Shown here one piece after another: positions 1 through 46,716 of a DNA stretch of 46,716 nucleotides. A model generated the notes under the pieces. That model made no database searches. It was not told the origin of the DNA and saw nothing but the letters and a program-made list of their open reading frames with translations. The position numbers and the translations under genes are program-made. Source of the DNA: Syntrophomonadaceae bacterium. Its GTDB lineage: Bacteria > Bacillota > Dethiobacteria > DTU022 > UBA8154. The DNA lies in the NCBI GenBank assembly GCA_007131175.1, contig SLRC01000002.1, positions 1 to 46,716 of the forward strand. The letters are read 5' to 3'. Each line of letters opens with the position of its first letter. Positions within the stretch are counted from its first letter, which is position 1.

Positions 1-1
1 C

Positions 2-514
2 GGTTGTGAAATTATCGGCATCGTGGACCCGGTGGCATCCCAGATTCGACCTGAGACTTTCCGGGAGTTTGTGACTCCGAATTGTCAGGAAGCGAAACAG
101 GTGATTCATGATGCGGGCCGTATTTCCAGTTTATTTATCTGCGGTGATTCCACCAAAGTAATGGAAGAGCTCTGCCAGGTGGGAACACATAGTTTCGCTG
201 TTGATGAACAGATGAATATGAACTACATCCGTGAGCTGGGAGTCAAGTATGGACAGGGCTTTGCTGGAAATCTCAAGTTGACACTGGCCCTCTCCCTGGG
301 GATCATTGACCCCCGTGAGGATACAATAGTTAGTATGGCTGCAGGAGGGAACACTGGCTATACGCTGGCACCTGGCTGAGACATGCCCTTCGATGTTCCC
401 GTGGAGAACATAGACAAAGTATTGGAAGCCAAAGCATGGTTTGAGAAGTTTTACACCAAGTATCCCACGCATGTTAAACCGGCTTACCTGACCCTTGACG
501 ATATGAAAAAGTAA
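2..514 (+). CDS. Uroporphyrinogen decarboxylase/MtaA-CmuA family corrinoid methyltransferase, 5'-truncated by window edge; probable selenoprotein (UGA at 377-379)
   Basis: The frame is open from nt 2 (GCEIIGIVDPVASQI...LFICGD...AGNL). The ORF track stops at TGA 377-379, but the frame continues as GYTLAPG-U-DMPFDVPVENIDKVLEA... to TAA 512-514. This matches the family C-terminal motif (I/L)xPGC(D/E)xPxxxPxEN. The RBS of the next gene directly follows 514. Confidence 0.85.
390..414 (+). promoter_or_regulatory. Putative bacterial SECIS hairpin
   Basis: ATGTTC (393-398) pairs with GAACAT (406-411) around CCGTGGA, extended by C391-G413 and T390-A414. The G-containing apical loop starts about 20 nt after the UGA. 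Confidence 0.6.
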
Positions 515-525
515 GGGGTGATGAA

Positions 526-852
526 ATGAGTGAAAAATTAGTTGTTGATGTTCTGACCCTTGATGCCGTGCAGTGTGCGGCCTGCCAGTATATGTTTGAG
601 GCTATTTCCGCCCTGCCGGAAGATGTCAGGCAACATGTGGAGTTCAAGGAATGGACAATTAAAAACGCAGAGGGAATTGGCAAGTTCATGGAGCTGAACG
701 GAAAGGTTCTGCCCACAATTGCCATTAAGGGAGAACTGGTCTTTGAAAGTCTCATTCCAACCTTTGAAGAGCTTCTTGATGCTCTCGAAGCGAAAGCAAC
801 ATCGGAAGAATTAAAAACGGCAATTGCCAAGGCCCGGGCGGAAGCCAGTTAA
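526..852 (+). CDS. Thioredoxin-fold protein (CAAC)
   Basis: TLDAVQCAACQYM CxxC motif and LPTIAIKGELVF cis-Pro strand; RBS AAGGGGTG upstream. Confidence 0.8.
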   Translation: MSEKLVVDVLTLDAVQCAACQYMFEAISALPEDVRQHVEFKEWTIKNAEGIGKFMELNGKVLPTIAIKGELVFESLIPTFEELLDALEAKATSEELKTAIAKARAEAS

Positions 853-868
853 AGGAAAACGAAGAAAT

Positions 869-906
869 AAGAGGGGTAGAAGGATTAATCTTCTTTTATC
901 CCTCTT
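869..906 (+). terminator. Intra-operon stem-loop (terminator or mRNA-stabilising hairpin)
   Basis: AAGAGGGGTAGAAGGA (869-884) pairs with TTCTTTTATCCCTCTT (891-906): 16 bp including G-U pairs, 6-nt loop, pyrimidine-rich tail. Confidence 0.5.
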
Positions 907-922
907 TCCCTTCCTGTTTAGG

Positions 923-1792
923 ATGGTGGTTATATTGCCCTATCCCCAGTGGCTGCTCAAAAAGATACCTAATTATGATGACTTTTATCAAACCGGATGG
1001 GCACTTACGGGATTAGATACTGTATGCGAACGTGCTGCCTGTCCAAATATATACGAATGCTTTGGGGCCAGGCACCTTACATTCCTTATATTAGGCAGTA
1101 TATGCACGCGTAACTGTGCCTATTGCGCTGTGACCCATGGCCTTCCAACGGATGTGTCCATTGAAGAAGCGGACCGGGTTGTTTCTGCAGTTCTTAAATT
1201 GGATTTGACATATGTGGTTATTACTTCCGTAACCCGCGATGATCTTGAGGACGGAGGTGCATTTCACTTTGCCCGGATTGTGGAATCATTGAAGAAGCAG
1301 ACGGAAGCTGGCATAGAGGTTTTGATTCCGGATTTTGGCGGCTGCCGACTTTCCCTTAAGCGGGTGGTCAGGACAAAACCTGATGTTATAGGGCATAACC
1401 TGGAGACGGTGAGACGGCTACAAAATAAGATCAGGCCCCAAGCTGCTTATGAACTCTCCCTTTCCGTATTGCGTACGATTAAAGAAATGGATGGAACAAT
1501 ATTGACAAAGAGTGGTCTGATGCTGGGCCTTGGGGAAGAAGATGATGAAATCCTGGAAACGATGCAGGATATCCGGGAAACGGGATGTGATGTGCTTACT
1601 CTTGGTCAATACAGGCAACCGGGAGAGGAGCAAATATCGGTTAACCGATTTATAATGGAGGAAGGTTTTGAATATTTGCGTGCATCAGGTCTGGCCATGG
1701 GATTTAAAAGGGTGATTTCCGGTTCCTATGTGCGAAGTTCCTATGGTGCGGGAGAGATAAAAGATCTGCTGGAGGAAAGGTATGCTGTCTGA
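923..1792 (+). CDS. lipA: Lipoyl synthase (radical SAM)
   Basis: CERAACPNIYEC (CX4CX5C), CTRNCAYC (CX3CX2C) and C-terminal VRSSY. Start is probably ATG 923 or TTG 935 rather than 824. Confidence 0.95.
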   Translation: MVVILPYPQWLLKKIPNYDDFYQTGWALTGLDTVCERAACPNIYECFGARHLTFLILGSICTRNCAYCAVTHGLPTDVSIEEADRVVSAVLKLDLTYVVITSVTRDDLEDGGAFHFARIVESLKKQTEAGIEVLIPDFGGCRLSLKRVVRTKPDVIGHNLETVRRLQNKIRPQAAYELSLSVLRTIKEMDGTILTKSGLMLGLGEEDDEILETMQDIRETGCDVLTLGQYRQPGEEQISVNRFIMEEGFEYLRASGLAMGFKRVISGSYVRSSYGAGEIKDLLEERYAV

Positions 1793-2603
1793 ATGGCGGA
1801 TTCTGTATAGCGGTGCCGGCGGCGGGCCTTATAACATGGCAGTGGATGAGGTTCTTTTAAACGGGGTTATCACCGGAAGTTCTCTGCCAACACTGCGTTT
1901 TTATAACTGGAAGAACGACTGCCTCTCCTTTGGTTTTTTACAAAGAGTGGATGAGCAGATTCGAAAGAACTGTGGTAAGCTTAATGTGGAGATGGTGCGG
2001 CGGCCCACCGGGGGTTATGCAGTTTTGCATGGCCGGGACCTTTGCTATAGTATTGTTGCACCGTTGGATGGTTCGCTGGCTTTTCTCCCGGAAGATGCGT
2101 CACGCCGGGTTGGGGCTGCCCTTGCCACAGGGCTCTGCCACCTTGGAGTGCCGGTTGCACTTTCCTTGCATGAAGAACGGCAAGATTATACAGTGGAAGA
2201 AATATCCTGTGCGGCAGCCGTTTCCCAAAATGAGCTAATTGTAAAAGGGAAAAAAATTGCCGGCAGTGCATCTTTGCGCCGTAAAGGATGTTATTTGCAA
2301 CACGGGTCCATATTTATGGAATATTGTGGAGAGCGCATTTCTGAGCTGCTGGGAAACGCCGCTGGCGATGCTTCCCTTAGCAGCAGGTCTGAAGGGTTAA
2401 GACAGGTATGGGATGAAAAGTTTTCTCTCATGGAGCTCATAACAGCACTTAGGGATGGCTTCAAAAGGCAGCTAAATGTAAATATGGTTCCGGCAGGACT
2501 GGGCGCTTTAGAAAGAGCAGCAACTTATGAATTAATGTACAAAAAATACACAACCCTTGATTATAGGAAGCAGCGGGGGAGGCTTTCACAGCAACATGCT
2601 TGA
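1782..2603 (+). CDS. Lipoate-protein ligase family, LipM-like octanoyltransferase
   Basis: NMAVDEVLL, PTLRFYNW, VRRPTGGYAVLH, GKKIAGSA (catalytic Lys), LQHGSI; Cys in ISCAAA. Confidence 0.85.
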   Translation: MLSEWRILYSGAGGGPYNMAVDEVLLNGVITGSSLPTLRFYNWKNDCLSFGFLQRVDEQIRKNCGKLNVEMVRRPTGGYAVLHGRDLCYSIVAPLDGSLAFLPEDASRRVGAALATGLCHLGVPVALSLHEERQDYTVEEISCAAAVSQNELIVKGKKIAGSASLRRKGCYLQHGSIFMEYCGERISELLGNAAGDASLSSRSEGLRQVWDEKFSLMELITALRDGFKRQLNVNMVPAGLGALERAATYELMYKKYTTLDYRKQRGRLSQQHA

Positions 2604-3975
2604 CCTCATAGTGATTGGCGGCGGTGCAGCAGGCTATGCAGCTGCGCTGCGAACAGCTCAGTTGGGTGGAAAAGTAATACTGGTGGAGAAAGAAAAACTG
2701 GGAGGTACCTGTTTGCACAGGGGATGTATTCCCTCCAAGGTGCTTTTTCAGCAAGCTGCAATTGTTGAGAATTACCGGACTGCTTTAAAGAGCGGGCTGT
2801 TTGAAGATGGGGGGCACATCAACCTTGAGGCCGTGGCCTGCCGCCAGGATGAAGTGATAGGGCGGCTCTTTCTTGGATTAGAGGATCTATTCAGAAAAAG
2901 AAGTATTCCGGTTATCAATGGTAGTGCCATGGTTGAGGGGCCGGGCCGTGTTCGGGTGGCAGACGATCAAGAAGTATACGAAACCAGGAACATACTCATT
3001 GCCGGAGGCTCACGGGAAAGGACCTTTCCATTTTCCGGTATGGAAGGGATCCGGGGGGCAGAGGAAAGCTTGAAACTACCCCAACAGCCATGCCGCGTAG
3101 CTGTGATCGGTGGCGGTAATACAGGCCTGGAATTAGCTGCTGCCTATGCCACCTTTGGTTTTAGCGTGACTGTTGTGGAAAAGGAAAAGGTCCTTCTTCC
3201 GGCACTGCAGGATGAAGAGATAAGTAAGTGGCTGGGGTTTTTACTTAAAAAGCGCGGTTTGAATATCCTCACCGGCACAAATATTAACAACATTGAGAAG
3301 ATAGTAAAAGACGTTAAAAGTGAACTTAAAATAATATATTCCCGTTCGGGAAAAGAGCATGTATTTTGGGTGGACCTGATCATTAACGCATCAGGACGGG
3401 AACCCTGTTTAGATAACTTTGCCCTTGACTGCCTTGGGGTTAAGCACACAGCTAATGGTATTAACGTAAACAAGCATATGGAAACAAAGGTTAAGGGAAT
3501 ATACGCAGCAGGTGATATTACCGGACCTCCCATGCTTGCCCACCGTGCCTATTTTGAGGGAATAACTGCGGCGGAAAATGTTATGGGAATGGATCGGAAG
3601 CTGGATTTGAAAGCTGTGCCTGCATGTCTGGCCGCAAGGCCCGGTGTAGCCTGGGTTGGTCTTACTGAAAAACAGGCCAGGGATGGAGGGCTAAACCCGC
3701 AGGTGGGCCGGTTTCCTTTCAGTGCCAGCGGTGCTGCCGTATTAAAAGGGGAGGAAGAAGGCTTTGTTAAGCTAATCGCCGGTGAGGACGGTATTATTCT
3801 GGGGCTGCAAGTGCTGGGTAACGCTGCGGAAGAGTTGATTATGGAAGGGACACTGGCTGTGCGCCACGGCCTCAGTGTAGAGCAGTTAAGGGAGACAATA
3901 CACCCCCACCCCACACTCCATGAATCGATTTGGGAAGTATGTCTTTCCCTGGAGGGCTTTCCTATGCATGGCTAA
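2596..3975 (+). CDS. lpdA: Dihydrolipoamide dehydrogenase
   Basis: DLIVIGGGAAG FAD motif, GGTCLHRGCIPSK redox disulfide, IYAAGD, HPHPTLHE. Start ATG 2596 overlaps the upstream stop. Confidence 0.93.
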   Translation: MLDLIVIGGGAAGYAAALRTAQLGGKVILVEKEKLGGTCLHRGCIPSKVLFQQAAIVENYRTALKSGLFEDGGHINLEAVACRQDEVIGRLFLGLEDLFRKRSIPVINGSAMVEGPGRVRVADDQEVYETRNILIAGGSRERTFPFSGMEGIRGAEESLKLPQQPCRVAVIGGGNTGLELAAAYATFGFSVTVVEKEKVLLPALQDEEISKWLGFLLKKRGLNILTGTNINNIEKIVKDVKSELKIIYSRSGKEHVFWVDLIINASGREPCLDNFALDCLGVKHTANGINVNKHMETKVKGIYAAGDITGPPMLAHRAYFEGITAAENVMGMDRKLDLKAVPACLAARPGVAWVGLTEKQARDGGLNPQVGRFPFSASGAAVLKGEEEGFVKLIAGEDGIILGLQVLGNAAEELIMEGTLAVRHGLSVEQLRETIHPHPTLHESIWEVCLSLEGFPMHG

Positions 3976-3999
3976 CGCATTTCAAAAGGAGAGAAGCAT

Positions 4000-4527
4000 A
4001 TGATCAGAAACATTTCTTTTATGGGTGCAAATTTACAACTGGAGGACAGTTTGTTTTATCATACTTCCTTCGATTACTGGATTAGTATAAATCGGGACGA
4101 AGGTCTGGTTACTTTTGGCCTCACCCCTGCTTCTCATATTAAGGAAGGCGGTTACCATTCATTTGAATATTTTACTCAGGAGGGGGAGACTGTAGTGCAA
4201 GGCGAGCCCTTTGCCCTGGCGATCACGGGAAAACTAAAGTATCTGGACGTGGTGGCCAGTGGGGTTATTATTTCCCTGAACAGGGAATTGGAGCAAAGCA
4301 CAGCTCCTTGCCAAAATGCGGTAGGCGACAGTTGCTGGCTCGCTTCCATACGCACAGGCAAAGAGGTAGAAATGTTACCCGACCTCATTGAATTCAGCTA
4401 TTACGTTGAACTGCTCCGCATGTACGAAATGCATCGTACCCCTCCGGGGACAAAAGGAGCCGTATCACCCACCTGCCGGAGCGTGTACGAGTCTATCCGG
4501 AAGCAAAAAGGAGTAGAGGGAGGTTGA
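4000..4527 (+). CDS. Divergent glycine-cleavage H-like (lipoyl carrier) protein with C-terminal extension
   Basis: LFYHTSFDYWI..VTFGLT and GETVVQGEPFALAITGKLKYLDVVASGVIISLNREL align with the GcvH pattern G..V..G..F..vEsvK.......PvsG.V...N..L; flanked by lipoylation genes. Confidence 0.65.
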   Translation: MIRNISFMGANLQLEDSLFYHTSFDYWISINRDEGLVTFGLTPASHIKEGGYHSFEYFTQEGETVVQGEPFALAITGKLKYLDVVASGVIISLNRELEQSTAPCQNAVGDSCWLASIRTGKEVEMLPDLIEFSYYVELLRMYEMHRTPPGTKGAVSPTCRSVYESIRKQKGVEGG

Positions 4528-4531
4528 AAGC

Positions 4532-5368
4532 TTGAAATATGCTCCCGCTTTTTTCGGAGAGCTAATAGGAACTTTTATTCTGGTTTTTTTAGGTTGCAGT
4601 ACTGTAGCCGTTACCGTCCTTTTTTCAGCTCATACCAGCCTATTCCATGTTGCTATGCTCTGGGGTATGGCTGTTACGCTGGCTATCTATGCTACGCGAC
4701 ACCTATCCTGTGCCCACCTCAACCCTGCTGTTACGTTGGCGATGGTGATAAGCAGACGTATGTCCATAGATAAGTTGCCTGTATACTTGTTAGCACAATT
4801 ATGTGGAGCTTTTCTGGCGGCTGTGGCAGTTTACATGCTTTTTTCACAACCCATTGCGGAATTCGAACTGATTAACGGTATTACGCGCGGTACGCCGCAA
4901 TCTGTAGCTACAGCAATGATATTCGGTCAATTTTATCCTAACCCGACTCTGGAAATACCATTAATTATCTCTACAGGGGGAGCCTTTGCTGCTGAGGCGG
5001 TCGGAACTTTTATCTTCATTTTCATGATCCTTGCATTGACTGAGGGGTGTAATGTTGGACGCCCTGATGATAATCTTGCCCCTTTGTTTGTAGGCGTAAC
5101 GCTGGCTGTCATAATCTCGATTATCGCCCCTTTAACTCAAGCGGGCCTGAATCCAGCCAGGGATTTATCACCCCGTGTTTTTGCCTACCTGGCCGGTTGG
5201 GATGGAGTGGCTTTCCCTGAGCATTGGCATGGGTTTTTTACTGTTTATGTTCTGGGACCGCTGGCCGGTGGTACGATTGCATCATTGTTGTTTTCCTGGT
5301 TAATCCATCCCCTGATGAGGGGCAAAGATACAGAACTTAACAGTTGTTGTCCTGTTACTGATGATTAA
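4532..5368 (+). CDS. MIP family channel (aquaglyceroporin-like)
   Basis: GELIGTFILVFLG, two NPA boxes (AHLNPAVT, GLNPARD), about six hydrophobic helices; TTG start behind GGAGG. Confidence 0.93.
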   Translation: MKYAPAFFGELIGTFILVFLGCSTVAVTVLFSAHTSLFHVAMLWGMAVTLAIYATRHLSCAHLNPAVTLAMVISRRMSIDKLPVYLLAQLCGAFLAAVAVYMLFSQPIAEFELINGITRGTPQSVATAMIFGQFYPNPTLEIPLIISTGGAFAAEAVGTFIFIFMILALTEGCNVGRPDDNLAPLFVGVTLAVIISIIAPLTQAGLNPARDLSPRVFAYLAGWDGVAFPEHWHGFFTVYVLGPLAGGTIASLLFSWLIHPLMRGKDTELNSCCPVTDD

Positions 5369-5478
5369 GTGGAAAAGCATCTTTAGACGGGTCAGGAACA
5401 AAGGAATTTTAACAGTATAAAACGAATATATTTTTTGCAAATCCCTTTTTCGTTTTACTAAAGGAGCCAGGTGGAAAA

Positions 5479-5820
5479 ATGACAGCCAGGGCAAAAGTAT
5501 TTGCGGGAGCTTGTGGTTTTACCAGCGTGGTAAAAGCTACCCGCATGGATAAAAAGCATGTAAGTGTTAAAATCATATCTGCATGCGAAATGCTGCGCAA
5601 AATGAATGATGATTTAAAAATATTGGATTGGCGGCGGGATCTTTTTTGTAATATCCGTAACTCGGTGGTTTATCGTTCTGCAGACAAGTACCTTATGCAC
5701 ACTGACTGCCCTGTTCCCAGTGCCATTGTCAAAGTAATCCAGATTGAGCTTGACGGCATGGTTCCAATGGATGTTAACATGAAATTTGAAAAGATAAACG
5801 AAGATAATGATGTTTTATGA
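5479..5820 (+). CDS. Conserved small Cys-containing protein (DUF6951-like)
   Basis: GACGF, SACE and HTDCPVPSAIVK motifs; RBS AAGGAG/AGGTGG. Family name is from memory. Confidence 0.6.
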   Translation: MTARAKVFAGACGFTSVVKATRMDKKHVSVKIISACEMLRKMNDDLKILDWRRDLFCNIRNSVVYRSADKYLMHTDCPVPSAIVKVIQIELDGMVPMDVNMKFEKINEDNDVL

Positions 5821-5853
5821 TTTTGAGGATATTTAAAAGGAGGCTTGTTGCTA

Positions 5854-6555
5854 ATGGTATTTGAGGCTGCCTTTTTATCTTCTTCCCTGGATAACGTGAA
5901 ATTGAAAAAAAGAATTTTGGAGCTAGGTGCTCACGAGGTTGGGATTGGCGATGTGAGTGTGGGCATTGCACCGGAGCTGTCACATATGCCACTGGCTATA
6001 TCCCTTGCCATCCAACATCCTTCTCCTCACTCTCAAAATAAAGGTGCTTACCCCTATGCCCACTTTTCCATGACAATTGACCGCCGTTTACTGGAAATTC
6101 AGCGTATTATAACCAGGGGGATACGCCGTCAGGGTTGGCGGGTTTTGCCCATCCCGCCTGATTCCTGCCGTCATGAATCCACTTTTATTTCGAGAATATT
6201 TAACCTGTTTCCTCACAAAACAGCCGCCACCTGTGCAGGCCTGGGTTGGATTGGTAAAAGCGGACTATTAATCAGTTACCGCTTCGGTCCACGTCTCAAC
6301 TGGGCCACAATTCTTACCAATGCCCCCCTGAAAGCAAGCAACAAACCGGTTAAAAAAAGTTTCTGTGACCAGTGTACCTGTTGCGTTGAAGCCTGCCCTG
6401 CCAAAGCTATTAAAAACAATAATTGGGAGTACACCACAAGTTATCGTACAATGATTGATGTTGATAAATGTGCCTCAGAACTGCAAAAAAACAGGAAACG
6501 TTACGGACAGTATGCCTGTGGTATTTGTATGCTGGTTTGTCCAAAGGGCCATTAG
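5854..6555 (+). CDS. QueG/epoxyqueuosine reductase-like 2x[4Fe-4S] protein
   Basis: HKTAATCAGLGWIGKSGLLI, GPR, CDQCTCCVEACP and C..C...CGICMLVCP. Confidence 0.8.
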   Translation: MVFEAAFLSSSLDNVKLKKRILELGAHEVGIGDVSVGIAPELSHMPLAISLAIQHPSPHSQNKGAYPYAHFSMTIDRRLLEIQRIITRGIRRQGWRVLPIPPDSCRHESTFISRIFNLFPHKTAATCAGLGWIGKSGLLISYRFGPRLNWATILTNAPLKASNKPVKKSFCDQCTCCVEACPAKAIKNNNWEYTTSYRTMIDVDKCASELQKNRKRYGQYACGICMLVCPKGH

Positions 6556-6665
6556 GGGAAACCATTAACTTTTTTACTTCTTCTCCCCCCACCGAACAAT
6601 AATCCCCCTGTTTAAATACCATTTACATGTCAATTATGCATATTTTTTCTTTTTTCAAAGAAAAA

Positions 6666-6692
6666 AAAGGAAAAGCATGTTTTAAGACGAAT
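6666..6692 (+). promoter_or_regulatory. Putative SigH-type promoter
   Basis: AAAGGAAAA...GACGAAT; AGGA (6668-6671)-N17-GAAT (6689-6692), in an AT-rich intergenic region. Confidence 0.4.
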
Positions 6693-6888
6693 TAATTCCA
6701 TAAAACAATAACATAAAACAGAAATTTACCATATTCATTTTTTTGCTAAGACAGGTGCTGAACCGTGTTTTGTTACTTTGGAACAATAACTTCGGAAATA
6801 TTCGAAATAAATTTGTTGCCCTTAGGAGAGTAAACAAGGTATTTAACATGGATGCAAATAACTTAAAACGGGGAAAGGGGGAATTTTC

Positions 6889-7278
6889 TTGTCGTACCAG
6901 GATGCATCAACCTACAAAGAACTTATTGAACGTGCATTCCAGGCCAGGGAAGAAAAAAATTACGGACTTGCTGTGGAGCATTTGCGACAGTCACTGGCGG
7001 GATCAATTGATATCCATTTAAAAGGACTTATTTATACGGAGTTGGTATTTCTTTATAAAGAAATGGGGAAATATTTGGAAGCAGCAGGTATGTTACAGGG
7101 TTATGTTGCGGAAAACGGGTCAGTTTTGGCACCTTCTTTGATGCATCAGTTTACATCCATGATTAATTATTTGCAGACCATAGACCAACTTTTAAAAAAG
7201 GCGGATAAACCGGAAGTTCCCTATTCCCAGGTGCCCCGTCTCATTAAGCTTCGTGCGGAAAATATATTGAGGGAATAA
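6889..7278 (+). CDS. Hypothetical TPR-like helical protein
   Basis: TTG start with GGGGGA RBS; TPR-like helix pairs (AFQAREEKNYGLAVEHLRQSL; YKEMGKYLEAA). Confidence 0.6.
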   Translation: MSYQDASTYKELIERAFQAREEKNYGLAVEHLRQSLAGSIDIHLKGLIYTELVFLYKEMGKYLEAAGMLQGYVAENGSVLAPSLMHQFTSMINYLQTIDQLLKKADKPEVPYSQVPRLIKLRAENILRE

Positions 7279-7319
7279 ATAAAAATCGCCGAACCTAATT
7301 AACAAGGGAGGAAATTCCA

Positions 7320-8279
7320 ATGAAGAGGAGTAAGGAGATAATCGGGGTGCCTGTTATCAGCATTTCAGCCGGAATACAGGTTGGGGTTGTTAAGGGGCTG
7401 GTTATAAATCCCCAGCAAAAAACTGTTGAATTTCTGCTGCTCAACGAAGAGGAAAACAGTAAAGGGATGAAAGGTATCCCCTTTCGCTACGCTGAAGGGG
7501 TTGGGGAATATGCCGTTACAGTGGAAAATGAAAGTGTGATGATGGAAATATCACGTATTGGAATCTTACAAGAACTACAGGAAAAAAATATTAACATTAT
7601 CGGCACTAAAGTTATTACCAGAAAAGGGAAGTACCTGGGCGATGCGAGCGAATATTCAATTGACATTGAGACTGGGATCCTTAAGGAAATTTATTACCAG
7701 GCCGATGATGAAAACGAATACAAAATTCCTGTTGAAAAAGTCATAACTCTGGGCACTGAAGTACTTGTAGTGGAAGTGATGGGGGCTGGTGAAGCCACTA
7801 CTTGTACTGAATCAGATCAAATAAATTTTAAAGGGGGAGATGAGAGATCATCCGGGATTCAGTGTATGGAACAAGTAATTTCTGAGCAACCTGATCCACC
7901 AAGGCCAGTAACGGAGCAAATTGAAGTTGTAACGCCTTTAGCTGGAATGTTTCAGGATATTCCAAATGAAAAGCCTGCTGCCCATGCTGTTAACCCTGCG
8001 GCCGAACAGCCTGATAAGGACACATTAAACCTCGAAGCAGGCCTCACTGAAAAGGAAATGCTGAGTTCCTCCACTCCCGGTGACCTGGATCCCGCAGACG
8101 TATTTATTCAGAGACAACGGCAGTTTTTGATCGGCAAAACCCTGCTTAAGGATCTTCAGTCAAAAGAAGGGGAGGTCATTGCCTGGGAAAATGAGTTGGT
8201 GACAGAGCACCTTTTTGACAAAGTTTACAAAATAGGAGCACAAAAGATAATGGAGCTGGCCATGTCTGTGAGGGAATAA
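7320..8279 (+). CDS. PRC-barrel domain protein
   Basis: Two PRC-barrel repeats (IIGVPVISISAGIQVGVV; IIGTKVITRKGKYLGD), an acidic linker and C-terminal FLIGKTLLKDL. Confidence 0.8.
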   Translation: MKRSKEIIGVPVISISAGIQVGVVKGLVINPQQKTVEFLLLNEEENSKGMKGIPFRYAEGVGEYAVTVENESVMMEISRIGILQELQEKNINIIGTKVITRKGKYLGDASEYSIDIETGILKEIYYQADDENEYKIPVEKVITLGTEVLVVEVMGAGEATTCTESDQINFKGGDERSSGIQCMEQVISEQPDPPRPVTEQIEVVTPLAGMFQDIPNEKPAAHAVNPAAEQPDKDTLNLEAGLTEKEMLSSSTPGDLDPADVFIQRQRQFLIGKTLLKDLQSKEGEVIAWENELVTEHLFDKVYKIGAQKIMELAMSVRE

Positions 8280-8548
8280 GATAAAAAAACGGAAAGAGAC
8301 CATTATGTACCCCTTTGCAGGTTTATCCTGTTAGGCCGGACTTTACTGTTGCACAATTGACCGATTTCAGTCAAATGACTGCTTTCGCCCGGACCGTTCT
8401 GAAAGGTATCGGTCAGGCCATTACATAATAATTTATTTGCCGCTGCGATGCTGAACGGACAATGTCTGGGACCGGATGAAATTCTTCCCGGTATTGGTGG
8501 TGGTGTCTGTAATACTTTAGGATTGGCAGTGGGGGGGGTGAGTGATTT

Positions 8549-10339
8549 TTGTTGACAAACGAAAGGGATGGCCAGATTGGTGTTGTTGAAGGAAAGATAA
8601 AAATCATTGCCCCCAAAGGGGGGGGTAAGGGGGCCGCACTATACCCTCCTGAAGAAGGGGGTGTAATTTATGTAAACGGGGTGGAACTGGAAAAACAAAT
8701 TACATGTGATTCCCAGGATATTGTTACCTTAGAACCCACCACCTATATGGAGGATGCCCGTTTGGAAGTAAAAATTTCCCCTGATGGACTTAATGCCCTG
8801 GCCGCTGTTTTTCCACGCAGAGTTGTTACATATCAACTAAAGGATACTCCCCTTTGTGCAAGCTTAAAGCCTCAATTGGAAAAAAGTGAGAAAGTGGAAA
8901 AACTGCTTACCCTGGAACAGGCTGAGCAGGAGTTGAGAAAACAGAACGTACTGCACGGGCTTAGCATGGCCGCCCTCAACGAGCTTGTTAAAACCGCTAA
9001 CGGCGAATTTAATACGGTCGCCTGGGGACTGGATAAACAGGAAGGCAAAAACGGACGCCTTGAGTTTGTTGTGAACCATGAAGTGGAAGTTATTAATTAT
9101 GAAGAGGAAAACACGAGGGCAGATTTTCGGGAAAAATATCGCTACCCGTCAGTAAAAAAAGGGGATGTGATCGCCATTCTCCACCCACCGGAGGAGGGAA
9201 AGCCCGGGCAGCGGGTAACGGGTGAAGTGATTGTTCCCAAACCTGTAAAAGCTGCCAAGGTCCGGTGTGGAGAAGGAACGGAGTTTGCCGATAATAATAA
9301 AGATATTGTTGCACTGAAAGACGGCCGTATGATTGTTGCGGGTTATCATATTAAGGTTGTTAACCTGCTTGTTCATAAGGGCGATGTGAACATGGAAAGT
9401 GGCAACATCCGCTTTAACGGGGATGTTCGTATTTTTGGAAATGTGACGGAAGGGATGATCGTGGAAGCCAGCGGTTCATTGATTGTAGATAACAATTGTT
9501 ATGGTGCTACCCTTAATGCCGGCAGCGGTATACACGTTGGCAAAAATGTGGTTAAGTGTGACGTACAGGGAGGAACATTTTTTGCCCTGCTGCGGGAAGT
9601 GCTGATTCTTGTCAATCAGCTCACGGAAGAGCTGGACGGGTTTATTGAAAACCTGAAGCAGATATTTAAGGGCCTGGCTGAGAAGGGGCAAAAGGTTGAT
9701 AATGCTTATCTGAAGCGTATTATCAAGATGCTTTTTGAAAAAAGCAACGGTTTGCGTGATACATTAATGCTCCTTGAGCGCCGCCTGGAGCAAAATAGCT
9801 TTTCTTACCTGGACCACACTAAAGAGGCCATAGAATCGCTGCAGGCCTTTTTTTCATTGGACATGGAAAAATGTAACCCCGACGAACTGATAAAGTCTTT
9901 AAAAATATTCAGAACCCTTTCCGAGGGATACCATGAAGAACTGAAAGAATTGCCTTTACTTAGTATTTCATATACACAGAACAGCAATATCCGGCACAGC
10001 GGCCATATTGAAATCACCGGGGCTGGGAGCTATTTCTCCAGTATGCATGCCGGGGGCGAAGTGAGGGTGCAGGGTGTTTTTCGCGGGGGCACTATTAAGG
10101 CGGAAAGCAATGTAAAAGTCAACGAATTTGTCTATATTTCCACTGCAGCAGAGAGTGGTGAAAAAAAGGACGCGATCAGGATTAAAGTTCCGGCACAATC
10201 TGCTATCCATTTCAACCTGGTCCATGAAGATACGACCGTCCAGGTTGGGAAGATGGTTTACCGTTTTGACAGGGAGTATTCAAAAATAAAAGTCAGCTTC
10301 GATCCTCAGGAAGGGTTGTTAAAATTAACCAACCTATAA
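8549..10339 (+). CDS. FapA/DUF342 family protein
   Basis: DFREKYRYPSVKKGDVIA, G..G..VTGE, GDVNMESGNIRFNGDVRIFGNV, a coiled-coil insert and beta-helix repeats. Confidence 0.85.
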   Translation: MLTNERDGQIGVVEGKIKIIAPKGGGKGAALYPPEEGGVIYVNGVELEKQITCDSQDIVTLEPTTYMEDARLEVKISPDGLNALAAVFPRRVVTYQLKDTPLCASLKPQLEKSEKVEKLLTLEQAEQELRKQNVLHGLSMAALNELVKTANGEFNTVAWGLDKQEGKNGRLEFVVNHEVEVINYEEENTRADFREKYRYPSVKKGDVIAILHPPEEGKPGQRVTGEVIVPKPVKAAKVRCGEGTEFADNNKDIVALKDGRMIVAGYHIKVVNLLVHKGDVNMESGNIRFNGDVRIFGNVTEGMIVEASGSLIVDNNCYGATLNAGSGIHVGKNVVKCDVQGGTFFALLREVLILVNQLTEELDGFIENLKQIFKGLAEKGQKVDNAYLKRIIKMLFEKSNGLRDTLMLLERRLEQNSFSYLDHTKEAIESLQAFFSLDMEKCNPDELIKSLKIFRTLSEGYHEELKELPLLSISYTQNSNIRHSGHIEITGAGSYFSSMHAGGEVRVQGVFRGGTIKAESNVKVNEFVYISTAAESGEKKDAIRIKVPAQSAIHFNLVHEDTTVQVGKMVYRFDREYSKIKVSFDPQEGLLKLTNL

Positions 10340-10389
10340 TTCCCCACTATTGTTGACAATGCATTTCCTTGGTATAAAAGATCTTAACA

Positions 10390-10418
10390 TTGACATGACA
10401 GGGAAGTTTCTGTACCAT
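10390..10418 (+). promoter_or_regulatory. SigA-type promoter of the Moco cluster
   Basis: TTGACA (10390-10395)-N17-TACCAT (10413-10418). Confidence 0.55.
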
Positions 10419-10456
10419 TAAACAGAAGATCTCTTTATTATGGGAGGCGATATGTA

Positions 10457-10624
10457 GTGGAAGAGGCAAAAAAAGCGATTAAAGAGCTGGCCCCCGAGGG
10501 AAAAATACCTTGCGTGATGGCATTTAAAGTAGCACGGGAGCACAACTGTTCACTGGAAGATGTGGGCAAACTCTGTAATGAACTTGATGTTAAGATTGTG
10601 AGCTGTCAGCTTGGCTGTTTCTAG
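10457..10624 (+). CDS. Small 55-aa Cys-rich protein ending CQLGCF (absent from ORF track)
   Basis: GGGAGG RBS, GTG start; MEEAKKAIKELAPEGKIPCVMAFKVAREHNCSLEDVGKLCNELDVKIVSCQLGCF*. Confidence 0.8.
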   Translation: MEEAKKAIKELAPEGKIPCVMAFKVAREHNCSLEDVGKLCNELDVKIVSCQLGCF

Positions 10625-10700
10625 TTTTGAGATCAACCAAGTGGTTTAATTTATTTGAACTTAAACTTCGCATTTTACTGTCTTTTGGAGTTGAGTTATT

Positions 10701-11954
10701 TTGCTTACAGTTTTGCCAGTTCACAGGGCTCAGCAAGTGATAGTTAAGTCCCTGGCATTAAAACCTGCCCGGGGTGAAACAGTGACGCTTCATCATGCTC
10801 CCGGGCGGATTACCGCCGGGGATATTTTTGCGCCGGAAGAACTTCCTTCTTTTCCCCGTTCTACGATGGACGGTTTTGCCGTGCGCAGCGCTGATACGTT
10901 CGGTGCCTCCGAAGGGCTTCCCGCTCTTCTTAACATTAAAGGAACCATTCTCATGGGAAAAGAACCTCCAGGATCTATTGCCCCCGGTGAAGCCATGTCC
11001 ATACCCACAGGTGGGGTGCTGCCCCAGGGAAGTGATAGCGTTGTAATGGTGGAATACTGCGAGCAACTTGGGGAAAGCGTGGCGGTGCTCCGCCCCGTTA
11101 CGCCACTGGAGAACACGATCCAGGCCGGGGATGATTACCAGTCCGGTGATTTGGTGCTGCCCGCGGGCCACTTGATCCGACCCCAGGATGGGGGTATTAT
11201 GGCAGCTCTGGGTCTTCTGAAAATAGAAGTTGTTGTTCGCCCCAGGGTGATCATATTTTCCACCGGGGATGAAATCATTCCTCCGGAAGAAACACCCCGG
11301 GCAGGCCAGGTTAGAGATGTAAACGGGTTTTTGCTGGGGTCACAGGTTCTTGAAAATGGCGGAGATGCTATTTTTGGCGGAATAATCTCAGATCGCAAAG
11401 AGGTGCTTCATAATGCTTTGCTGCAGGCCCTGCAAGAAGCGGATCTGGTGCTTGTTTCCGGGGGAAGCTCCGTGGGCACAAGAGATGTTGCCATCGAAGC
11501 CATTAATGCTCTCCCCGGTGAAGGGGTTTTGTTTCATGGGGTGTCTATGCGTCCAGGGAAACCCCTGCTCTACGGCATGAGTGAAGGAAAACCTGTGTTC
11601 GGCCTCTCCGGCAATCCAGTTTCAGCAATGTTTGGCTTTATCCTTTTTGTGAAGCCCGTGTTGCGTATGCTTTGTGGCATGCCTCCTTTTGCAGCTATTG
11701 TCCCCACTGTTGAAGCGGTTTTGGATACTAATATTGCTTCAAATGGAGGCAGGGAAGACTATATCAGGGTATCACTAAACACTGAGGGAAGTACAGGAAT
11801 CACTAACTGGGAAGGCAATGTGATACGTGCACGTCCTGTATTTGGTGGTCCGGGATTACTGCAAACGGTGGTTCAGGGAGATGGCTATTTTGTTATTCCC
11901 CGTGATGTGGAAGGGGTAGCTGCGGGAAGCATCGTCAAGGTATTGCTCTTCTAA
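10701..11954 (+). CDS. moeA: Molybdopterin molybdenumtransferase MoeA (Glp)
   Basis: PSFPRSTMDGFAV, IPTGG.LP.G.D.VVMVE, STGDE, SGGSSVG, MRPGKP, GNPVS. Confidence 0.93.
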   Translation: MLTVLPVHRAQQVIVKSLALKPARGETVTLHHAPGRITAGDIFAPEELPSFPRSTMDGFAVRSADTFGASEGLPALLNIKGTILMGKEPPGSIAPGEAMSIPTGGVLPQGSDSVVMVEYCEQLGESVAVLRPVTPLENTIQAGDDYQSGDLVLPAGHLIRPQDGGIMAALGLLKIEVVVRPRVIIFSTGDEIIPPEETPRAGQVRDVNGFLLGSQVLENGGDAIFGGIISDRKEVLHNALLQALQEADLVLVSGGSSVGTRDVAIEAINALPGEGVLFHGVSMRPGKPLLYGMSEGKPVFGLSGNPVSAMFGFILFVKPVLRMLCGMPPFAAIVPTVEAVLDTNIASNGGREDYIRVSLNTEGSTGITNWEGNVIRARPVFGGPGLLQTVVQGDGYFVIPRDVEGVAAGSIVKVLLF

Positions 11955-12043
11955 AGACATTAGAGGGTAATTATAATAACAGTCCAAAGTCATAATTAAT
12001 GATTAATAATTGTGCCCTGACTTATTTATCGGAGGCTGGTGTT

Positions 12044-13957
12044 TTGGAAAGAAAAATATATCTGAACAATCTTCCCCTGGAACGGGCCAGAGAAATATTT
12101 TGGGATACCGCCCTTAAGCGGGAAATGGCGATGGTGGAATTGGACACACGTCTTGCTGCCGGAAGAGTAACAGCAGAGCCAGTATTTGCCCGCATTTCCT
12201 CGCCCCATTATCATGCCTCAGCAATGGATGGGATAGCAGTTAAAGCTGCAGATACTTTTGGGGCCGTACCCACTGCACCACGAAGGTTAATGCTCTCGCA
12301 AAATGCCTTCCCCGTAGATACAGGTGGTGCATTGCCTCCCCAGTGCGATGCTGTAGTGATGATCGAAAATGTTACTTTTCCCGATAGTAATAACCCCCAG
12401 CTAATTGAGATAAGGGAGGCGGTTGCGCCCTGGCAGCATGTCCGGTCTATTGGCGAGGATGTGGTTGCAGCGGAGATGATCATCCCCTCATATCATTTAA
12501 TCCGGCCTTTTGATTTGGGTGCACTGCTAAGCGGTGGAATATTTCAGCTTAAAGTTTTAAAAAAACCACTGGTCAGTCTTATCCCCACCGGTTCGGAAAT
12601 CATTCCTCCGGGAAGGATTCCTAACAGCGGGGAAATCATTGAATCCAATACATACACATCTGCCGCTGCCATAGAGCAGTGGGGTGGAGATGTTACCCGC
12701 CAGGCGGTAGTTTGGGATGAGGTCCATCTGTTGGAGAAGGCCGTCTCACGGGCTGTGCGTTTTAGCGATTTGGTCCTGATCAGTGCCGGTTCTTCCGCCG
12801 GTCGTCGTGACCATACTTTCCATGTTCTTGATCGGCTGGGAGAGGTCCTTGCACATGGAGTGGCCATACGTCCTGGTAAGCCGGTTGTTTTGGCAGTGGT
12901 TGACGGAGTGCCTGTTGTGGGCTTGCCCGGTTACCCGGTTGCTGCATATACAGTGCTCGAACTGTTCATCCGGCCCCTGTTATATGCCTGGCAGAAGCAA
13001 CCTATTCCTCCCCGGGAGGTGTTGCATGCCAGGAGTTCGCGCCGCATTCTCTCTTCCTTAAAAGAAGAAGAATACTTGCGCCTGAAAGTGGGAAAAGTGA
13101 ACAACAACTTTATTGCCACACCGCTTGCCCGGGGCGCCGGAGTGAGTATGTCCCTGGTCCGTGCCGATGGGCTGGCTTCCATACTCCAGGATCAGGAAGG
13201 AGTGGAGGCAGGTGATAATTTAGTCGTTAGCCTCTGGCGCACCCTCAGGGAGATTGAAAATACCATTGTTTGCCTGGGAAGTCACGATTTAAGCTTAGAT
13301 ATTCTTTACGACTTTTTAAAAAGGAGCGATTCGCCATATACTCTATCCTCCGCCCATGTGGGCAGTATGGGAGGAATCATGGCCCTGCAACGGGAAGAAA
13401 CCCACATTGCCGGACTCCATCTCCTTGATCCGGAAAGTGGCAGTTACAATATTCCCTACCTGAAGCGTTACCTTCCACAAAAAGAAATTCGCCTTGTGCA
13501 TCTTGCCCGCCGCGAACTTGGTTTGATTGTCAAACCTGGAAATCCCCGCAATATTAATAGCATTGCGGACTTGACCAGGGAGGGAATAATCATTGTTAAT
13601 CGCCAGAAAGGGGCTGGCACCAGGGTTTTTCTCGATTACTCTCTTGCAGGCGAAAATATCGACCCGAATAGAATTCAAGGTTATGACCGTGAAGAATTCA
13701 ACCATCTTGCCGTGTCGGCAGCAGTAAAAGCGGGGAACGCAGATGCGGGCCTGGGTATCAGGGCTGCCGCTTCCACCCTGGGGATGGATTTTATTCCCCT
13801 TGCCTGGGAAGATTACGATCTTGCCATTGCTGCTGCGTTTTATGAAACTGAACAATATAATACCCTGATTGAAGTCATTTCCTCCCCGGCCTTTCGGGCG
13901 GCGGTGGAGAAGATGGGCGGCTATAATCTAAAGGAAAGCGGGAAGATAGTAAAATAG
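12044..13957 (+). CDS. MoeA fused to a PBP/LysR-type substrate-binding domain
   Basis: SAMDGIAV, PTGSE, RPGKP, LPGYP, then GSHD...HVGSMGG...NRQKGAGTR domain; TTG 12044 behind GGAGG. Confidence 0.9.
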   Translation: MERKIYLNNLPLERAREIFWDTALKREMAMVELDTRLAAGRVTAEPVFARISSPHYHASAMDGIAVKAADTFGAVPTAPRRLMLSQNAFPVDTGGALPPQCDAVVMIENVTFPDSNNPQLIEIREAVAPWQHVRSIGEDVVAAEMIIPSYHLIRPFDLGALLSGGIFQLKVLKKPLVSLIPTGSEIIPPGRIPNSGEIIESNTYTSAAAIEQWGGDVTRQAVVWDEVHLLEKAVSRAVRFSDLVLISAGSSAGRRDHTFHVLDRLGEVLAHGVAIRPGKPVVLAVVDGVPVVGLPGYPVAAYTVLELFIRPLLYAWQKQPIPPREVLHARSSRRILSSLKEEEYLRLKVGKVNNNFIATPLARGAGVSMSLVRADGLASILQDQEGVEAGDNLVVSLWRTLREIENTIVCLGSHDLSLDILYDFLKRSDSPYTLSSAHVGSMGGIMALQREETHIAGLHLLDPESGSYNIPYLKRYLPQKEIRLVHLARRELGLIVKPGNPRNINSIADLTREGIIIVNRQKGAGTRVFLDYSLAGENIDPNRIQGYDREEFNHLAVSAAVKAGNADAGLGIRAAASTLGMDFIPLAWEDYDLAIAAAFYETEQYNTLIEVISSPAFRAAVEKMGGYNLKESGKIVK

Positions 13958-13988
13958 GCATTATCTTTTTTTGCCAGGAGGTGTATTT

Positions 13989-14504
13989 ATGGTACACGAG
14001 CATACCCAACCTGCAAACTTAAGGTTTGCGGTATTAACTGCCAGCGACCGCAGTTCATCGGGTGAGCGGGAAGATATTAGCGGTGTGGAAATAGGAAGAA
14101 TTTGCGGGGAAGCCGGTTGGGAACTGGTTTCTCATACAATTGTTGCCGATGACAAGGAAATGTTGAAAAAAGAAATGATCAGGCTGTGTGATATCTTGCA
14201 GGTAGGCCTGGTTATTACCACAGGGGGAACAGGCCTTGCTCCGCGTGACTTTACACCTGATGCCACTCTCGAAGTTATTGAAAAACTCGTTCCCGGCATG
14301 GCCGAAGCCATGCGCCTGGAAAGCCTTAAAAAAACACCCCACGCCATGCTTTCCCGCGCAATCTGCGGTATAAGGGGAAAAACACTTATTGTTAATCTTC
14401 CGGGCAGTCCAAAAGCCGTGCGTGAATGTCTTGAAGTGATTATTGCGGCTATTCCACATGCTGTTGCCCTGCTAGGTGGCGGTGTTTCCGATTGTGCAAG
14501 GTAA
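13989..14504 (+). CDS. mog: Molybdopterin adenylyltransferase MogA/MoaB
   Basis: VLTASDR, TTGGTGLAPRDFTPDAT, LSRA, NLPGSPKA. Confidence 0.9.
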   Translation: MVHEHTQPANLRFAVLTASDRSSSGEREDISGVEIGRICGEAGWELVSHTIVADDKEMLKKEMIRLCDILQVGLVITTGGTGLAPRDFTPDATLEVIEKLVPGMAEAMRLESLKKTPHAMLSRAICGIRGKTLIVNLPGSPKAVRECLEVIIAAIPHAVALLGGGVSDCAR

Positions 14505-14802
14505 GAATACCGGCACTTTCGCCACTGCAAGGGGCTGGTTTGCTGCCTGCTCAAAAAATACCACCCTGGTAAACAACTCCTTCTCTAACCTGGTATTTTA
14601 TTTTATACTGCTGGAAGGCTATTCCGAATACTGACCCTGTTTTAGATTGCTCTGTTTCCCAGTGTATATTTTTCTGTGCCATGGGAAAAATATGTTGTGC
14701 TCCAAACTTAGTAAAATTAAGTAATTTGGAGAAATAAAGGGAATTAATCTATTTAAACAGTGCTAACATCCAAATATGGTTTAAATTCACTTGTTGTTCG
14801 AT

Positions 14803-14831
14803 TTGCCTTTGCCTTGAGTGAGCGGTAATAT
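14803..14831 (+). promoter_or_regulatory. Putative SigA promoter of groESL
   Basis: TTGCCT-N17-TAATAT just upstream of CIRCE. Confidence 0.45.
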
Positions 14832-14845
14832 TAACTACAGATTGA

Positions 14846-14872
14846 TTAGCACTCACTTGAAAAGAGTGCTAA
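14846..14872. promoter_or_regulatory. CIRCE element (HrcA operator)
   Basis: Perfect TTAGCACTC-N9-GAGTGCTAA upstream of groES. Confidence 0.97.
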
Positions 14873-14920
14873 CAAATAGGATGAATCTAAACAATAAACA
14901 TTAAAAGGAGGTTTTTGTTA

Positions 14921-15208
14921 ATGAAGCTAAAGCCCTTAGGTGACCGGTACATTGTAAAAGTATTGGAGAAAGAGGAAAAAACTGCAGGCGGCATCGTTAT
15001 TCCCGATAAGGCAAAGGAAAAGCCCCAGGAGGGGGAGGTTATGGCCGTAGGTACGGGAAAAACCCTCGATGACGGTACAAAGGTGCAAATGGAACTTAAG
15101 ACGGGAGACAAGGTTGTTTTCTCCAAGTATGCTGGCTCAGAAGTGAAAATTGACAGTGTGGAGTACCTGATCCTGCGTCAGGATGATATTCTGGCTGTTT
15201 ATAGTTAA
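14921..15208 (+). CDS. groES: Co-chaperonin GroES
   Basis: [34 protein letters not shown]. Confidence 0.98.
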
Positions 15209-15297
15209 TGGCAAATAAGCTTTTGGCACGTGATTGTTAAATTTTAAATCTGCCTTGAGGCAGAAACTAACCTGAGAAATAAGGAGGTTTTACTTAA

Positions 15298-16950
<1,653 letters not shown>

Positions 16951-16964
16951 GCAAAACAGATAAT

Positions 16965-16997
16965 AAAAAAACCGGGAGAAAACCTCCCGGTTTTTTT
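16965..16997 (+). terminator. Rho-independent terminator (bidirectional-type)
   Basis: AAAAAAACCGGGAG-AAAAC-CTCCCGGTTTTTTT. Confidence 0.92.
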
Positions 16998-17081
16998 GTG
17001 AGATAAAAAGGAAATAGGCTGAGCCTTGACGAATTGTAAATACTCAGGTATTCGACAGATGGAAGGGAGCATAAGCAAGGG

Positions 17082-18620
17082 ATGAAAGCAGCAGAAAAAG
17101 TCGTTGTCCTTGACTTTGGCGGGCAGTACACCCAGCTGATTGCGCGACGGGTGCGGGAACTTAAGGTTTACTGTGAAATTTTGCCTTATAACATATCCTA
17201 TGAGGATTTGTGTGCAACTGAACCGTCCGCGCTAATATTTTCGGGAGGTTCAGCCAGCGTATATGAACCGGGGACGCCGCGCTGCGATCCCCGTTTTTAT
17301 GAACTTAATGTCCCTATCATGGGAATATGCTATGGCATGCAGCTCATGGCTGCAGATTTGGGTGGGGAAGTGAAAATTGGGAAGCATCAGGAATATGGGA
17401 AAACAAACCTCTTTGTTGCCGATGATCAGGATTTATTGGCCGGGGTTTCCAAAGAGTTTGTTGGCTGGATGAGCCATGGTGACCAGGTTGTGGCTGTGCC
17501 TCCCCAATTTAATGTAATTGCACGCAGTAATAATACGGCTGTTGCCGCAATGGCTGACCGGGCTCGTAAATATTTCGGCCTTCAATTTCATCCGGAAGTA
17601 ATACACACGCCACAGGGAAAGTTAATCCTGACCAACTTTTTACAGAACATTTGCGCTTTCAGCGGTGACTGGACGATGGAGAATTTTGTGGAAAGCAGTA
17701 CAGCAGAAATTAAAAGAATGCTTGACTCCCGGGAGCGTGTTGTTTGCGGCCTCAGCGGGGGAGTGGATTCAGCTGTGGCGGCGGCCTTGGTACACCGGGC
17801 TATCGGGGACCGGCTGGTATGTATTTTCGTGGACCACGGGCTTATGCGTAAGGGTGAGAAGGAAGCAGTTATGTCCACTTTTGGACGGGAGTTTAACATG
17901 AATCTTGTTGCCGTGGATGCGGGCCATGAATTCCTAACTTTGCTGCGTGGTGTTACGGATCCGGAAGCAAAAAGGAAGATTATCGGCAACCATTTTATCC
18001 GGGTTTTTGAAAGGGAAGCAGATAAGCTGGGGGATATTTCATATCTGGTACAGGGGACCCTTTACCCCGATGTAATTGAAAGTGGTACGGCCACTGCAGC
18101 AGTAATAAAATCGCATCACAATGTGGGAGGGCTTCCCGATGACATGCGCCTTGGCCTCATTGAGCCGTTAAAATTTCTTTTTAAAGATGAGGTGCGACAG
18201 GTGGGTTTGGAACTGGGCCTTCCGGAAGAGATAGTCTGGCGCCACCCCTTTCCCGGACCGGGGCTTGGTGTTAGGATCCTTGGCGAAGTTACCGCGGAAA
18301 AGGTTGCTGTCCTGCAGGAAGCTGACGCCATTGTCATTGAAGAGATTAAGGCTGCCGGCCTTTACCGGGAGATCTGGCAGGTATTTGCTGTTCTCCCCAA
18401 TATTCTCAGTGTGGGCGTAAAAGGTGACCGGCGTACTTATGCCCACACCATCGTGCTTCGTGCAGTTACCAGCCACGATGGGATGACGGCGGACTGGTAT
18501 CCCCTTCCCTACGAACTGTTGGGACGCATCTCCAGTCGCTTGGTTAATGAAATTCCCGAGATTAACCGTTTTGTTTACGATGTGACCTCCAAACCCCCGG
18601 GTACTATTGAATGGGAATAA
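17082..18620 (+). CDS. guaA: GMP synthase (glutamine-hydrolysing)
   Basis: [44 protein letters not shown]. Confidence 0.98.
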
Positions 18621-18641
18621 TCTGAAGAGGATACTCTACAA

Positions 18642-19820
18642 ATGCTGAACCTGATTTCTCTATTACCACCTTACCGTGTCGCCATTGTTGGTGGAGGACA
18701 ATTGGGCAAAATGATGACCGTCCCTGCAAAGCAGTTTGGCTTCTATGTGACTGTCCTCGACCCCACTCCAAGATCTCCCGCTTCACAGATCGCCGATCAC
18801 CAGATTGTTGCGGATTTTAACGACGGTGAAGCCATCTGTTCGCTGGCAACGGCGGCTGACGTAATTATTTACGAGTTTGAACACATTGATGTAAAGGCCC
18901 TATTGGCGCTGGAAGAACAGGGTTGCCTTCTGTTTCCCTCAGCGAAAATCCTGGCCGTGATTCAGGATAAACTCCAACAAAAACGAGCCATGGCCGAAGC
19001 GGGGATTCCCTTGCCCCCTTTTCAGGAAGTTTTCCGTATTGACCAGGTCAGGAAGGCGGCGCAAGTCTTTGGCTACCCGTTAATGCTGAAAGCCCGCAGC
19101 GGTGGCTATGATGGGAAGGGTAACTTCCTGGCTGCTAATGAACATGCCTGTGCTGAGGGTTTAAATGAGCTGGGAGGCACGGGTATCATGGCAGAACAGT
19201 TTATTTCATTTAGCTGTGAGGTTTCGATGGTTGTTGCTCGTGGCCGCTACGGTGAGATCAAGACCTTTCCCCTCAGTGAAAACGAACATGAGGATAGCAT
19301 TCTCCGCCGCAGCATTGTCCCCGCCAGGGTTCCCCATGAAGTTTCCAGACGGGCACAGGAAGTGGCTGAAGCGGTAATCTCCCTTTTCTCCGGTGTAGGA
19401 GTTTTCTGTGTAGAGATGTTTGTGACAAAAAGCGGAGATGTCTTGGTTAATGAAGTAGCACCCCGTCCCCATAACTCAGGTCATTATACAATAGAGGCCT
19501 GTGTTACGTCCCAGTTTGAACAACACATCAGGGCCACCTGCGGGCTGCCTTTGGGCGACACGACACAGCACAGCCCTGCTGTGATGGTTAATCTTTTGGG
19601 CGAAAAAGGGTACGAAGGCCCGGCCGTCCTTGAAGGGTGTGCCAAAGGGTTGGCCCTGCCAGGGGTACACCTGCACTTTTATGGAAAGCATAAAACAGTC
19701 CCAAAACGGAAAATGGGGCATTTTACTGTAACGGCAGACTCACTGGATGATGCTCTTGCCATTGCAACGGAAGCTGAGCAATATCTTAAGGTAATATCCC
19801 AAAAAGAGGGGGAAAGATAA
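18642..19820 (+). CDS. purK: N5-carboxyaminoimidazole ribonucleotide synthase
   Basis: [32 protein letters not shown]. Confidence 0.96.
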
Positions 19821-19822
19821 AG

Positions 19823-20353
19823 ATGGGCGATTTAAAACCCCTGGTTGGTATTATTATGGGCAGTGATTCAGACTTGCCCGTAATGGGTCAGGCAGCTGCC
19901 GCCCTGGATGACTTTGGTGTTGCCTACGAACTGACCATTGTATCTGCTCACCGCACACCGGAGCGTCTCTTCCGCTATGCCAGGGAAGCTTCCGGGCGGG
20001 GGTTGAAAGTTATCATTGCCGGAGCAGGGGGTGCTGCCCACTTGCCGGGTATGGTGGCGTCCCTGGCTGAACTGCCCGTTATCGGTGTCCCGGTAAAAAC
20101 AGCGGCCCTCGGCGGCGTGGACTCCTTATATTCCACCGTGCAAATGCCTCCCGGCGTACCTGTGGCGACGGTAGCAATTAACGGTGCCAAAAATGCCGGA
20201 CTGCTGGCTGTGCAAATTTTAGGTTTAAGCGACAACACCTTACAACAAAAATATGTTTCTTTCAAGGAAAAGCAACGAGATAAAGTGGAAGAAAAAGCGT
20301 CCAGACTCGAAGAAAGGGGGTATCTTGCCTATCTTAAAGAAACAGGTGTATAA
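19823..20353 (+). CDS. purE: N5-CAIR mutase
   Basis: [36 protein letters not shown]. Confidence 0.98.
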
Positions 20354-20394
20354 TAAATTTATTATTAGGTGCATTTCCTGAGGAGGTTTACTTT

Positions 20395-21696
20395 TTGATT
20401 GAAAGATATACCAGGACTGAAATGGGCCGTATCTGGACTCTTCAAAACCGCTATCATAAATTTTTGGATATTGAGAAAGCAGTATGTTTTGCACTGGCTG
20501 AAAAAGGGATAATCCCCCGGGAAGCGGCGGATGCCATTGCGCAGAAGGCCGTTTTTTCTGTGGAACGCATCGCAAAGATCGAAGCGGTTACTCGCCATGA
20601 TGTGGTGGCATTTACCCGTTGCGTGGCGGAAAGCTTAGGCGCGGAATCGCGCTTTTTCCATTATGGCCTTACTTCATACGATGTGGTGGATACGGCTATG
20701 TCTCTTTTGCTAAAGGAGGCCTGTGGTCTGCTGCAGGAAGGACTGGACAAATTTTCTGCCACACTCCGTTCCCAGGCGCTGCGTTACCGCGATACGGTCA
20801 TGATCGGTCGAACACATGGAATCCACGCCGAGCCCATCACCCTTGGACTAAAATTTGCACTTTGGTGGGATGAGGCAGAAAGACACCGCAAACGTCTTGC
20901 CGGAGCAAAAGAAGCCATATCTTATGGCAAAATATCAGGTGCTGTTGGAACTTACGCTTTTCTCGATCCATGGATTGAGGAGGATGTCTGTCAGCGTCTC
21001 GGCCTCAAACCGGCCCTGGTATCCACTCAAATTCTGCAACGGGACGGCCATGCTGAACTGCTTACTGTTCTGGCCATTATCGCCTCTTACCTGGATAAAA
21101 TTGCCGTGGAGATCCGCAGCCTGCAGAAAACAGAAGTGCGGGAAGTGGAGGAGCCCTTTTATCAGGGACAGAAAGGTTCATCCGCAATGCCGCACAAACG
21201 TAATCCCGTTTCCTGCGAGCAAATAAGCGGCTTGGCGCGATTGGTGCGGTCCCATGGGCAGGTTGCCCTGGAAAATATCCCCCTTTGGCATGAGCGGGAT
21301 ATCTCCCATTCTTCGGCTGAAAGGGTTATATTTCCAGATTCTACCATCCTTGTGGATTACATGCTTCACCAGGCAACCAGCATTATAACAGGGTTGCATG
21401 TATACCCGGAAAACATGCAGAAGAACCTTGAGTTTACCGGTGGGTTGGTTTATTCCCAGGGAGTTCTTCTCTCCCTTGTGGAAAAAGGGATTACCAGGGA
21501 AGAGGCATATGATCTGGTACAACGGTGTGCCATGCTTTCCTGGGAGCAGGGAGTGCCTCTGAAGGAATTGTTGTCCAGGGAAGAGCAGGTAAATGCTTTG
21601 TTGACACCTGAGGAACTTGCTACCGCTTTTGAGCCCCATCATTGTTTGCGCTTTATTCCCTTTATCTATAAGCGCCTTGGAATTGAGGAAGAATAG
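20395..21696 (+). CDS. purB: Adenylosuccinate lyase
   Basis: IERY, RHDVVAF, GRTHGIHAEP, GSSAMPHKRNP. Confidence 0.98.
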   Translation: MIERYTRTEMGRIWTLQNRYHKFLDIEKAVCFALAEKGIIPREAADAIAQKAVFSVERIAKIEAVTRHDVVAFTRCVAESLGAESRFFHYGLTSYDVVDTAMSLLLKEACGLLQEGLDKFSATLRSQALRYRDTVMIGRTHGIHAEPITLGLKFALWWDEAERHRKRLAGAKEAISYGKISGAVGTYAFLDPWIEEDVCQRLGLKPALVSTQILQRDGHAELLTVLAIIASYLDKIAVEIRSLQKTEVREVEEPFYQGQKGSSAMPHKRNPVSCEQISGLARLVRSHGQVALENIPLWHERDISHSSAERVIFPDSTILVDYMLHQATSIITGLHVYPENMQKNLEFTGGLVYSQGVLLSLVEKGITREEAYDLVQRCAMLSWEQGVPLKELLSREEQVNALLTPEELATAFEPHHCLRFIPFIYKRLGIEEE

Positions 21697-21717
21697 GGAA
21701 GCTAGGGAGAGGTAAAA

Positions 21718-23112
21718 ATGTTAATAAATGACAAGTATTATCTTCGTTCCGGAGGTACGGCGAAGATGGAGGAGTGCTGCGGCATTTTTGGTATCTTTGC
21801 TCCAGGCTGTGATGTGTCCAAGTTGACTACCTATGCCCTTTATGCATTGCAACATCGGGGGCAGGAGAGTGCGGGCATTGCCCTTAGCAATGGACAAAAT
21901 ATCTGTTTGCGCAAGGGGCCGGGATTGGTTTCAGAACTCCTGCCAAAATTTAAAGAATTGGAGGCCATTCCTGCTGTAAGTGCCATTGGTCATGTTCGTT
22001 ATTCCACCACGGGGGATGCGAGACCTGAAAATGCCCAGCCGTTGCTTATCAGTTACCGCCATGGCAGTATGGCGGTGGCGCATAACGGTAACCTGGTTAA
22101 CGGTGAAGAGCTAAGGGAACGCCTGGAAAAAGAAGGATCCATATTTCAAACGACCACAGACAGTGAGCTTATTGCCCACCTGGTAGCCCGTTATGGCTAT
22201 AGCGATCTGGAATCATCACTTAAAGGTGTCATGCCTTATCTGCATGGTGCCTATTCTTTTCTCTTTCTTACGGAGGACAAACTGATTTGCATGCGCGATC
22301 CGTACGGAATCAGGCCCCTTTCTCTGGGCCAGTGGCAGGGCCACCATGTCCTGGCTTCGGAAAGCTGTGCTTTTGATACAATTGGAGCTGAGTTTATGCG
22401 GGATGTGGACCCCGGTGAGATGATTGTCATCGGAGAGGAAGGGCTGAAAAGCATACAAGTTCTCCCTACACACCGGAAGGCCCTTTGTATTTTTGAATTT
22501 ATTTATTTTGCTCGACCCGACAGCAACATTGGTGGGGCAAACGTTCACCTGGTGCGTAAAGAGTTGGGGCGCCGCCTCGCCCGGGAATGTCCTGCTGATG
22601 CAGATGTGGTTACAGGCGTACCCGATTCCAGCATGGCTGCTGCCTCCGGTTTTGCAGAAGAGTCGGGCCTGCCCTATGAAACGGGATTGATTAAAAATCG
22701 TTATATTGGGCGCACTTTTATTCAACCAAGCCAGCAGGTGCGGGATATCGGTGTGCAATTGAAATTAAACCCGGTGCAAAAAGTGGTGGAAGGAAAAAGA
22801 GTGGTGGTTGTGGATGATTCCATTGTGCGGGGGACTACCAGCAAGCGCCTCGTTGATATGTTTTTCAGGGCAGGAGCACGGGAAGTTCATCTTCGCATCA
22901 GCTCCCCACCCGTAGTTTCTTCCTGTTTTTACGGCATTGATACCCCCACCTACGAGGAACTGATTGGTTACCAACGGCAGGTGGAAGAGATCCGGGCCAA
23001 AATAGGGGCCACAACCCTCGGCTACCTGAGTCAGGACGGGATGCTTGGTGCCATAGGACTGCCGGAGGATAATTTTTGTGTAGCCTGCTTCAGTGGAGAT
23101 TATCCCATATAG
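21718..23112 (+). CDS. purF: Amidophosphoribosyltransferase
   Basis: CGIFG, LQHRGQESAG, GHVRYST, VDDSIVRGTT, Fe-S cysteines (CFYG, CVACF). Confidence 0.98.
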   Translation: MLINDKYYLRSGGTAKMEECCGIFGIFAPGCDVSKLTTYALYALQHRGQESAGIALSNGQNICLRKGPGLVSELLPKFKELEAIPAVSAIGHVRYSTTGDARPENAQPLLISYRHGSMAVAHNGNLVNGEELRERLEKEGSIFQTTTDSELIAHLVARYGYSDLESSLKGVMPYLHGAYSFLFLTEDKLICMRDPYGIRPLSLGQWQGHHVLASESCAFDTIGAEFMRDVDPGEMIVIGEEGLKSIQVLPTHRKALCIFEFIYFARPDSNIGGANVHLVRKELGRRLARECPADADVVTGVPDSSMAAASGFAEESGLPYETGLIKNRYIGRTFIQPSQQVRDIGVQLKLNPVQKVVEGKRVVVVDDSIVRGTTSKRLVDMFFRAGAREVHLRISSPPVVSSCFYGIDTPTYEELIGYQRQVEEIRAKIGATTLGYLSQDGMLGAIGLPEDNFCVACFSGDYPI

Positions 23113-23116
23113 ACAA

Positions 23117-23225
23117 GGAGTCAGAATTCAGGAGTCAGCAGTCAGAATAAAACCCTCAGACATTTGAAACCGTTTGTCCGGCTCACCGGCTACTGACTTT
23201 AAGAATCACACTGATATCTGACTTC
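23117..23225. repeat. Heptamer tandem repeats with partial inverted copies
   Basis: GGAGTCA-GAATTCA-GGAGTCA-GCAGTCA (23117-23144); complementary CTGACT at about 23193 and 23218. Confidence 0.6.
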
Positions 23226-23249
23226 CAGAATCAACGGGAGGAAGGTTAT

Positions 23250-24296
23250 ATGCAGGGTGAAGGTTTTGATTATGGCAAAGCAGGGGTGAATATTGAGGCC
23301 GGTGATATGTTAGTCCAGCGGATCAAAAAAATGGTGGGGCCCAATTTCCGTTCCGGTGTTCAAACTGAGATCGGGGGCTTTGCCGGTTTTTTTAAGCCGC
23401 AGTGGCAACGTTACCGGGAACCGGTTCTGGCAGCAGCTACAGATGGAGTGGGCACAAAGCTGAAAATAGCAATGCTCATGGATAAACACGACACGGTAGG
23501 CATTGATCTTGTCGCCATGTGTGTCAATGACCTTGTGGTTCAGGGAGCTGACCCCCTTTTTTTCCTTGATTACCTGGCAGTGGGAAAACTGGACGTTGAC
23601 CAGGCCGCGGTAATAATAAGCGGTGTGGTGGAAGGGTGCCGTCAGGCTGGTTGTGCTCTCCTGGGTGGTGAAACAGCAGAAATGCCCGGTTTTTACCCTC
23701 CTGGCGAGTATGACCTGGCAGGTTTTGCCGTGGGAATGGGAGAGCGGGATGGTATTCTCACAGGGGAGGATGTTGTCCCCGGCGATGTTGTAATTGGTCT
23801 TCCATCAAGCGGGCTGCACAGTAACGGATATTCTTTGGTTCGCAAAGTCCTGTTCGAGCATGCAGGACTGACTGTAAATTCATCCTTCCCATCCCTGCAA
23901 GGCACCCTGGGGGATGAGCTTTTAAAGCCTACCACCATCTACGTGCCCATAGTTTTACCCCTGCTGCAGGCATATCCTGTCAAAGGGCTTGCCCATATTA
24001 CGGGCGGAGGTCTGGAGTTAAACCTGATGCGTATCCTACCGCAGGGGACCCGGGCTCATTTAGAAAAGAAATGCTGGAATATACCGTCTATATTTCATTT
24101 AATACAGGAAAAGGGCAATGTCAATGAAGGGGAGATGTTCCGTACATTTAATATGGGAATTGGCATGACAATGGTTGTCCCTTCCGTGAAGGCTGATGAG
24201 ATCCTCAAATACATCCGGAAAAAGAACAGCGAGGCTTCAGTCATAGGCCAAATTGAAGTCAGCGGGAGACAGGAACCTGAGGTTATGATAGTTTAG
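23250..24296 (+). CDS. purM: AIR synthetase
   Basis: AGVNI, GGFAG, TDGVGTK, GGETAEMPG, HSNGYSL, HITGGG. Confidence 0.98.
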   Translation: MQGEGFDYGKAGVNIEAGDMLVQRIKKMVGPNFRSGVQTEIGGFAGFFKPQWQRYREPVLAAATDGVGTKLKIAMLMDKHDTVGIDLVAMCVNDLVVQGADPLFFLDYLAVGKLDVDQAAVIISGVVEGCRQAGCALLGGETAEMPGFYPPGEYDLAGFAVGMGERDGILTGEDVVPGDVVIGLPSSGLHSNGYSLVRKVLFEHAGLTVNSSFPSLQGTLGDELLKPTTIYVPIVLPLLQAYPVKGLAHITGGGLELNLMRILPQGTRAHLEKKCWNIPSIFHLIQEKGNVNEGEMFRTFNMGIGMTMVVPSVKADEILKYIRKKNSEASVIGQIEVSGRQEPEVMIV

Positions 24297-24349
24297 CTAT
24301 GGGGTTGGAAGTCAGTTACTTTTTAAACGTTTCTGAAGGGGTTGAAACG

Positions 24350-24955
24350 ATGCGTCTAGCTGTGCTTGCTTCAGGATACGGCAGTAACCTTCAAGCTATA
24401 ATAAACGGGGTAAAAAGCGGTGCAATTGACGGGCAGGTGGTGGTTGTAATCAGCGATCAGGAAAATGCCTTTGCTCTAAAGCGCGCAAGGGAAGAAGGTA
24501 TTGAGGCCCTTTTCCTTGATCCTGGCGTATTTGCCGGTCGGGAAGCTTATGAACGGGAAATTGTTGCTAAGCTGCAAAAACAGCAGGTGGAACTGGTAGT
24601 CCTGGCTGGATTTATGCGACTTCTCAGCCCTTACTTTATCAAAGCTTTTTCCGGCCGGATCATGAATATCCATCCATCACTCCTTCCCGCTTTTCCGGGA
24701 TTGGATGGAGTGAAGCAAGCACTTGCTTACGGGGTAAAGGTAAGCGGTTGTACGGTCCATTTCGTGGATGCAGGCCTGGATACGGGAGCGGTAATATTGC
24801 AAGAAGCAGTAAATGTATATGACAGTGACACGGAAGAAACCTTGCAGCAGCGTATTCATAAGGTTGAGCATCGACTCTATCCCCGGGCTGTCCAGCTATT
24901 TATTAAGGGGAAATTACATTTGGAGGGAAGAAGGTGTCTAGTGAATGAAAGTTAA
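24350..24955 (+). CDS. purN: Phosphoribosylglycinamide formyltransferase
   Basis: LASGYGSNLQA, LAGFMR, NIHPSLLP, GCTVHFVD. Confidence 0.97.
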   Translation: MRLAVLASGYGSNLQAIINGVKSGAIDGQVVVVISDQENAFALKRAREEGIEALFLDPGVFAGREAYEREIVAKLQKQQVELVVLAGFMRLLSPYFIKAFSGRIMNIHPSLLPAFPGLDGVKQALAYGVKVSGCTVHFVDAGLDTGAVILQEAVNVYDSDTEETLQQRIHKVEHRLYPRAVQLFIKGKLHLEGRRCLVNES

Positions 24956-26495
24956 AAGGGCGCTCATCAGTGTTTCCAATAAAGAAGGAGTAGTGCTCTT
25001 CGCCCAGGAATTAAAAAAATTGGGTTGGGAAATTGTTTCCACCGGCGGTACGGCTCGCTCTTTGAGGGAAGGGGGATGCAGTGTTAAGGATGTGAGTGAA
25101 CTGACCGGTTTTCCGGAAATTCTGGAGGGAAGGCTAAAAACCTTACATCCCCTGGTCCATGGTGGAATCCTGGGACGCAGGAGCGAGGAACTGCACCGTC
25201 AACAAATGGCCGAGCATGGGATCAGTGACATTGACCTGGTGGCAGTTAACCTCTATCCATTTATTGATGTGGTCAGTAAAGAGGGAGTTTCCCTTGAAGA
25301 TGCCATTGAGAATATTGATATTGGCGGACCCACCATGGTCAGGGCGGCTGCAAAGAATTACCAGGATGTTATTGTGGTGGTTAACCCGGCCAAGTACAGT
25401 GCGGTAATTGAAGGACTGCAAAGCGACGGGGACATTTCCCTTAAATCCCGTTTTAAACTTGCCGTGGAAGCTTTTGCCCATACAGCCTTTTATGACAGTG
25501 TAATCAGTAACTACCTCCAAAACACTTATATTGAAAATAAAGAAGGGTTTTTCCCCCAAGAAGTGACTTTTCCCTTTGTCAAGGTAATGAACCTGCGTTA
25601 CGGGGAAAACCCACATCAACATGCAGCTTTTTTTAAAGAGCCCCTGGCACCACGCGGCAGCCTTGCGCAAGCAACACAACTGCAGGGGAAAGAACTTTCG
25701 TTTAATAATATAAATGACCTACAGGCTGCTTGGGAGATGGTGGGGGAGTTTGATGAACCGGCAGCAGTGGCTGTAAAACATACCAACCCCTGCGGGGTGG
25801 GTGTTGGCGAAACATTGCTGGAAGCATACATAAAGGCTTTTGAAGCGGATAAAATTTCTATATTCGGCGGAATTGTGGCCCTTAACCGGGAAGTGGATGA
25901 ATCAACTGCCCGGAAGATGCAGGATATATTCCTGGAAGTTGTGGCAGCTCCTTCATTTTCACAGCAAGCCCAGGATGTATTCGCTCAGAAAAAGGATGTC
26001 CGCCTTTTGGAGATTCCTGCGGGAATGGGAAAAGATAAAGGTACAGACTATAAAAAAGTCAGCGGTGGATTGCTATTGCAAGATAATCTGAAAGAATCTT
26101 ACACCACTGATCAGTGGAAAGTTGCTACAAACCGCAAACCGACGGAACACGAGTTAAACGACCTCCTGTTTGCCCTGAAGGTTGTGAAGCATGTTAAATC
26201 AAATGCAATCGTAATCGCCAAGCGGGGCCAGACCATTGGAATTGGAGCCGGTCAGATGAACCGCGTTGGTGCGGTGAAAATAGCAGCAACCCAGGCTTTG
26301 GAAAATATCCGGGGCAGCGTGATGGCATCCGATGCTTTTTTCCCCTTTAAGGATGGGGTGGAAATTGCTGCCGCTGAAGGGGTTACGGCCATCGTACAGC
26401 CCGGAGGCTCGCAGCGTGACGCTGAATCCATTGAAACCTGTAACAAGTATAATATTGCCATGGTATTTACTGGCAAACGATATTTTAAACATTAG
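24945..26495 (+). CDS. purH: Bifunctional AICAR transformylase/IMP cyclohydrolase
   Basis: RALISVS, KTLHP, IDIGGP, LRYGENPHQ, ASDAFFPF. Confidence 0.98.
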   Translation: MKVKRALISVSNKEGVVLFAQELKKLGWEIVSTGGTARSLREGGCSVKDVSELTGFPEILEGRLKTLHPLVHGGILGRRSEELHRQQMAEHGISDIDLVAVNLYPFIDVVSKEGVSLEDAIENIDIGGPTMVRAAAKNYQDVIVVVNPAKYSAVIEGLQSDGDISLKSRFKLAVEAFAHTAFYDSVISNYLQNTYIENKEGFFPQEVTFPFVKVMNLRYGENPHQHAAFFKEPLAPRGSLAQATQLQGKELSFNNINDLQAAWEMVGEFDEPAAVAVKHTNPCGVGVGETLLEAYIKAFEADKISIFGGIVALNREVDESTARKMQDIFLEVVAAPSFSQQAQDVFAQKKDVRLLEIPAGMGKDKGTDYKKVSGGLLLQDNLKESYTTDQWKVATNRKPTEHELNDLLFALKVVKHVKSNAIVIAKRGQTIGIGAGQMNRVGAVKIAATQALENIRGSVMASDAFFPFKDGVEIAAAEGVTAIVQPGGSQRDAESIETCNKYNIAMVFTGKRYFKH

Positions 26496-26507
26496 GAGGT
26501 GCTGCCA

Positions 26508-27782
26508 GTGCGCATTCTCGTTGTAGGTGGTGGCGGACGGGAGCATGCCCTGATCTGGCAATTGGCCAGGAGCCCGGGCGTGGAAAAAATATTCTGCGCT
26601 CCCGGGAACGGGGGTATTGCCTCCCTTGCCGAATGTGTTCCCATTGGCGCTGCAGATGTTAATGCACTATTGAATTTTGCCAGGAAACAGCAGGTGGATC
26701 TGACAGTGGTGGGGCCGGAAGCACCCCTGGTGGATGGCATCGGGGATCGTTTTCGAGAAGCAAATATGCTTATCTTTGGCCCTGATAGCAGCGGTGCGCG
26801 AATTGAAGGGAGCAAAATCTGGGCAAAGCGGTTTATGGAGAAATACAACATTCCCAGTGCCGCTTATAAAGAATTTAGGGATCCCCGCATCGCACTTGAT
26901 TACCTGGAACAAGCAAATTACCCTACGGTGGTTAAAGCGGACGGGCTTGCGTCGGGAAAAGGAGTTGTGGTAGCAGAGAGCCAGACAGATGCAAAAAGAG
27001 CGGTACAGGAAATAATGATGGATAAGGTATTTGGCCGTGCCGGTGATTCCATAGTGATTGAAGATTGCCTGCAGGGAGAGGAACTTTCCCTTTTTGCCAT
27101 AACTGACGGGGATACTTTTATTATGCTTCCTTCAGCACAGGATCACAAAGCAGCATACGAAGGTGACTGGGGCCCGAATACGGGAGGCATGGGTGCCTAT
27201 TCTCCTGCAGGGATATTTACGCCAGAATTGGTTAAAGAGGCAGAAGATATTATATTCATGCCTGTCCTGAACGGGCTGCTGCAGGAAGGAATAAGGTTTC
27301 AGGGTGTGCTCTTTGCCGGTTGTATGCTTACCACAGCAGGATTGAAAGTGCTGGAATTCAATGTTCGTTTTGGTGATCCGGAGGCACAGGTTATTCTGCC
27401 ACGCCTCGCTTCTCCATTATTACCCCTGTTGCTTCACGCGGCCCGGGGCGAACTGAGGGATCTGGAAACGCCTCGCTGGTCCCCTGAAGCAGCCATATGC
27501 GTGGTTATGGCATCAGGAGGCTATCCCGGAAACTTTGAAACGGGAAAGTTAATTCTCGGCCTGGATTCCGCAGAAACGGAAAAAAAGGCCGTTGTTTTTC
27601 ATGCCGGCACAGCCCAAAAAGACAACCAAATCGTAACCAGCGGCGGCAGGGTCCTGGGGGTTACGGCCTGGGATGCGGACCTGAAAACAGCACAAAAACG
27701 TGCTTATCTCCTGGCGGAAACAATTAAATATGAAGGGGCGTATTTCCGCCGAGATATTGGGCACCGGGCCCTTTCGCGTTAG
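26508..27782 (+). CDS. purD: Phosphoribosylamine-glycine ligase
   Basis: GGGGREHA, VVGPEAPL, KADGLASGKGV, GPNTGGMGAYSP, EFNVRFGDPE. Confidence 0.98.
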   Translation: MRILVVGGGGREHALIWQLARSPGVEKIFCAPGNGGIASLAECVPIGAADVNALLNFARKQQVDLTVVGPEAPLVDGIGDRFREANMLIFGPDSSGARIEGSKIWAKRFMEKYNIPSAAYKEFRDPRIALDYLEQANYPTVVKADGLASGKGVVVAESQTDAKRAVQEIMMDKVFGRAGDSIVIEDCLQGEELSLFAITDGDTFIMLPSAQDHKAAYEGDWGPNTGGMGAYSPAGIFTPELVKEAEDIIFMPVLNGLLQEGIRFQGVLFAGCMLTTAGLKVLEFNVRFGDPEAQVILPRLASPLLPLLLHAARGELRDLETPRWSPEAAICVVMASGGYPGNFETGKLILGLDSAETEKKAVVFHAGTAQKDNQIVTSGGRVLGVTAWDADLKTAQKRAYLLAETIKYEGAYFRRDIGHRALSR

Positions 27783-27826
27783 ATTTGTTATGTTTTGGAG
27801 CATAATATGTGGGGAAGGAGGCGTAA

Positions 27827-29827
<2,001 letters not shown>

Positions 29828-29886
29828 ATAACCCTCATTTACACGGGTACTTTAAGCCCTGGCAAACAAAGCTGTCCTTTAGGAAG

Positions 29887-30150
29887 TTAATGTCGCGGAT
29901 GTTCTTTTACCAGTTTTATCGCTTTGGTGATAGCGCCTACTACGTCTATATATTTTTGCATATCAAGCATATCTGCTTTGGCGTAGGACGCTCCCTTGGC
30001 TGTGACGACATAACGGGGAGGCAGGTTATTAAGGGCAAGTGCGGCAACATCGAGTCTACACTGTTCACAGTTACAAATACCTTCTTTTTTCAGAAACTCA
30101 GCCACATTATCTACAACTATTTCTTCAATAAGATTGCGCATCACAGGCAT
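29887..30150 (-). CDS. Late competence development ComFB family protein
   Basis: NLIEEIV...CNCEQCRLDVAALALNNLPPRY...V..HPRH; RBS AAGGAGGAG. Confidence 0.88.
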   Translation of the reverse strand: MPVMRNLIEEIVVDNVAEFLKKEGICNCEQCRLDVAALALNNLPPRYVVTAKGASYAKADMLDMQKYIDVVGAITKAIKLVKEHPRH

Positions 30151-30191
30151 TTTAATCTCCTCCTTGGTTTGACCCGTATTTATCAGCTTGT

Positions 30192-30218
30192 ATTCTACAT
30201 AGAAACGTCCATTCCTGC
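30192..30218 (-). promoter_or_regulatory. Putative SigH promoter of the ComFB-family gene
   Basis: Minus strand reads GCAGGAAT...TAGAAT, i.e. AGGA-N17-GAAT. Confidence 0.5.
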
Positions 30219-30242
30219 TAGATTTTACTGGGAGGTGAAAAA

Positions 30243-30536
30243 ATGAAGGTTAACAAAAAGGAAGTAGAACATGTGGCAGCACTGGCCCGCCTTACTTTTT
30301 CCCCAGAAGAATTGGAACTTTACACTGAACAATTCAATGATATACTGGAGTATATCAACAGGCTAAATGAGGTGGATTTGGAAAATGTTGAACCGACAAG
30401 CCACGTTCAGCCCTTGAAAAATGTGCTACGGGAAGATTGTGTCGTGACCAGTGATGAGGAGCTCCGCCAGTCTGTCTTACAGGAAGCGCCTGAAGTGGAA
30501 CATGGGTTTTTCAAGGTTCCAACAATAATTGACTGA
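30243..30536 (+). CDS. gatC: Asp/Glu-tRNA amidotransferase subunit C (copy 1)
   Basis: EVEHVAALARL, VEPTSH, NVLRED, FFKVP. Confidence 0.96.
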   Translation: MKVNKKEVEHVAALARLTFSPEELELYTEQFNDILEYINRLNEVDLENVEPTSHVQPLKNVLREDCVVTSDEELRQSVLQEAPEVEHGFFKVPTIID

Positions 30537-30601
30537 AGTATTAAGAAATGCTGATTTTAGAATCTGCGATTGTGAATGAAGGGAAGATCGGGGGAATATA
30601 T

Positions 30602-32080
30602 TTGAAACTTTACGAGATGACAGCTTATGAAGCGGCACAGTGCCTTAAGCGCGGCGAAATTAGCTCACAACAGCTTGTTAAGGCTGTTTATGAGAGGATT
30701 AACAGTGTGGAGCCCGTAATTGGCGGATATATTACGGTACTGGACCAGGAGAGGGTCCTTGCTGAGGCCCACCGAGCAGATGAACTTTTGCAAAAAGGGC
30801 AGGCCCATTCACCCCTTGCGGGCATCCCCATGGCTTTAAAAGATAATATTTGCACCAATGGTATCCCCACCACCTGTGCATCCCGTATCCTTTCAGGTTA
30901 CTGTCCTCCGTACGATGCGTTTGTAACGGCAAGGCTGAAAGATGCTGGGGCAATCCTCATGGGGAAAACTAATATGGATGAATTTGCCATGGGTTCCTCC
31001 ACAGAAAATTCCGCCTTTCACACCACGGTAAACCCATGGGACAGGGATAGGGTTCCGGGGGGATCAAGCGGAGGTTCGGCTGCAGTGGTTGCAGCGGGAG
31101 AAGCATTTTTTGCCCTGGGCTCGGATACAGGCGGTTCGATTCGCCAGCCCGCTTCCCTTTGTGGTGTGGTTGGCCTTAAACCAACTTACGGAAATGTTTC
31201 CCGCTATGGGCTAATAGCTTTTGCTTCATCGCTGGACCAAATTGGTCCCTTAACCAGGGATGTACGGGATGCTGCATTCGTCCTCGATATTATTGCCGGT
31301 CATGATAAGCAGGATTCCACCTCTGTCCCCGGGAAAAAGGAGCACTACGTCAGTTTTCTGGGCAAAGAAGTGAGAGGGATGAAAGTTGCATTACCCATGG
31401 AATGTTTCGGGGAAGGGCTTAAAAATGAAATTAAGGATGTGGTTATGCAGGCCGTGGAAAAGTGTGCTACAGTGGGAGTTCATTTTTCCGAGGCATCTGC
31501 GCCCAGTACCAAGTATGCTTTACCTGCATACTACCTGGTGGCTCCCGCTGAGGCATCTTCAAATCTGGCCCGTTATGACGGGGTCCAGTATGGATTAAGC
31601 GTCCGCGATGCAGAGAACCTCCTTGCTCTGTACTGGTCAACGCGAAAACAGGGTTTTGGCCCTGAGGTAAAAAGGAGGATCATGCTGGGAACTTACGCCC
31701 TTAGCTCCGGTTATTATGACGCTTATTATTTGAAAGCACTGAAAATGCGCACACTGATCCGGGAAGAATTCGCTAAAATATTCAAGGACCATGATTTTAT
31801 CGTTACTCCCACTTCGCCAACGGTGGCTTTTAAAATAGGGGAACAGAAGGATGATCCCCTCACCATGTATTTAAACGACATCTATACCATAACCGCTAAC
31901 CTTTCCGGGCTTCCGGCCATCTCCATTCCTTGCGGCTTTGTTGAAGGAATGCCGGTGGGATTGCAGGTAATTGGCCGGCCATTTGACGAAGGGCGGATGC
32001 TCCAGTTTTGTTATTGCCTGGAGGGTCTCCTTGGAATCAAAGGATGCATGGCGACTATTAATGTAAAGGAGGGAAAATAG
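30602..32080 (+). CDS. gatA: Asp/Glu-tRNA amidotransferase subunit A (copy 1, catalytically intact)
   Basis: ALKDNI (Lys), PGGSSGGSAA (cis-Ser), GSDTGGSIRQP (nucleophile Ser), VKRRIMLG, MYLND. Confidence 0.97.
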   Translation: MKLYEMTAYEAAQCLKRGEISSQQLVKAVYERINSVEPVIGGYITVLDQERVLAEAHRADELLQKGQAHSPLAGIPMALKDNICTNGIPTTCASRILSGYCPPYDAFVTARLKDAGAILMGKTNMDEFAMGSSTENSAFHTTVNPWDRDRVPGGSSGGSAAVVAAGEAFFALGSDTGGSIRQPASLCGVVGLKPTYGNVSRYGLIAFASSLDQIGPLTRDVRDAAFVLDIIAGHDKQDSTSVPGKKEHYVSFLGKEVRGMKVALPMECFGEGLKNEIKDVVMQAVEKCATVGVHFSEASAPSTKYALPAYYLVAPAEASSNLARYDGVQYGLSVRDAENLLALYWSTRKQGFGPEVKRRIMLGTYALSSGYYDAYYLKALKMRTLIREEFAKIFKDHDFIVTPTSPTVAFKIGEQKDDPLTMYLNDIYTITANLSGLPAISIPCGFVEGMPVGLQVIGRPFDEGRMLQFCYCLEGLLGIKGCMATINVKEGK

Positions 32081-33519
32081 TGCCAGGTGCATATGAAGTC
32101 GTAATTGGTTTGGAAGTACACGTGGAATTACATACGGCCAGCAAAATATTCTGCTCCTGTCCCAACAGGTTCGGCAGTGTGCCCAATACGAACATTTGCC
32201 CCGTTTGCCTCGGGCTGCCCGGCACCCTGCCCGTATTTAACAAAAAAGCACTGGAATTGTCGCTGCGGGCTGCCCTTGCCCTAAATTGCAAAGTCAATTC
32301 TTTTAGTCGTTTTGCCCGTAAGAATTATTTCTACCCCGATCTGCCCAAAGCTTACCAGATTTCCCAGTATGAATATCCCCTAGGGGGGATTGGATCCCTT
32401 GATATTTTCAAAGACGGTGAACTGGTGCGCACGGTTACGATTGAGCGTTTACATCTGGAAGAGGATGCGGGCAAGTTACTCCATGATGAAGAGCATGCAT
32501 CATCTTACGTGGATTATAATCGCTGTGGTGTTCCCCTGATTGAAATAGTTACCGCCCCGGATCTCCGGTCTTCAGAAGAAGCACGCCTTTTCCTGGAAAC
32601 CTTGCGACGAACTTTACTCTATACGGAAATATCAGACTGCAAAATGGAAGAAGGAAGCATGCGCTGCGATGCTAATATCTCCCTCAGGCCCAAGGGATCG
32701 GAAGTTTTAGGACAAAAAGTAGAAATAAAAAACATGAATTCTTTCAAAGCCGTACAACGGGGACTGGAACATGAAGTAATGCGGCAAACAAAAATCCTGG
32801 ATAAAGGTGGACGTATTTCCCAGGAGACACGGCGCTGGCACGAGGATAAAGGTGTGACCAGCGAGATGCGCAGCAAGGAAAAAGAGCAGGACTACCGCTA
32901 CTTCCCCGAGCCCGATCTTCCACCCATAGTTGTGGATGATACAATGCTAAAAAAAATCAGGGCTGCTCTACCTGAATTGCCCGTAACTCGCTATCGGCGA
33001 TTAATGAACAATTATGGCCTTTCGGCTTACCAGGCGGAAATAATCACGTCCGAGCAAAGCCTTGCTGATTTTTTTGAAGAGACATTACAAAACTACACTC
33101 AACCCCAAAAAGTGGCCAACTGGTTACTTGGAGATGTATTAAAAATAATCAATGTGGTGGCAAAAGAGATCAATAAAACCCTTTTTACCCCCGCCCACTT
33201 GGCGGAGCTCCTTGATCTGGTTGACGAAGGTCAGATTAGCGGACCCACAGCCAAAGAGATCCTTGAAGATTGTTTTAAAAATGGCAAAATGCCTGCAGTT
33301 ATTATGGTGGAAAAAGGGTTGGGACAAATCAGCGATACTGAAGAACTGGAGCGGGTCGTGGCTAAGGTCCTGGAAGAAAACAAGGCGGCTGTACAGGATT
33401 ATGAGGGAGGAAACAAAAAAGTTATCGCTTTTTTGATGGGTAACGTAATGAAGATTACTGGCGGTAAGGCCAACCCCCAAATGGTCACTGCCCTGCTAAA
33501 GAAAAAATTGGACAAATAA
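32080..33519 (+). CDS. gatB: Asp/Glu-tRNA amidotransferase subunit B (copy 1)
   Basis: IGLEVHVEL, HLEEDAGK, MEEGSMRCDANIS, RSKEKEQDYRYFPEPD, YqeY tail. Confidence 0.98.
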   Translation: MPGAYEVVIGLEVHVELHTASKIFCSCPNRFGSVPNTNICPVCLGLPGTLPVFNKKALELSLRAALALNCKVNSFSRFARKNYFYPDLPKAYQISQYEYPLGGIGSLDIFKDGELVRTVTIERLHLEEDAGKLLHDEEHASSYVDYNRCGVPLIEIVTAPDLRSSEEARLFLETLRRTLLYTEISDCKMEEGSMRCDANISLRPKGSEVLGQKVEIKNMNSFKAVQRGLEHEVMRQTKILDKGGRISQETRRWHEDKGVTSEMRSKEKEQDYRYFPEPDLPPIVVDDTMLKKIRAALPELPVTRYRRLMNNYGLSAYQAEIITSEQSLADFFEETLQNYTQPQKVANWLLGDVLKIINVVAKEINKTLFTPAHLAELLDLVDEGQISGPTAKEILEDCFKNGKMPAVIMVEKGLGQISDTEELERVVAKVLEENKAAVQDYEGGNKKVIAFLMGNVMKITGGKANPQMVTALLKKKLDK

Positions 33520-33552
33520 ACTGGCAAGTTGCTTACTGTTGTAAAATGGGCA

Positions 33553-33715
33553 GCGTCAGCATCTGTTAAGTCAATTCCCGGCCCGCCCCTAATATATTTA
33601 TATCACTGCCGAACGGCCTAAGACACGCAGTGGAAAGATTATGCTACGCCTGGCTGCGCGCTATCTCTGAAGGTCGTACCCTCGGGGATACAAGTACACT
33701 ACTGGATGCAGACGT
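33553..33715 (+). ncRNA. Candidate structured non-coding RNA, family not recognised
   Basis: The 5' and 3' ends pair (CGTC-A-GCATC / GATGC-A-GACG). Further helices: ATTCCCGG/TCGGGGAT, CACTGC/GCAGTG, TACGCCT/AGGTCGTA. TAAAAT lies at 33542-33547 just upstream. Confidence 0.4.
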
Positions 33716-33738
33716 GATAGACCATATTAAACGGTATT

Positions 33739-34491
33739 ATGAAAGGGAAGGATAGAAGAAAGCTAAAAAAGGGAAATGTGGGGATGATAAGCCTGAAAAA
33801 AAATGGCATTCAAGAACAGACAAAGCCGGACATTAAGGAAATACTGCATCTCCTTGAAGAGAGCTATCCTCAGGTGCAAACGTCGCTTCACTTCCATACC
33901 ACATTCGAACTGCTGCTAGCGGTAATCCTTTCTGCCCAGACCACGGATCTCCAGGTGAATAGGATCACGGCCGAACTGTTCCCACTCATAAAAAATGGCC
34001 CCGGGAGTGTTTTGGAGATGGGTCGGGAACGCCTTGAAACAGTGATTCAGAGTTGTGGTCTTTACCGTCAGAAAAGCCGTCAGATTATGGATACTTGCCA
34101 CATGCTGCTGGAGCAATACAAAGGAGAAGTACCCCGGACCCGTGAAGAGCTCATGCGTCTGCCCGGGGTAGGGCGGAAGACAGCTAATATAATTTTAAGT
34201 ACCGCTTTTAACATACCTGCTTTTGGTGTAGATACACATGTAAAGCGTGTCAGTGGCAGACTGGGACTGACAGAGGGGAAAAATCCCAGGGCCATTGAAG
34301 ATGAACTGTGCAAAATTATTCCCCCTGCTGCATGGGCGGATACACACCATCGCCTCATTGCCCACGGCAGAAGTATTTGCCGGGCCCATAATCCCATATG
34401 CGTAGAATGCCCGCTTACAGCTAACTGCTTTTTTTATAAAAGTAAAAAGGAAGAAAAGAGGAATATTAAAACGCAAACAGAATATTCATAG
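33739..34491 (+). CDS. nth: Endonuclease III
   Basis: FELLLAVILSAQTTD, HhH LPGVGRKTAN, VDTHV, C-X6-C-X2-C-X5-C; true start may be ATG 33784. Confidence 0.95.
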   Translation: MKGKDRRKLKKGNVGMISLKKNGIQEQTKPDIKEILHLLEESYPQVQTSLHFHTTFELLLAVILSAQTTDLQVNRITAELFPLIKNGPGSVLEMGRERLETVIQSCGLYRQKSRQIMDTCHMLLEQYKGEVPRTREELMRLPGVGRKTANIILSTAFNIPAFGVDTHVKRVSGRLGLTEGKNPRAIEDELCKIIPPAAWADTHHRLIAHGRSICRAHNPICVECPLTANCFFYKSKKEEKRNIKTQTEYS

Positions 34492-34536
34492 GGTCATTAT
34501 TTGCATGGTTCATAGAAATTTATTAGGAGGCATAAC

Positions 34537-36987
34537 ATGGAAGCGTATCGGCTTGAAGTGGATAAACTCTATAAGAAGTGCGATCCTGAAATTTTTGAAT
34601 TTGAAACTACTGAGGAAGTCCCCCCATTGGAAGGCATCCTCGGGCAGGAACGGGCTGTCCGGGCAACGGATTTCGGTTTGCGTATCAAGAGATTTGGTTA
34701 TAACATTTTTTTTACCGGCCATACGGGCACGGGTAAAATCAGCTATGCCCGCGAGGTCGTAGATGCAATGGCAGAAAATGAACCTGTGCCCGACGACTGG
34801 TGCTACCTTTATAACTTCAAAAATCCGGGTGAACCGCTGGCCCTTAACCTGCCAGCAGGGATGGGAAGCGATTTTTCCCGTGATATTGATAAATTGCTGG
34901 AGGAATTAAACGAGGTAATTCCAAAGGCGTTTAATACAGAAGAATACGAGCGGCAGAAGGCCTCTCTCTTTAAAAAATTTCAGGATAAACGCTCAGCACT
35001 CATGGAAGAGCTGAACAAGGTGGCTCAGGAAAATAACTTTATGCTCAAGCGGACCGGAACAGGGTATTTAACTCCCGTTCCCTTAAAAGAAGAAAAGGAG
35101 TTAAGCGAGGAGGAGTACAGCCAGCTCTCCCAGGAAGAACGGGAAGCGCTGGAGAAGAAGTCTACAGAGGTCCAACTCAAGTCCATGGAGATTGTGCGCA
35201 AGGTGCAAAATGAAGAGAAACGCCTCAAAGAAGAGTTCCGTGAACTTGAGCATAAAACGGGCTTAGATGCTCTAGGGCATATTATTGATGAGCTGAAAGA
35301 GAAATATAATAAATACCCCAAGGTGGAACACTACCTTGAATTGCTCAAGGAAGATGTGCTGGAACACCTCTCCGATTTCCGGGAGGATGAAGAGGAAAAA
35401 CAAATGCCTTTCCCCTGGATGAAACGGGAAACTACCGCCACCAAGTATGTGGTTAACCTGGTAATCGATAACAAGGACATGAAAGGCGCACCGGTAGTGA
35501 TAGAATCAAATCCCACTTATTATAATCTTGTGGGGCGTGTAGAATATGAAAATAAACTGGGGATGGTCTCTACTGACTTTACCATGATTAAAGGAGGTGC
35601 CTTCCACCGCGCCAACGGCGGCTATCTAATCCTGCAGGCCAAAGATCTGCTGCTTAACTTTCAGTCATGGGAAGCATTTAAGCGTATTTTGAAAACACAG
35701 GAACTGCGCATTGAAACCATCGCAGAGCAATATTCAATAATCCCCATGGCCACATTAAAGCCCGAACCCATACCCCTTAATATCAAAGTAATCATTATCG
35801 GTAATCCATACCTTTATCAAATTCTTTATCGCTATGACGATGACTTTCGCAAACTTTTTAAGATTAAAGCAGACTTCGATATTGTGATGGGCCGCTCCCT
35901 TGAGAATATGACGAAAATGGCGAATTTTATTTCCACCCACAGCAAGCGGGAAGGAGTGCGGCATTTTGACCGCAGCGGTGTGGCCCGCATGGTGGAATAC
36001 AGCTCACGCCTCGCCGAACATCAGGAAAAACTGTGTACCTGTTTTAACGATATTGTGGAACTCCTTTGTGAAGCAGATGCGTGGGCGGAGATTGAGAATG
36101 AGGAAATTGTAGGTGCTAAACAGGTGGACCGGGCAATAAAGGAAAAGGTTTTCCGCTCAGACAAGTATGAAAAGAAACTGCTGGAGTTAGTGGAAGAAGG
36201 GCAGTTGCTCTTTGATTTCAGTGGAAAAAAGGTGGGACAGGTCAATGGGCTGGCCATCCTGGATATAGGTGACTTTGTTTTCGGCAGGCCATCCCGCATT
36301 ACTGCATCCACTTATTTAGGGCGGCGTGGTATTGTTAATATTGAAAGGGAAAGCAAGATGAGCGGTCGCATTCATGACAAGGGTGTGCTGATCATCAGTG
36401 GTTATCTCGGTCATAAATACGCCCAGGAAATCCCCCTGACAATTTCTGCCAGCCTTTGTTTTGAACAGTCTTATAATGGGGTGGAGGGGGACAGCGCCTC
36501 CAGTGCTGAATTGTATGCCCTTCTTTCCAGCATATCCGAAATCCCCCTGAAGCAGGGTATCGCCGTAACCGGCTCTGTCAACCAAAAAGGAGAGATTCAG
36601 CCTGTGGGGGGGATAACCCGCAAAATTGAAGGTTTTTTTGCTGCTTGCAAAATTGACGGACTCACAGGTGACCAGGGTGTGCTCATCCCCCATCAAAATC
36701 AGGCAAATCTCATGCTTGAGGAAGAAGTCCTGGAGGCGGTGCGGGAAGGAAAGTTCCATATCTATGCAGTGAAGTCCGTTGAAGAAGGGATGGAAATTCT
36801 TACCGGGGTTCCGGCAGGACAGCGGGGGGAAGACGGCAGCTACCCGGAAGGAACAATCAATTACCTGGTGAAAGATAAGCTCAAAGAATATAGCGATTTA
36901 CTGGAAAAACAAGACCGGGAAACGGATAAAGATACGAACAGGGAGCCACCGGAGAAAAATACGGACAAGGAGCCGGAAAAGGAATAA
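34537..36987 (+). CDS. Lon-like protease, LonC-type (AAA-like domain + S16 protease)
   Basis: GQERA, GHTGTGK, HRANGGYLIL, catalytic GDSAS...KIEGF Ser-Lys dyad. Confidence 0.9.
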   Translation: MEAYRLEVDKLYKKCDPEIFEFETTEEVPPLEGILGQERAVRATDFGLRIKRFGYNIFFTGHTGTGKISYAREVVDAMAENEPVPDDWCYLYNFKNPGEPLALNLPAGMGSDFSRDIDKLLEELNEVIPKAFNTEEYERQKASLFKKFQDKRSALMEELNKVAQENNFMLKRTGTGYLTPVPLKEEKELSEEEYSQLSQEEREALEKKSTEVQLKSMEIVRKVQNEEKRLKEEFRELEHKTGLDALGHIIDELKEKYNKYPKVEHYLELLKEDVLEHLSDFREDEEEKQMPFPWMKRETTATKYVVNLVIDNKDMKGAPVVIESNPTYYNLVGRVEYENKLGMVSTDFTMIKGGAFHRANGGYLILQAKDLLLNFQSWEAFKRILKTQELRIETIAEQYSIIPMATLKPEPIPLNIKVIIIGNPYLYQILYRYDDDFRKLFKIKADFDIVMGRSLENMTKMANFISTHSKREGVRHFDRSGVARMVEYSSRLAEHQEKLCTCFNDIVELLCEADAWAEIENEEIVGAKQVDRAIKEKVFRSDKYEKKLLELVEEGQLLFDFSGKKVGQVNGLAILDIGDFVFGRPSRITASTYLGRRGIVNIERESKMSGRIHDKGVLIISGYLGHKYAQEIPLTISASLCFEQSYNGVEGDSASSAELYALLSSISEIPLKQGIAVTGSVNQKGEIQPVGGITRKIEGFFAACKIDGLTGDQGVLIPHQNQANLMLEEEVLEAVREGKFHIYAVKSVEEGMEILTGVPAGQRGEDGSYPEGTINYLVKDKLKEYSDLLEKQDRETDKDTNREPPEKNTDKEPEKE

Positions 36988-37743
36988 ATGGAAGCGTACA
37001 GCGGACTGGCCCGGGTCTATGATTACCTTTTGTCAGGCGTGGATTACGATGAATGGGCCGATTACCTGGAAGAATTGTTTATACACTTTAATGTATACCC
37101 ACGGCAGTGTATTATGGACCTTGCCTGTGGAACAGGTAACTCCACCTTGCCTTGGTCCCGGCGTGGCTATAGGGTATGTGGAGTGGATATTTCAGAAGAG
37201 ATGCTTGCAGTGGCCCGGGATAAAACCCGGGCCAGCAACCTGCAGGCCCGCTTTTTTAAGCAGGATCTGCGCTGCATAAATCTTCCGGGACAAGCTGATG
37301 TGGCTGTTCTCTACCAGGACGGACTCAATTACCTCTTAAGCGCAAACGAATTGCGCCAGGCTTTCACCAGCATCCGTACGTGCCTTCGCCCGGGAGGGTT
37401 TTTTATTTTTAACCTCAACATGGTGGAATTTCTTCCAACGGGGCCAACCCCCCAGGTATCCTACCTCGATGAACAGCAAATGACCCTAATCTGGGAGAGC
37501 AGCTATACAAATGAGGAAAGGGTCTGGCAGATCAATTTAATAGCATTTTTGCAAGAAACCGGAAATAAATACATCAAAGTCGAGGAAGTGCACCGGGAAC
37601 GCTCCCATTCCCGGGAGGAACTGGAGCCCTTGTTTAAGCAAACTGGTTGGCACATGCGGGCCTGCCTCAAAGCTTTTGCCATGGAAGAACCTGCACCAGG
37701 TGAAAGGAACATATTTTATGTCATTCAACGGGATGACATTTAG
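36988..37743 (+). CDS. Class I SAM-dependent methyltransferase
   Basis: YD.L...DYDEW, MDLACGTG, GVDISEEML, LRPGG. Confidence 0.88.
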   Translation: MEAYSGLARVYDYLLSGVDYDEWADYLEELFIHFNVYPRQCIMDLACGTGNSTLPWSRRGYRVCGVDISEEMLAVARDKTRASNLQARFFKQDLRCINLPGQADVAVLYQDGLNYLLSANELRQAFTSIRTCLRPGGFFIFNLNMVEFLPTGPTPQVSYLDEQQMTLIWESSYTNEERVWQINLIAFLQETGNKYIKVEEVHRERSHSREELEPLFKQTGWHMRACLKAFAMEEPAPGERNIFYVIQRDDI

Positions 37744-37757
37744 CAGGAGGGTACTAT

Positions 37758-38222
37758 ATGAATATTGTCCTCATTGAACCGGAAATTCCCCAAAACACAG
37801 GCAATATTGCGCGAACCTGCGTGATGACAGGCTCCACGCTCTACCTGGTGGGCAAACTTGGCTTCTCCCTGGAAGATCCTTATGTGCGGCGGGCCGGGTT
37901 GGATTACTGGCCATATCTTCAATATCACTGCTGTGAAGACTTTAACGCACTGTATACCACATTTAGCAGCCATAAATTTTACTTTTTTAGTACCAGGGCA
38001 AAAGGCCGTTGGTATACAGATGTTGCTTACACTTATGATGACTTTCTTGTATTTGGCAAAGAGACCTCCGGTTTGCCTGAAGCATTGTTACAAAACAAAC
38101 AGCCCTTTGCGCTGCGCATTCCCATGATTGAGGAAGTTCCCCGTTCTTTAAATCTATCCAATTCCGTTGCCATAGTTGTGTATGAGGCACTGCGTCAGCA
38201 AGGTTTTCCTGAAATGCATTGA
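37758..38222 (+). CDS. trmL: tRNA (cytidine/uridine 34-2'-O)-methyltransferase (SPOUT)
   Basis: EPEIPQNTGNIARTC, RRAGLDYW, FGKETSGLP, RSLNLSN. Confidence 0.95.
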   Translation: MNIVLIEPEIPQNTGNIARTCVMTGSTLYLVGKLGFSLEDPYVRRAGLDYWPYLQYHCCEDFNALYTTFSSHKFYFFSTRAKGRWYTDVAYTYDDFLVFGKETSGLPEALLQNKQPFALRIPMIEEVPRSLNLSNSVAIVVYEALRQQGFPEMH

Positions 38223-38384
38223 AAGGGGCAAATGCAAATTTAGCCGCAAAAACTGAGCCACATTATATAAAAAGCGGGCAAAATAATACAAGGTGGCAGT
38301 AAGCCCCCTTGTATTAAAAACTTTAAATTATAACTCCTTTGTTCATATGCACCATCACCAGCATCCAACCGTCTTCTTTTTAAG

Positions 38385-38567
38385 TTAAGATTGCTGGACA
38401 TCAACATTCCTGCGGGCGAAAAGATAATATGCATTGTAGAGAGCAACGATAATGCCGAGGATAATGTTGTTTGCAGCCAGGCTGGTCGGAGCCATGATTG
38501 GCGTAAAGTTTACAATTGCCAACCAGATTCCCACGATCAGGTGGATGATGTGAAATGTAGTCATCAT
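38385..38567 (-). CDS. Small 2-TM membrane protein (SPW-repeat-like)
   Basis: RBS AAGGAGG; MMTTFHIIHLIVGIWLAIVNF...NNIILGIIVALYN. Confidence 0.7.
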   Translation of the reverse strand: MMTTFHIIHLIVGIWLAIVNFTPIMAPTSLAANNIILGIIVALYNAYYLFARRNVDVQQS

Positions 38568-38590
38568 ATTATTTCCCTCCTTTCGAAAAA

Positions 38591-38620
38591 TAGCATAACC
38601 AGCTTTTTGGGAAATTATGC
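38591..38620 (-). promoter_or_regulatory. Putative forespore SigF/SigG-type promoter
   Basis: Minus strand reads GCATA-N15-GGTTATGCTA directly upstream of the RBS. Confidence 0.45.
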
Positions 38621-38720
38621 AGGCAACTAATAATATTAGCAGCAAAAGCACTTTTATAAGCTGTATACTATCCCTTAGGGAGGAGCTTTTTTTCCACTTC
38701 TAAATAGGCAGGTGAAATAG

Positions 38721-39512
38721 TTGACGGCAGAAAATAAAGGTGACTTTATCAAGTTTATCGGGACAGCAGGTGCCCGATTTGTGGTTTCAAGGCAACTGAG
38801 AGCTTCGGGGGGGCTTTGGTTCGAACTGGGAGGGGAGAAGATACTTGTTGATCCTGGCCCCGGGTCGCTGGTAAGATGCCTCAACTCCCGCCCTAAAATG
38901 GATCCGGCTGTCCTGGATGGCATAATACTTACACACCGGCATCTTGACCATTCAAATGATGTTAATGTCATGATCGAGGCCATGAGTGACGGTGGTAACA
39001 AAAGGGAAGGTTTTCTATACGGTCCCAGTGATGTTTTTGCAGAGCCTGAACCTGTAGTTCAGGTGTATGTCCGCTCCTTTTTGGAAAAAATGGATATCTT
39101 AAAGGAGGGTAAAGAGATTAAGCGGCCATTCTTTACTCTGAAAACACCTGTGTTGCACCATCACCCCGTGGAAACATACGGCCTGCAATTTTATTTGCCT
39201 TACGGGAATATATCCCTCATTGCGGATACGGCTTACTTTCCTGAATTAATTGAACACTACCGGGAAGCGGATATCCTCATTATTAACGTTGTCATATACA
39301 AGGATGATATGCCCAAAAGAATTTACCATTTGAATTTGAAACAGGCTAAAGAACTAATTCGGGGCATCAAACCAGAACTGGCTATCCTTACCCATTTTGG
39401 GTTGTCAATGCTGAAAGAAAAGCCATATTTACTTGCCCGGAGGCTGCAGGAAGAATTGAAAATAAGGGTCATCGCAGCAAATGATGGTCTTAAGATACCT
39501 TTAAATGCATAA
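38721..39512 (+). CDS. MBL-fold metallo-hydrolase
   Basis: FIGTAG, VDPGPG, THRHLDHS, ADT, LTHFG. Confidence 0.88.
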   Translation: MTAENKGDFIKFIGTAGARFVVSRQLRASGGLWFELGGEKILVDPGPGSLVRCLNSRPKMDPAVLDGIILTHRHLDHSNDVNVMIEAMSDGGNKREGFLYGPSDVFAEPEPVVQVYVRSFLEKMDILKEGKEIKRPFFTLKTPVLHHHPVETYGLQFYLPYGNISLIADTAYFPELIEHYREADILIINVVIYKDDMPKRIYHLNLKQAKELIRGIKPELAILTHFGLSMLKEKPYLLARRLQEELKIRVIAANDGLKIPLNA

Positions 39513-39554
39513 GCAGTAAATGTCTAAGATAAGTATTGACTGGAGGGTCTAAAA

Positions 39555-39848
39555 ATGTTTGTCGCTATTTGCCAACTTGGGTTAATTCTCCCTGAAGGGA
39601 GTTCTTTGAAAGATAAACGAAGTGTGATCAAGAGCCTCCGGGAAAGGCTGCGGCACCGTTTTAATATATCTGTTGCGGAGGTGGGGCGCCTCGATGCCTT
39701 ACGGCGCGGGGAAATAGGCTTTGCTGCCGTCAGCAATGAAACAGCCTATCTCGAAAGCTTAATGGATAAGATCATAAACTATATAGAAAAGGATGGACGG
39801 GTAGAGATTGAAACAATTGAACGGGAAATTATTAAAAACGGATGTTAA
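39555..39848 (+). CDS. DUF503 (YlxP-like) protein
   Basis: SSLKDKRSVIKSL...RFNISVAEV. Confidence 0.88.
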   Translation: MFVAICQLGLILPEGSSLKDKRSVIKSLRERLRHRFNISVAEVGRLDALRRGEIGFAAVSNETAYLESLMDKIINYIEKDGRVEIETIEREIIKNGC

Positions 39849-40113
39849 AATGGGTGAACTCTTCTGTATCCGTGCAGTTTTCCACTTCCACACAATCAAC
39901 CCGTCCGCGCGGGGCAGCCTTTAAGGAACCTACAAATAACTCAAGCCTTGACTTTTCCCCCCGGACCACGCACTTAACTCTCCCATTCGAAGTGTTTTGA
40001 ACATAACCCTGCAAACCCATTTTATTAGCCAGATCACGCACATAGTAACGCATGCCCACACCCTGAACCACACCCTCTAAATAGATGCATAATTGTTCAT
40101 CCGTTTTCGCCAT
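39832..40113 (-). CDS. acyP: Acylphosphatase
   Basis: GVVQGVGMR, GLQGYVQN..GRV; ATG 40113 behind GGAGG. Confidence 0.9.
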   Translation of the reverse strand: MAKTDEQLCIYLEGVVQGVGMRYYVRDLANKMGLQGYVQNTSNGRVKCVVRGEKSRLELFVGSLKAAPRGRVDCVEVENCTDTEEFTHFNIRF

Positions 40114-40144
40114 AACTACCCTCCGAATGTCCTGTTTTGACCAA

Positions 40145-40173
40145 ATTCTAAATGATCCCATTTATGCTGTCAA
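40145..40173 (-). promoter_or_regulatory. SigA promoter of acyP
   Basis: Minus strand TTGACA-N17-TAGAAT. Confidence 0.7.
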
Positions 40174-40186
40174 GCCCGTTAGTTTA

Positions 40187-40215
40187 TTGACAGCGTAATC
40201 GGAACATAATATAAT
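40187..40215 (+). promoter_or_regulatory. Consensus SigA promoter of the XRE regulator
   Basis: TTGACA-N17-TATAAT, perfect consensus. Confidence 0.85.
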
Positions 40216-40246
40216 AAACCGACCATTTAGCCAGGGAGAAAAGATT

Positions 40247-41011
40247 ATGTTTAACGGAAAAGTGGTGCGTAAAGTGCGGGAAGAGAAAGGCTATTCGCTG
40301 GCCGAACTGGCAGAGAGGGCGGGTATTTCTGTCTCCTACTTGAGCGAAATTGAGCGGGGCAGTAAAAAGCCTTCTCTCAAAACTATGAACAAACTTTCCT
40401 CTTCCCTCAATATGGCGGGGCGGGAATTTTTACAAGACTCCGCTGACGAAAGTTTCGCTTTGGGGGCGCGTATCCGCCTTTTAAGGGAAGAACGGGGTAT
40501 GAGCCTTCAGGATTTGGCTACTGCCACCGGTTTTTCTTACTCCTATATCTGTGAAATTGAGCGGGGATTGGTGGAACCTTCATTAAGAGCACTGCGTAAA
40601 GCGTCTGAGGCCCTTAATGTCCCCATCAATCGCATCAAGACGCCCGACAGTTCGCTGGGCGGCAAAATTGCCCGGGTAAGGGAAGAGTTAGGTTTAAAAC
40701 AGGCCCAGTTGGCCAAAAAGGCCGGCGTGTCCCCGGGGATGATCGGCCAGCTGGAACAGGGAAAGGTACAACCCTCCCTGCAGACAGTGGAAAAGATTGC
40801 CTCTGCCTTCGGCATTTCTACCTGTTATTTTATTGCCGGGGAGGATGGGATGGAGGATTTTCTCCACCTCCTGACCCCTGAACTGCGCAATTTACTCCTG
40901 GAGCCCAAGGTGCAGGGAGTTCTGCGTGCACTTTGTCATTGCAATGAGAAAGAATTTCGCTTTATCCTGGAATTTATCAGGATGTTTAAAGAAGCACGCC
41001 TCAGTGAATAA
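40247..41011 (+). CDS. XRE-family regulator with three tandem HTH domains
   Basis: Three copies of R..REE.G..L..LA...G.S..Y...IE.G...PSL. Confidence 0.9.
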   Translation: MFNGKVVRKVREEKGYSLAELAERAGISVSYLSEIERGSKKPSLKTMNKLSSSLNMAGREFLQDSADESFALGARIRLLREERGMSLQDLATATGFSYSYICEIERGLVEPSLRALRKASEALNVPINRIKTPDSSLGGKIARVREELGLKQAQLAKKAGVSPGMIGQLEQGKVQPSLQTVEKIASAFGISTCYFIAGEDGMEDFLHLLTPELRNLLLEPKVQGVLRALCHCNEKEFRFILEFIRMFKEARLSE

Positions 41012-41085
41012 CTGCTCAATTCTGAGCCCTGAATGCTATTAATATTTCTACACCCGGGGAAGATATTATATGGGGTGTTTTTTTT

Positions 41086-41790
41086 ATGGTTTTTAATATT
41101 ATTTACCGCACTTTTATTATATATTTGGCCGTCCTTTTGGTCATGCGCCTTATGGGTAAACGGGAAGTGGGGCAGCTATCAACGTTTGACCTGGTGGTGG
41201 CGATTATGATTGCTGAAGTTGCCGTTTTTTCCCTGGAAGACCTGAGTGTCCCCTTATATATAGGCCTTATTCCTGTTTTTATTCTTGTTGGAATGGAGAT
41301 ACTTATTTCGTACCTTTGCTTACACAGCCGGTTCATCAGGGGTATTATCGAAGGGAGTCCCAGCGTGCTCATTGCAGGTGGGAAAATAATGGAACGGGAA
41401 ATGCGTCGCCAGCGTTACAACATGAATGACCTGCTGGGACAGCTCCGTGAGCAAAATGTCTTTAATATTGCCGATGTAGAATATGCTATCCTGGAAACAA
41501 CGGGAGCACTCAGTGTTATTACCAAAACATCAAAACGTGCGGTTAACCCGGGGGATCTGGGACTGACTCCCCCGGCGGAAACGATTCCCACCCCCATTAT
41601 AATTGATGGGGAACTGATTGAAAAAAACTTACAACTCCAGGGGCTTACCGCTGACTGGTTACAAGAAAAATTACAGCAGTTCAACCTGCAGCCCGGCGAT
41701 ATTTTATATGCCAGTCTGGACAGCAGCGGGAAACTATACATAAGTGAAAAGGAAAAAAAGACACCGGGGAAAACAAGCCCTCAACTGTGA
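41086..41790 (+). CDS. DUF421 (YetF-like) membrane protein
   Basis: RLMGKREVGQLSTFD, EGSPSVLI, AILETTG.LSV. Confidence 0.9.
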   Translation: MVFNIIYRTFIIYLAVLLVMRLMGKREVGQLSTFDLVVAIMIAEVAVFSLEDLSVPLYIGLIPVFILVGMEILISYLCLHSRFIRGIIEGSPSVLIAGGKIMEREMRRQRYNMNDLLGQLREQNVFNIADVEYAILETTGALSVITKTSKRAVNPGDLGLTPPAETIPTPIIIDGELIEKNLQLQGLTADWLQEKLQQFNLQPGDILYASLDSSGKLYISEKEKKTPGKTSPQL

Positions 41791-41961
41791 TAGTAATAAT
41801 CATAAGTTCGTTTTCTATCTGTTATGGCACCTGTTCCGAAGAATGGGATACTTTACATTCAATGTCAGAAAAACTATAATGAGCGAAGATAATCTATTTT
41901 GAAGGGCATCTGGCACACAATATGAATATTTAATATGAATATTTAATGGAGGTGGGGCAGT

Positions 41962-42531
41962 TTGCCTGTCATATGCCGCCCCCTTGAGATGGCCAGAACC
42001 ATGGTAATGAATTGCCTCGCTTCGGGAGACAAAGCCGTGGATGCCACAGCAGGGAACGGGCGGGATACGGTCTTTTTAGCCCGCCTGGTTGGAGCATCGG
42101 GAAAAGTATGGGCCTTCGATATCCAAAAGTGTGCCCTCATTAATACAGCAAGGTTGCTCGAATCGGAAAATCTTAGCAACCAGGTTACATTGGTGGAGAG
42201 TGGACATGAGCATCTTTCCCATCATGTTGAGGACAACCTTGGTGTCGTAATGTTTAATTTAGGCTACCTGCCAGGGGGCGACCACAGTGTTTTCACCAGG
42301 CCGTCCACCACCCTTATTGCCCTCGAAGCTGCATTGAAAAGTTTGCGTCAAGGAGGTATTGTGACGCTTGTTATTTACAGTGGCCATCCCGGAGGAAAGG
42401 AAGAGGAGGTTGCCCTTTTACAATATGCGGCAAGCCTGAATCAGGCAAAGTTTACGGTACTTCATTACCGTATGCTCAACCAGGTAAATAATCCGCCATC
42501 ACTCCTGGCTATTGAGAAACTTGCTCTGTAA
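41962..42531 (+). CDS. SAM-dependent RNA methyltransferase (YtqB/MnmM-like)
   Basis: VDATAGNGRDT, AFDIQ, FNLGYLPGGD, YSGHPGG. Confidence 0.85.
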   Translation: MPVICRPLEMARTMVMNCLASGDKAVDATAGNGRDTVFLARLVGASGKVWAFDIQKCALINTARLLESENLSNQVTLVESGHEHLSHHVEDNLGVVMFNLGYLPGGDHSVFTRPSTTLIALEAALKSLRQGGIVTLVIYSGHPGGKEEEVALLQYAASLNQAKFTVLHYRMLNQVNNPPSLLAIEKLAL

Positions 42532-42592
42532 GTTATCTGCGATGCCGTAATCCAACGTTTAGCATTACAACACATATGGAAGGAGGTTAAAG

Positions 42593-43114
42593 ATGCAAAC
42601 CTATTTTTCCGTTGTTGGATACGGAAGAAGTGGTAAAACAACACTGATCCGTAAACTGGTGAAAGAGCTACGTTCCCGAAGTTATAAGATCGCCGTAGTC
42701 AAACACGATCCTAAAGAACATGGTGTGGTAGACAAGGAAGGGAGCGACACAGCTCTTTTCTGGGAAGCGGGGAGCGAAGCGGTAATCCTTGCCTCACCCT
42801 CTCGCTTCACTCTGTTTAAAAGAACAGAAGAGGACCTGCAGCTTGAAAAAATTCTTTCCCTCTGTGGCGATGTGGATTTTGTCATCCTGGAAGGATATAA
42901 AAATAGGCCATATCCGAGGGTGATCCTATGGTCAGAGCAGGGAGGGCCTGAGCTTCCCGGATCTAACGTTCTTGCCATTGTCTATAAAAAAAAAGACAAA
43001 CAAAAAGTGCTTATGGAAACGGAGGGCAAACAAGCCCCCCTAATTTGCCGCGATGACATAAAAAGGCTGGCAGACCTCTTGGTAACCAGCCTGCTCCGAG
43101 ATTCTGCAGTATGA
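42593..43114 (+). CDS. mobB: Molybdopterin-guanine dinucleotide biosynthesis protein B
   Basis: GYGRSGKTTL, VKHD, DKEGSDT, ILEGYK. Confidence 0.88.
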   Translation: MQTYFSVVGYGRSGKTTLIRKLVKELRSRSYKIAVVKHDPKEHGVVDKEGSDTALFWEAGSEAVILASPSRFTLFKRTEEDLQLEKILSLCGDVDFVILEGYKNRPYPRVILWSEQGGPELPGSNVLAIVYKKKDKQKVLMETEGKQAPLICRDDIKRLADLLVTSLLRDSAV

Positions 43115-43127
43115 TATGGCCTCTACT

Positions 43128-43155
43128 TTGTGAAAATGGATAAATATGATATAAT
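43128..43155 (+). promoter_or_regulatory. Extended -10 SigA promoter of the second gatCAB
   Basis: TGaTATAAT (43147-43155) with TTGTGA 16 nt upstream of the hexamer. Confidence 0.55.
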
Positions 43156-43211
43156 CTGCCCATGGCAAAACGCTGATAACCAATTAAAAATGCTGTAAAT
43201 TCGGGAAGGAT

Positions 43212-43508
43212 GTGATCAAGCTGGAAAGCATTAAAGAAGACATTAAAAAGGCTGCCTTGGATGCCCGTATAAACCTGGCGCCTGTAGAAGAAACCTCACT
43301 GGAAAATCAACTGAAAGACCTCCTTAAGCAGGCTGCATTTCTCAGGGAACAGGAACTGGATATGGTCGAACCAACATTTTTCCCCCACAATCAGCAAAAC
43401 ACCCTGCGGGAAGACAATGTTTTACCTTCCATGCCCCTGGATAATGCGCTGGAAAATGCTCCTGAAGCTGATGACACTTTTTTCCTTGTTCCTAAAATCG
43501 TTGAATAA
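43212..43508 (+). CDS. gatC: GatC paralogue (copy 2, divergent)
   Basis: ARINL, VEPT, NTLRED, ALENAPE, FFLVPKIVE. Confidence 0.85.
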   Translation: MIKLESIKEDIKKAALDARINLAPVEETSLENQLKDLLKQAAFLREQELDMVEPTFFPHNQQNTLREDNVLPSMPLDNALENAPEADDTFFLVPKIVE

Positions 43509-43534
43509 ACAGTCACCAAAAAGGAGGTCTGGCT

Positions 43535-44824
43535 TTGGATATAAATAAAATGAAATCGTTAAATGCATTTATCTCCTTTAATCCAGCTGTAACAAGCGGC
43601 AAGCAGATAGGGCAGGCATCTGTTAAAACAGCAGCATTAGACGGGACTTCTTTTGCCCTTGCCGACAATATCTGCACTACCACATTGAAAACCACCTGTG
43701 CTTCCCGCACACTCGAAGCTTACCAACCCGCCTTCGGCAGCATTGCCGGTCAAAAGCTGGAGGACAAAGGAGCACTGCTGGTGGGCAAAACAAATATGGA
43801 CGAGTTTGGCATGGGTACGTGGGGGCAGAGCTCATACTTCGGAGCTGTAAAAAACCCTTGGAATGAAAAGCACACAGCCGGCAGCGGTGCGGCTGCAGCT
43901 GTGGCCTGTGGTGCGGTTACCCTGGCCCTGGCCGCGGATCGTCTAGGCGAAGTGAGACAGGCTGCCGCTTATTGCGGCGTGATCGGTCTCAAACCAACTT
44001 ATGGGCGGGTGTCCCGCAGCGGTCTTATCGACTGTGCTCCTTCCCTGGAGCAGCTGGGTATTATTGCCAAAGACAGCGCGAGCCTTGCTGCCGCACTTGA
44101 AACAATCAGTGGCCACGACCCTAAGGATACCACATCCTTTAAAACTGAAGTCCCCCCATACGTCAATCTTTCACAGGAAAAGCTTAACAGTGTCAAGGTG
44201 GCCGTCCCTGAAGAATGGAAGGCTTTTGCAGATGTGGCAGGGCTCAATAAAACAATCTTCCAGGTGAAAACAGTTTCCCTGCAATTCTTTAAGCATGCCC
44301 TCGTTACAGCTTATATTATCGCCGCCGTAGAGGCATTTTCCAGCATGTCCAACTTTGACGGCGTTCGTTTTGGCCTCAGGGGGGAAGGGAAACATCTTCA
44401 GGAGATGTACAGGCTCACACGCACAAAAGGTTTCAGCAGTCTCGTTAAAGAGTTTCTCACTTTTGGTGCCCTCATTTCCTACGGAAAATATTACAAAGAT
44501 TATTTTCTCAGGGCGCAAAAAATGCGTTCCATAATTAAAAAAGAACTGGAGGACTGCCTGCAACAATATGACCTGCTGCTGGTCCCCGCCGTGCCCTTCA
44601 ATGCACCGTCCTTGGAGAACGGCGTGACGGGGAGCAAACTGCCCGATAACGCCGCTTATTATTCAGCAGCAGCAAACCTTTCCGGTTTGCCTGCGATTAC
44701 CTGTCCCTTACCGGGATACGGCGCAGCAGAAGGCTTACCTGCTGCAGGATTGCAGCTCATGGCCAAAGCCTGGAACGAAACACTGCTCCTGCAGACAGTC
44801 CGCTTCCTTGAAAAGGAACAATAA
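43535..44824 (+). CDS. GatA paralogue lacking amidase catalytic residues (pseudo-amidase)
   Basis: GatA scaffold is retained (GKTNMDEFGMG, CGVIGLKPTYGRVSR, FDGVRFG, ANLSGLPAI), but the catalytic motifs read ALADNI, TAGSGAAAAV and AADRLGEVRQ. Uninterrupted 429-codon ORF with AAGGAGG RBS. Confidence 0.85.
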   Translation: MDINKMKSLNAFISFNPAVTSGKQIGQASVKTAALDGTSFALADNICTTTLKTTCASRTLEAYQPAFGSIAGQKLEDKGALLVGKTNMDEFGMGTWGQSSYFGAVKNPWNEKHTAGSGAAAAVACGAVTLALAADRLGEVRQAAAYCGVIGLKPTYGRVSRSGLIDCAPSLEQLGIIAKDSASLAAALETISGHDPKDTTSFKTEVPPYVNLSQEKLNSVKVAVPEEWKAFADVAGLNKTIFQVKTVSLQFFKHALVTAYIIAAVEAFSSMSNFDGVRFGLRGEGKHLQEMYRLTRTKGFSSLVKEFLTFGALISYGKYYKDYFLRAQKMRSIIKKELEDCLQQYDLLLVPAVPFNAPSLENGVTGSKLPDNAAYYSAAANLSGLPAITCPLPGYGAAEGLPAAGLQLMAKAWNETLLLQTVRFLEKEQ

Positions 44825-44912
44825 TTGGCTAAGCCATGGGAGTCGGTTGTAGCAGCCCCTTTAAAGATTCCCAAACTCACCAGCAACGCAGTTGCAATAG
44901 GAGGGATAATAT

Positions 44913-46358
44913 TTGCCCGAGTTTGAAACAGTCATTGGCCTGGAAGTCCATGTTGAACTTTTAACAGATACAAAACTTTTCTGTGGTTGCAGCACCGCCT
45001 TCGGCGCTGAACCCAACACCCAGGTTTGCCCCGTATGTTTGGGCCAGCCTGGCGGAACCCTGCCCCTGCTCAATAAAAGGGCTGCAGAGTATACAATCAA
45101 AGCCGCACTCGGTCTGAACTGCAATATCGTTCCAATAATTTCTTTTGACCGTAAAAATTACTTTTACGCAGACTTGCCAAAGGGATTTCAAATCTCCCAG
45201 TACTTTTACCCTATGGGTAAGGAAGGCTTTCTCAATATCCGCCTCAACGGCGAAACCAAAAAAATTGGTATACACCAGCTCCACCTGGAAGAAGATACGG
45301 GCAAGCTTTCACATATTGGAGACATCATTTCCTCACCTTATAGCCGCGTCGACTTTAACCGGGCAGGGGTGCCCCTGATGGAGATCGTGTCAGAGCCCGA
45401 CTTGCGCTCGGCAGAGGAGGCAAGGCTTTACCTGCAAAAACTCCGTTCCATCATTTGCTACCTGGGTATCTCCGACTGCAAAATGGAGGAAGGCTCCATG
45501 CGCTGCGACGCCAATATCAGTATTAGGCCTGTGGGCAGTACCAAACTGGAAAACAAAACAGAACTGAAAAACATGAACTCGTTCCGTTCCGTATACCGGG
45601 GCATCGAATACGAAGCGGAAAGGCAGCGTACAATTGTTCTATCCGGAGATACCGTTATCCCCGAAACAAGACACTGGGACGAAGCCAAAGGCATTACCAG
45701 GGCCATGCGCAGCAAGTTTGTCTCCGCAGACTACCGCTGCTTCCCCGACCCTAACATCCCACCTTACCCTACAAAAAACACATGGGTAAACGAGATAAAA
45801 GAAACAATCCCCGAGTTGCCAGATGCCCGTTTCAATCGCTTCGTGGAAACATATGGCTTGCCGCCCTATGATGCTGAAGTGCTTACTGCATCCAAAGAGC
45901 TTGCTGATTTCTATGACGGCGTGATTGGCTACTGTCATGAGCCCAAAATGGCCAGTAACTGGATCATGAGCGAGCTCATGGGACTGCTCAATTCCTCTGG
46001 TATTGAGATCACAGCATCTAAAATAACACCTCAGAGTTTGGGCAAGCTGCTTGAGTTCATCAGCAAAGGGGAAATCAGCGGCAAGATGGCCAAAGCGGTG
46101 TTCGAAGAAATGTTTAACACGGGTGAGGATCCGGCTCGCATTGTTGAGAAAAAGGGCCTATCCCAGATATCAGATGCAGATACACTGCATCAAATTGTGA
46201 GCAAGGTGCTGGCAGAAAACCCGAAATCTGTGGAAGATTTTCATGGTGGTAAGAAAAAGGCACTTGGCTTCCTGGTGGGACAGATCATGAAAGAAACCAA
46301 AGGGCAGGCTAATCCCCAACTGGTAAACGAACTGCTTACAGAAAAACTCAAAGCTTAG
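44913..46358 (+). CDS. gatB: GatB paralogue (copy 2)
   Basis: IGLEVHVEL, CGC/CPVC Zn site, HLEEDTGK, NRAGVPLMEIV, MEEGSMRCDANIS, YqeY tail. Confidence 0.95.
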   Translation: MPEFETVIGLEVHVELLTDTKLFCGCSTAFGAEPNTQVCPVCLGQPGGTLPLLNKRAAEYTIKAALGLNCNIVPIISFDRKNYFYADLPKGFQISQYFYPMGKEGFLNIRLNGETKKIGIHQLHLEEDTGKLSHIGDIISSPYSRVDFNRAGVPLMEIVSEPDLRSAEEARLYLQKLRSIICYLGISDCKMEEGSMRCDANISIRPVGSTKLENKTELKNMNSFRSVYRGIEYEAERQRTIVLSGDTVIPETRHWDEAKGITRAMRSKFVSADYRCFPDPNIPPYPTKNTWVNEIKETIPELPDARFNRFVETYGLPPYDAEVLTASKELADFYDGVIGYCHEPKMASNWIMSELMGLLNSSGIEITASKITPQSLGKLLEFISKGEISGKMAKAVFEEMFNTGEDPARIVEKKGLSQISDADTLHQIVSKVLAENPKSVEDFHGGKKKALGFLVGQIMKETKGQANPQLVNELLTEKLKA

Positions 46359-46368
46359 GGACCCCTGT

Positions 46369-46386
46369 AGCTAACCGTGGTTAGCT
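46369..46386. other. Palindrome downstream of gatB copy 2
   Basis: AGCTAACC-GT-GGTTAGCT; no U-tract, so not a clear intrinsic terminator. Confidence 0.4.
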
Positions 46387-46431
46387 CTGCGTAAACAGAT
46401 AAAAAACATACAATCTCTTTAGCCTGAGCGG

Positions 46432-46460
46432 TTGACTTTTACAGGTTTCTTGTGTATACT
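46432..46460 (+). promoter_or_regulatory. SigA promoter of the tRNA cluster
   Basis: TTGACT-N17-TATACT, with TGTG just upstream of the -10. Confidence 0.8.
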
Positions 46461-46475
46461 AAGTCTTACAAATGC

Positions 46476-46553
46476 GGAGCCGTGGTGTAGTCAGGTTAAC
46501 ATGCCGGCCTGTCAAGCCGGAGATCGCGGGTTCAACTCCCGTCGGCTCCGCCA
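46476..46553 (+). tRNA. tRNA-Asp(GTC)
   Basis: Acceptor GGAGCCG/CGGCTCC, anticodon arm CCGGC-CT-GTC-AA-GCCGG, TTCAA loop, G73, encoded CCA. Confidence 0.97.
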
Positions 46554-46559
46554 TATTAT

Positions 46560-46635
<76 letters not shown>

Positions 46636-46641
46636 ACACTT

Positions 46642-46716
46642 GCGGAAGTAGCTCAGCGGTAGAGCATCGCCTTGCCAAGGCGAGGGTCGCGGGTTCAATT
46701 CCCGTCTTCCGCTCCA
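46642..46716 (+). tRNA. tRNA-Gly(GCC)
   Basis: Acceptor GCGGAAG/CTTCCGC, anticodon arm TCGCC-TT-GCC-AA-GGCGA, U73, encoded CCA. Confidence 0.97.

Follow-up and report, generated by a model that had tools for sequence, protein, structure and literature searches.

The UroD/MtaA-like gene at the start of the window (i.e., the whole 46,716-nucleotide stretch of contig SLRC01000002.1 that was analyzed) carries an in-frame UGA at positions 377–379 of the forward strand, which is almost certainly decoded as selenocysteine (Sec). The encoded protein belongs to the UroD superfamily, and it is probably a Sec enzyme whose Cys/Sec pair serves as a redox or nucleophilic centre in a corrinoid methyl-transfer pathway. 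We know of no earlier relative of the MtaA-type corrinoid methyltransferases in which a Cys/Sec pair, supplied with a dedicated thioredoxin-like (Trx-like) reductant, would stand in for the His-Cys-Cys zinc site. A widespread and so far mis-annotated selenoprotein family, related to the corrinoid methyltransferases, would be added, with consequences for the annotation of sulfate reducers, syntrophs, and subsurface Bacillota, including that of the Olavius Delta-1 symbiont, a frequent benchmark for selenoproteomes.

An in-frame UGA at a conserved cysteine position

The window start cuts the gene, so that only its 3′ part (2–514, forward strand; 170 codons plus stop) is contained in the window. 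The source genome is a draft (77% complete, 219 contigs) in which the gene is divided between two contigs, and the first ~185 codons were found at the end of contig C57 (L028 14117–14788), which shares window bases 1–121 (121-nt exact overlap). In the contig of a relative (L029), the same gene order is unbroken. The two gene halves scored 66.8 and 101.5 bits against PF01208 (UroD superfamily, gathering threshold 23.9), with E-values of 2e−18 for the 3′ part and 6e−29 for the 5′ part. Joined with C57, the window gene encodes ~354 aa, and the lengths of the orthologues range between 344 and 357 aa. Read from base 2, the frame runs through GYTLAPG, the TGA at 377–379, and DMPFDVPVENIDK, in agreement with the first-pass annotation, which had also counted 44 sense codons between the TGA and a TAA abutting the next ribosome-binding site. 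This tail, which corresponds to the C-terminal helical part of the barrel, spans 380–511 (forward strand) and is closed by the TAA at 512–514, after which come AAGGGGTG and the start codon of the downstream gene (ATG, 526).

The TGA had been proposed to occupy the conserved Cys of a P-G-C motif, with homologues expected to share either the UGA or a Cys, and the comparison of the family upheld both points. The UGA, followed by conserved sequence, was shared by the orthologues found among 60 relatives (4/4) and, in a set of 50 loci taken from other genomes, by 47 intact genes and a broken one. TGA was present at the column of the P-G-C Cys in 49/51 members, from Bacillota and Desulfobacterota, and Cys in 2/51, a recurrence at one column that goes beyond chance. 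Cys forms at this position are L064 and L074, together with the database forms P0017 and P0121, and all seven distant paralogues likewise carry Cys. Species-level genomes with the UGA form number at least 49 in Desulfobacterota and Bacillota, and among them are the cultured Desulfatitalea alkaliphila M08but (L041) and Pelotomaculum propionicicum MGP (L048).

The sequence past the TGA (32–44 codons across the family) evolves under purifying selection, with a pN/pS of 0.25 vs. 0.22 before the TGA (45 sequences). It aligns with MtaA up to residue 347 of 348, and in the Cys forms the same region is contiguous with the upstream part. In public databases the protein is cut short at the UGA, as the first-pass annotation had anticipated: 118 of the best 120 matches are 311 aa long and end at this codon, and the named entries among these 120 are called either "uroporphyrinogen decarboxylase family protein" or "MtaA/CmuA family methyltransferase".

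The machinery for Sec insertion is encoded in the source genome, where a tRNA-Sec (C53:1100–1195) was found along with selA (607 bits), selB (377 bits), and selD (379 bits), each above its cut-off; selA was also detected in 60/61 relatives, including 5/5 holders of the gene. The conserved UGA, the Cys forms, the constrained tail, and this machinery together sustain the earlier reading of the gene as one for a Sec enzyme. The selD gene of the source genome itself carries a TGA.

Family placement and the altered zinc-site motif

The nearest solved structure is that of MtaA (PDB 4AY7/4AY8), matched over the full length with a profile E-value of 1e−31. In the alignment to 4AY7, Sec lies opposite the Cys of the MtaA "apGc" (P-G-C), while "ssfficG" is placed over "vlhicG", i.e., the His of MtaA is opposite a Phe. 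The F-I-C motif in question (134–142, forward strand; L-F-I-C at 131–142) is therefore the counterpart of the MtaA H-I-C, a replacement that had been recognized from the window sequence and that proved to be a feature of the family. Among 46 aligned sequences the Cys of F-I-C is invariant and the preceding residue is Phe in at least 90%, with Tyr in L032; the site reads Phe/Tyr-Cys-Sec (or Cys) in 46/46, in place of the His-Cys-Cys that defines the zinc site. Phe/Tyr also stands for His in the Cys forms and in fused forms from Bacteroidota. Four further residues (His92, His146, Glu71, and Asp193) are invariant in the family. For S-methyltransferases of the UroD superfamily, a His-Cys-Cys Zn site is described in the relevant passages of Kountz & Balskus (PMC10418091).

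Below the level of the superfamily, the protein falls outside the curated families. The full-length orthologues scored 127.7 and 137 bits against TIGR01463 (MtaA/CmuA, cut-off 235.4), 102–109 bits against the MtaA equivalog model (cut-off 400), 84–88 bits against MtbA (cut-off 600), and 53–55 bits against the HemE model TIGR01464 (cut-off 302.95). An assignment to HemE or to a curated MtaA family was consequently rejected. A paralogue at the same locus (L028 10437–11492) passes TIGR01463 with 241.6 bits and represents a canonical MtaA. A selenoprotein-specific model matching the protein was absent from NCBIfam release 20.0, and a 2026 review of prokaryotic selenoproteins (PMC13188914) contains, in its main text and table, no occurrence of uroporphyrinogen, UroD, or MtaA, all seven occurrences of "methyltransferase" there referring to other families.

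The closest known systems are the methylcobamide:thiol methyltransferases of the MtaA, MtbA, and MtsA type (e.g., Methanosarcina mazei MtaA, 4AY7/4AY8), with which the protein shares the UroD TIM barrel, x-I-C-G and P-G-C motifs that align in register, and a genomic company of corrinoid protein and RACo-type activase. It differs from them by Phe/Tyr in place of the zinc His, by Sec in place of the last zinc Cys, and by an obligate Trx-like partner; to our knowledge, MtaA has no such partner. MtaA-like proteins of non-methanogens, encoded in type 1 mlp gene clusters beside a corrinoid and a RACE protein, have been described as Mlp (Kountz & Balskus 2023, PMC10418091). They occur in anaerobes which mostly use selenium, and have been proposed to transfer S- or Se-methyl groups (PMC10418091). 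By that description Mlp is set apart from the present family: it has a His-Cys-Cys site, and the passages on it in PMC10418091 make no mention of a selenoprotein. The same passages describe mlp clusters as having no H4folate methyltransferase, whereas an MtrH-like protein was found here in 15/50 loci.

Trx-like partner, gene neighbourhood, and a putative Cys/Sec centre

Directly downstream of the gene lies a Trx-like partner (526–852, forward strand) with an invariant T-L-D-x-x-Q-C-A-A-C motif. It was present in 48/50 loci, in 47 as an adjacent CAAC protein and in one as a fused CAPC form. All of the best 120 matches to L074 are UroD+Trx fusions from Bacteroidota (motifs verified in 4/4), and a fused form of the Cys type occurs in Mariniphaga sediminis. 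From adjacency and fusion, the enzyme and its Trx-like partner may be expected to bind each other. The partner and two upstream UxxC proteins on C57 weakly match NF047660 (E 3e−9, 1e−6, and 2e−4), the model of the HUIPC Trx-like (seleno)protein, from which they differ in score (22–37 bits vs. a cut-off of 105) and in motif (QCAAC, QUTPC, and RUVSC).

Further along the forward strand, the window encodes a lipoyl synthase (824–1792, start uncertain; NF004019, 345.9 bits vs. cut-off 203), a lipoate-protein ligase-like protein (1782–2603; PF21948 LplA-B_cat, E 1e−24; 3/50 loci), a dihydrolipoyl dehydrogenase (2557–3975, start uncertain; TIGR01350, 428.5 bits vs. cut-off 408.8), a GcvH-related, lipoyl-carrier-like protein (4000–4527; NF045810, 109 bits, below the cut-off of 150; PF01597, E 7e−4), and a small Cys-rich DUF6951 protein (5479–5820; PF22263, E 3e−29; cluster in 24/50 loci). 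The lipoyl synthase would be part of a lipoyl-based reductant module that belongs to the Bacillota version of the locus. Two NAD(P)H-disulfide reductase modules were found near the gene, the first with Lpd in 7/50, LipA in 6/50, and GcvH-like proteins in 9–11/50 loci, and the second with a thioredoxin reductase-like (TrxR-like) protein in 21/50 loci. They are split by lineage, with the lipoyl set in Bacillota and the TrxR-like flavoprotein in Desulfobacterota. Neighbours linked to methyl transfer were, besides MtrH, a corrinoid protein (26/50 loci), RACo (24/50), and canonical MtaA (21/50), and a COG0523 (CobW/ZigA-like) metallochaperone GTPase was found near the gene in 34/50 loci. All these neighbour counts are lower bounds, as they were obtained from stretches of ±8 kb, and every neighbour cluster was named by a single representative.

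Since Sec takes the place of the last zinc Cys and Phe/Tyr that of the His, we infer a non-Zn Cys/Sec centre. The first-pass annotation had suggested a nucleophile or redox site rather than a classical Zn site; the loss of the His, the CAAC partner, and the NAD(P)H modules speak for this suggestion. By homology to the Zn ligands of MtaA, the Cys of F-I-C and the Sec of P-G-U are expected to lie close to each other in the barrel, where they may form a soft nucleophile and a redox dyad in a TIM-barrel enzyme devoid of the classical Zn-thiolate centre. The chances of such a redox-dyad mechanism appear about even to us. A selenenylsulfide, formed either in each turnover or by oxidation, would then be reduced by the downstream CAAC Trx-like protein. 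Electrons from NAD(P)H could reach this protein in Bacillota through the lipoyl-GcvH-like protein and dihydrolipoyl dehydrogenase together with the UxxC Trx-like selenoproteins, and in Desulfobacterota through the TrxR-like flavoprotein.

Similar logic is known from two other systems. In glycine, betaine, and sarcosine reductase a Sec/Cys pair cycles via a selenenylsulfide that is re-reduced by the thioredoxin system. In Mycobacterium tuberculosis, a relay runs from NADH through Lpd and a lipoyl protein to the thioredoxin-like AhpD and on to AhpC, which in its logic matches the set of Lpd, GcvH-like protein, LipA, LplA, and Trx-like protein deduced here from gene neighbourhood alone; the terminal enzyme is a peroxiredoxin there and would be a UroD-fold protein here. 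The Grd reductases resemble the present family in their Sec/Cys logic and in belonging to anaerobic C1/C2 metabolism, but they have an unrelated fold and no corrinoid, so that the analogy is one of logic only. Among the Grd selenoproteins, CxxU in GrdA, UxxC in GrdB/H, and a dependence on Trx are described in the pertinent part of PMC6778437.

The pathway would comprise the corrinoid proteins, the RACo activase, the canonical Zn-type MtaA paralogue, and the MtrH-like methyl-THF transferase, and the enzyme would be expected to act on a methyl donor or acceptor whose conversion calls for a reductive step or for selenol chemistry. A bolder proposal, which we think less likely than not, is a zinc-independent, Sec-dependent corrinoid enzyme in which methyl transfer is coupled with the redox chemistry of the selenenylsulfide and which draws on NAD(P)H via the Trx-like relay. 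One conceivable reaction is the reductive demethylation of methyl sulfoxides, methyl disulfides, or methylated Se, As, or Hg species, in which the methyl group might pass from the corrinoid protein via MtrH to tetrahydrofolate. When the literature was searched for a corrinoid methanethiol/DMS pathway of sulfate reducers, all papers retrieved dealt with methanogens. If the proposal is true, Sec-dependent, zinc-independent redox methyl transfer would be a reaction type new to the UroD/MtaA superfamily. A Cys/Sec pair in place of the zinc site would in any case point to a link between methyl-transfer chemistry and thiol/selenol redox in the dominant organisms of anoxic sediments. Desulfatitalea alkaliphila, Pelotomaculum propionicicum, and the fused Cys form of Mariniphaga sediminis make the family directly testable.

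The most serious alternative, which we nevertheless hold to be rather unlikely, accepts the Sec protein and takes it for a classical metal-dependent methyltransferase in which Sec coordinates Zn or some other soft metal, with a different residue standing in for the lost His. The role of the metal would be to activate a substrate that is a thiol or selenol, so that a methyl group can move to the corrinoid protein or be taken from it; the COG0523 GTPase and the Trx-like protein would help to insert the metal or to protect the site, and would have no part in turnover. Sec is a metal ligand in [NiFeSe] hydrogenase and formate dehydrogenase, and the rest of the MtaA scaffold as well as the corrinoid context are retained. 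The frequent COG0523 neighbour and the invariant His92 and His146 make the ligation of a metal by Sec conceivable, and these two residues, Glu71, or Asp193 could replace the lost His. However, the COG0523 protein could just as well attend to the canonical Zn-type MtaA paralogue or to cobalt handling, the change of His to Phe/Tyr is family-wide and extends to forms with Cys instead of Sec, and the Trx-like partner is obligate, being adjacent or fused. The presence of NAD(P)H-disulfide reductase modules that come in two kinds with no relation to each other points to electron flow and not to metal delivery. We therefore favour the redox or nucleophilic Cys/Sec centre over the metal site.

The candidate SECIS hairpin and the improbable reading of the UGA as a stop

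Downstream of the UGA, a SECIS-like hairpin is found at 393–411 (forward strand), in which the arms ATGTTC (393–398) and GAACAT (406–411) form 6 bp around the loop CCGTGGA (G401, U402, G403, and G404 in the loop); an additional pair C399–G404 is possible with A405 bulged. The first-pass annotation had described a hairpin with a G-containing loop about 20 nt after the UGA, which is correct for the loop, while the stem begins 13 nt after the UGA. In 48 sequences the loops (GGU, GGC, or CGUG) begin 20–21 nt past the UGA. The 2005 consensus of Zhang and Gladyshev is said to place the apical loop of the SECIS hairpin, which contains G/U, 16–37 nt past the UGA. In the favoured reading, SelB and tRNA-Sec would decode the UGA under the direction of the hairpin at 393–411.

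A hairpin with at least 6/7 pairs, in either of two registers, was recovered in 48/48 sequences, and the Cys form L064 has none. The pair 394/410 shows a double change from T-A to C-G, and the register of the 3′ arm is shifted between the two sequence types. The hairpin coincides with the lowest synonymous variation of the gene, which is found around the Sec codon: all eight of the least variable 11-codon segments have their first codon within −4 to +3 of it (mean 0.61 vs. 0.83 elsewhere; one-sided Mann-Whitney p 0.007), and the Val codon at +6 is GTT in 45/45 sequences. The conservation of the stem has to be read with caution, as 11,422 of 24,000 synonymous recodings (48%) retain at least 6/7 pairs, which makes recoding a weak control and indicates that the stem is for the most part imposed by the peptide D-V-P-x-E-[HN]. 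Compared with synonymous recodings, the folding energy of the hairpin showed no excess stability (mean z −1.1, not significant). For the hairpin of the window, 118/200 recodings were equally or more stable, and in only 14/48 sequences were 10/200 controls or fewer as stable. An Rfam scan of positions 330–520 gave no SECIS family and a single snoRNA match at chance level (E 3.9).

The unexceptional thermodynamics of the hairpin would suit a TGA that is a true stop, which would leave a product of 311 aa (here ~310 aa) and 43 downstream codons that either stay untranslated or form a separate small ORF, with ATG 383 as its start. Gene callers do stop at this codon, as the database lengths show, and in the window an ATG lies one codon past the TGA. 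Even so, we judge this reading very improbable, since the tail is constrained as strongly as the gene body, matches the last helix region of MtaA, and follows without a break in the Cys forms, and since a conserved stop precisely at the column of the catalytic Cys in two phyla would be left unexplained. Reinitiation at ATG 383, which would make this a split gene, was rejected in addition, as the codon following that for Asp is CTG, CTC, ATT, or ATC (L044, L047, L071, and L072) and hence not ATG in 4/48 sequences.

Finally, despite the draft state of the genome and the gene being split over two contigs, we see a negligible probability that the TGA arose by an error in sequencing or assembly, by a nonsense mutation of recent date, or by genome-wide reassignment of the codon (e.g., to Trp or Gly). 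Sequencing error, an objection foreseen in the first-pass annotation, is ruled out by 49 independent assemblies with the same TGA. The aligned residue in relatives is Cys and neither Trp nor Gly, and TGA terminates 204/908 long frames of the source genome, on which ground reassignment was rejected.

The UroD/MtaA-like gene and its in-frame UGA

Window positions 2-514 are the 3' portion of an open reading frame that continues beyond the window start. Direct translation bore out the first-pass annotation, in which the frame runs from GYTLAPG through TGA (377-379) into DMPFDVPVENIDKVLEAKAWFEKFYTKYPTHVKPAYLTLDDMKK and closes with TAA (512-514), with 44 sense codons between TGA and TAA; this is followed by AAGGGGTG and by ATG 526, the start of the next gene. 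Also as first described, F-I-C stands upstream instead of H-I-C (L-F-I-C-G-D, 131-148). The source assembly is a draft (2.16 Mb, 219 contigs, 77% complete; the window is its contig C188), and the end of another of its contigs, C57, is identical to window 1-121 (exact 121-nt overlap, inside the gene). C57 contains the first ~185 codons, with a good ribosome-binding site ahead. The boundary looks like an assembly break rather than a biological end, and the join is supported by a relative's contig (L029), where the same genes are found unbroken in the same order. The two halves were analysed as separate pieces, and Pfam URO-D matched both (E 2e-18 and 6e-29).

A six-frame search recovered orthologues in 4 of 60 relatives (74–87% identity); each has a single TGA, in the same column in all four, and 44–47 conserved codons after it. 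A wider scan, run on a single genome for each of 185,579 species and queried with two conserved peptides, yielded 50 loci, the first four included, belonging to Bacillota (Dethiobacter, Peptococcaceae, Pelotomaculum propionicicum MGP) and Desulfobacterota (Desulfatitalea alkaliphila M08but, Desulfosarcina, Desulfobacula, Syntrophobacteraceae, and the Olavius Delta-1 symbiont). The P-G-U-D column is TGA within an intact gene in 47 of the 50 loci and Cys in two (L064, L074), while one locus (L076) keeps the TGA and has an internal frame break; overall, TGA is present in 49 of 51 family members (50 loci and the window). Homologues therefore show UGA or Cys at this column with conserved sequence downstream, and two more Cys forms with the full tail were found in the protein database (P0017, P0121). 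The codon alignment comprised 46 sequences (excluding L076, L074, and the partial genes L073 and L078), and pN/pS was counted in 45 after exclusion of the Cys form L064, giving 0.25 (codons +1 to +32) and 0.28 (+12 to +32) after the TGA and 0.22 upstream. The post-TGA tail is under the same constraint as the remainder of the gene. A split gene with a restart at ATG 383 was rejected, as 4 of 48 sequences carry CTG, CTC, ATT or ATC there.

The Sec machinery was also checked, and tRNA-Sec (C53:1100-1195), selA, selB, and selD are all encoded in the genome. Sec use appears general in the clade, since selA is present in 60 of 61 genomes (60 relatives and the source genome), including all five holders of the UroD/MtaA-like gene, and TGA is an ordinary stop elsewhere in the genome, where it ends 204 of 908 long frames. 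Based mainly on comparative evidence (TGA conservation, tail constraint, machinery), with the hairpin described below as secondary, the gene almost certainly encodes a selenoprotein in which TGA 377-379 is read as Sec, as originally proposed.

The selD gene (C72:7556-8482) itself contains one in-frame TGA and so encodes a Sec-type selenophosphate synthetase. The L076 copy (8001-9100, Desulfosarcina MAG) has a frame break or deletion at about codons 58–170, but its TGA, hairpin region, and partner gene are all preserved; this copy is a pseudogene or else the result of faulty assembly.

The hairpin 3' of the UGA

The hairpin is formed on the forward strand by ATGTTC (393-398) and GAACAT (406-411) around the loop CCGUGGA. 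Its reported distance of about 20 nt from the UGA holds for the loop but not for the stem, which starts at 13 nt. At least six pairs of a 7-position stem form in all 48 aligned sequences, in two registers. The first (37 of 48, mostly Desulfobacterota) reads AUGUUCC-GGU-GGAACAU, and the second (11 of 48; the window, its Bacillota kin, and three Desulfobacterota loci, L034-L036) reads A[U/C]GUUC(C)-loop-(G)A-GAAC[A/G]U, its 3' arm being offset by two bases because the peptide has E-N instead of E-H. The second stem pair of this group is C-G in 10 of 11 sequences and U-A in one, the window. Loops are GGU (26), CGUG (8), GGC (7) or others among the 48 sequences.

Tests of this hairpin point in both directions. 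Two speak against it. The 42 nt that follow the UGA do not fold at a clearly lower energy than synonymous recodings do (mean z -1.1), and 118 of 200 recodings of the window copy folded equally well or better. At least six of the seven stem pairs survived in 11,422 of 24,000 recodings, thus the stem is largely set by the peptide D-V-P-x-E-[HN]. Two observations speak in its favour. Synonymous variation reaches its gene-wide minimum at the hairpin: all eight lowest 11-codon windows begin at -4 to +3 relative to the Sec codon, with a normalised entropy of 0.61 there vs. 0.83 elsewhere (one-sided Mann-Whitney p 0.007), and the Val +6 codon is GTT in 45 of 45 sequences. The Cys form L064, in which the peptide now reads D-T-P-E-D-H, has no comparable hairpin. 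An Rfam search of the hairpin region returned no SECIS family match, which is neutral evidence. Hairpin 393-411 is a plausible SECIS.

Enzyme family, Zn-site residues and database status

The closest solved structure is the methylcobalamin:coenzyme M methyltransferase MtaA (4AY7/4AY8; profile E 1e-31, 332 aligned positions), and the alignment extends to residue 347 of 348, so a UGA-terminated product would be missing the end of the barrel. MtaA 'lHiCG' falls on 'fFiCG' and 'aPGCg' on 'aPGUd'. Zn in UroD-superfamily S-methyltransferases is bound by His-Cys-Cys (Kountz & Balskus, PMC10418091). Across the 46 aligned family members, the F-I-C Cys never varies; Phe occupies the His position in at least 90% (Tyr in L032), and the last Cys position holds Sec in 45 members and Cys in the remaining one. 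The four fused Bacteroidota forms inspected all have F-F-V-C and P-G-C, hence the loss of His is a family feature not restricted to Sec forms. Curated models rejected the protein (TIGR01463 127–137 bits, cut-off 235; MtaA equivalog 102–109, cut-off 400; HemE 53–55, cut-off 303), and no selenoprotein-specific model in NCBIfam release 20.0 matched it. A second MtaA/CmuA-family gene of the same locus is canonical (H-I-C and P-G-C, above cut-offs). The protein is a variant form of the MtaA-type corrinoid methyltransferase scaffold that, to our knowledge, has not been described before.

Truncation by automated annotation, anticipated from the window, proved widespread: of the best 120 database matches to the Desulfatitalea orthologue, 118 have a length of 311 aa, meaning that they stop at the UGA. 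Named entries go under 'uroporphyrinogen decarboxylase family protein', 'uroporphyrinogen decarboxylase', 'MtaA/CmuA family methyltransferase' or 'hypothetical protein'. A term search of the text passages and table of a 2026 review of prokaryotic selenoproteomes (PMC13188914) met no mention of uroporphyrinogen, UroD or MtaA, and the review's seven uses of 'methyltransferase' all concern other families. The same three terms are absent from the main text of the BSepDB paper, whose family list sits in the supplement, and no such Sec family is listed in the passages retrieved from the Olavius symbiont selenoproteome paper (PMC1976440). MtaA-like 'Mlp' clusters have been tied to selenium use (Kountz & Balskus, PMC10418091) but, unlike the present family, Mlp proteins are said there to have His-Cys-Cys sites and are not described as selenoproteins. 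No account of a Sec-containing UroD/MtaA-type protein came up in full-text literature searches, a prior listing elsewhere being possible; as far as the literature searched, this is a selenoprotein family not previously reported.

Genomic neighbourhood and a possible role of the Cys/Sec centre

In the source genome, C57 carries a triple-HTH regulator, two corrinoid proteins, a RACo-type reductive activase, an MtrH-family methyltransferase, the canonical MtaA, two DGC-domain proteins, a GcvH-related protein, and two small thioredoxin-like ORFs with in-frame TGA (Q-U-T-P-C, R-U-V-S-C), followed by the UroD/MtaA-like selenoprotein gene. The window continues with a thioredoxin-like protein (Q-C-A-A-C, 526-852), lipoyl synthase, a lipoate-protein ligase-like protein, dihydrolipoyl dehydrogenase, a second GcvH-related protein, a MIP channel, and a DUF6951 protein; no COG0523 GTPase gene was found beside the UroD/MtaA-like gene in the window.

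Neighbours across the 50 loci were counted within at most 8 kb per side, many contigs being shorter, so that the counts are lower bounds, and each neighbour cluster takes its name from a single representative that was scanned. A thioredoxin-like gene lies 14–180 nt downstream in 48 of 50 loci (47 CAAC, one CAPC, fused); the L071 contig stops 25 nt past the gene, and L072 has none. The next commonest neighbour is a COG0523 CobW/ZigA-like GTPase (at least 34 loci, e.g., L047 10951-12060), followed, each as a minimum, by corrinoid protein (26), RACo, DUF6951, and an MTH895-type thioredoxin-like protein (24 each), thioredoxin-reductase-like flavoprotein and canonical MtaA (21 each), MtrH (15), GcvH-like (9–11), DGC (8), Lpd (7), and LipA (6). 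In Bacteroidota, the Cys-form UroD-like domain is fused with the thioredoxin-like domain, and the best 120 matches to the L074 protein are all ~538-aa fusions (PF01208 + PF13192), one of them from the cultured Mariniphaga sediminis. Besides this species, the carriers are Cyclobacteriaceae and Prolixibacteraceae (L074 8001-9614; P0122-P0241). The fusions have F-F-V-C, P-G-C, a C-A-P-C thioredoxin-like domain, and an additional C-terminal domain, and some are labelled 'thioredoxin family protein' in the database.

By homology to the Zn ligands, the remaining Cys and the Sec are expected side by side. Together with the obligate CxxC partner (fused in Bacteroidota) and two recruited reductase systems, this suggests, with an about even chance of being correct, that the pair is a redox-active, strongly nucleophilic centre (a redox dyad) re-reduced via the thioredoxin-like partner. 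In different lineages, the enzyme/partner pair seems to have recruited as neighbours two NAD(P)H-disulfide reductase systems that are unrelated to each other: in Bacillota the reductant would be Lpd, working with UxxC thioredoxin-like selenoproteins and a lipoylated GcvH-like carrier, and in Desulfobacterota the thioredoxin-reductase-like flavoprotein. The centre would act in a corrinoid methyl-transfer route joined to tetrahydrofolate via MtrH, with methyl sulfoxides, methyl disulfides, and methylated Se, As or Hg species, for which both reduction and methyl transfer are needed, as candidate substrates. The main rival, in which Sec is a metal ligand of an otherwise classical methyltransferase, is given some support by the frequent COG0523 neighbour and by His92 and His146 being invariant in the family, but we regard it as rather unlikely.

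The Q-U-T-P-C ORF of C57 (about 13351-13659 of the C57 stretch, L028) has its TGA in N-D-F-V-Q-U-T-P-C, retained in all six Bacillota relatives with the gene (L029-L033, L039), and its match to the HUIPC Trx-like (seleno)protein model is weak (28 bits, cut-off 105). The second ORF (L028 13680-13982, F-V-R-U-V-S-C) was seen with TGA only in the source genome and L029. A DGC-domain ORF (PF08859, L028 12247-12837) has an in-frame TGA in T-F-V-U-D-C followed by 90 conserved codons; the column is TGA also in L029, Cys in four relatives, and Ala in L039. It is a possible selenoprotein, in which case the operon would hold four selenoprotein genes. The GcvH-related proteins (window 4000-4527 and L028 12870-13349) score 109 and 71 bits against NF045810, below the cut-off of 150, and on reading the sequences the canonical E-x-x-K-A lipoyl-lysine context is present only in the C57 copy. 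The ORF at window 5845-6555, which ends in a 4Fe-4S dicluster domain (Fer4_16), has a counterpart in just one of the 50 loci, L029.

Follow-up and report, generated by a model that had tools for sequence, protein, structure and literature searches.

A predicted anaerobe operon for B12-dependent methyl transfer around a selenocysteine enzyme, with its own lipoyl carriers and thioredoxin-like partners

Results

The window, the 46,716 nucleotides at positions 1 to 46,716 of contig SLRC01000002.1 (Syntrophomonadaceae bacterium, GCA_007131175.1), begins in the middle of the gene for UroD2. The seven genes listed by the first-pass annotation are all present, and two more recurring genes follow (Table 1). 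The last 121 nucleotides of C57, from the same assembly, are 100% identical to window positions 1-121, and the reading frame is continuous across the join. UroD2 orthologues are full-length and collinear in five genomes. Sequence comparison indicates that positions 2-6555 form the distal third of a single predicted operon of ~17 kb and 21 genes, the 5' end of which lies on C57 immediately 3' of arginine-biosynthesis genes. The operon starts with CobA, a triple-HTH regulator, two corrinoid proteins, the RACo activase, an MtrH-like protein and UroD1, continues with two DGC-domain proteins (one with selenocysteine, Sec), GcvH1, two UxxC thioredoxin-like selenoproteins and UroD2, and ends with a CxxC thioredoxin-like protein, LipA, Lpl, Lpd, GcvH2, MIP, the IscU-like DUF6951 protein and a QueG/reductive-dehalogenase-like ferredoxin. 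The same order and content are found in five further genomes from three families of the class (G143, G135, G126, G109 and G108), where the linkage of lipoyl genes with the methyltransferase is conserved.

Table 1. Features of the window and of the adjoining contig C57 (L003 coordinates).
Feature	Position	Strand	Evidence
Seven genes of the first-pass annotation	2-5368	+	all co-oriented, tightly packed
UroD2, first 227 codons	C57, L003:19308-19988		join via 121-nt overlap
UroD2, MtaA-like methyltransferase, URO-D fold, C-terminal 170 codons	2..514	+	Pfam PF01208 URO-D, E 2.2e-18
In-frame TGA (predicted Sec), motif LAPG-U-DMP	377..379	+	conservation, Cys paralogue
Two UxxC thioredoxin-like selenoproteins (TrxU)	C57, L003:18554-18859 and L003:18880-19179		Trx3 is the Cys paralogue
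Trx3, small thioredoxin-like protein, VQCAACQ (CxxC)	526..852	+	translation, paralogue and neighbourhood comparison
LipA, lipoyl synthase	824..1792	+	NF004019, 345.9 bits (cut-off 203); TIGR00510, 305.1 (cut-off 310.25)
Lpl, LplA/LipM-type lipoate or octanoyl protein ligase/transferase	1782..2603	+	Pfam LplA-B_cat, E 1.3e-24
Lpd, dihydrolipoyl dehydrogenase	2557..3975	+	TIGR01350, 428.5 bits (cut-off 408.8)
GcvH2, GcvH-like lipoyl carrier	4000..4527	+	NF045810 'GcvH-related protein', 109.3 bits (cut-off 150)
MIP-family channel	4532..5368	+	Pfam MIP, E 6.1e-43; TIGR00861, 173 bits (cut-off 171.25)
DUF6951 protein (beyond the first-pass range)	5479..5820	+	Pfam, E 3.4e-29
Ferredoxin-type double 4Fe-4S protein	5845..6555	+	Pfam Fer4_16, E 6.2e-9; PDB 5D6S and 8Q4H, E ~4e-9

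The first-pass annotation had proposed to look upstream for a corrinoid protein, a RACE/ASKHA activator and a second methyltransferase. All three are encoded on C57, as two corrinoid proteins, a RACE-type activase (RACo), an MtrH-like folate methyltransferase and a zinc-type MtaA (UroD1). The MtrH-like protein is of the methyl-corrinoid:tetrahydrofolate methyltransferase type (NF002142, 368.5 against a cut-off of 287). UroD1 passes TIGR01463 (241.6, cut-off 235.4) and NF004889 (265.6, cut-off 244) and retains LHICGE and PGCD when compared with MtaA, which marks it as an MtaA-type enzyme of the standard thiol type with a His-x-Cys...Cys zinc site. Such His-Cys-Cys sites have been interpreted as S- or Se-methyltransferase sites, and the Cys ligands are, as a rule, swapped for carboxylates in O-methyltransferases (PMC10418091, Results).

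UroD2 departs from this pattern. Aligned with MtaA (PDB 4AY7), it reads FFICGD where MtaA has LHICGN, and APG[U/C]D in place of APGCGI; the zinc-binding His is replaced by Phe and the second zinc-ligand Cys by selenocysteine. The in-frame TGA is kept in 6/6 UroD2 orthologues, from the window's genome and the five others, with strong sequence conservation 3' of it that extends over 45 codons, and a UroD2 paralogue has Cys at this position. It is therefore best read as a selenocysteine codon and not as a chance stop. Among 78 motif instances in 85 fetched loci, 74 have TGA and four Cys, and in public gene calls UroD2-type proteins stop at the TGA and are 309-311 residues long. The window's genome encodes selA, selB, selD and tRNA-Sec. 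The hairpin 3' of the UroD2 TGA was no better than shuffled sequence, with z values from +0.3 to -1.3 for SECIS-like hairpins. UroD2 is a selenocysteine enzyme previously unlisted; its close Sec-type homologues include some attributed by the sources to Desulfomonile tiedjei.

In 70 of 74 metagenome loci, the UroD2 gene is immediately followed by one for a Trx3 homologue. CAAC is found in every copy of Trx3 and U in 9/9 copies of TrxU. The DGC2 orthologues vary more (U in two of the six, Cys in three, Ala-Gly in one), and structure comparison of the DGC proteins gave no relative indicating a role. In five loci, DGC2 and GcvH1 are separated by a ThiS-family gene.

Within the lipoyl module, the family match of LipA sets in only at about residue 38-41, and translation therefore probably starts later than at TTG 824. 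The likely start of Lpd is ATG 2596. Its translation contains the redox motif CLHRGC and a C-terminal HPHPTLHE, and it stays below the cut-off of the MerA model (303.7 against 454.45). Lpl is encoded within the cluster in two of the five other genomes (G135 and G126, tblastn), with the match elsewhere in the genome in G143, G109 and G108. GcvH2 scores 20.0 against Pfam GCV_H, under the cut-off of 22.2; its conserved lysine (AITGKLKY) and its C-terminal Cys motif (SPTCRSVYESIRKQK) are both kept in loci of other lineages.

Genes for glycine cleavage or a 2-oxoacid dehydrogenase could have accounted for the lipoyl genes. There are none upstream, and gcvT, gcvP and E2 were not found in the window or the rest of its assembly (77% complete). 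We searched four high-quality genomes for such clients of the lipoyl proteins, and three of them lack gcvT, gcvP and a 2-oxoacid-dehydrogenase E2 (PF00198): G143 (one contig, 100% complete), G109 (96%) and G135 (99%). In these three, the only LipA-level match and the only GcvH-type matches are the cluster copies, and for these reasons the lipoyl machinery of the cluster looks dedicated. The fourth, G108, has a separate gcvT-gcvH-gcvP set and a second lipA. Taken together, a single conserved operon carrying its own dedicated lipoyl module is very probable.

The channel scores 89 against the aquaporin Z model, below the cut-off of 256, and carries the motifs HLNPAV and GLNPARD. NPARD is typical of aquaglyceroporins. 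MIP homologues were found by tblastn in the G143 and G135 loci and in 7 of 80 metagenome loci. Next to it, the DUF6951 protein has invariant C12, C36, H74 and C77; its predicted model (pLDDT 91) best matches IscU chains in the PDB (probability 0.99, E 0.017, TM ~0.5), suggesting an IscU/SufE-like fold. DUF6951 occurs in 30 of 86 neighbourhoods. The 4Fe-4S protein, which adjoins DUF6951 in G143 and G108 and is the last gene recurring with the cluster, is a relative of QueG and reductive dehalogenases in their C-terminal half, with 59.4 bits (RDH) and 56 bits (QueG), both under the cut-off. Such ferredoxins recur in 12 of the 86 neighbourhoods.

Of 149 genomes of the class, eight carry a UroD2 orthologue, and each of the eight has GcvH-related matches as well (E <= 1e-18). 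G107 (88% complete), G005 (93%) and G082 (92%) have GcvH-related matches and no UroD2 match to the query used. UroD2 is widespread, and the pair of Sec methyltransferase and thioredoxin-like protein far commoner than the lipoyl genes. Of 21 well-flanked loci, those with 6 kb or more on each side, 16 encode a flavoprotein disulfide reductase of the Lpd, TrxB-like or GltD-like kind and five show none; ten have a GcvH-like gene and 11 show none. Lpd occurs with GcvH in 8/8 loci. The relay proposed by the first-pass annotation has to be modified here, since a TrxB-like or GltD-like flavoprotein occupies the place of Lpd in most other lineages. In-cluster lipA, lpl and lpd would accordingly be a lineage-specific variant of the way in which a more general thiol/selenol relay is fed. 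Other recurrent families in the 86 neighbourhoods are DGC (21), DUF2284 (23), CobW GTPases (32) and Thioredoxin_3 matching the MTH895/ArsE family (23). With the Thioredoxin_3/ArsE-type, DGC and DUF2284 metal-binding proteins and the CobW GTPases, a metal or metalloid substrate fits equally well. The regulators are of MerR, PadR, sigma-54 and two-component types, the MerR-type gene occurring in six loci with no assigned ligand.

Discussion

The gene content points to an anaerobe operon for a B12 methyl-transfer system built around a Sec enzyme, with its own lipoic-acid carriers and thioredoxin-like partners. We found no published description of this combination, which is novel. The first-pass observation is confirmed and its interpretation partly supported; the mechanism set out here is the one that we infer.

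The corrinoid protein, RACo, MtrH, UroD1 and UroD2 would form a core that exchanges methyl groups between tetrahydrofolate and a small methylated compound of sulfur or selenium, most likely in the catabolic direction, from substrate to methyl-THF. Candidate substrates are methanethiol or dimethylsulfide-type compounds, or methylselenides. The Cys/Sec pair of UroD2, at the place of the zinc-thiolate of MtaA, may bind the sulfur or selenium of the substrate covalently as a selenosulfide, after which Co(I) would take the methyl group. We know of no experimental precedent for this chemistry. The adjoining thioredoxin-like proteins would resolve either the sulfur or selenium that stays on the enzyme or the Cys-Sec bond so formed. 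In the window's lineage, the dihydrolipoyl arms of the two GcvH-like carriers could keep them reduced, with Lpl and LipA of the cluster lipoylating both carriers and Lpd connecting them to NAD(H). MIP would pass a small neutral substrate or product. A thiol/selenol redox relay terminating at the Cys/Sec site of UroD2 is somewhat probable; the whole, methyl transfer with such a relay on methyl-S/Se compounds, is our best explanation and a tentative one. Methylated sulfur or selenium compounds are favoured over arsenic, and the predicted IscU/SufE-like DUF6951, the ThiS-family protein and the His-Cys-Cys site of UroD1 point to sulfur or selenium carriers. The choice of substrate is nevertheless a guess, at best possible, because no substrate-specific gene was found, be it a known methanethiol or dimethylsulfide marker, a binding protein or a characterised regulator. 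Since no reductant is required for a net catabolic transfer of methyl from a thioether, the heavy redox equipment would fit a reductive or oxidative step that we cannot name.

Closest to the idea of the first-pass annotation is metal or metalloid handling, in which the zinc-less Cys/Sec site of UroD2 binds thiophilic As(III), Sb, Hg or Te directly and exchanges methyl groups with the corrinoid, either in a SAM-independent methylation from methyl-THF or in the demethylation of methyl-metal(loid)s. The thioredoxin-like proteins and the dihydrolipoyl dithiol would supply two electrons for each step or remove the element that is bound, and MIP would carry the neutral species, in keeping with its NPARD motif. 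UroD2 has lost the zinc His, yet retains Cys and Sec, and DGC, DUF2284, CobW and Thioredoxin_3/ArsE are recurrent families of Cys-rich, metal-binding type. The disulfide cascade of ArsM, which is recycled by thioredoxin, offers a precedent. A 2026 review lists an arsenite methyltransferase/DUF2284 fusion selenoprotein and implicates many recent selenoproteins in metal or metalloid resistance (PMC13188914). However, nothing arsenic-specific emerged, with no ArsR, Acr3, ArsC, MerR-metal or efflux genes among the annotated recurrent families of the 86 neighbourhoods; Lpd passes its own cut-off and not that of MerA, UroD1 is a standard thiol-type MtaA, and 21 genes with RACo and four selenoproteins are a heavy outfit for detoxification. 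We consider this reading unlikely. It is very unlikely that the lipoyl thiol itself is the methyl carrier, UroD1 and/or UroD2 (de)methylating the dihydrolipoyl arm of the GcvH-like proteins in parallel to MtaA with coenzyme M, and Lpd and the thioredoxin-like proteins only resetting the carrier. UroD1 does pass a methylcobalamin:CoM methyltransferase subfamily model in bacteria where a CoM-using pathway is unexpected, GcvH-like carriers accompany the methyltransferases in several lineages, and in three of the four high-quality genomes tested no other client enzyme is visible for the lipoyl proteins. Still, there is no evident enzyme to use an S-methyl-lipoyl group, GcvH-like genes are missing from 11 of the 21 well-flanked loci, and the universal partner of UroD2 is a thioredoxin-like protein, not GcvH.

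The operon might instead serve another class of C1 donor, through demethylation of methoxylated aromatics or halomethane conversion, the QueG/RDH-like protein and the Cys/Sec or lipoyl dithiol handling a halogenated or methylene-level intermediate. The layout matches that of bacterial O-demethylase-type systems, with MtrH, corrinoid protein, RACo and URO-D methyltransferase; UroD1 passes the MtaA/CmuA model, the ferredoxin recurs as described above, and Desulfomonile tiedjei, to which close Sec-type homologues are attributed, is a bacterium capable of dehalogenation and O-demethylation. The mec cassette, which serves dichloromethane, likewise brings together several URO-D methyltransferases, a corrinoid protein and MTII but, as listed in Table 2 of PMC9768040, has no thioredoxin or lipoyl genes, unlike the present cluster. 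UroD2 also keeps Cys and Sec where O-methyltransferases have carboxylates (PMC10418091), and neither aromatic-acid transporters nor ring-degradation genes recur, making this alternative rather improbable. Finally, the neighbourhood could be fortuitous, with the lipoyl genes serving glycine cleavage or 2-oxoacid dehydrogenases elsewhere and the TGAs being true stops of a truncated methyltransferase, as the second lipoyl set of G108, the public gene calls and the incomplete assembly of the window would allow. This is hardly credible, contradicted as it is by the absence of gcvT, gcvP and E2 from G143, G109 and G135, the gene order kept across three families, the conservation beyond the TGA, the existence of Cys forms and the TGA in 74 of the 78 motif instances.

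The cluster extends across two contigs

The window opens partway through an operon. Contig C57 of the same assembly ends in 121 bases that match window positions 1-121 exactly, and the frame of UroD2, the MtaA-like methyltransferase with a predicted selenocysteine (Sec), crosses the junction between C57 and C188, the contig that starts with the window. Its start lies in an ATG region at L003:19308, L003 being the locus on C57. The ORF list and the family scans bear out the seven co-oriented genes that the first-pass annotation had placed at the start of the window and had combined into a candidate system of a Sec-methyltransferase, a thioredoxin, a lipoyl relay, and an MIP channel. The partners expected upstream of such a system, a corrinoid protein, an activase, and a second methyltransferase, are all encoded on C57, and the glycine-cleavage or 2-oxoacid dehydrogenase genes that could otherwise account for the lipoyl genes are absent from that upstream region. 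From CobA to the ferredoxin, the cluster comprises 21 genes over ~17.2 kb.

Genes of the cluster and the preceding arginine operon. Genes on C57 (locus L003) are listed in their order and all lie on the same strand; positions without a prefix are those of the window.
Gene product	Position	Strand	Evidence
Arginine operon	L003		argC, J, B, D, F, G, H families
CobA/BtuR	L003		after the arginine operon
Protein with three HTH_3 domains	L003		after CobA/BtuR
Two corrinoid proteins	L003		after the triple-HTH_3 protein
RACo reductive activase	L003		all four RACo Pfam domains present
MtrH-family methyltransferase	L003		NF002142 368.5 vs cut-off 287
UroD1, full-length MtaA-type	L003		TIGR01463 241.6 vs 235.4; NF004889 265.6 vs 244
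Two DGC-domain proteins (DGC1, DGC2)	L003		after UroD1
GcvH1, GcvH-like lipoyl carrier	L003		Pfam GCV_H E 4e-13
Two small thioredoxin-like genes	L003		one in-frame TGA each: VQ-U-TPC, VR-U-VSC
UroD2, start	L003		after the two TGA-bearing thioredoxin-like genes
UroD2, URO-D/MtaA-type methyltransferase, last 170 codons	2-514	+	Pfam E 2.2e-18
Thioredoxin-like protein (Trx3), 108 aa, VQCAACQ	526-852	+	no Pfam family; NF047660 36.8 bits vs cut-off 105
Lipoyl synthase (LipA)	824-1792	+	NF004019 345.9 vs cut-off 203; NF009544 336.3 vs 210; TIGR00510 slightly under, 305.1 vs 310.25
LplA/LipM-type protein (Lpl)	1782-2603	+	LplA-B_cat E 1.3e-24
Dihydrolipoyl dehydrogenase (Lpd)	2557-3975	+	TIGR01350 428.5 vs cut-off 408.8; MerA model 303.7 vs 454.45
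Divergent GcvH-like protein (GcvH2)	4000-4527	+	Pfam PF01597 20.0 vs cut-off 22.2; TIGR00527 16.9 vs 115.85; NF045810 109.3 vs 150
MIP channel	4532-5368	+	TIGR00861 173 vs cut-off 171.25
DUF6951 protein, recurs with the cluster	5479-5820	+	E 3.4e-29
Double-4Fe-4S protein, recurs with the cluster	5845-6555	+	kin to the C-terminal half of QueG and reductive dehalogenases

The Rfam search revealed no riboswitch within the cluster, and a promoter and terminator scan remained at or below chance level. A T-box leader (L003:305-601, 96.3 bits) precedes the argC-argH operon upstream. Past the cluster, window positions 7320-10339 hold two ORFs that look unrelated to it, one of 319 aa (7320-8279) and one of 596 aa (8549-10339), and three tRNA genes in a row (46476-46713) occupy the very end of the window. 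Downstream of the cluster in G109, another genome of the class, a cobalamin riboswitch (L038:19238-19424, 112.5 bits) lies just after an extra URO-D-family gene that follows GcvH2.

UroD2 is an MtaA-like enzyme with a predicted selenocysteine

A TGA at 377-379 interrupts UroD2, which when read through continues as LAPG-U-DMPFDVPVENIDKVLEAK... to the stop codon TAA at 512-514. This TGA occupies the same position in all six orthologues, from the window genome and five further genomes of the class, and conservation runs to the C-terminus. The profile of 16 UroD2-family sequences (alignment A2) aligns along its full length with the Methanosarcina enzyme MtaA (PDB 4AY7, E 4e-33), and UroD1, the zinc-type MtaA encoded upstream, aligns with the same protein end to end (E 1e-51). 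The MtaA stretch LHICGN is replaced by FFICGD in all 16 sequences of A2, and alignment to 4AY7 places APG-(U or C)-D of the UroD2 family at APGCGI. UroD1 retains LHICGE and PGCD, the His-x-Cys...Cys zinc ligands. The two MtaA stretches contain the zinc ligands, so that UroD2 has lost the zinc His to Phe and kept one Cys, with the predicted Sec taking the place of the other. Both stretches coincide with the His-Cys-Cys zinc site that PMC10418091 (Results) ascribes to S-methyltransferases of the superfamily. Scored separately because UroD2 is split over two contigs, its C-terminal and N-terminal parts reach 63.0 and 87.9 with TIGR01463 (cut-off 235.4).

A search of a 5.8-billion-protein collection with UroD2 as a query gave 2472 matches at E <= 1e-20. 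Among the best 120 of these, most are 309-311 aa long with 87% query coverage, which indicates that gene callers cut UroD2 homologues at the TGA; UroD2 would thus be a missed selenoprotein family whose public gene calls end at the Sec codon. The rest of the best 120 measure 341-355 aa. Some of the best 120 bear the source names Desulfomonile tiedjei, Desulfomonilaceae, and Desulfobacteraceae, and one protein match is named Ca. Contubernalis alkaliaceticus. The six full-length forms in A2 have Cys (five) or Trp (one) at the Sec site. We also scanned metagenome contigs and found 510 UroD2-encoding stretches, 80 of which we examined. Together with the five genome loci, these 80 yield 78 motif instances, of which 74 have TGA at the site and four have Cys; nine loci lie outside the motif pattern used.

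In G143, a further genome of the class, a UroD2 paralogue has Cys at the TGA position (APGCNMP); this third UroD2-type gene (L035:9560-11496) lies directly before MIP at the end of the cluster. G135 has a second UroD2-type copy on another contig, C38.

Selenocysteine decoding and the thioredoxin-like partners

The window genome encodes the Sec machinery, with selA (607 bits), selB (376.6), and selD (379.1) all above cut-off and one tRNA-SeC (tca) identified by ARAGORN. As selD (G000:C72:7556-8482, minus strand) itself contains one in-frame TGA, it presumably encodes the Sec form of selenophosphate synthetase. Predicted hairpins begin 13-21 nt past each of the four TGAs of the cluster, none of them more stable than shuffled sequence (z +0.29 to -1.27). 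On the strength of the sequence comparisons, we regard the TGAs as genuine Sec codons.

The thioredoxin-like genes upstream of UroD2 carry a TGA in nine of nine copies, and the downstream copy always reads CAAC. Their best named match is NF047660, 'HUIPC motif thioredoxin-like (seleno)protein', at 21.7-36.8 bits (cut-off 105), and their motifs, VQUTPC, VRUVSC, and VQCAAC, differ from the one in that name. A gene of the Trx3 type, the thioredoxin-like gene after UroD2, directly follows UroD2 in 70 of the 74 metagenome loci with at least 350 nt downstream, the six shorter loci being left out of the count. Over all loci, 15 of 73 thioredoxin-motif instances are UxxC, and in three metagenome loci (L089, L093, L101) the Trx3-type ORF begins only past the CxxC region, so that the downstream partner may itself be a selenoprotein in some lineages.

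DGC2 (L003:17447-18039) remains open for 94 codons beyond an in-frame TGA (FV-U-DC). Among six orthologues, this site is TGA in two, Cys in three, and Ala-Gly in one, and DGC2 may therefore be a DGC-domain selenoprotein. The available passages of the 2026 selenoproteome review list no such protein (PMC13188914).

A lipoyl module probably dedicated to the cluster

Five genomes (G143, G109, G135, G108, and the window genome G000) were searched for three markers of other lipoyl-dependent enzymes: gcvT, the domain of GcvP, and PF00198, the catalytic domain of E2. None of the three occurs in G143 (one contig, 100% complete), G109 (96%), G135 (99%), or G000 (77% complete); G108 contains a separate gcvT-gcvH-gcvP set and a second lipA. 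The cluster lipA is the only LipA-level match in G143, G109, and G135, and the two cluster genes are their only GcvH-type matches. The LplA-B model has a match in all five genomes searched with it, inside the cluster in G135 and G126 and outside it in G143 (one), G109 (one), and G108 (two). By these comparisons, the lipoyl machinery looks dedicated to the cluster, and the hosts seem to retain lipoate synthesis solely for it. The cluster would provide a third setting for lipoic acid, with GcvH-like lipoyl proteins outside glycine cleavage and 2-oxoacid dehydrogenases. Glycine cleavage and the reductive glycine pathway were dropped as clients of the lipoyl genes, given the lack of gcvT/gcvP.

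The lipoyl lysine is kept in all 12 aligned copies of the putative lipoyl carriers GcvH1 and GcvH2. The two differ in the Cys motif conserved at their C-termini, which is DHCGAGARVMRRNR in GcvH1 and SPTCRSVYESIRKQK in GcvH2. GcvH2 falls below the glycine cleavage H cut-offs of both TIGR00527 and PF01597; GcvH1 lies below the former (43.0 vs 115.85) and above the latter (49.7 vs 22.2). NF045810, named 'GcvH-related protein', is the best named match of GcvH2 and gives 71.1 for GcvH1; its cut-off of 150 is exceeded in none of the 149 genomes of the class. The translation of Lpd, which scores above the TIGR01350 cut-off, reads CLHRGC and HPHPTLHE, in keeping with the redox-active CxxxxC and the C-terminal His-Glu region that define dihydrolipoyl dehydrogenase. 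Lpd was also considered as MerA, an assignment dropped because its score lies under the MerA cut-off.

Accessory proteins

The predicted structure of DUF6951 (pLDDT 91) finds its best solved relatives among IscU scaffold proteins (prob 0.99, E 0.017, TM ~0.5), followed by SufE/CsdE-type sulfur acceptors. Its invariant residues C12, C36, H74, and C77 have a spacing that resembles that of the cluster ligands of IscU. The model of DGC1 (pLDDT 89.6) has no relative in the PDB, the best hits at E 0.06 being SIS or flavodoxin-like alpha/beta folds. MIP scores above the TIGR00861 cut-off and contains the two NPA motifs as NPAV and NPAR in its translation, with all subfamily models under cut-off (AqpZ 89, LarD 48.9, Gla 47.9).

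Conservation in the class and in metagenomes

A tblastn search with 29 reference proteins revealed the same gene order in all five further genomes, drawn from three families of the class. This order is regulator, corrinoid protein, RACo, MtrH, UroD1, DGC1, DGC2, GcvH1, one or two UxxC thioredoxin-like genes, UroD2, the CxxC thioredoxin-like gene, LipA, (Lpl), Lpd, and GcvH2. DUF6951, the ferredoxin, and MIP follow 3' of GcvH2 in a variable order. The linkage of lipoyl genes with the methyltransferase, on which the proposal of a single system had depended, is thus kept in these five genomes. UroD2 orthologues occur in eight of 149 class genomes. Each of the eight likewise contains GcvH-related matches (E <= 1e-18), which share a contig with UroD2 wherever both are assembled. 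Three genomes, G107 (88% complete), G005 (93%), and G082 (92%), have GcvH-related matches at this level without a UroD2 match to the query. Because related genomes are non-independent, we give no co-occurrence statistic.

We clustered all ORFs of 86 neighbourhoods and annotated the representatives; the resulting counts are lower bounds because many loci are short.

Recurrent families in the 86 UroD2 neighbourhoods (lower bounds).
Family	Neighbourhoods
Corrinoid protein	42/86
RACo	39/86
MtrH	38/86
CobW-type GTPase	32/86
DUF6951	30/86
GcvH-like	26/86
DUF2284	23/86
Thioredoxin_3 (82 aa)	23/86
DGC	21/86
TrxB-like flavoprotein	20/86
Response regulator	13/86
QueG/RDH-like ferredoxin	12/86
PAS histidine kinase	11/86
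LipA	9/86
Lpd	9/86
MIP	7/86
Lpl	6/86
GltD-like NAD(P)H flavoprotein	6/86
ThiS-family protein	5/86

In the subset of 21 loci flanked on either side by 6 kb or more, RACo is found in 19, a corrinoid protein in 18, UroD1 in 17, MtrH in 16, one of three kinds of flavoprotein disulfide reductase in 16, a GcvH-like protein in 10, and Lpd in 5, an ORF-based count that undercounts small and Sec-interrupted genes. Lpd is accompanied by GcvH in eight of eight cases among the 72 neighbourhoods in which UroD2 was located, and carriers of the GcvH2 type, with the lysine and the C-terminal Cys, also occur in clusters using a TrxB-like enzyme. One lineage (L055, L056, L057, L058, L060) has a ThiS-family gene between DGC2 and GcvH1; its cluster, preceded by a MerR-type regulator, also contains a TSCPD-metallophosphatase fusion and a GltD-like NAD(P)H flavoprotein.

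Comparison with described systems

Like MtaA, MtbA, and MtsA, UroD1 and UroD2 are encoded together with corrinoid proteins and a reductive activase. Unlike them, UroD2 has Phe for the zinc His, Sec for the second Cys, and a near-universal thioredoxin-like partner, and its hosts are bacteria not expected to have a CoM pathway. The MtrH/MtgA-like methyltransferase II, the corrinoid protein, and RACo are shared with bacterial methyl:THF systems such as O-demethylases and MtgABC, with MtrH scoring 160.7 bits against MtgA and the corrinoid proteins 175-189 bits against MtgC, all under cut-off. In contrast to those systems, the cluster uses thiol-type URO-D proteins on the substrate side, including one with Sec, and adds a redox relay whose parts are thioredoxin-like proteins, lipoyl proteins, and a flavoprotein.

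GcvH-like carriers with their own lipoylation genes are known outside glycine cleavage as LbpA of sHdr sulfur oxidation and GcvH-L of sirtuin/macrodomain operons. sHdr systems contain two carriers in a sulfur context, with Hdr-like genes and LipS1/LipS2 beside them. The cluster resembles sHdr systems in its two carriers and sulfur-related context, and differs from sHdr-LbpA in having Lpd within the cluster, a canonical LipA instead of LipS1/LipS2, and a corrinoid methyltransferase partner. Neither Hdr-like genes nor LipS1/LipS2 are present in the 17-kb cluster, and the LipS2 model gives 24.6 bits for its LipA (cut-off 270). A parallel to the proposed relay is offered by glycine, sarcosine, and betaine reductases, Sec enzymes of small methylated compound catabolism in anaerobes, in which a thioredoxin system supplied by NAD(P)H reopens the Cys-Sec bond. 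Unlike the cluster, these reductases have no corrinoid and cleave the substrate reductively at a carboxymethyl group, and their protein families are unrelated to those of the cluster. The gene list of one cluster of this type is given in PMC9768040.

Type 1 mlp clusters, defined from sequence-similarity-network clusters by at least Mlp2 and Mlp3, and sdm genes occur in anaerobes mostly with Sec machinery, and methyl-sulfur or methyl-selenium compounds are their proposed substrates, according to the available sections of PMC10418091. In those sections, the Mlps are invariably His-Cys-Cys and are not described as selenoproteins, whereas UroD2 lacks the His and has Sec; type 1 mlp clusters are without an H4folate methyltransferase, whereas an MtrH-family gene is part of the cluster here (PMC10418091). 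The terms 'lipo', 'GcvH', and 'glycine cleavage' are absent from the text of that mlp preprint (PMC10418091). None of these nearest described systems combines the parts found here.

New in corrinoid methyltransferase systems are the widespread Sec form of an MtaA-like enzyme, its near-universal thioredoxin-like partner, and the dedicated lipoyl/Lpd module. Our full-text literature search found no account of a Sec-containing MtaA-like enzyme or of corrinoid methyltransferase clusters with a lipoyl/GcvH module; the source paper of NF047660 and NF045810 (Haft and Tolstoy, 2025) may hold a prior mention, as may Haft and Gwadz (2023) or supplementary files. MtaA, CmuA, PF01208, and uroporphyrinogen are absent from the available part of the 2026 prokaryotic selenoprotein review (PMC13188914), and the cluster goes unmentioned in the retrieved passages of the papers describing the genomes of Ca. 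Contubernalis alkaliaceticus (PMC10608574) and of Ca. Syntrophonatronum (PMC6295475).

A proposed mechanism and its alternatives

The predicted gene products form a complete corrinoid methyl-transfer set of a carrier, an activase, a folate-side enzyme, and a thiol-type MtaA, joined to the Cys/Sec-bearing UroD2, thioredoxin-like proteins, two proteins of lipoyl-carrier type and the enzymes for their maturation, a channel, and Lpd. From the near-universal pairing of UroD2 with a CxxC/UxxC protein and the frequent NAD(P)H-dependent disulfide reductase, we infer that the Cys/Sec pair turns over via a selenenylsulfide or a substrate-Se adduct, which thiol exchange would resolve. The electron path in the window lineage would connect NAD(H), Lpd, lipoyl-GcvH, the thioredoxin-like proteins, and UroD2 in this order, and could run in either direction, tying B12-dependent methyl transfer to a thiol/selenol redox relay.

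As substrates, we favour methylated sulfur or selenium compounds because UroD1 has a thiol-type site, because IscU/SufE-like and ThiS-like carriers accompany the system, and because of the kinship with Mlp/SCMT. In our own scheme, UroD1 would take the first methyl of a dimethyl compound. Methanethiol or methylselenol would bind to Sec of UroD2 as Se-S-CH3 or Se-Se-CH3, from which Co(I) would take the methyl, and the relay would free the remaining chalcogen. A competing explanation is (de)methylation of a metal or metalloid; ArsR, Acr3, and ArsC are all missing among the annotated recurrent families of the 86 neighbourhoods. In another, the lipoyl group would itself be the methyl carrier, and a third assigns the cluster to some other substrate class. 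Selenium salvage, as in the sdm system, was dropped, as four selenoproteins would be unlikely equipment for selenium starvation. To our knowledge, most of the enzymes by which sulfate reducers and alkaliphiles turn over methanethiol, dimethylsulfide, and methyl-metal(loid)s under anaerobic conditions have yet to be identified, and the cluster offers a concrete candidate for them.

A far-reaching reading, which we consider improbable, would make UroD2 the founder of a widespread, unrecognised group of selenoenzymes, in which a redox Cys/Sec pair stands in for zinc and methyl transfer is coupled to an NAD(P)H-driven two-electron thiol/selenol step. In its boldest form, the pair would bind a thiophilic element directly for SAM-independent, methyl-THF-driven methylation or for anaerobic demethylation of arsenic, mercury, or selenium species, with dihydrolipoyl as a chelating reductant. 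If that form held true, lipoic acid would have acquired a new job as a protein-bound chelating reductant, and the cluster could possibly account for the long-sought anaerobic demethylation of these species.

Follow-up and report, generated by a model that had tools for sequence, protein, structure and literature searches.

A gatCAB-type operon with a triad-less GatA in Dethiobacteria: a candidate ammonia-dependent tRNA amidotransferase

In GatCAB, GatFAB and GatDE, a kinase/transamidase is joined to an active amide hydrolase by an ammonia tunnel, and this coupling is treated as defining in PMC2330236 and PMC4027206. In the GatA subunit of S. aureus, the Ser-cisSer-Lys triad comprises Ser178, Ser154 and Lys79 (PMC2330236); Tyr309, Arg358 and Asp425 are named as the glutamine binders (10.1101/733030), and a 3-10 turn of bacterial GatB reads the U1-A72 pair of the tRNA (PMC2811023). 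Other pairings of subunits and nitrogen donors have been described. In archaeal GatDE, a GatB-like kinase/transamidase works with another ammonia-releasing subunit, the asparaginase-type enzyme GatD, and the donor module is exchangeable (PMC2330236). Yeast mitochondrial GatFAB retains the triad and uses glutamine in vivo, and it transamidates with 20 mM NH4Cl; truncation of the N-terminal domain of GatF, which is thought to destabilise the GatA site, increased the activity with NH4Cl, although the truncated form is a laboratory mutant and not a natural enzyme (PMC4027206). Tse8, a type VI toxin of Pseudomonas aeruginosa, is an amidase-signature protein that takes the place of GatA on GatB and GatC with lower fitness as the result; it has neither the glutamine binders of GatA nor activity on glutamine, but its triad is kept, and it harms the rival cells to which it is delivered (10.1101/733030).

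A gatC-gatA-gatB arrangement is present in a DNA stretch of 46,716 nucleotides (the window) from Syntrophomonadaceae bacterium, assembly GCA_007131175.1, contig SLRC01000002.1, positions 1-46,716 of the forward strand. It lies 13 kb downstream of a canonical gatCAB set in the same genome, and its products (denoted GatC', GatA' and GatB') are 34%, 38% and 51% identical to those of the canonical copy, respectively. The features are as follows.

30243..33519, forward strand: canonical gatCAB, the comparison copy from the same genome, triad intact
43128..43155, forward strand: promoter-like site upstream of gatC', TTGTGA-16-TATAAT with TG, a consensus match only (10/12 positions)
43212..46358, forward strand: the gatC'A'B' set, in the order gatC'-gatA'-gatB'
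43212..43508, forward strand: gatC', 98 aa, GTG start
43535..44824, forward strand: gatA', 429 aa, TTG start, AGGAGG 8 nt upstream
43661..43663, forward strand: Ala43 codon GCC, aligned to the catalytic Lys79 of S. aureus GatA (2df4_A)
43949..43951, forward strand: Glu139 codon GAA, aligned to the nucleophile Ser178 of S. aureus GatA (2df4_A)
44913..46358, forward strand: gatB', 481 aa, TTG start, with cradle and YqeY tail domains

The gene order is identical in all related loci read, and gatC' orthologues adjoin every gatA' examined. The initial annotation, made from the sequence of the window, had assigned the operon a dedicated promoter. A consensus-type site is indeed present at 43128-43155, but it is a consensus match only, and the region holds six such sites against 3.9 +/- 1.9 in shuffled sequence. 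An Rfam scan of the window found no T-box or other leader RNA, its sole matches being three tRNAs. In one metatranscriptome run (X5), available as contigs only, one 178-base contig with 0 differences maps to positions 43573-43750, within gatA', and another carries 15 differences; DNA can occur in such libraries and contigs cannot prove transcription, so these contigs are only a hint of gatA' expression, and stretches of the operon that lack RNA coverage carry no meaning.

The Ser-cisSer-Lys triad is absent from GatA'. Glu139 takes the place of the nucleophilic Ser178 and Ala43 that of Lys79, and a 3-residue gap in the alignment to 2df4_A spans Gly153-Ser154-Ser155, including the cis-Ser. The stretches containing Arg358 and Asp425 are changed from VKRRIMLG to VKEFLTFG and from MYLND to DNAAY, and the Tyr309 position is Ala. 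The active-site changes listed in the initial annotation, namely the Lys and Ser substitutions with their codons, the shortened cis-Ser loop and the altered glutamine-binding segments, are thus borne out by alignment to a solved GatA. They extend to the whole family. The deletion and the missing Lys occur in all 51 non-identical members, and the Ser178 position is Glu in 46 of these 51, Gly in four and Asn in one; the Lys position is occupied by Ala, Gly, Ser, Glu or Asp. Tyr309 is replaced by Ala (90%), Arg358 by Phe (84%) and Asp425 by Ala or Gly, with Asp kept in 8/51. At many of the lost positions, new residues are conserved family-wide (Asn273 and Ser315 100%, Phe268 92%, Ala259 90%), and it could be that the old pocket accommodates a new ligand rather than being merely plugged.

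The fold itself is retained. GatA' matches the amidase-signature family PF01425 with 271 bits and scores 362 bits against TIGR00132, under the cut-off of 481.1, which is also missed by five GatA'-carrying relatives (371-400 bits). The predicted model (mean pLDDT 83.6, pTM 0.88) has GatA chains as its best structural matches, with TM 0.90-0.92 to those of S. aureus 2DF4 and A. aeolicus 3H0L (3h0l_A: TM 0.92, rmsd 2.4 A), in agreement with the earlier proposal that the changes cluster in the glutaminase site while the structure persists. Also among the structural matches, with TM 0.81, is AtzE-AtzG (PDB 6C62), 1-carboxybiuret hydrolase with a GatC-like partner, a GatA/GatC offshoot outside the tRNA pathway. 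AtzE is an active amidase that functions without GatB. The N-terminal truncation, first put at about 30 residues for GatA', is real but local: 38 residues precede the Lys motif in GatA' compared with 72-75 in most relatives, and this shortening of about 35 residues is limited to the sub-clade of the window (P0001-P0011). Prediction of a complex of GatB' residues 1-300, GatC' and GatA' gave a score of 0.89, and a control with chain 1 replaced gave 0.72, so that the prediction counts neither for nor against the complex. The loss of the active site and the retained fold support GatA' behaving as a retained non-catalytic subunit. In annotation, proteins of this type pass for normal GatA or go under "amidase family protein", and genome-based metabolic reconstructions therefore misread them.

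The second gatA is under purifying selection, as the initial annotation had anticipated from the concentration of its changes in the active site. No genome examined has an interrupted frame, and dN/dS (NG86) for gatA' is 0.10-0.21 overall, with 0.21 and 0.185 for the two pairs with the least saturation (dS 0.26 and 0.71); values for gatB' are 0.04-0.06, and those for the canonical genes are 0.06-0.09 (gatA) and 0.04-0.06 (gatB). The evolution of gatA' is 2-3 times faster than that of canonical gatA, and the same lesions persist in 51/51 relatives, which is not the pattern of decay. The accompanying GatB proteins of six families group in a single clade, and the triad-less set has a single origin.

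Both partner proteins score above their TIGRFAM cut-offs. GatB' reaches 588 bits against TIGR00133 (cut-off 314.8), with PF02934 at 376 bits and PF02637 at 188 bits, and 518-546 bits against solved GatB chains; GatC' reaches 60.1 bits against TIGR00135 (cut-off 47.1) and also matches PF02686. The description of these two subunits as intact holds in that respect, but GatB' is altered at several positions where the 52 canonical GatBs compared, a set drawn from 80 canonical loci of many phyla, show no variation. It keeps 82 of the 93 columns that are at least 90% conserved in canonical GatB, and the EVHVE, HLEED, EIV and DANIS motifs, together with the KME 3-10 turn, are invariant across 16 GatB' sequences; the motifs were assigned to the Mg/ATP residues of PMC4027206 by motif only. 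The canonical residues that are altered (Pro86, Gln248, Glu267, Tyr274 and Asp279 in the numbering of the window's canonical copy) are conserved in 49-52 of the 52 canonical GatBs, and GatB' has family-specific residues where others are invariant (Ala86, Pro250, Phe269, Cys276, Asn281, Gln122 and an extra Gly47); the changed residues may or may not lie along the ammonia tunnel. The Lys-Met-Glu turn is kept within the sequence DCKMEEG, and in the genome of the window U1-A72 occurs in tRNAGln and tRNAAsn, with G1-C72 in tRNAGlu and tRNAAsp.

As far as searched, the triad-less family is limited to one class of Bacillota, the Dethiobacteria. A family-profile search of the window's order detected the triad-less type in 26 of 115 genomes, most of the genomes surveyed being metagenome bins, at 536-765 bits, all other matches scoring at most 462. 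Thirteen of the 26 also keep a canonical copy, and therefore the triad-less enzyme may be insufficient by itself in some conditions. In the other 13 (completeness 82-97%), including 4/4 genomes of genus g4 and 4/5 of g9, the triad-less gene is the only GatA-like match, no other match being found at E <= 1e-60. A search of five of these sole-copy genomes with TIGR00132 and TIGR00133 returned one sub-threshold gatA and one gatB from each, adjacent in four and, in G013, on two contigs, each gene at a contig end. AsnRS is absent from all nine of the 13 that were tested for it and GlnRS from eight of those nine. With this as the sole GatA/GatB set, and no AsnRS and mostly no GlnRS in the genomes tested, the complex must be a working, essential amidotransferase.

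On balance, GatC'A'B' is probably an ammonia-dependent amidotransferase, suited to alkaline cells, with GatA' as a scaffold. In such a model, GatB' would bind tRNAs carrying the U1-A72 pair, phosphorylate the side chain with ATP and then amidate it, and GatA', held on by GatC', would remain purely as a structural partner in the assembled trimer. The amide nitrogen would most likely come from free ammonia rather than glutamine, and this ammonia would have to reach the GatB' site. The pKa of ammonium is about 9.25. An alkaline cytoplasm would hold a far larger NH3 share of its ammonium, which would make the use of free ammonia plausible in soda-lake anaerobes, and such use would spare the ATP of glutamine synthesis. 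The behaviour of yeast GatFAB with NH4Cl is a precedent for this chemistry. The fitness cost of Tse8, on the other hand, counts against an ammonia-based reading, as it implies that a glutaminase-less complex is inadequate in an ordinary cell.

Several other explanations have to be weighed against an ammonia-dependent enzyme. That the second set is a decaying duplicate, or that the sole-copy pattern is an artefact of incomplete bins, is barely credible, even though the genome of the window is 77% complete in 219 contigs, the relatives are mostly bins and gatA' evolves faster than its canonical counterpart: with open frames and dN/dS well under 1, and with the canonical set missing and the triad-less set kept in each of 13 bins from several genera, two of them in about 10 contigs, decay is largely refuted. 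It is unlikely, though less so than the other alternatives, that a working amidotransferase is fed ammonia by a docking protein, for instance a glutamine amidotransferase subunit that stands alone or a partner in the transamidosome. The newly conserved, non-random residues in the old GatA' pocket and the changes in GatB' at otherwise invariant positions are what a new interface might require, and glutaminase activity reported for mycobacterial non-discriminating AspRS is mentioned in PMC8406222. However, in 25 loci, one per genome, for which the gene order was read, gatC'A'B' has no recurrent fourth gene as a neighbour (a count that excludes the 10 genomes G002, G013, G109-G112, G144-G146 and G148), the neighbours in the two loci scanned with Pfam are housekeeping genes, and neither a GatD-type asparaginase (PF00710) nor a GlsA-type glutaminase (PF04960) was found in any of five GatA'-only genomes.

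A repurposed set, with another acceptor or amine or as a regulator of the canonical enzyme, is quite improbable. The nearby canonical gatCAB makes the second set dispensable for decoding in the window's genome, and GatB' deviates at five or more positions that do not vary elsewhere; yet GatB' retains its catalytic motifs, its tail domain and the 3-10 turn that reads the tRNA, and its place in the sole GatA/GatB set of 13 genomes without AsnRS and mostly without GlnRS, among those tested, argues against such a role. Another amine or acceptor, as suggested in the initial annotation, finds no support. A new mechanism by which GatA' still frees ammonia from an amide, for example via the Glu that replaces the nucleophile, is very improbable. 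Glu139 is prevalent and the new polar residues Asn273 and Ser315 are invariant, but the Glu is replaced by Gly throughout the Contubernalis/Dethiobacter-type subgroup, the Lys position is variable and the three glutamine binders are lost, save for the minority that retain Asp425. The same Gly weakens Glu139 as a candidate for a new catalytic or ammonium-binding residue.

GatC'A'B' differs from each of the described systems. It is like bacterial GatCAB in its three genes, their order, their folds and the tRNA identity set, and unlike it in a GatA' that has neither the triad nor the glutamine binders and falls under the TIGR00132 cut-off, and in the conserved positions changed in GatB'. The truncated yeast GatFAB would be similar as a heterotrimer active with NH4Cl, more so once its GatA site is perturbed, and GatDE as a GatB-like enzyme without a GatA-type donor, although its GatD is active and has no counterpart in the GatA'-only genomes searched. 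Tse8, too, is an amidase-signature protein without the glutamine binders, but GatA' lacks the triad that a Tse8-type mimic, encoded with an immunity gene, retains; its gene stands between gatC' and gatB', and it serves the cell that makes it, often as the sole A subunit.

The window was matched in sequencing runs whose labels read soda lake, alkali sediment and salt lake metagenome; runs X4 and X6-X8, with small shares of the words, were left out of the habitat assignment. The habitat found (soda lake, alkali sediment) is alkaline and not specifically ammonia-rich, as the habitat first suggested for the enzyme would be. A further triad-less protein, P0395, is named by its source "Candidatus Contubernalis alkaliaceticus", an organism in the same class as the triad-less family and an obligately syntrophic soda-lake alkaliphile (PMC10608574). 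The triad-less set may be tied to alkalinity; counting against the ammonia-based reading, in the same order the triad-less type is lacking from all 73 genomes of family f3 and all seven of f5. "Ca. Contubernalis alkaliaceticus", cultivated in syntrophic co-culture and with a closed genome, has both enzyme types, and the question is therefore directly testable.

A literature search, covering few subscription journals, found no published description of a triad-less GatA. The chances are about even that the set represents the first tRNA-dependent amidotransferase in nature to work without any glutaminase. It would be a GatCAB with an obligate need for ammonia, of single origin within the alkaliphilic class Dethiobacteria, and in whole genera it would have replaced the glutamine-dependent form as the sole route for decoding Gln and Asn codons. 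A lineage with a dead hydrolase that depends on this enzyme for all its Asn-tRNA, and usually for its Gln-tRNA too, breaks the coupling rule. It offers a natural system for asking how ammonia reaches the GatB site, what GatA does besides catalysis, and how core translation is remodelled where pH is extreme and energy limiting. If the ammonia-dependent reading is true, the decoding of two amino acids would be tied directly to free NH3, and hence to cytoplasmic pH, and the kinase/transamidase core of GatB would be chemically self-sufficient, in line with models of the ancestral enzyme.

The assembly to which the window (contig C188) belongs is metagenome-derived (2.16 Mb in 219 contigs, 77% complete), and its gatA-like and gatB-like genes are confined to two gatCAB sets, both on the forward strand of the window. 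Primes denote the second set, whose GatA lacks the Ser-cisSer-Lys triad (triad-less).

The two gatCAB sets of the window
30243-30536, +, canonical gatC, preceded by ligA
30548-32080, +, canonical gatA, open reading frame
32080-33519, +, canonical gatB, open reading frame
43128-43155, promoter-like site with an extended -10 upstream of gatC', a consensus match only
43212-43508, +, gatC', open reading frame opening the second set, 13 kb downstream of the canonical one
43535-44824, +, gatA', open reading frame
44913-46358, +, gatB', open reading frame

A later start is probable for canonical gatA as listed (510 residues from the first ATG): its match to the GatA model starts only at residue 31, and the stretch ahead of the Lys motif is about 20 residues shorter in relatives. 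The second set is preceded by a MobB-like and an rRNA-methylase-like gene and followed by a tRNA-Asp/Phe/Gly cluster (46432-46716), which has a promoter-like site just upstream and very high depth in all four sequencing runs, from conserved tRNA sequence of many organisms. A 254-residue protein with three tandem helix-turn-helix (HTH_3) domains is encoded at 40247-41011 (+).

The initial annotation described 43212-46358 as an operon with a glutaminase-dead GatA between intact partners, and alignments and family-model scores bear this observation out in every detail. GatA' and the window's canonical GatA share 38% identity. Aligned with Staphylococcus aureus GatA (2df4_A), Ala43 (GCC, 43661-43663) occupies the position of the catalytic Lys79, a three-residue gap takes out Gly153-Ser154-Ser155, and Glu139 (GAA, 43949-43951) stands opposite the nucleophile Ser178; the roles of such triad residues are described in the accessible text of PMC2330236. 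The Gln-binding residues Tyr309, Arg358 and Asp425, identified as such in the accessible text of preprint 10.1101/733030, are Ala, Phe and Ala. On the GatA equivalog model GatA' reaches 362 bits, under the cut-off of 481, while GatB' and GatC' exceed theirs (588 versus 315 and 60 versus 47 bits) and are intact as claimed. A confident AlphaFold model of GatA' (mean pLDDT 83.6, pTM 0.88) has GatA chains as its top structural matches (TM 0.90-0.92, rmsd 2.4 Å). The dedicated promoter corresponds to a promoter-like site that is a match to consensus only, and the roughly 30 missing N-terminal residues (about 35 by our alignment) are restricted to the window's own sub-clade (proteins P0001-P0011). 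In the window (43535-43650), only 27 nt separate the end of gatC' from the TTG at which gatA' starts, leaving no room for them; other family members, including two of the window's own genus, are full length. The set is a GatCAB in gene content, folds and GatB features, but GatA' lacks the triad and the Gln binders and falls under the curated score that defines glutaminase GatA, and it is thus classified as a GatCAB variant and not as an ordinary member. No description of a triad-less GatA operon was found in a literature search that lay outside most subscription journals and supplements.

Searching 5.8 billion proteins by word index gave 38 clusters that score above the canonical background; in every one of them the Lys and the nucleophile are replaced and the three-residue deletion is present. 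Among the matches listed by an exhaustive HMMER search against 1.84 billion representatives, eight 50%-identity clusters belong to the GatA' family (490-692 bits), with canonical GatAs from 452 bits downward. A comparison of 51 non-identical GatA' members, including copies from related genomes, with 83 canonical GatAs drawn from many phyla shows that, of the 128 columns with at least 90% conservation in canonical GatA, the family retains 65 and differs at 63. Many changed columns hold family-conserved residues: an invariant Arg is Asn and an invariant Leu is Ser in every member, a Ser is Phe in 92%, and Tyr309 is Ala and Ser178 is Glu in 90% each. The dN/dS comparison proposed in the initial annotation (pairwise, Nei-Gojobori) gives 0.10-0.21 for gatA' (0.21 and 0.185 in the two pairs with unsaturated dS) and 0.06-0.09 for canonical gatA, with 0.04-0.06 for both gatB' and canonical gatB. 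By these values gatA' is constrained, about two to three times less than catalytic GatA, and gatB' is constrained like any GatB. A decaying gatA' copy is largely refuted by the uniform lesions in 38 of 38 clusters together with dN/dS of 0.10-0.21. Separately, three GatA-like representatives among the best canonical-type matches have altered triads without the deletion: P0131 (Lys to Asn), P0137 (Lys to Gln, GGSSGG to GGAAGG, Ser to Cys) and P0141 (Lys to Glu, Ser to Gly). From these sequences, the GatA site may have been lost or changed more than once in evolution.

Of the 93 columns at least 90% conserved in 52 canonical GatBs, 82 are retained in GatB', among them those of the catalytic motifs and of the 3-10 turn Lys-Met-Glu, which reads the U1-A72 pair according to the accessible text of PMC2811023. 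The window's genome has the usual identity set, with U1-A72 in tRNAGln and tRNAAsn and G1-C72 in tRNAGlu and tRNAAsp. At positions otherwise invariant or nearly so, Pro86 is Ala, Arg123 is Gln and Gln248 is Pro in 14 of 14 GatB' proteins, Tyr274 is Cys and Asp279 is Asn in 11 of 14, and Glu267 is Leu, Phe or Val; one extra Gly has no canonical counterpart. GatB' co-evolved with triad-less GatA'. In a maximum-likelihood tree, all 17 GatBs encoded next to a triad-less GatA group in a single clade, to which none of the canonical GatBs from these genomes belongs (SH-aLRT 99), and in a tree with six families of the class all 15 such GatBs again fall in one clade (SH-aLRT 99). This clade points to a single origin followed by vertical descent. 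The canonical GatB at locus L125 (G014:C214, family f1) clusters with those of f3 and f5, outside the f1 canonical clade, which could reflect gene transfer or a binning error. The GatB P0358 (source name Desulfofalx alkaliphila, another alkaliphile) has an intermediate signature, with Ser for Gln248, Leu for Glu267 and Cys for Tyr274, and with Pro86 and Asp279 retained.

A search with the GatA' family profile of the 115 genomes available for the window's order gave a bimodal result, with matches at 536-765 bits in 26 genomes and all other matches at or below 462 bits. The triad-less type is present in 24 of 33 genomes of family f1 and in the single genomes of f2 and f4, and in none of the 73 of f3 or the 7 of f5. 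In many f3 and f5 genomes another GatA-like gene reaches 310-366 bits on this profile, below the canonical copy of the same genome (e.g. G034:C19:768-2177 and G035:C23:7606-8997). Of the 26 carriers, 13 possess a canonical copy as well. The remaining 13 (82-97% complete, two assembled in about ten contigs) have the triad-less gene as their sole match; they include all four g4 genomes and four of the five g9 genomes (both genera). Family models found exactly one gatA and one gatB in each of five such sole-copy genomes, adjacent in four and at the ends of two contigs in the fifth (G013); GatA is under the model cut-off in all five, and triad-less motifs were read directly in four. AsnRS is absent from all nine sole-copy genomes searched and GlnRS from eight, where hits are limited to the weak ones expected for GluRS, AspRS and LysRS. 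The f2 genome, unlike the eight f1 genomes tested, has a true GlnRS (G025:C215:864-2156, 664 bits), so its triad-less enzyme would be required for Asn-tRNA only. With a sole GatA and GatB, no AsnRS and mostly no GlnRS, these organisms have no other known route to Asn-tRNAAsn and, with that one exception, to Gln-tRNAGln, and the triad-less complex must therefore work in them. Genomic necessity, as read from gene content, shows the predicted enzyme to be functional.

Beyond the order, the GatB' signature occurs in proteins source-named 'Candidatus Contubernalis alkaliaceticus' and 'Dethiobacter sp.'. The former organism is described as a soda-lake alkaliphile of the class Dethiobacteria with an obligately syntrophic way of life (PMC10608574); the accessible text of this genome paper mentions neither amidotransferase, gatA, glutamine nor ammonium. 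The 'amidase family protein' source-named for this organism (P0395) is triad-less, with Gly in place of both the Lys and the Ser and the same deletion, and is found at 100% identity within a gatC'A'B' operon of G143, a one-contig genome (3.6 Mb) of the window's class, 42 kb from a canonical gatCAB. Matches of at least 59% identity to P0395 occur in five of six f8 genomes (motifs read in G143 alone), and the triad-less operon is present in fetched loci of two f6 and two f7 genomes. Sequencing runs that contain the window stretch carry the labels soda lake, alkali sediment and salt lake metagenome, and contigs identical to it occur in two of them.

The operon has no fourth gene, and its neighbours vary between genera (25 loci with gene order read), including CoaD, RsmD and nucleoside-recognition ('Gate') genes at the two loci scanned with Pfam. 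Neither an asparaginase-family (GatD-type) nor a GlsA-type glutaminase gene is present in five sole-copy genomes. Heterotrimeric amidotransferases accept NH4Cl in vitro. In yeast GatFAB, NH4Cl-dependent transamidation rose with a truncation believed to loosen the GatA site (accessible text of PMC4027206). The simplest reading is that free ammonia amidates the phosphorylated intermediate at GatB', with GatA' and GatC' kept for folding, stability or tRNA/synthetase contacts. The scaffold-subunit idea of the initial annotation gains support here. GatA requires GatC for folding and for its complex with GatB (accessible text of PMC2330236). Against the ammonia reading speak the retention of the canonical set in half of the order's carriers and the lack of the triad-less set in f3 and f5. 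In Pseudomonas aeruginosa, moreover, the Gln-inactive GatA look-alike Tse8 is harmful on GatB/GatC (accessible text of preprint 10.1101/733030), so free ammonia does not suffice where enzyme and cell are both ordinary, and what sets the present case apart must be the GatB' changes, the alkaline setting or both. Ammonia might enter via the remodelled GatA' pocket or pass straight to the GatB' site; the bulky conserved pocket residues Phe268, Phe307, Lys318 and Glu139 could equally form a plug.

We infer, with slightly better than even confidence, that free ammonia is the donor. The NH3 fraction of ammonium is much larger when the cytoplasm is alkaline. Bypassing glutamine would save the ATP of glutamine synthetase, a saving that may matter to energy-limited syntrophs.
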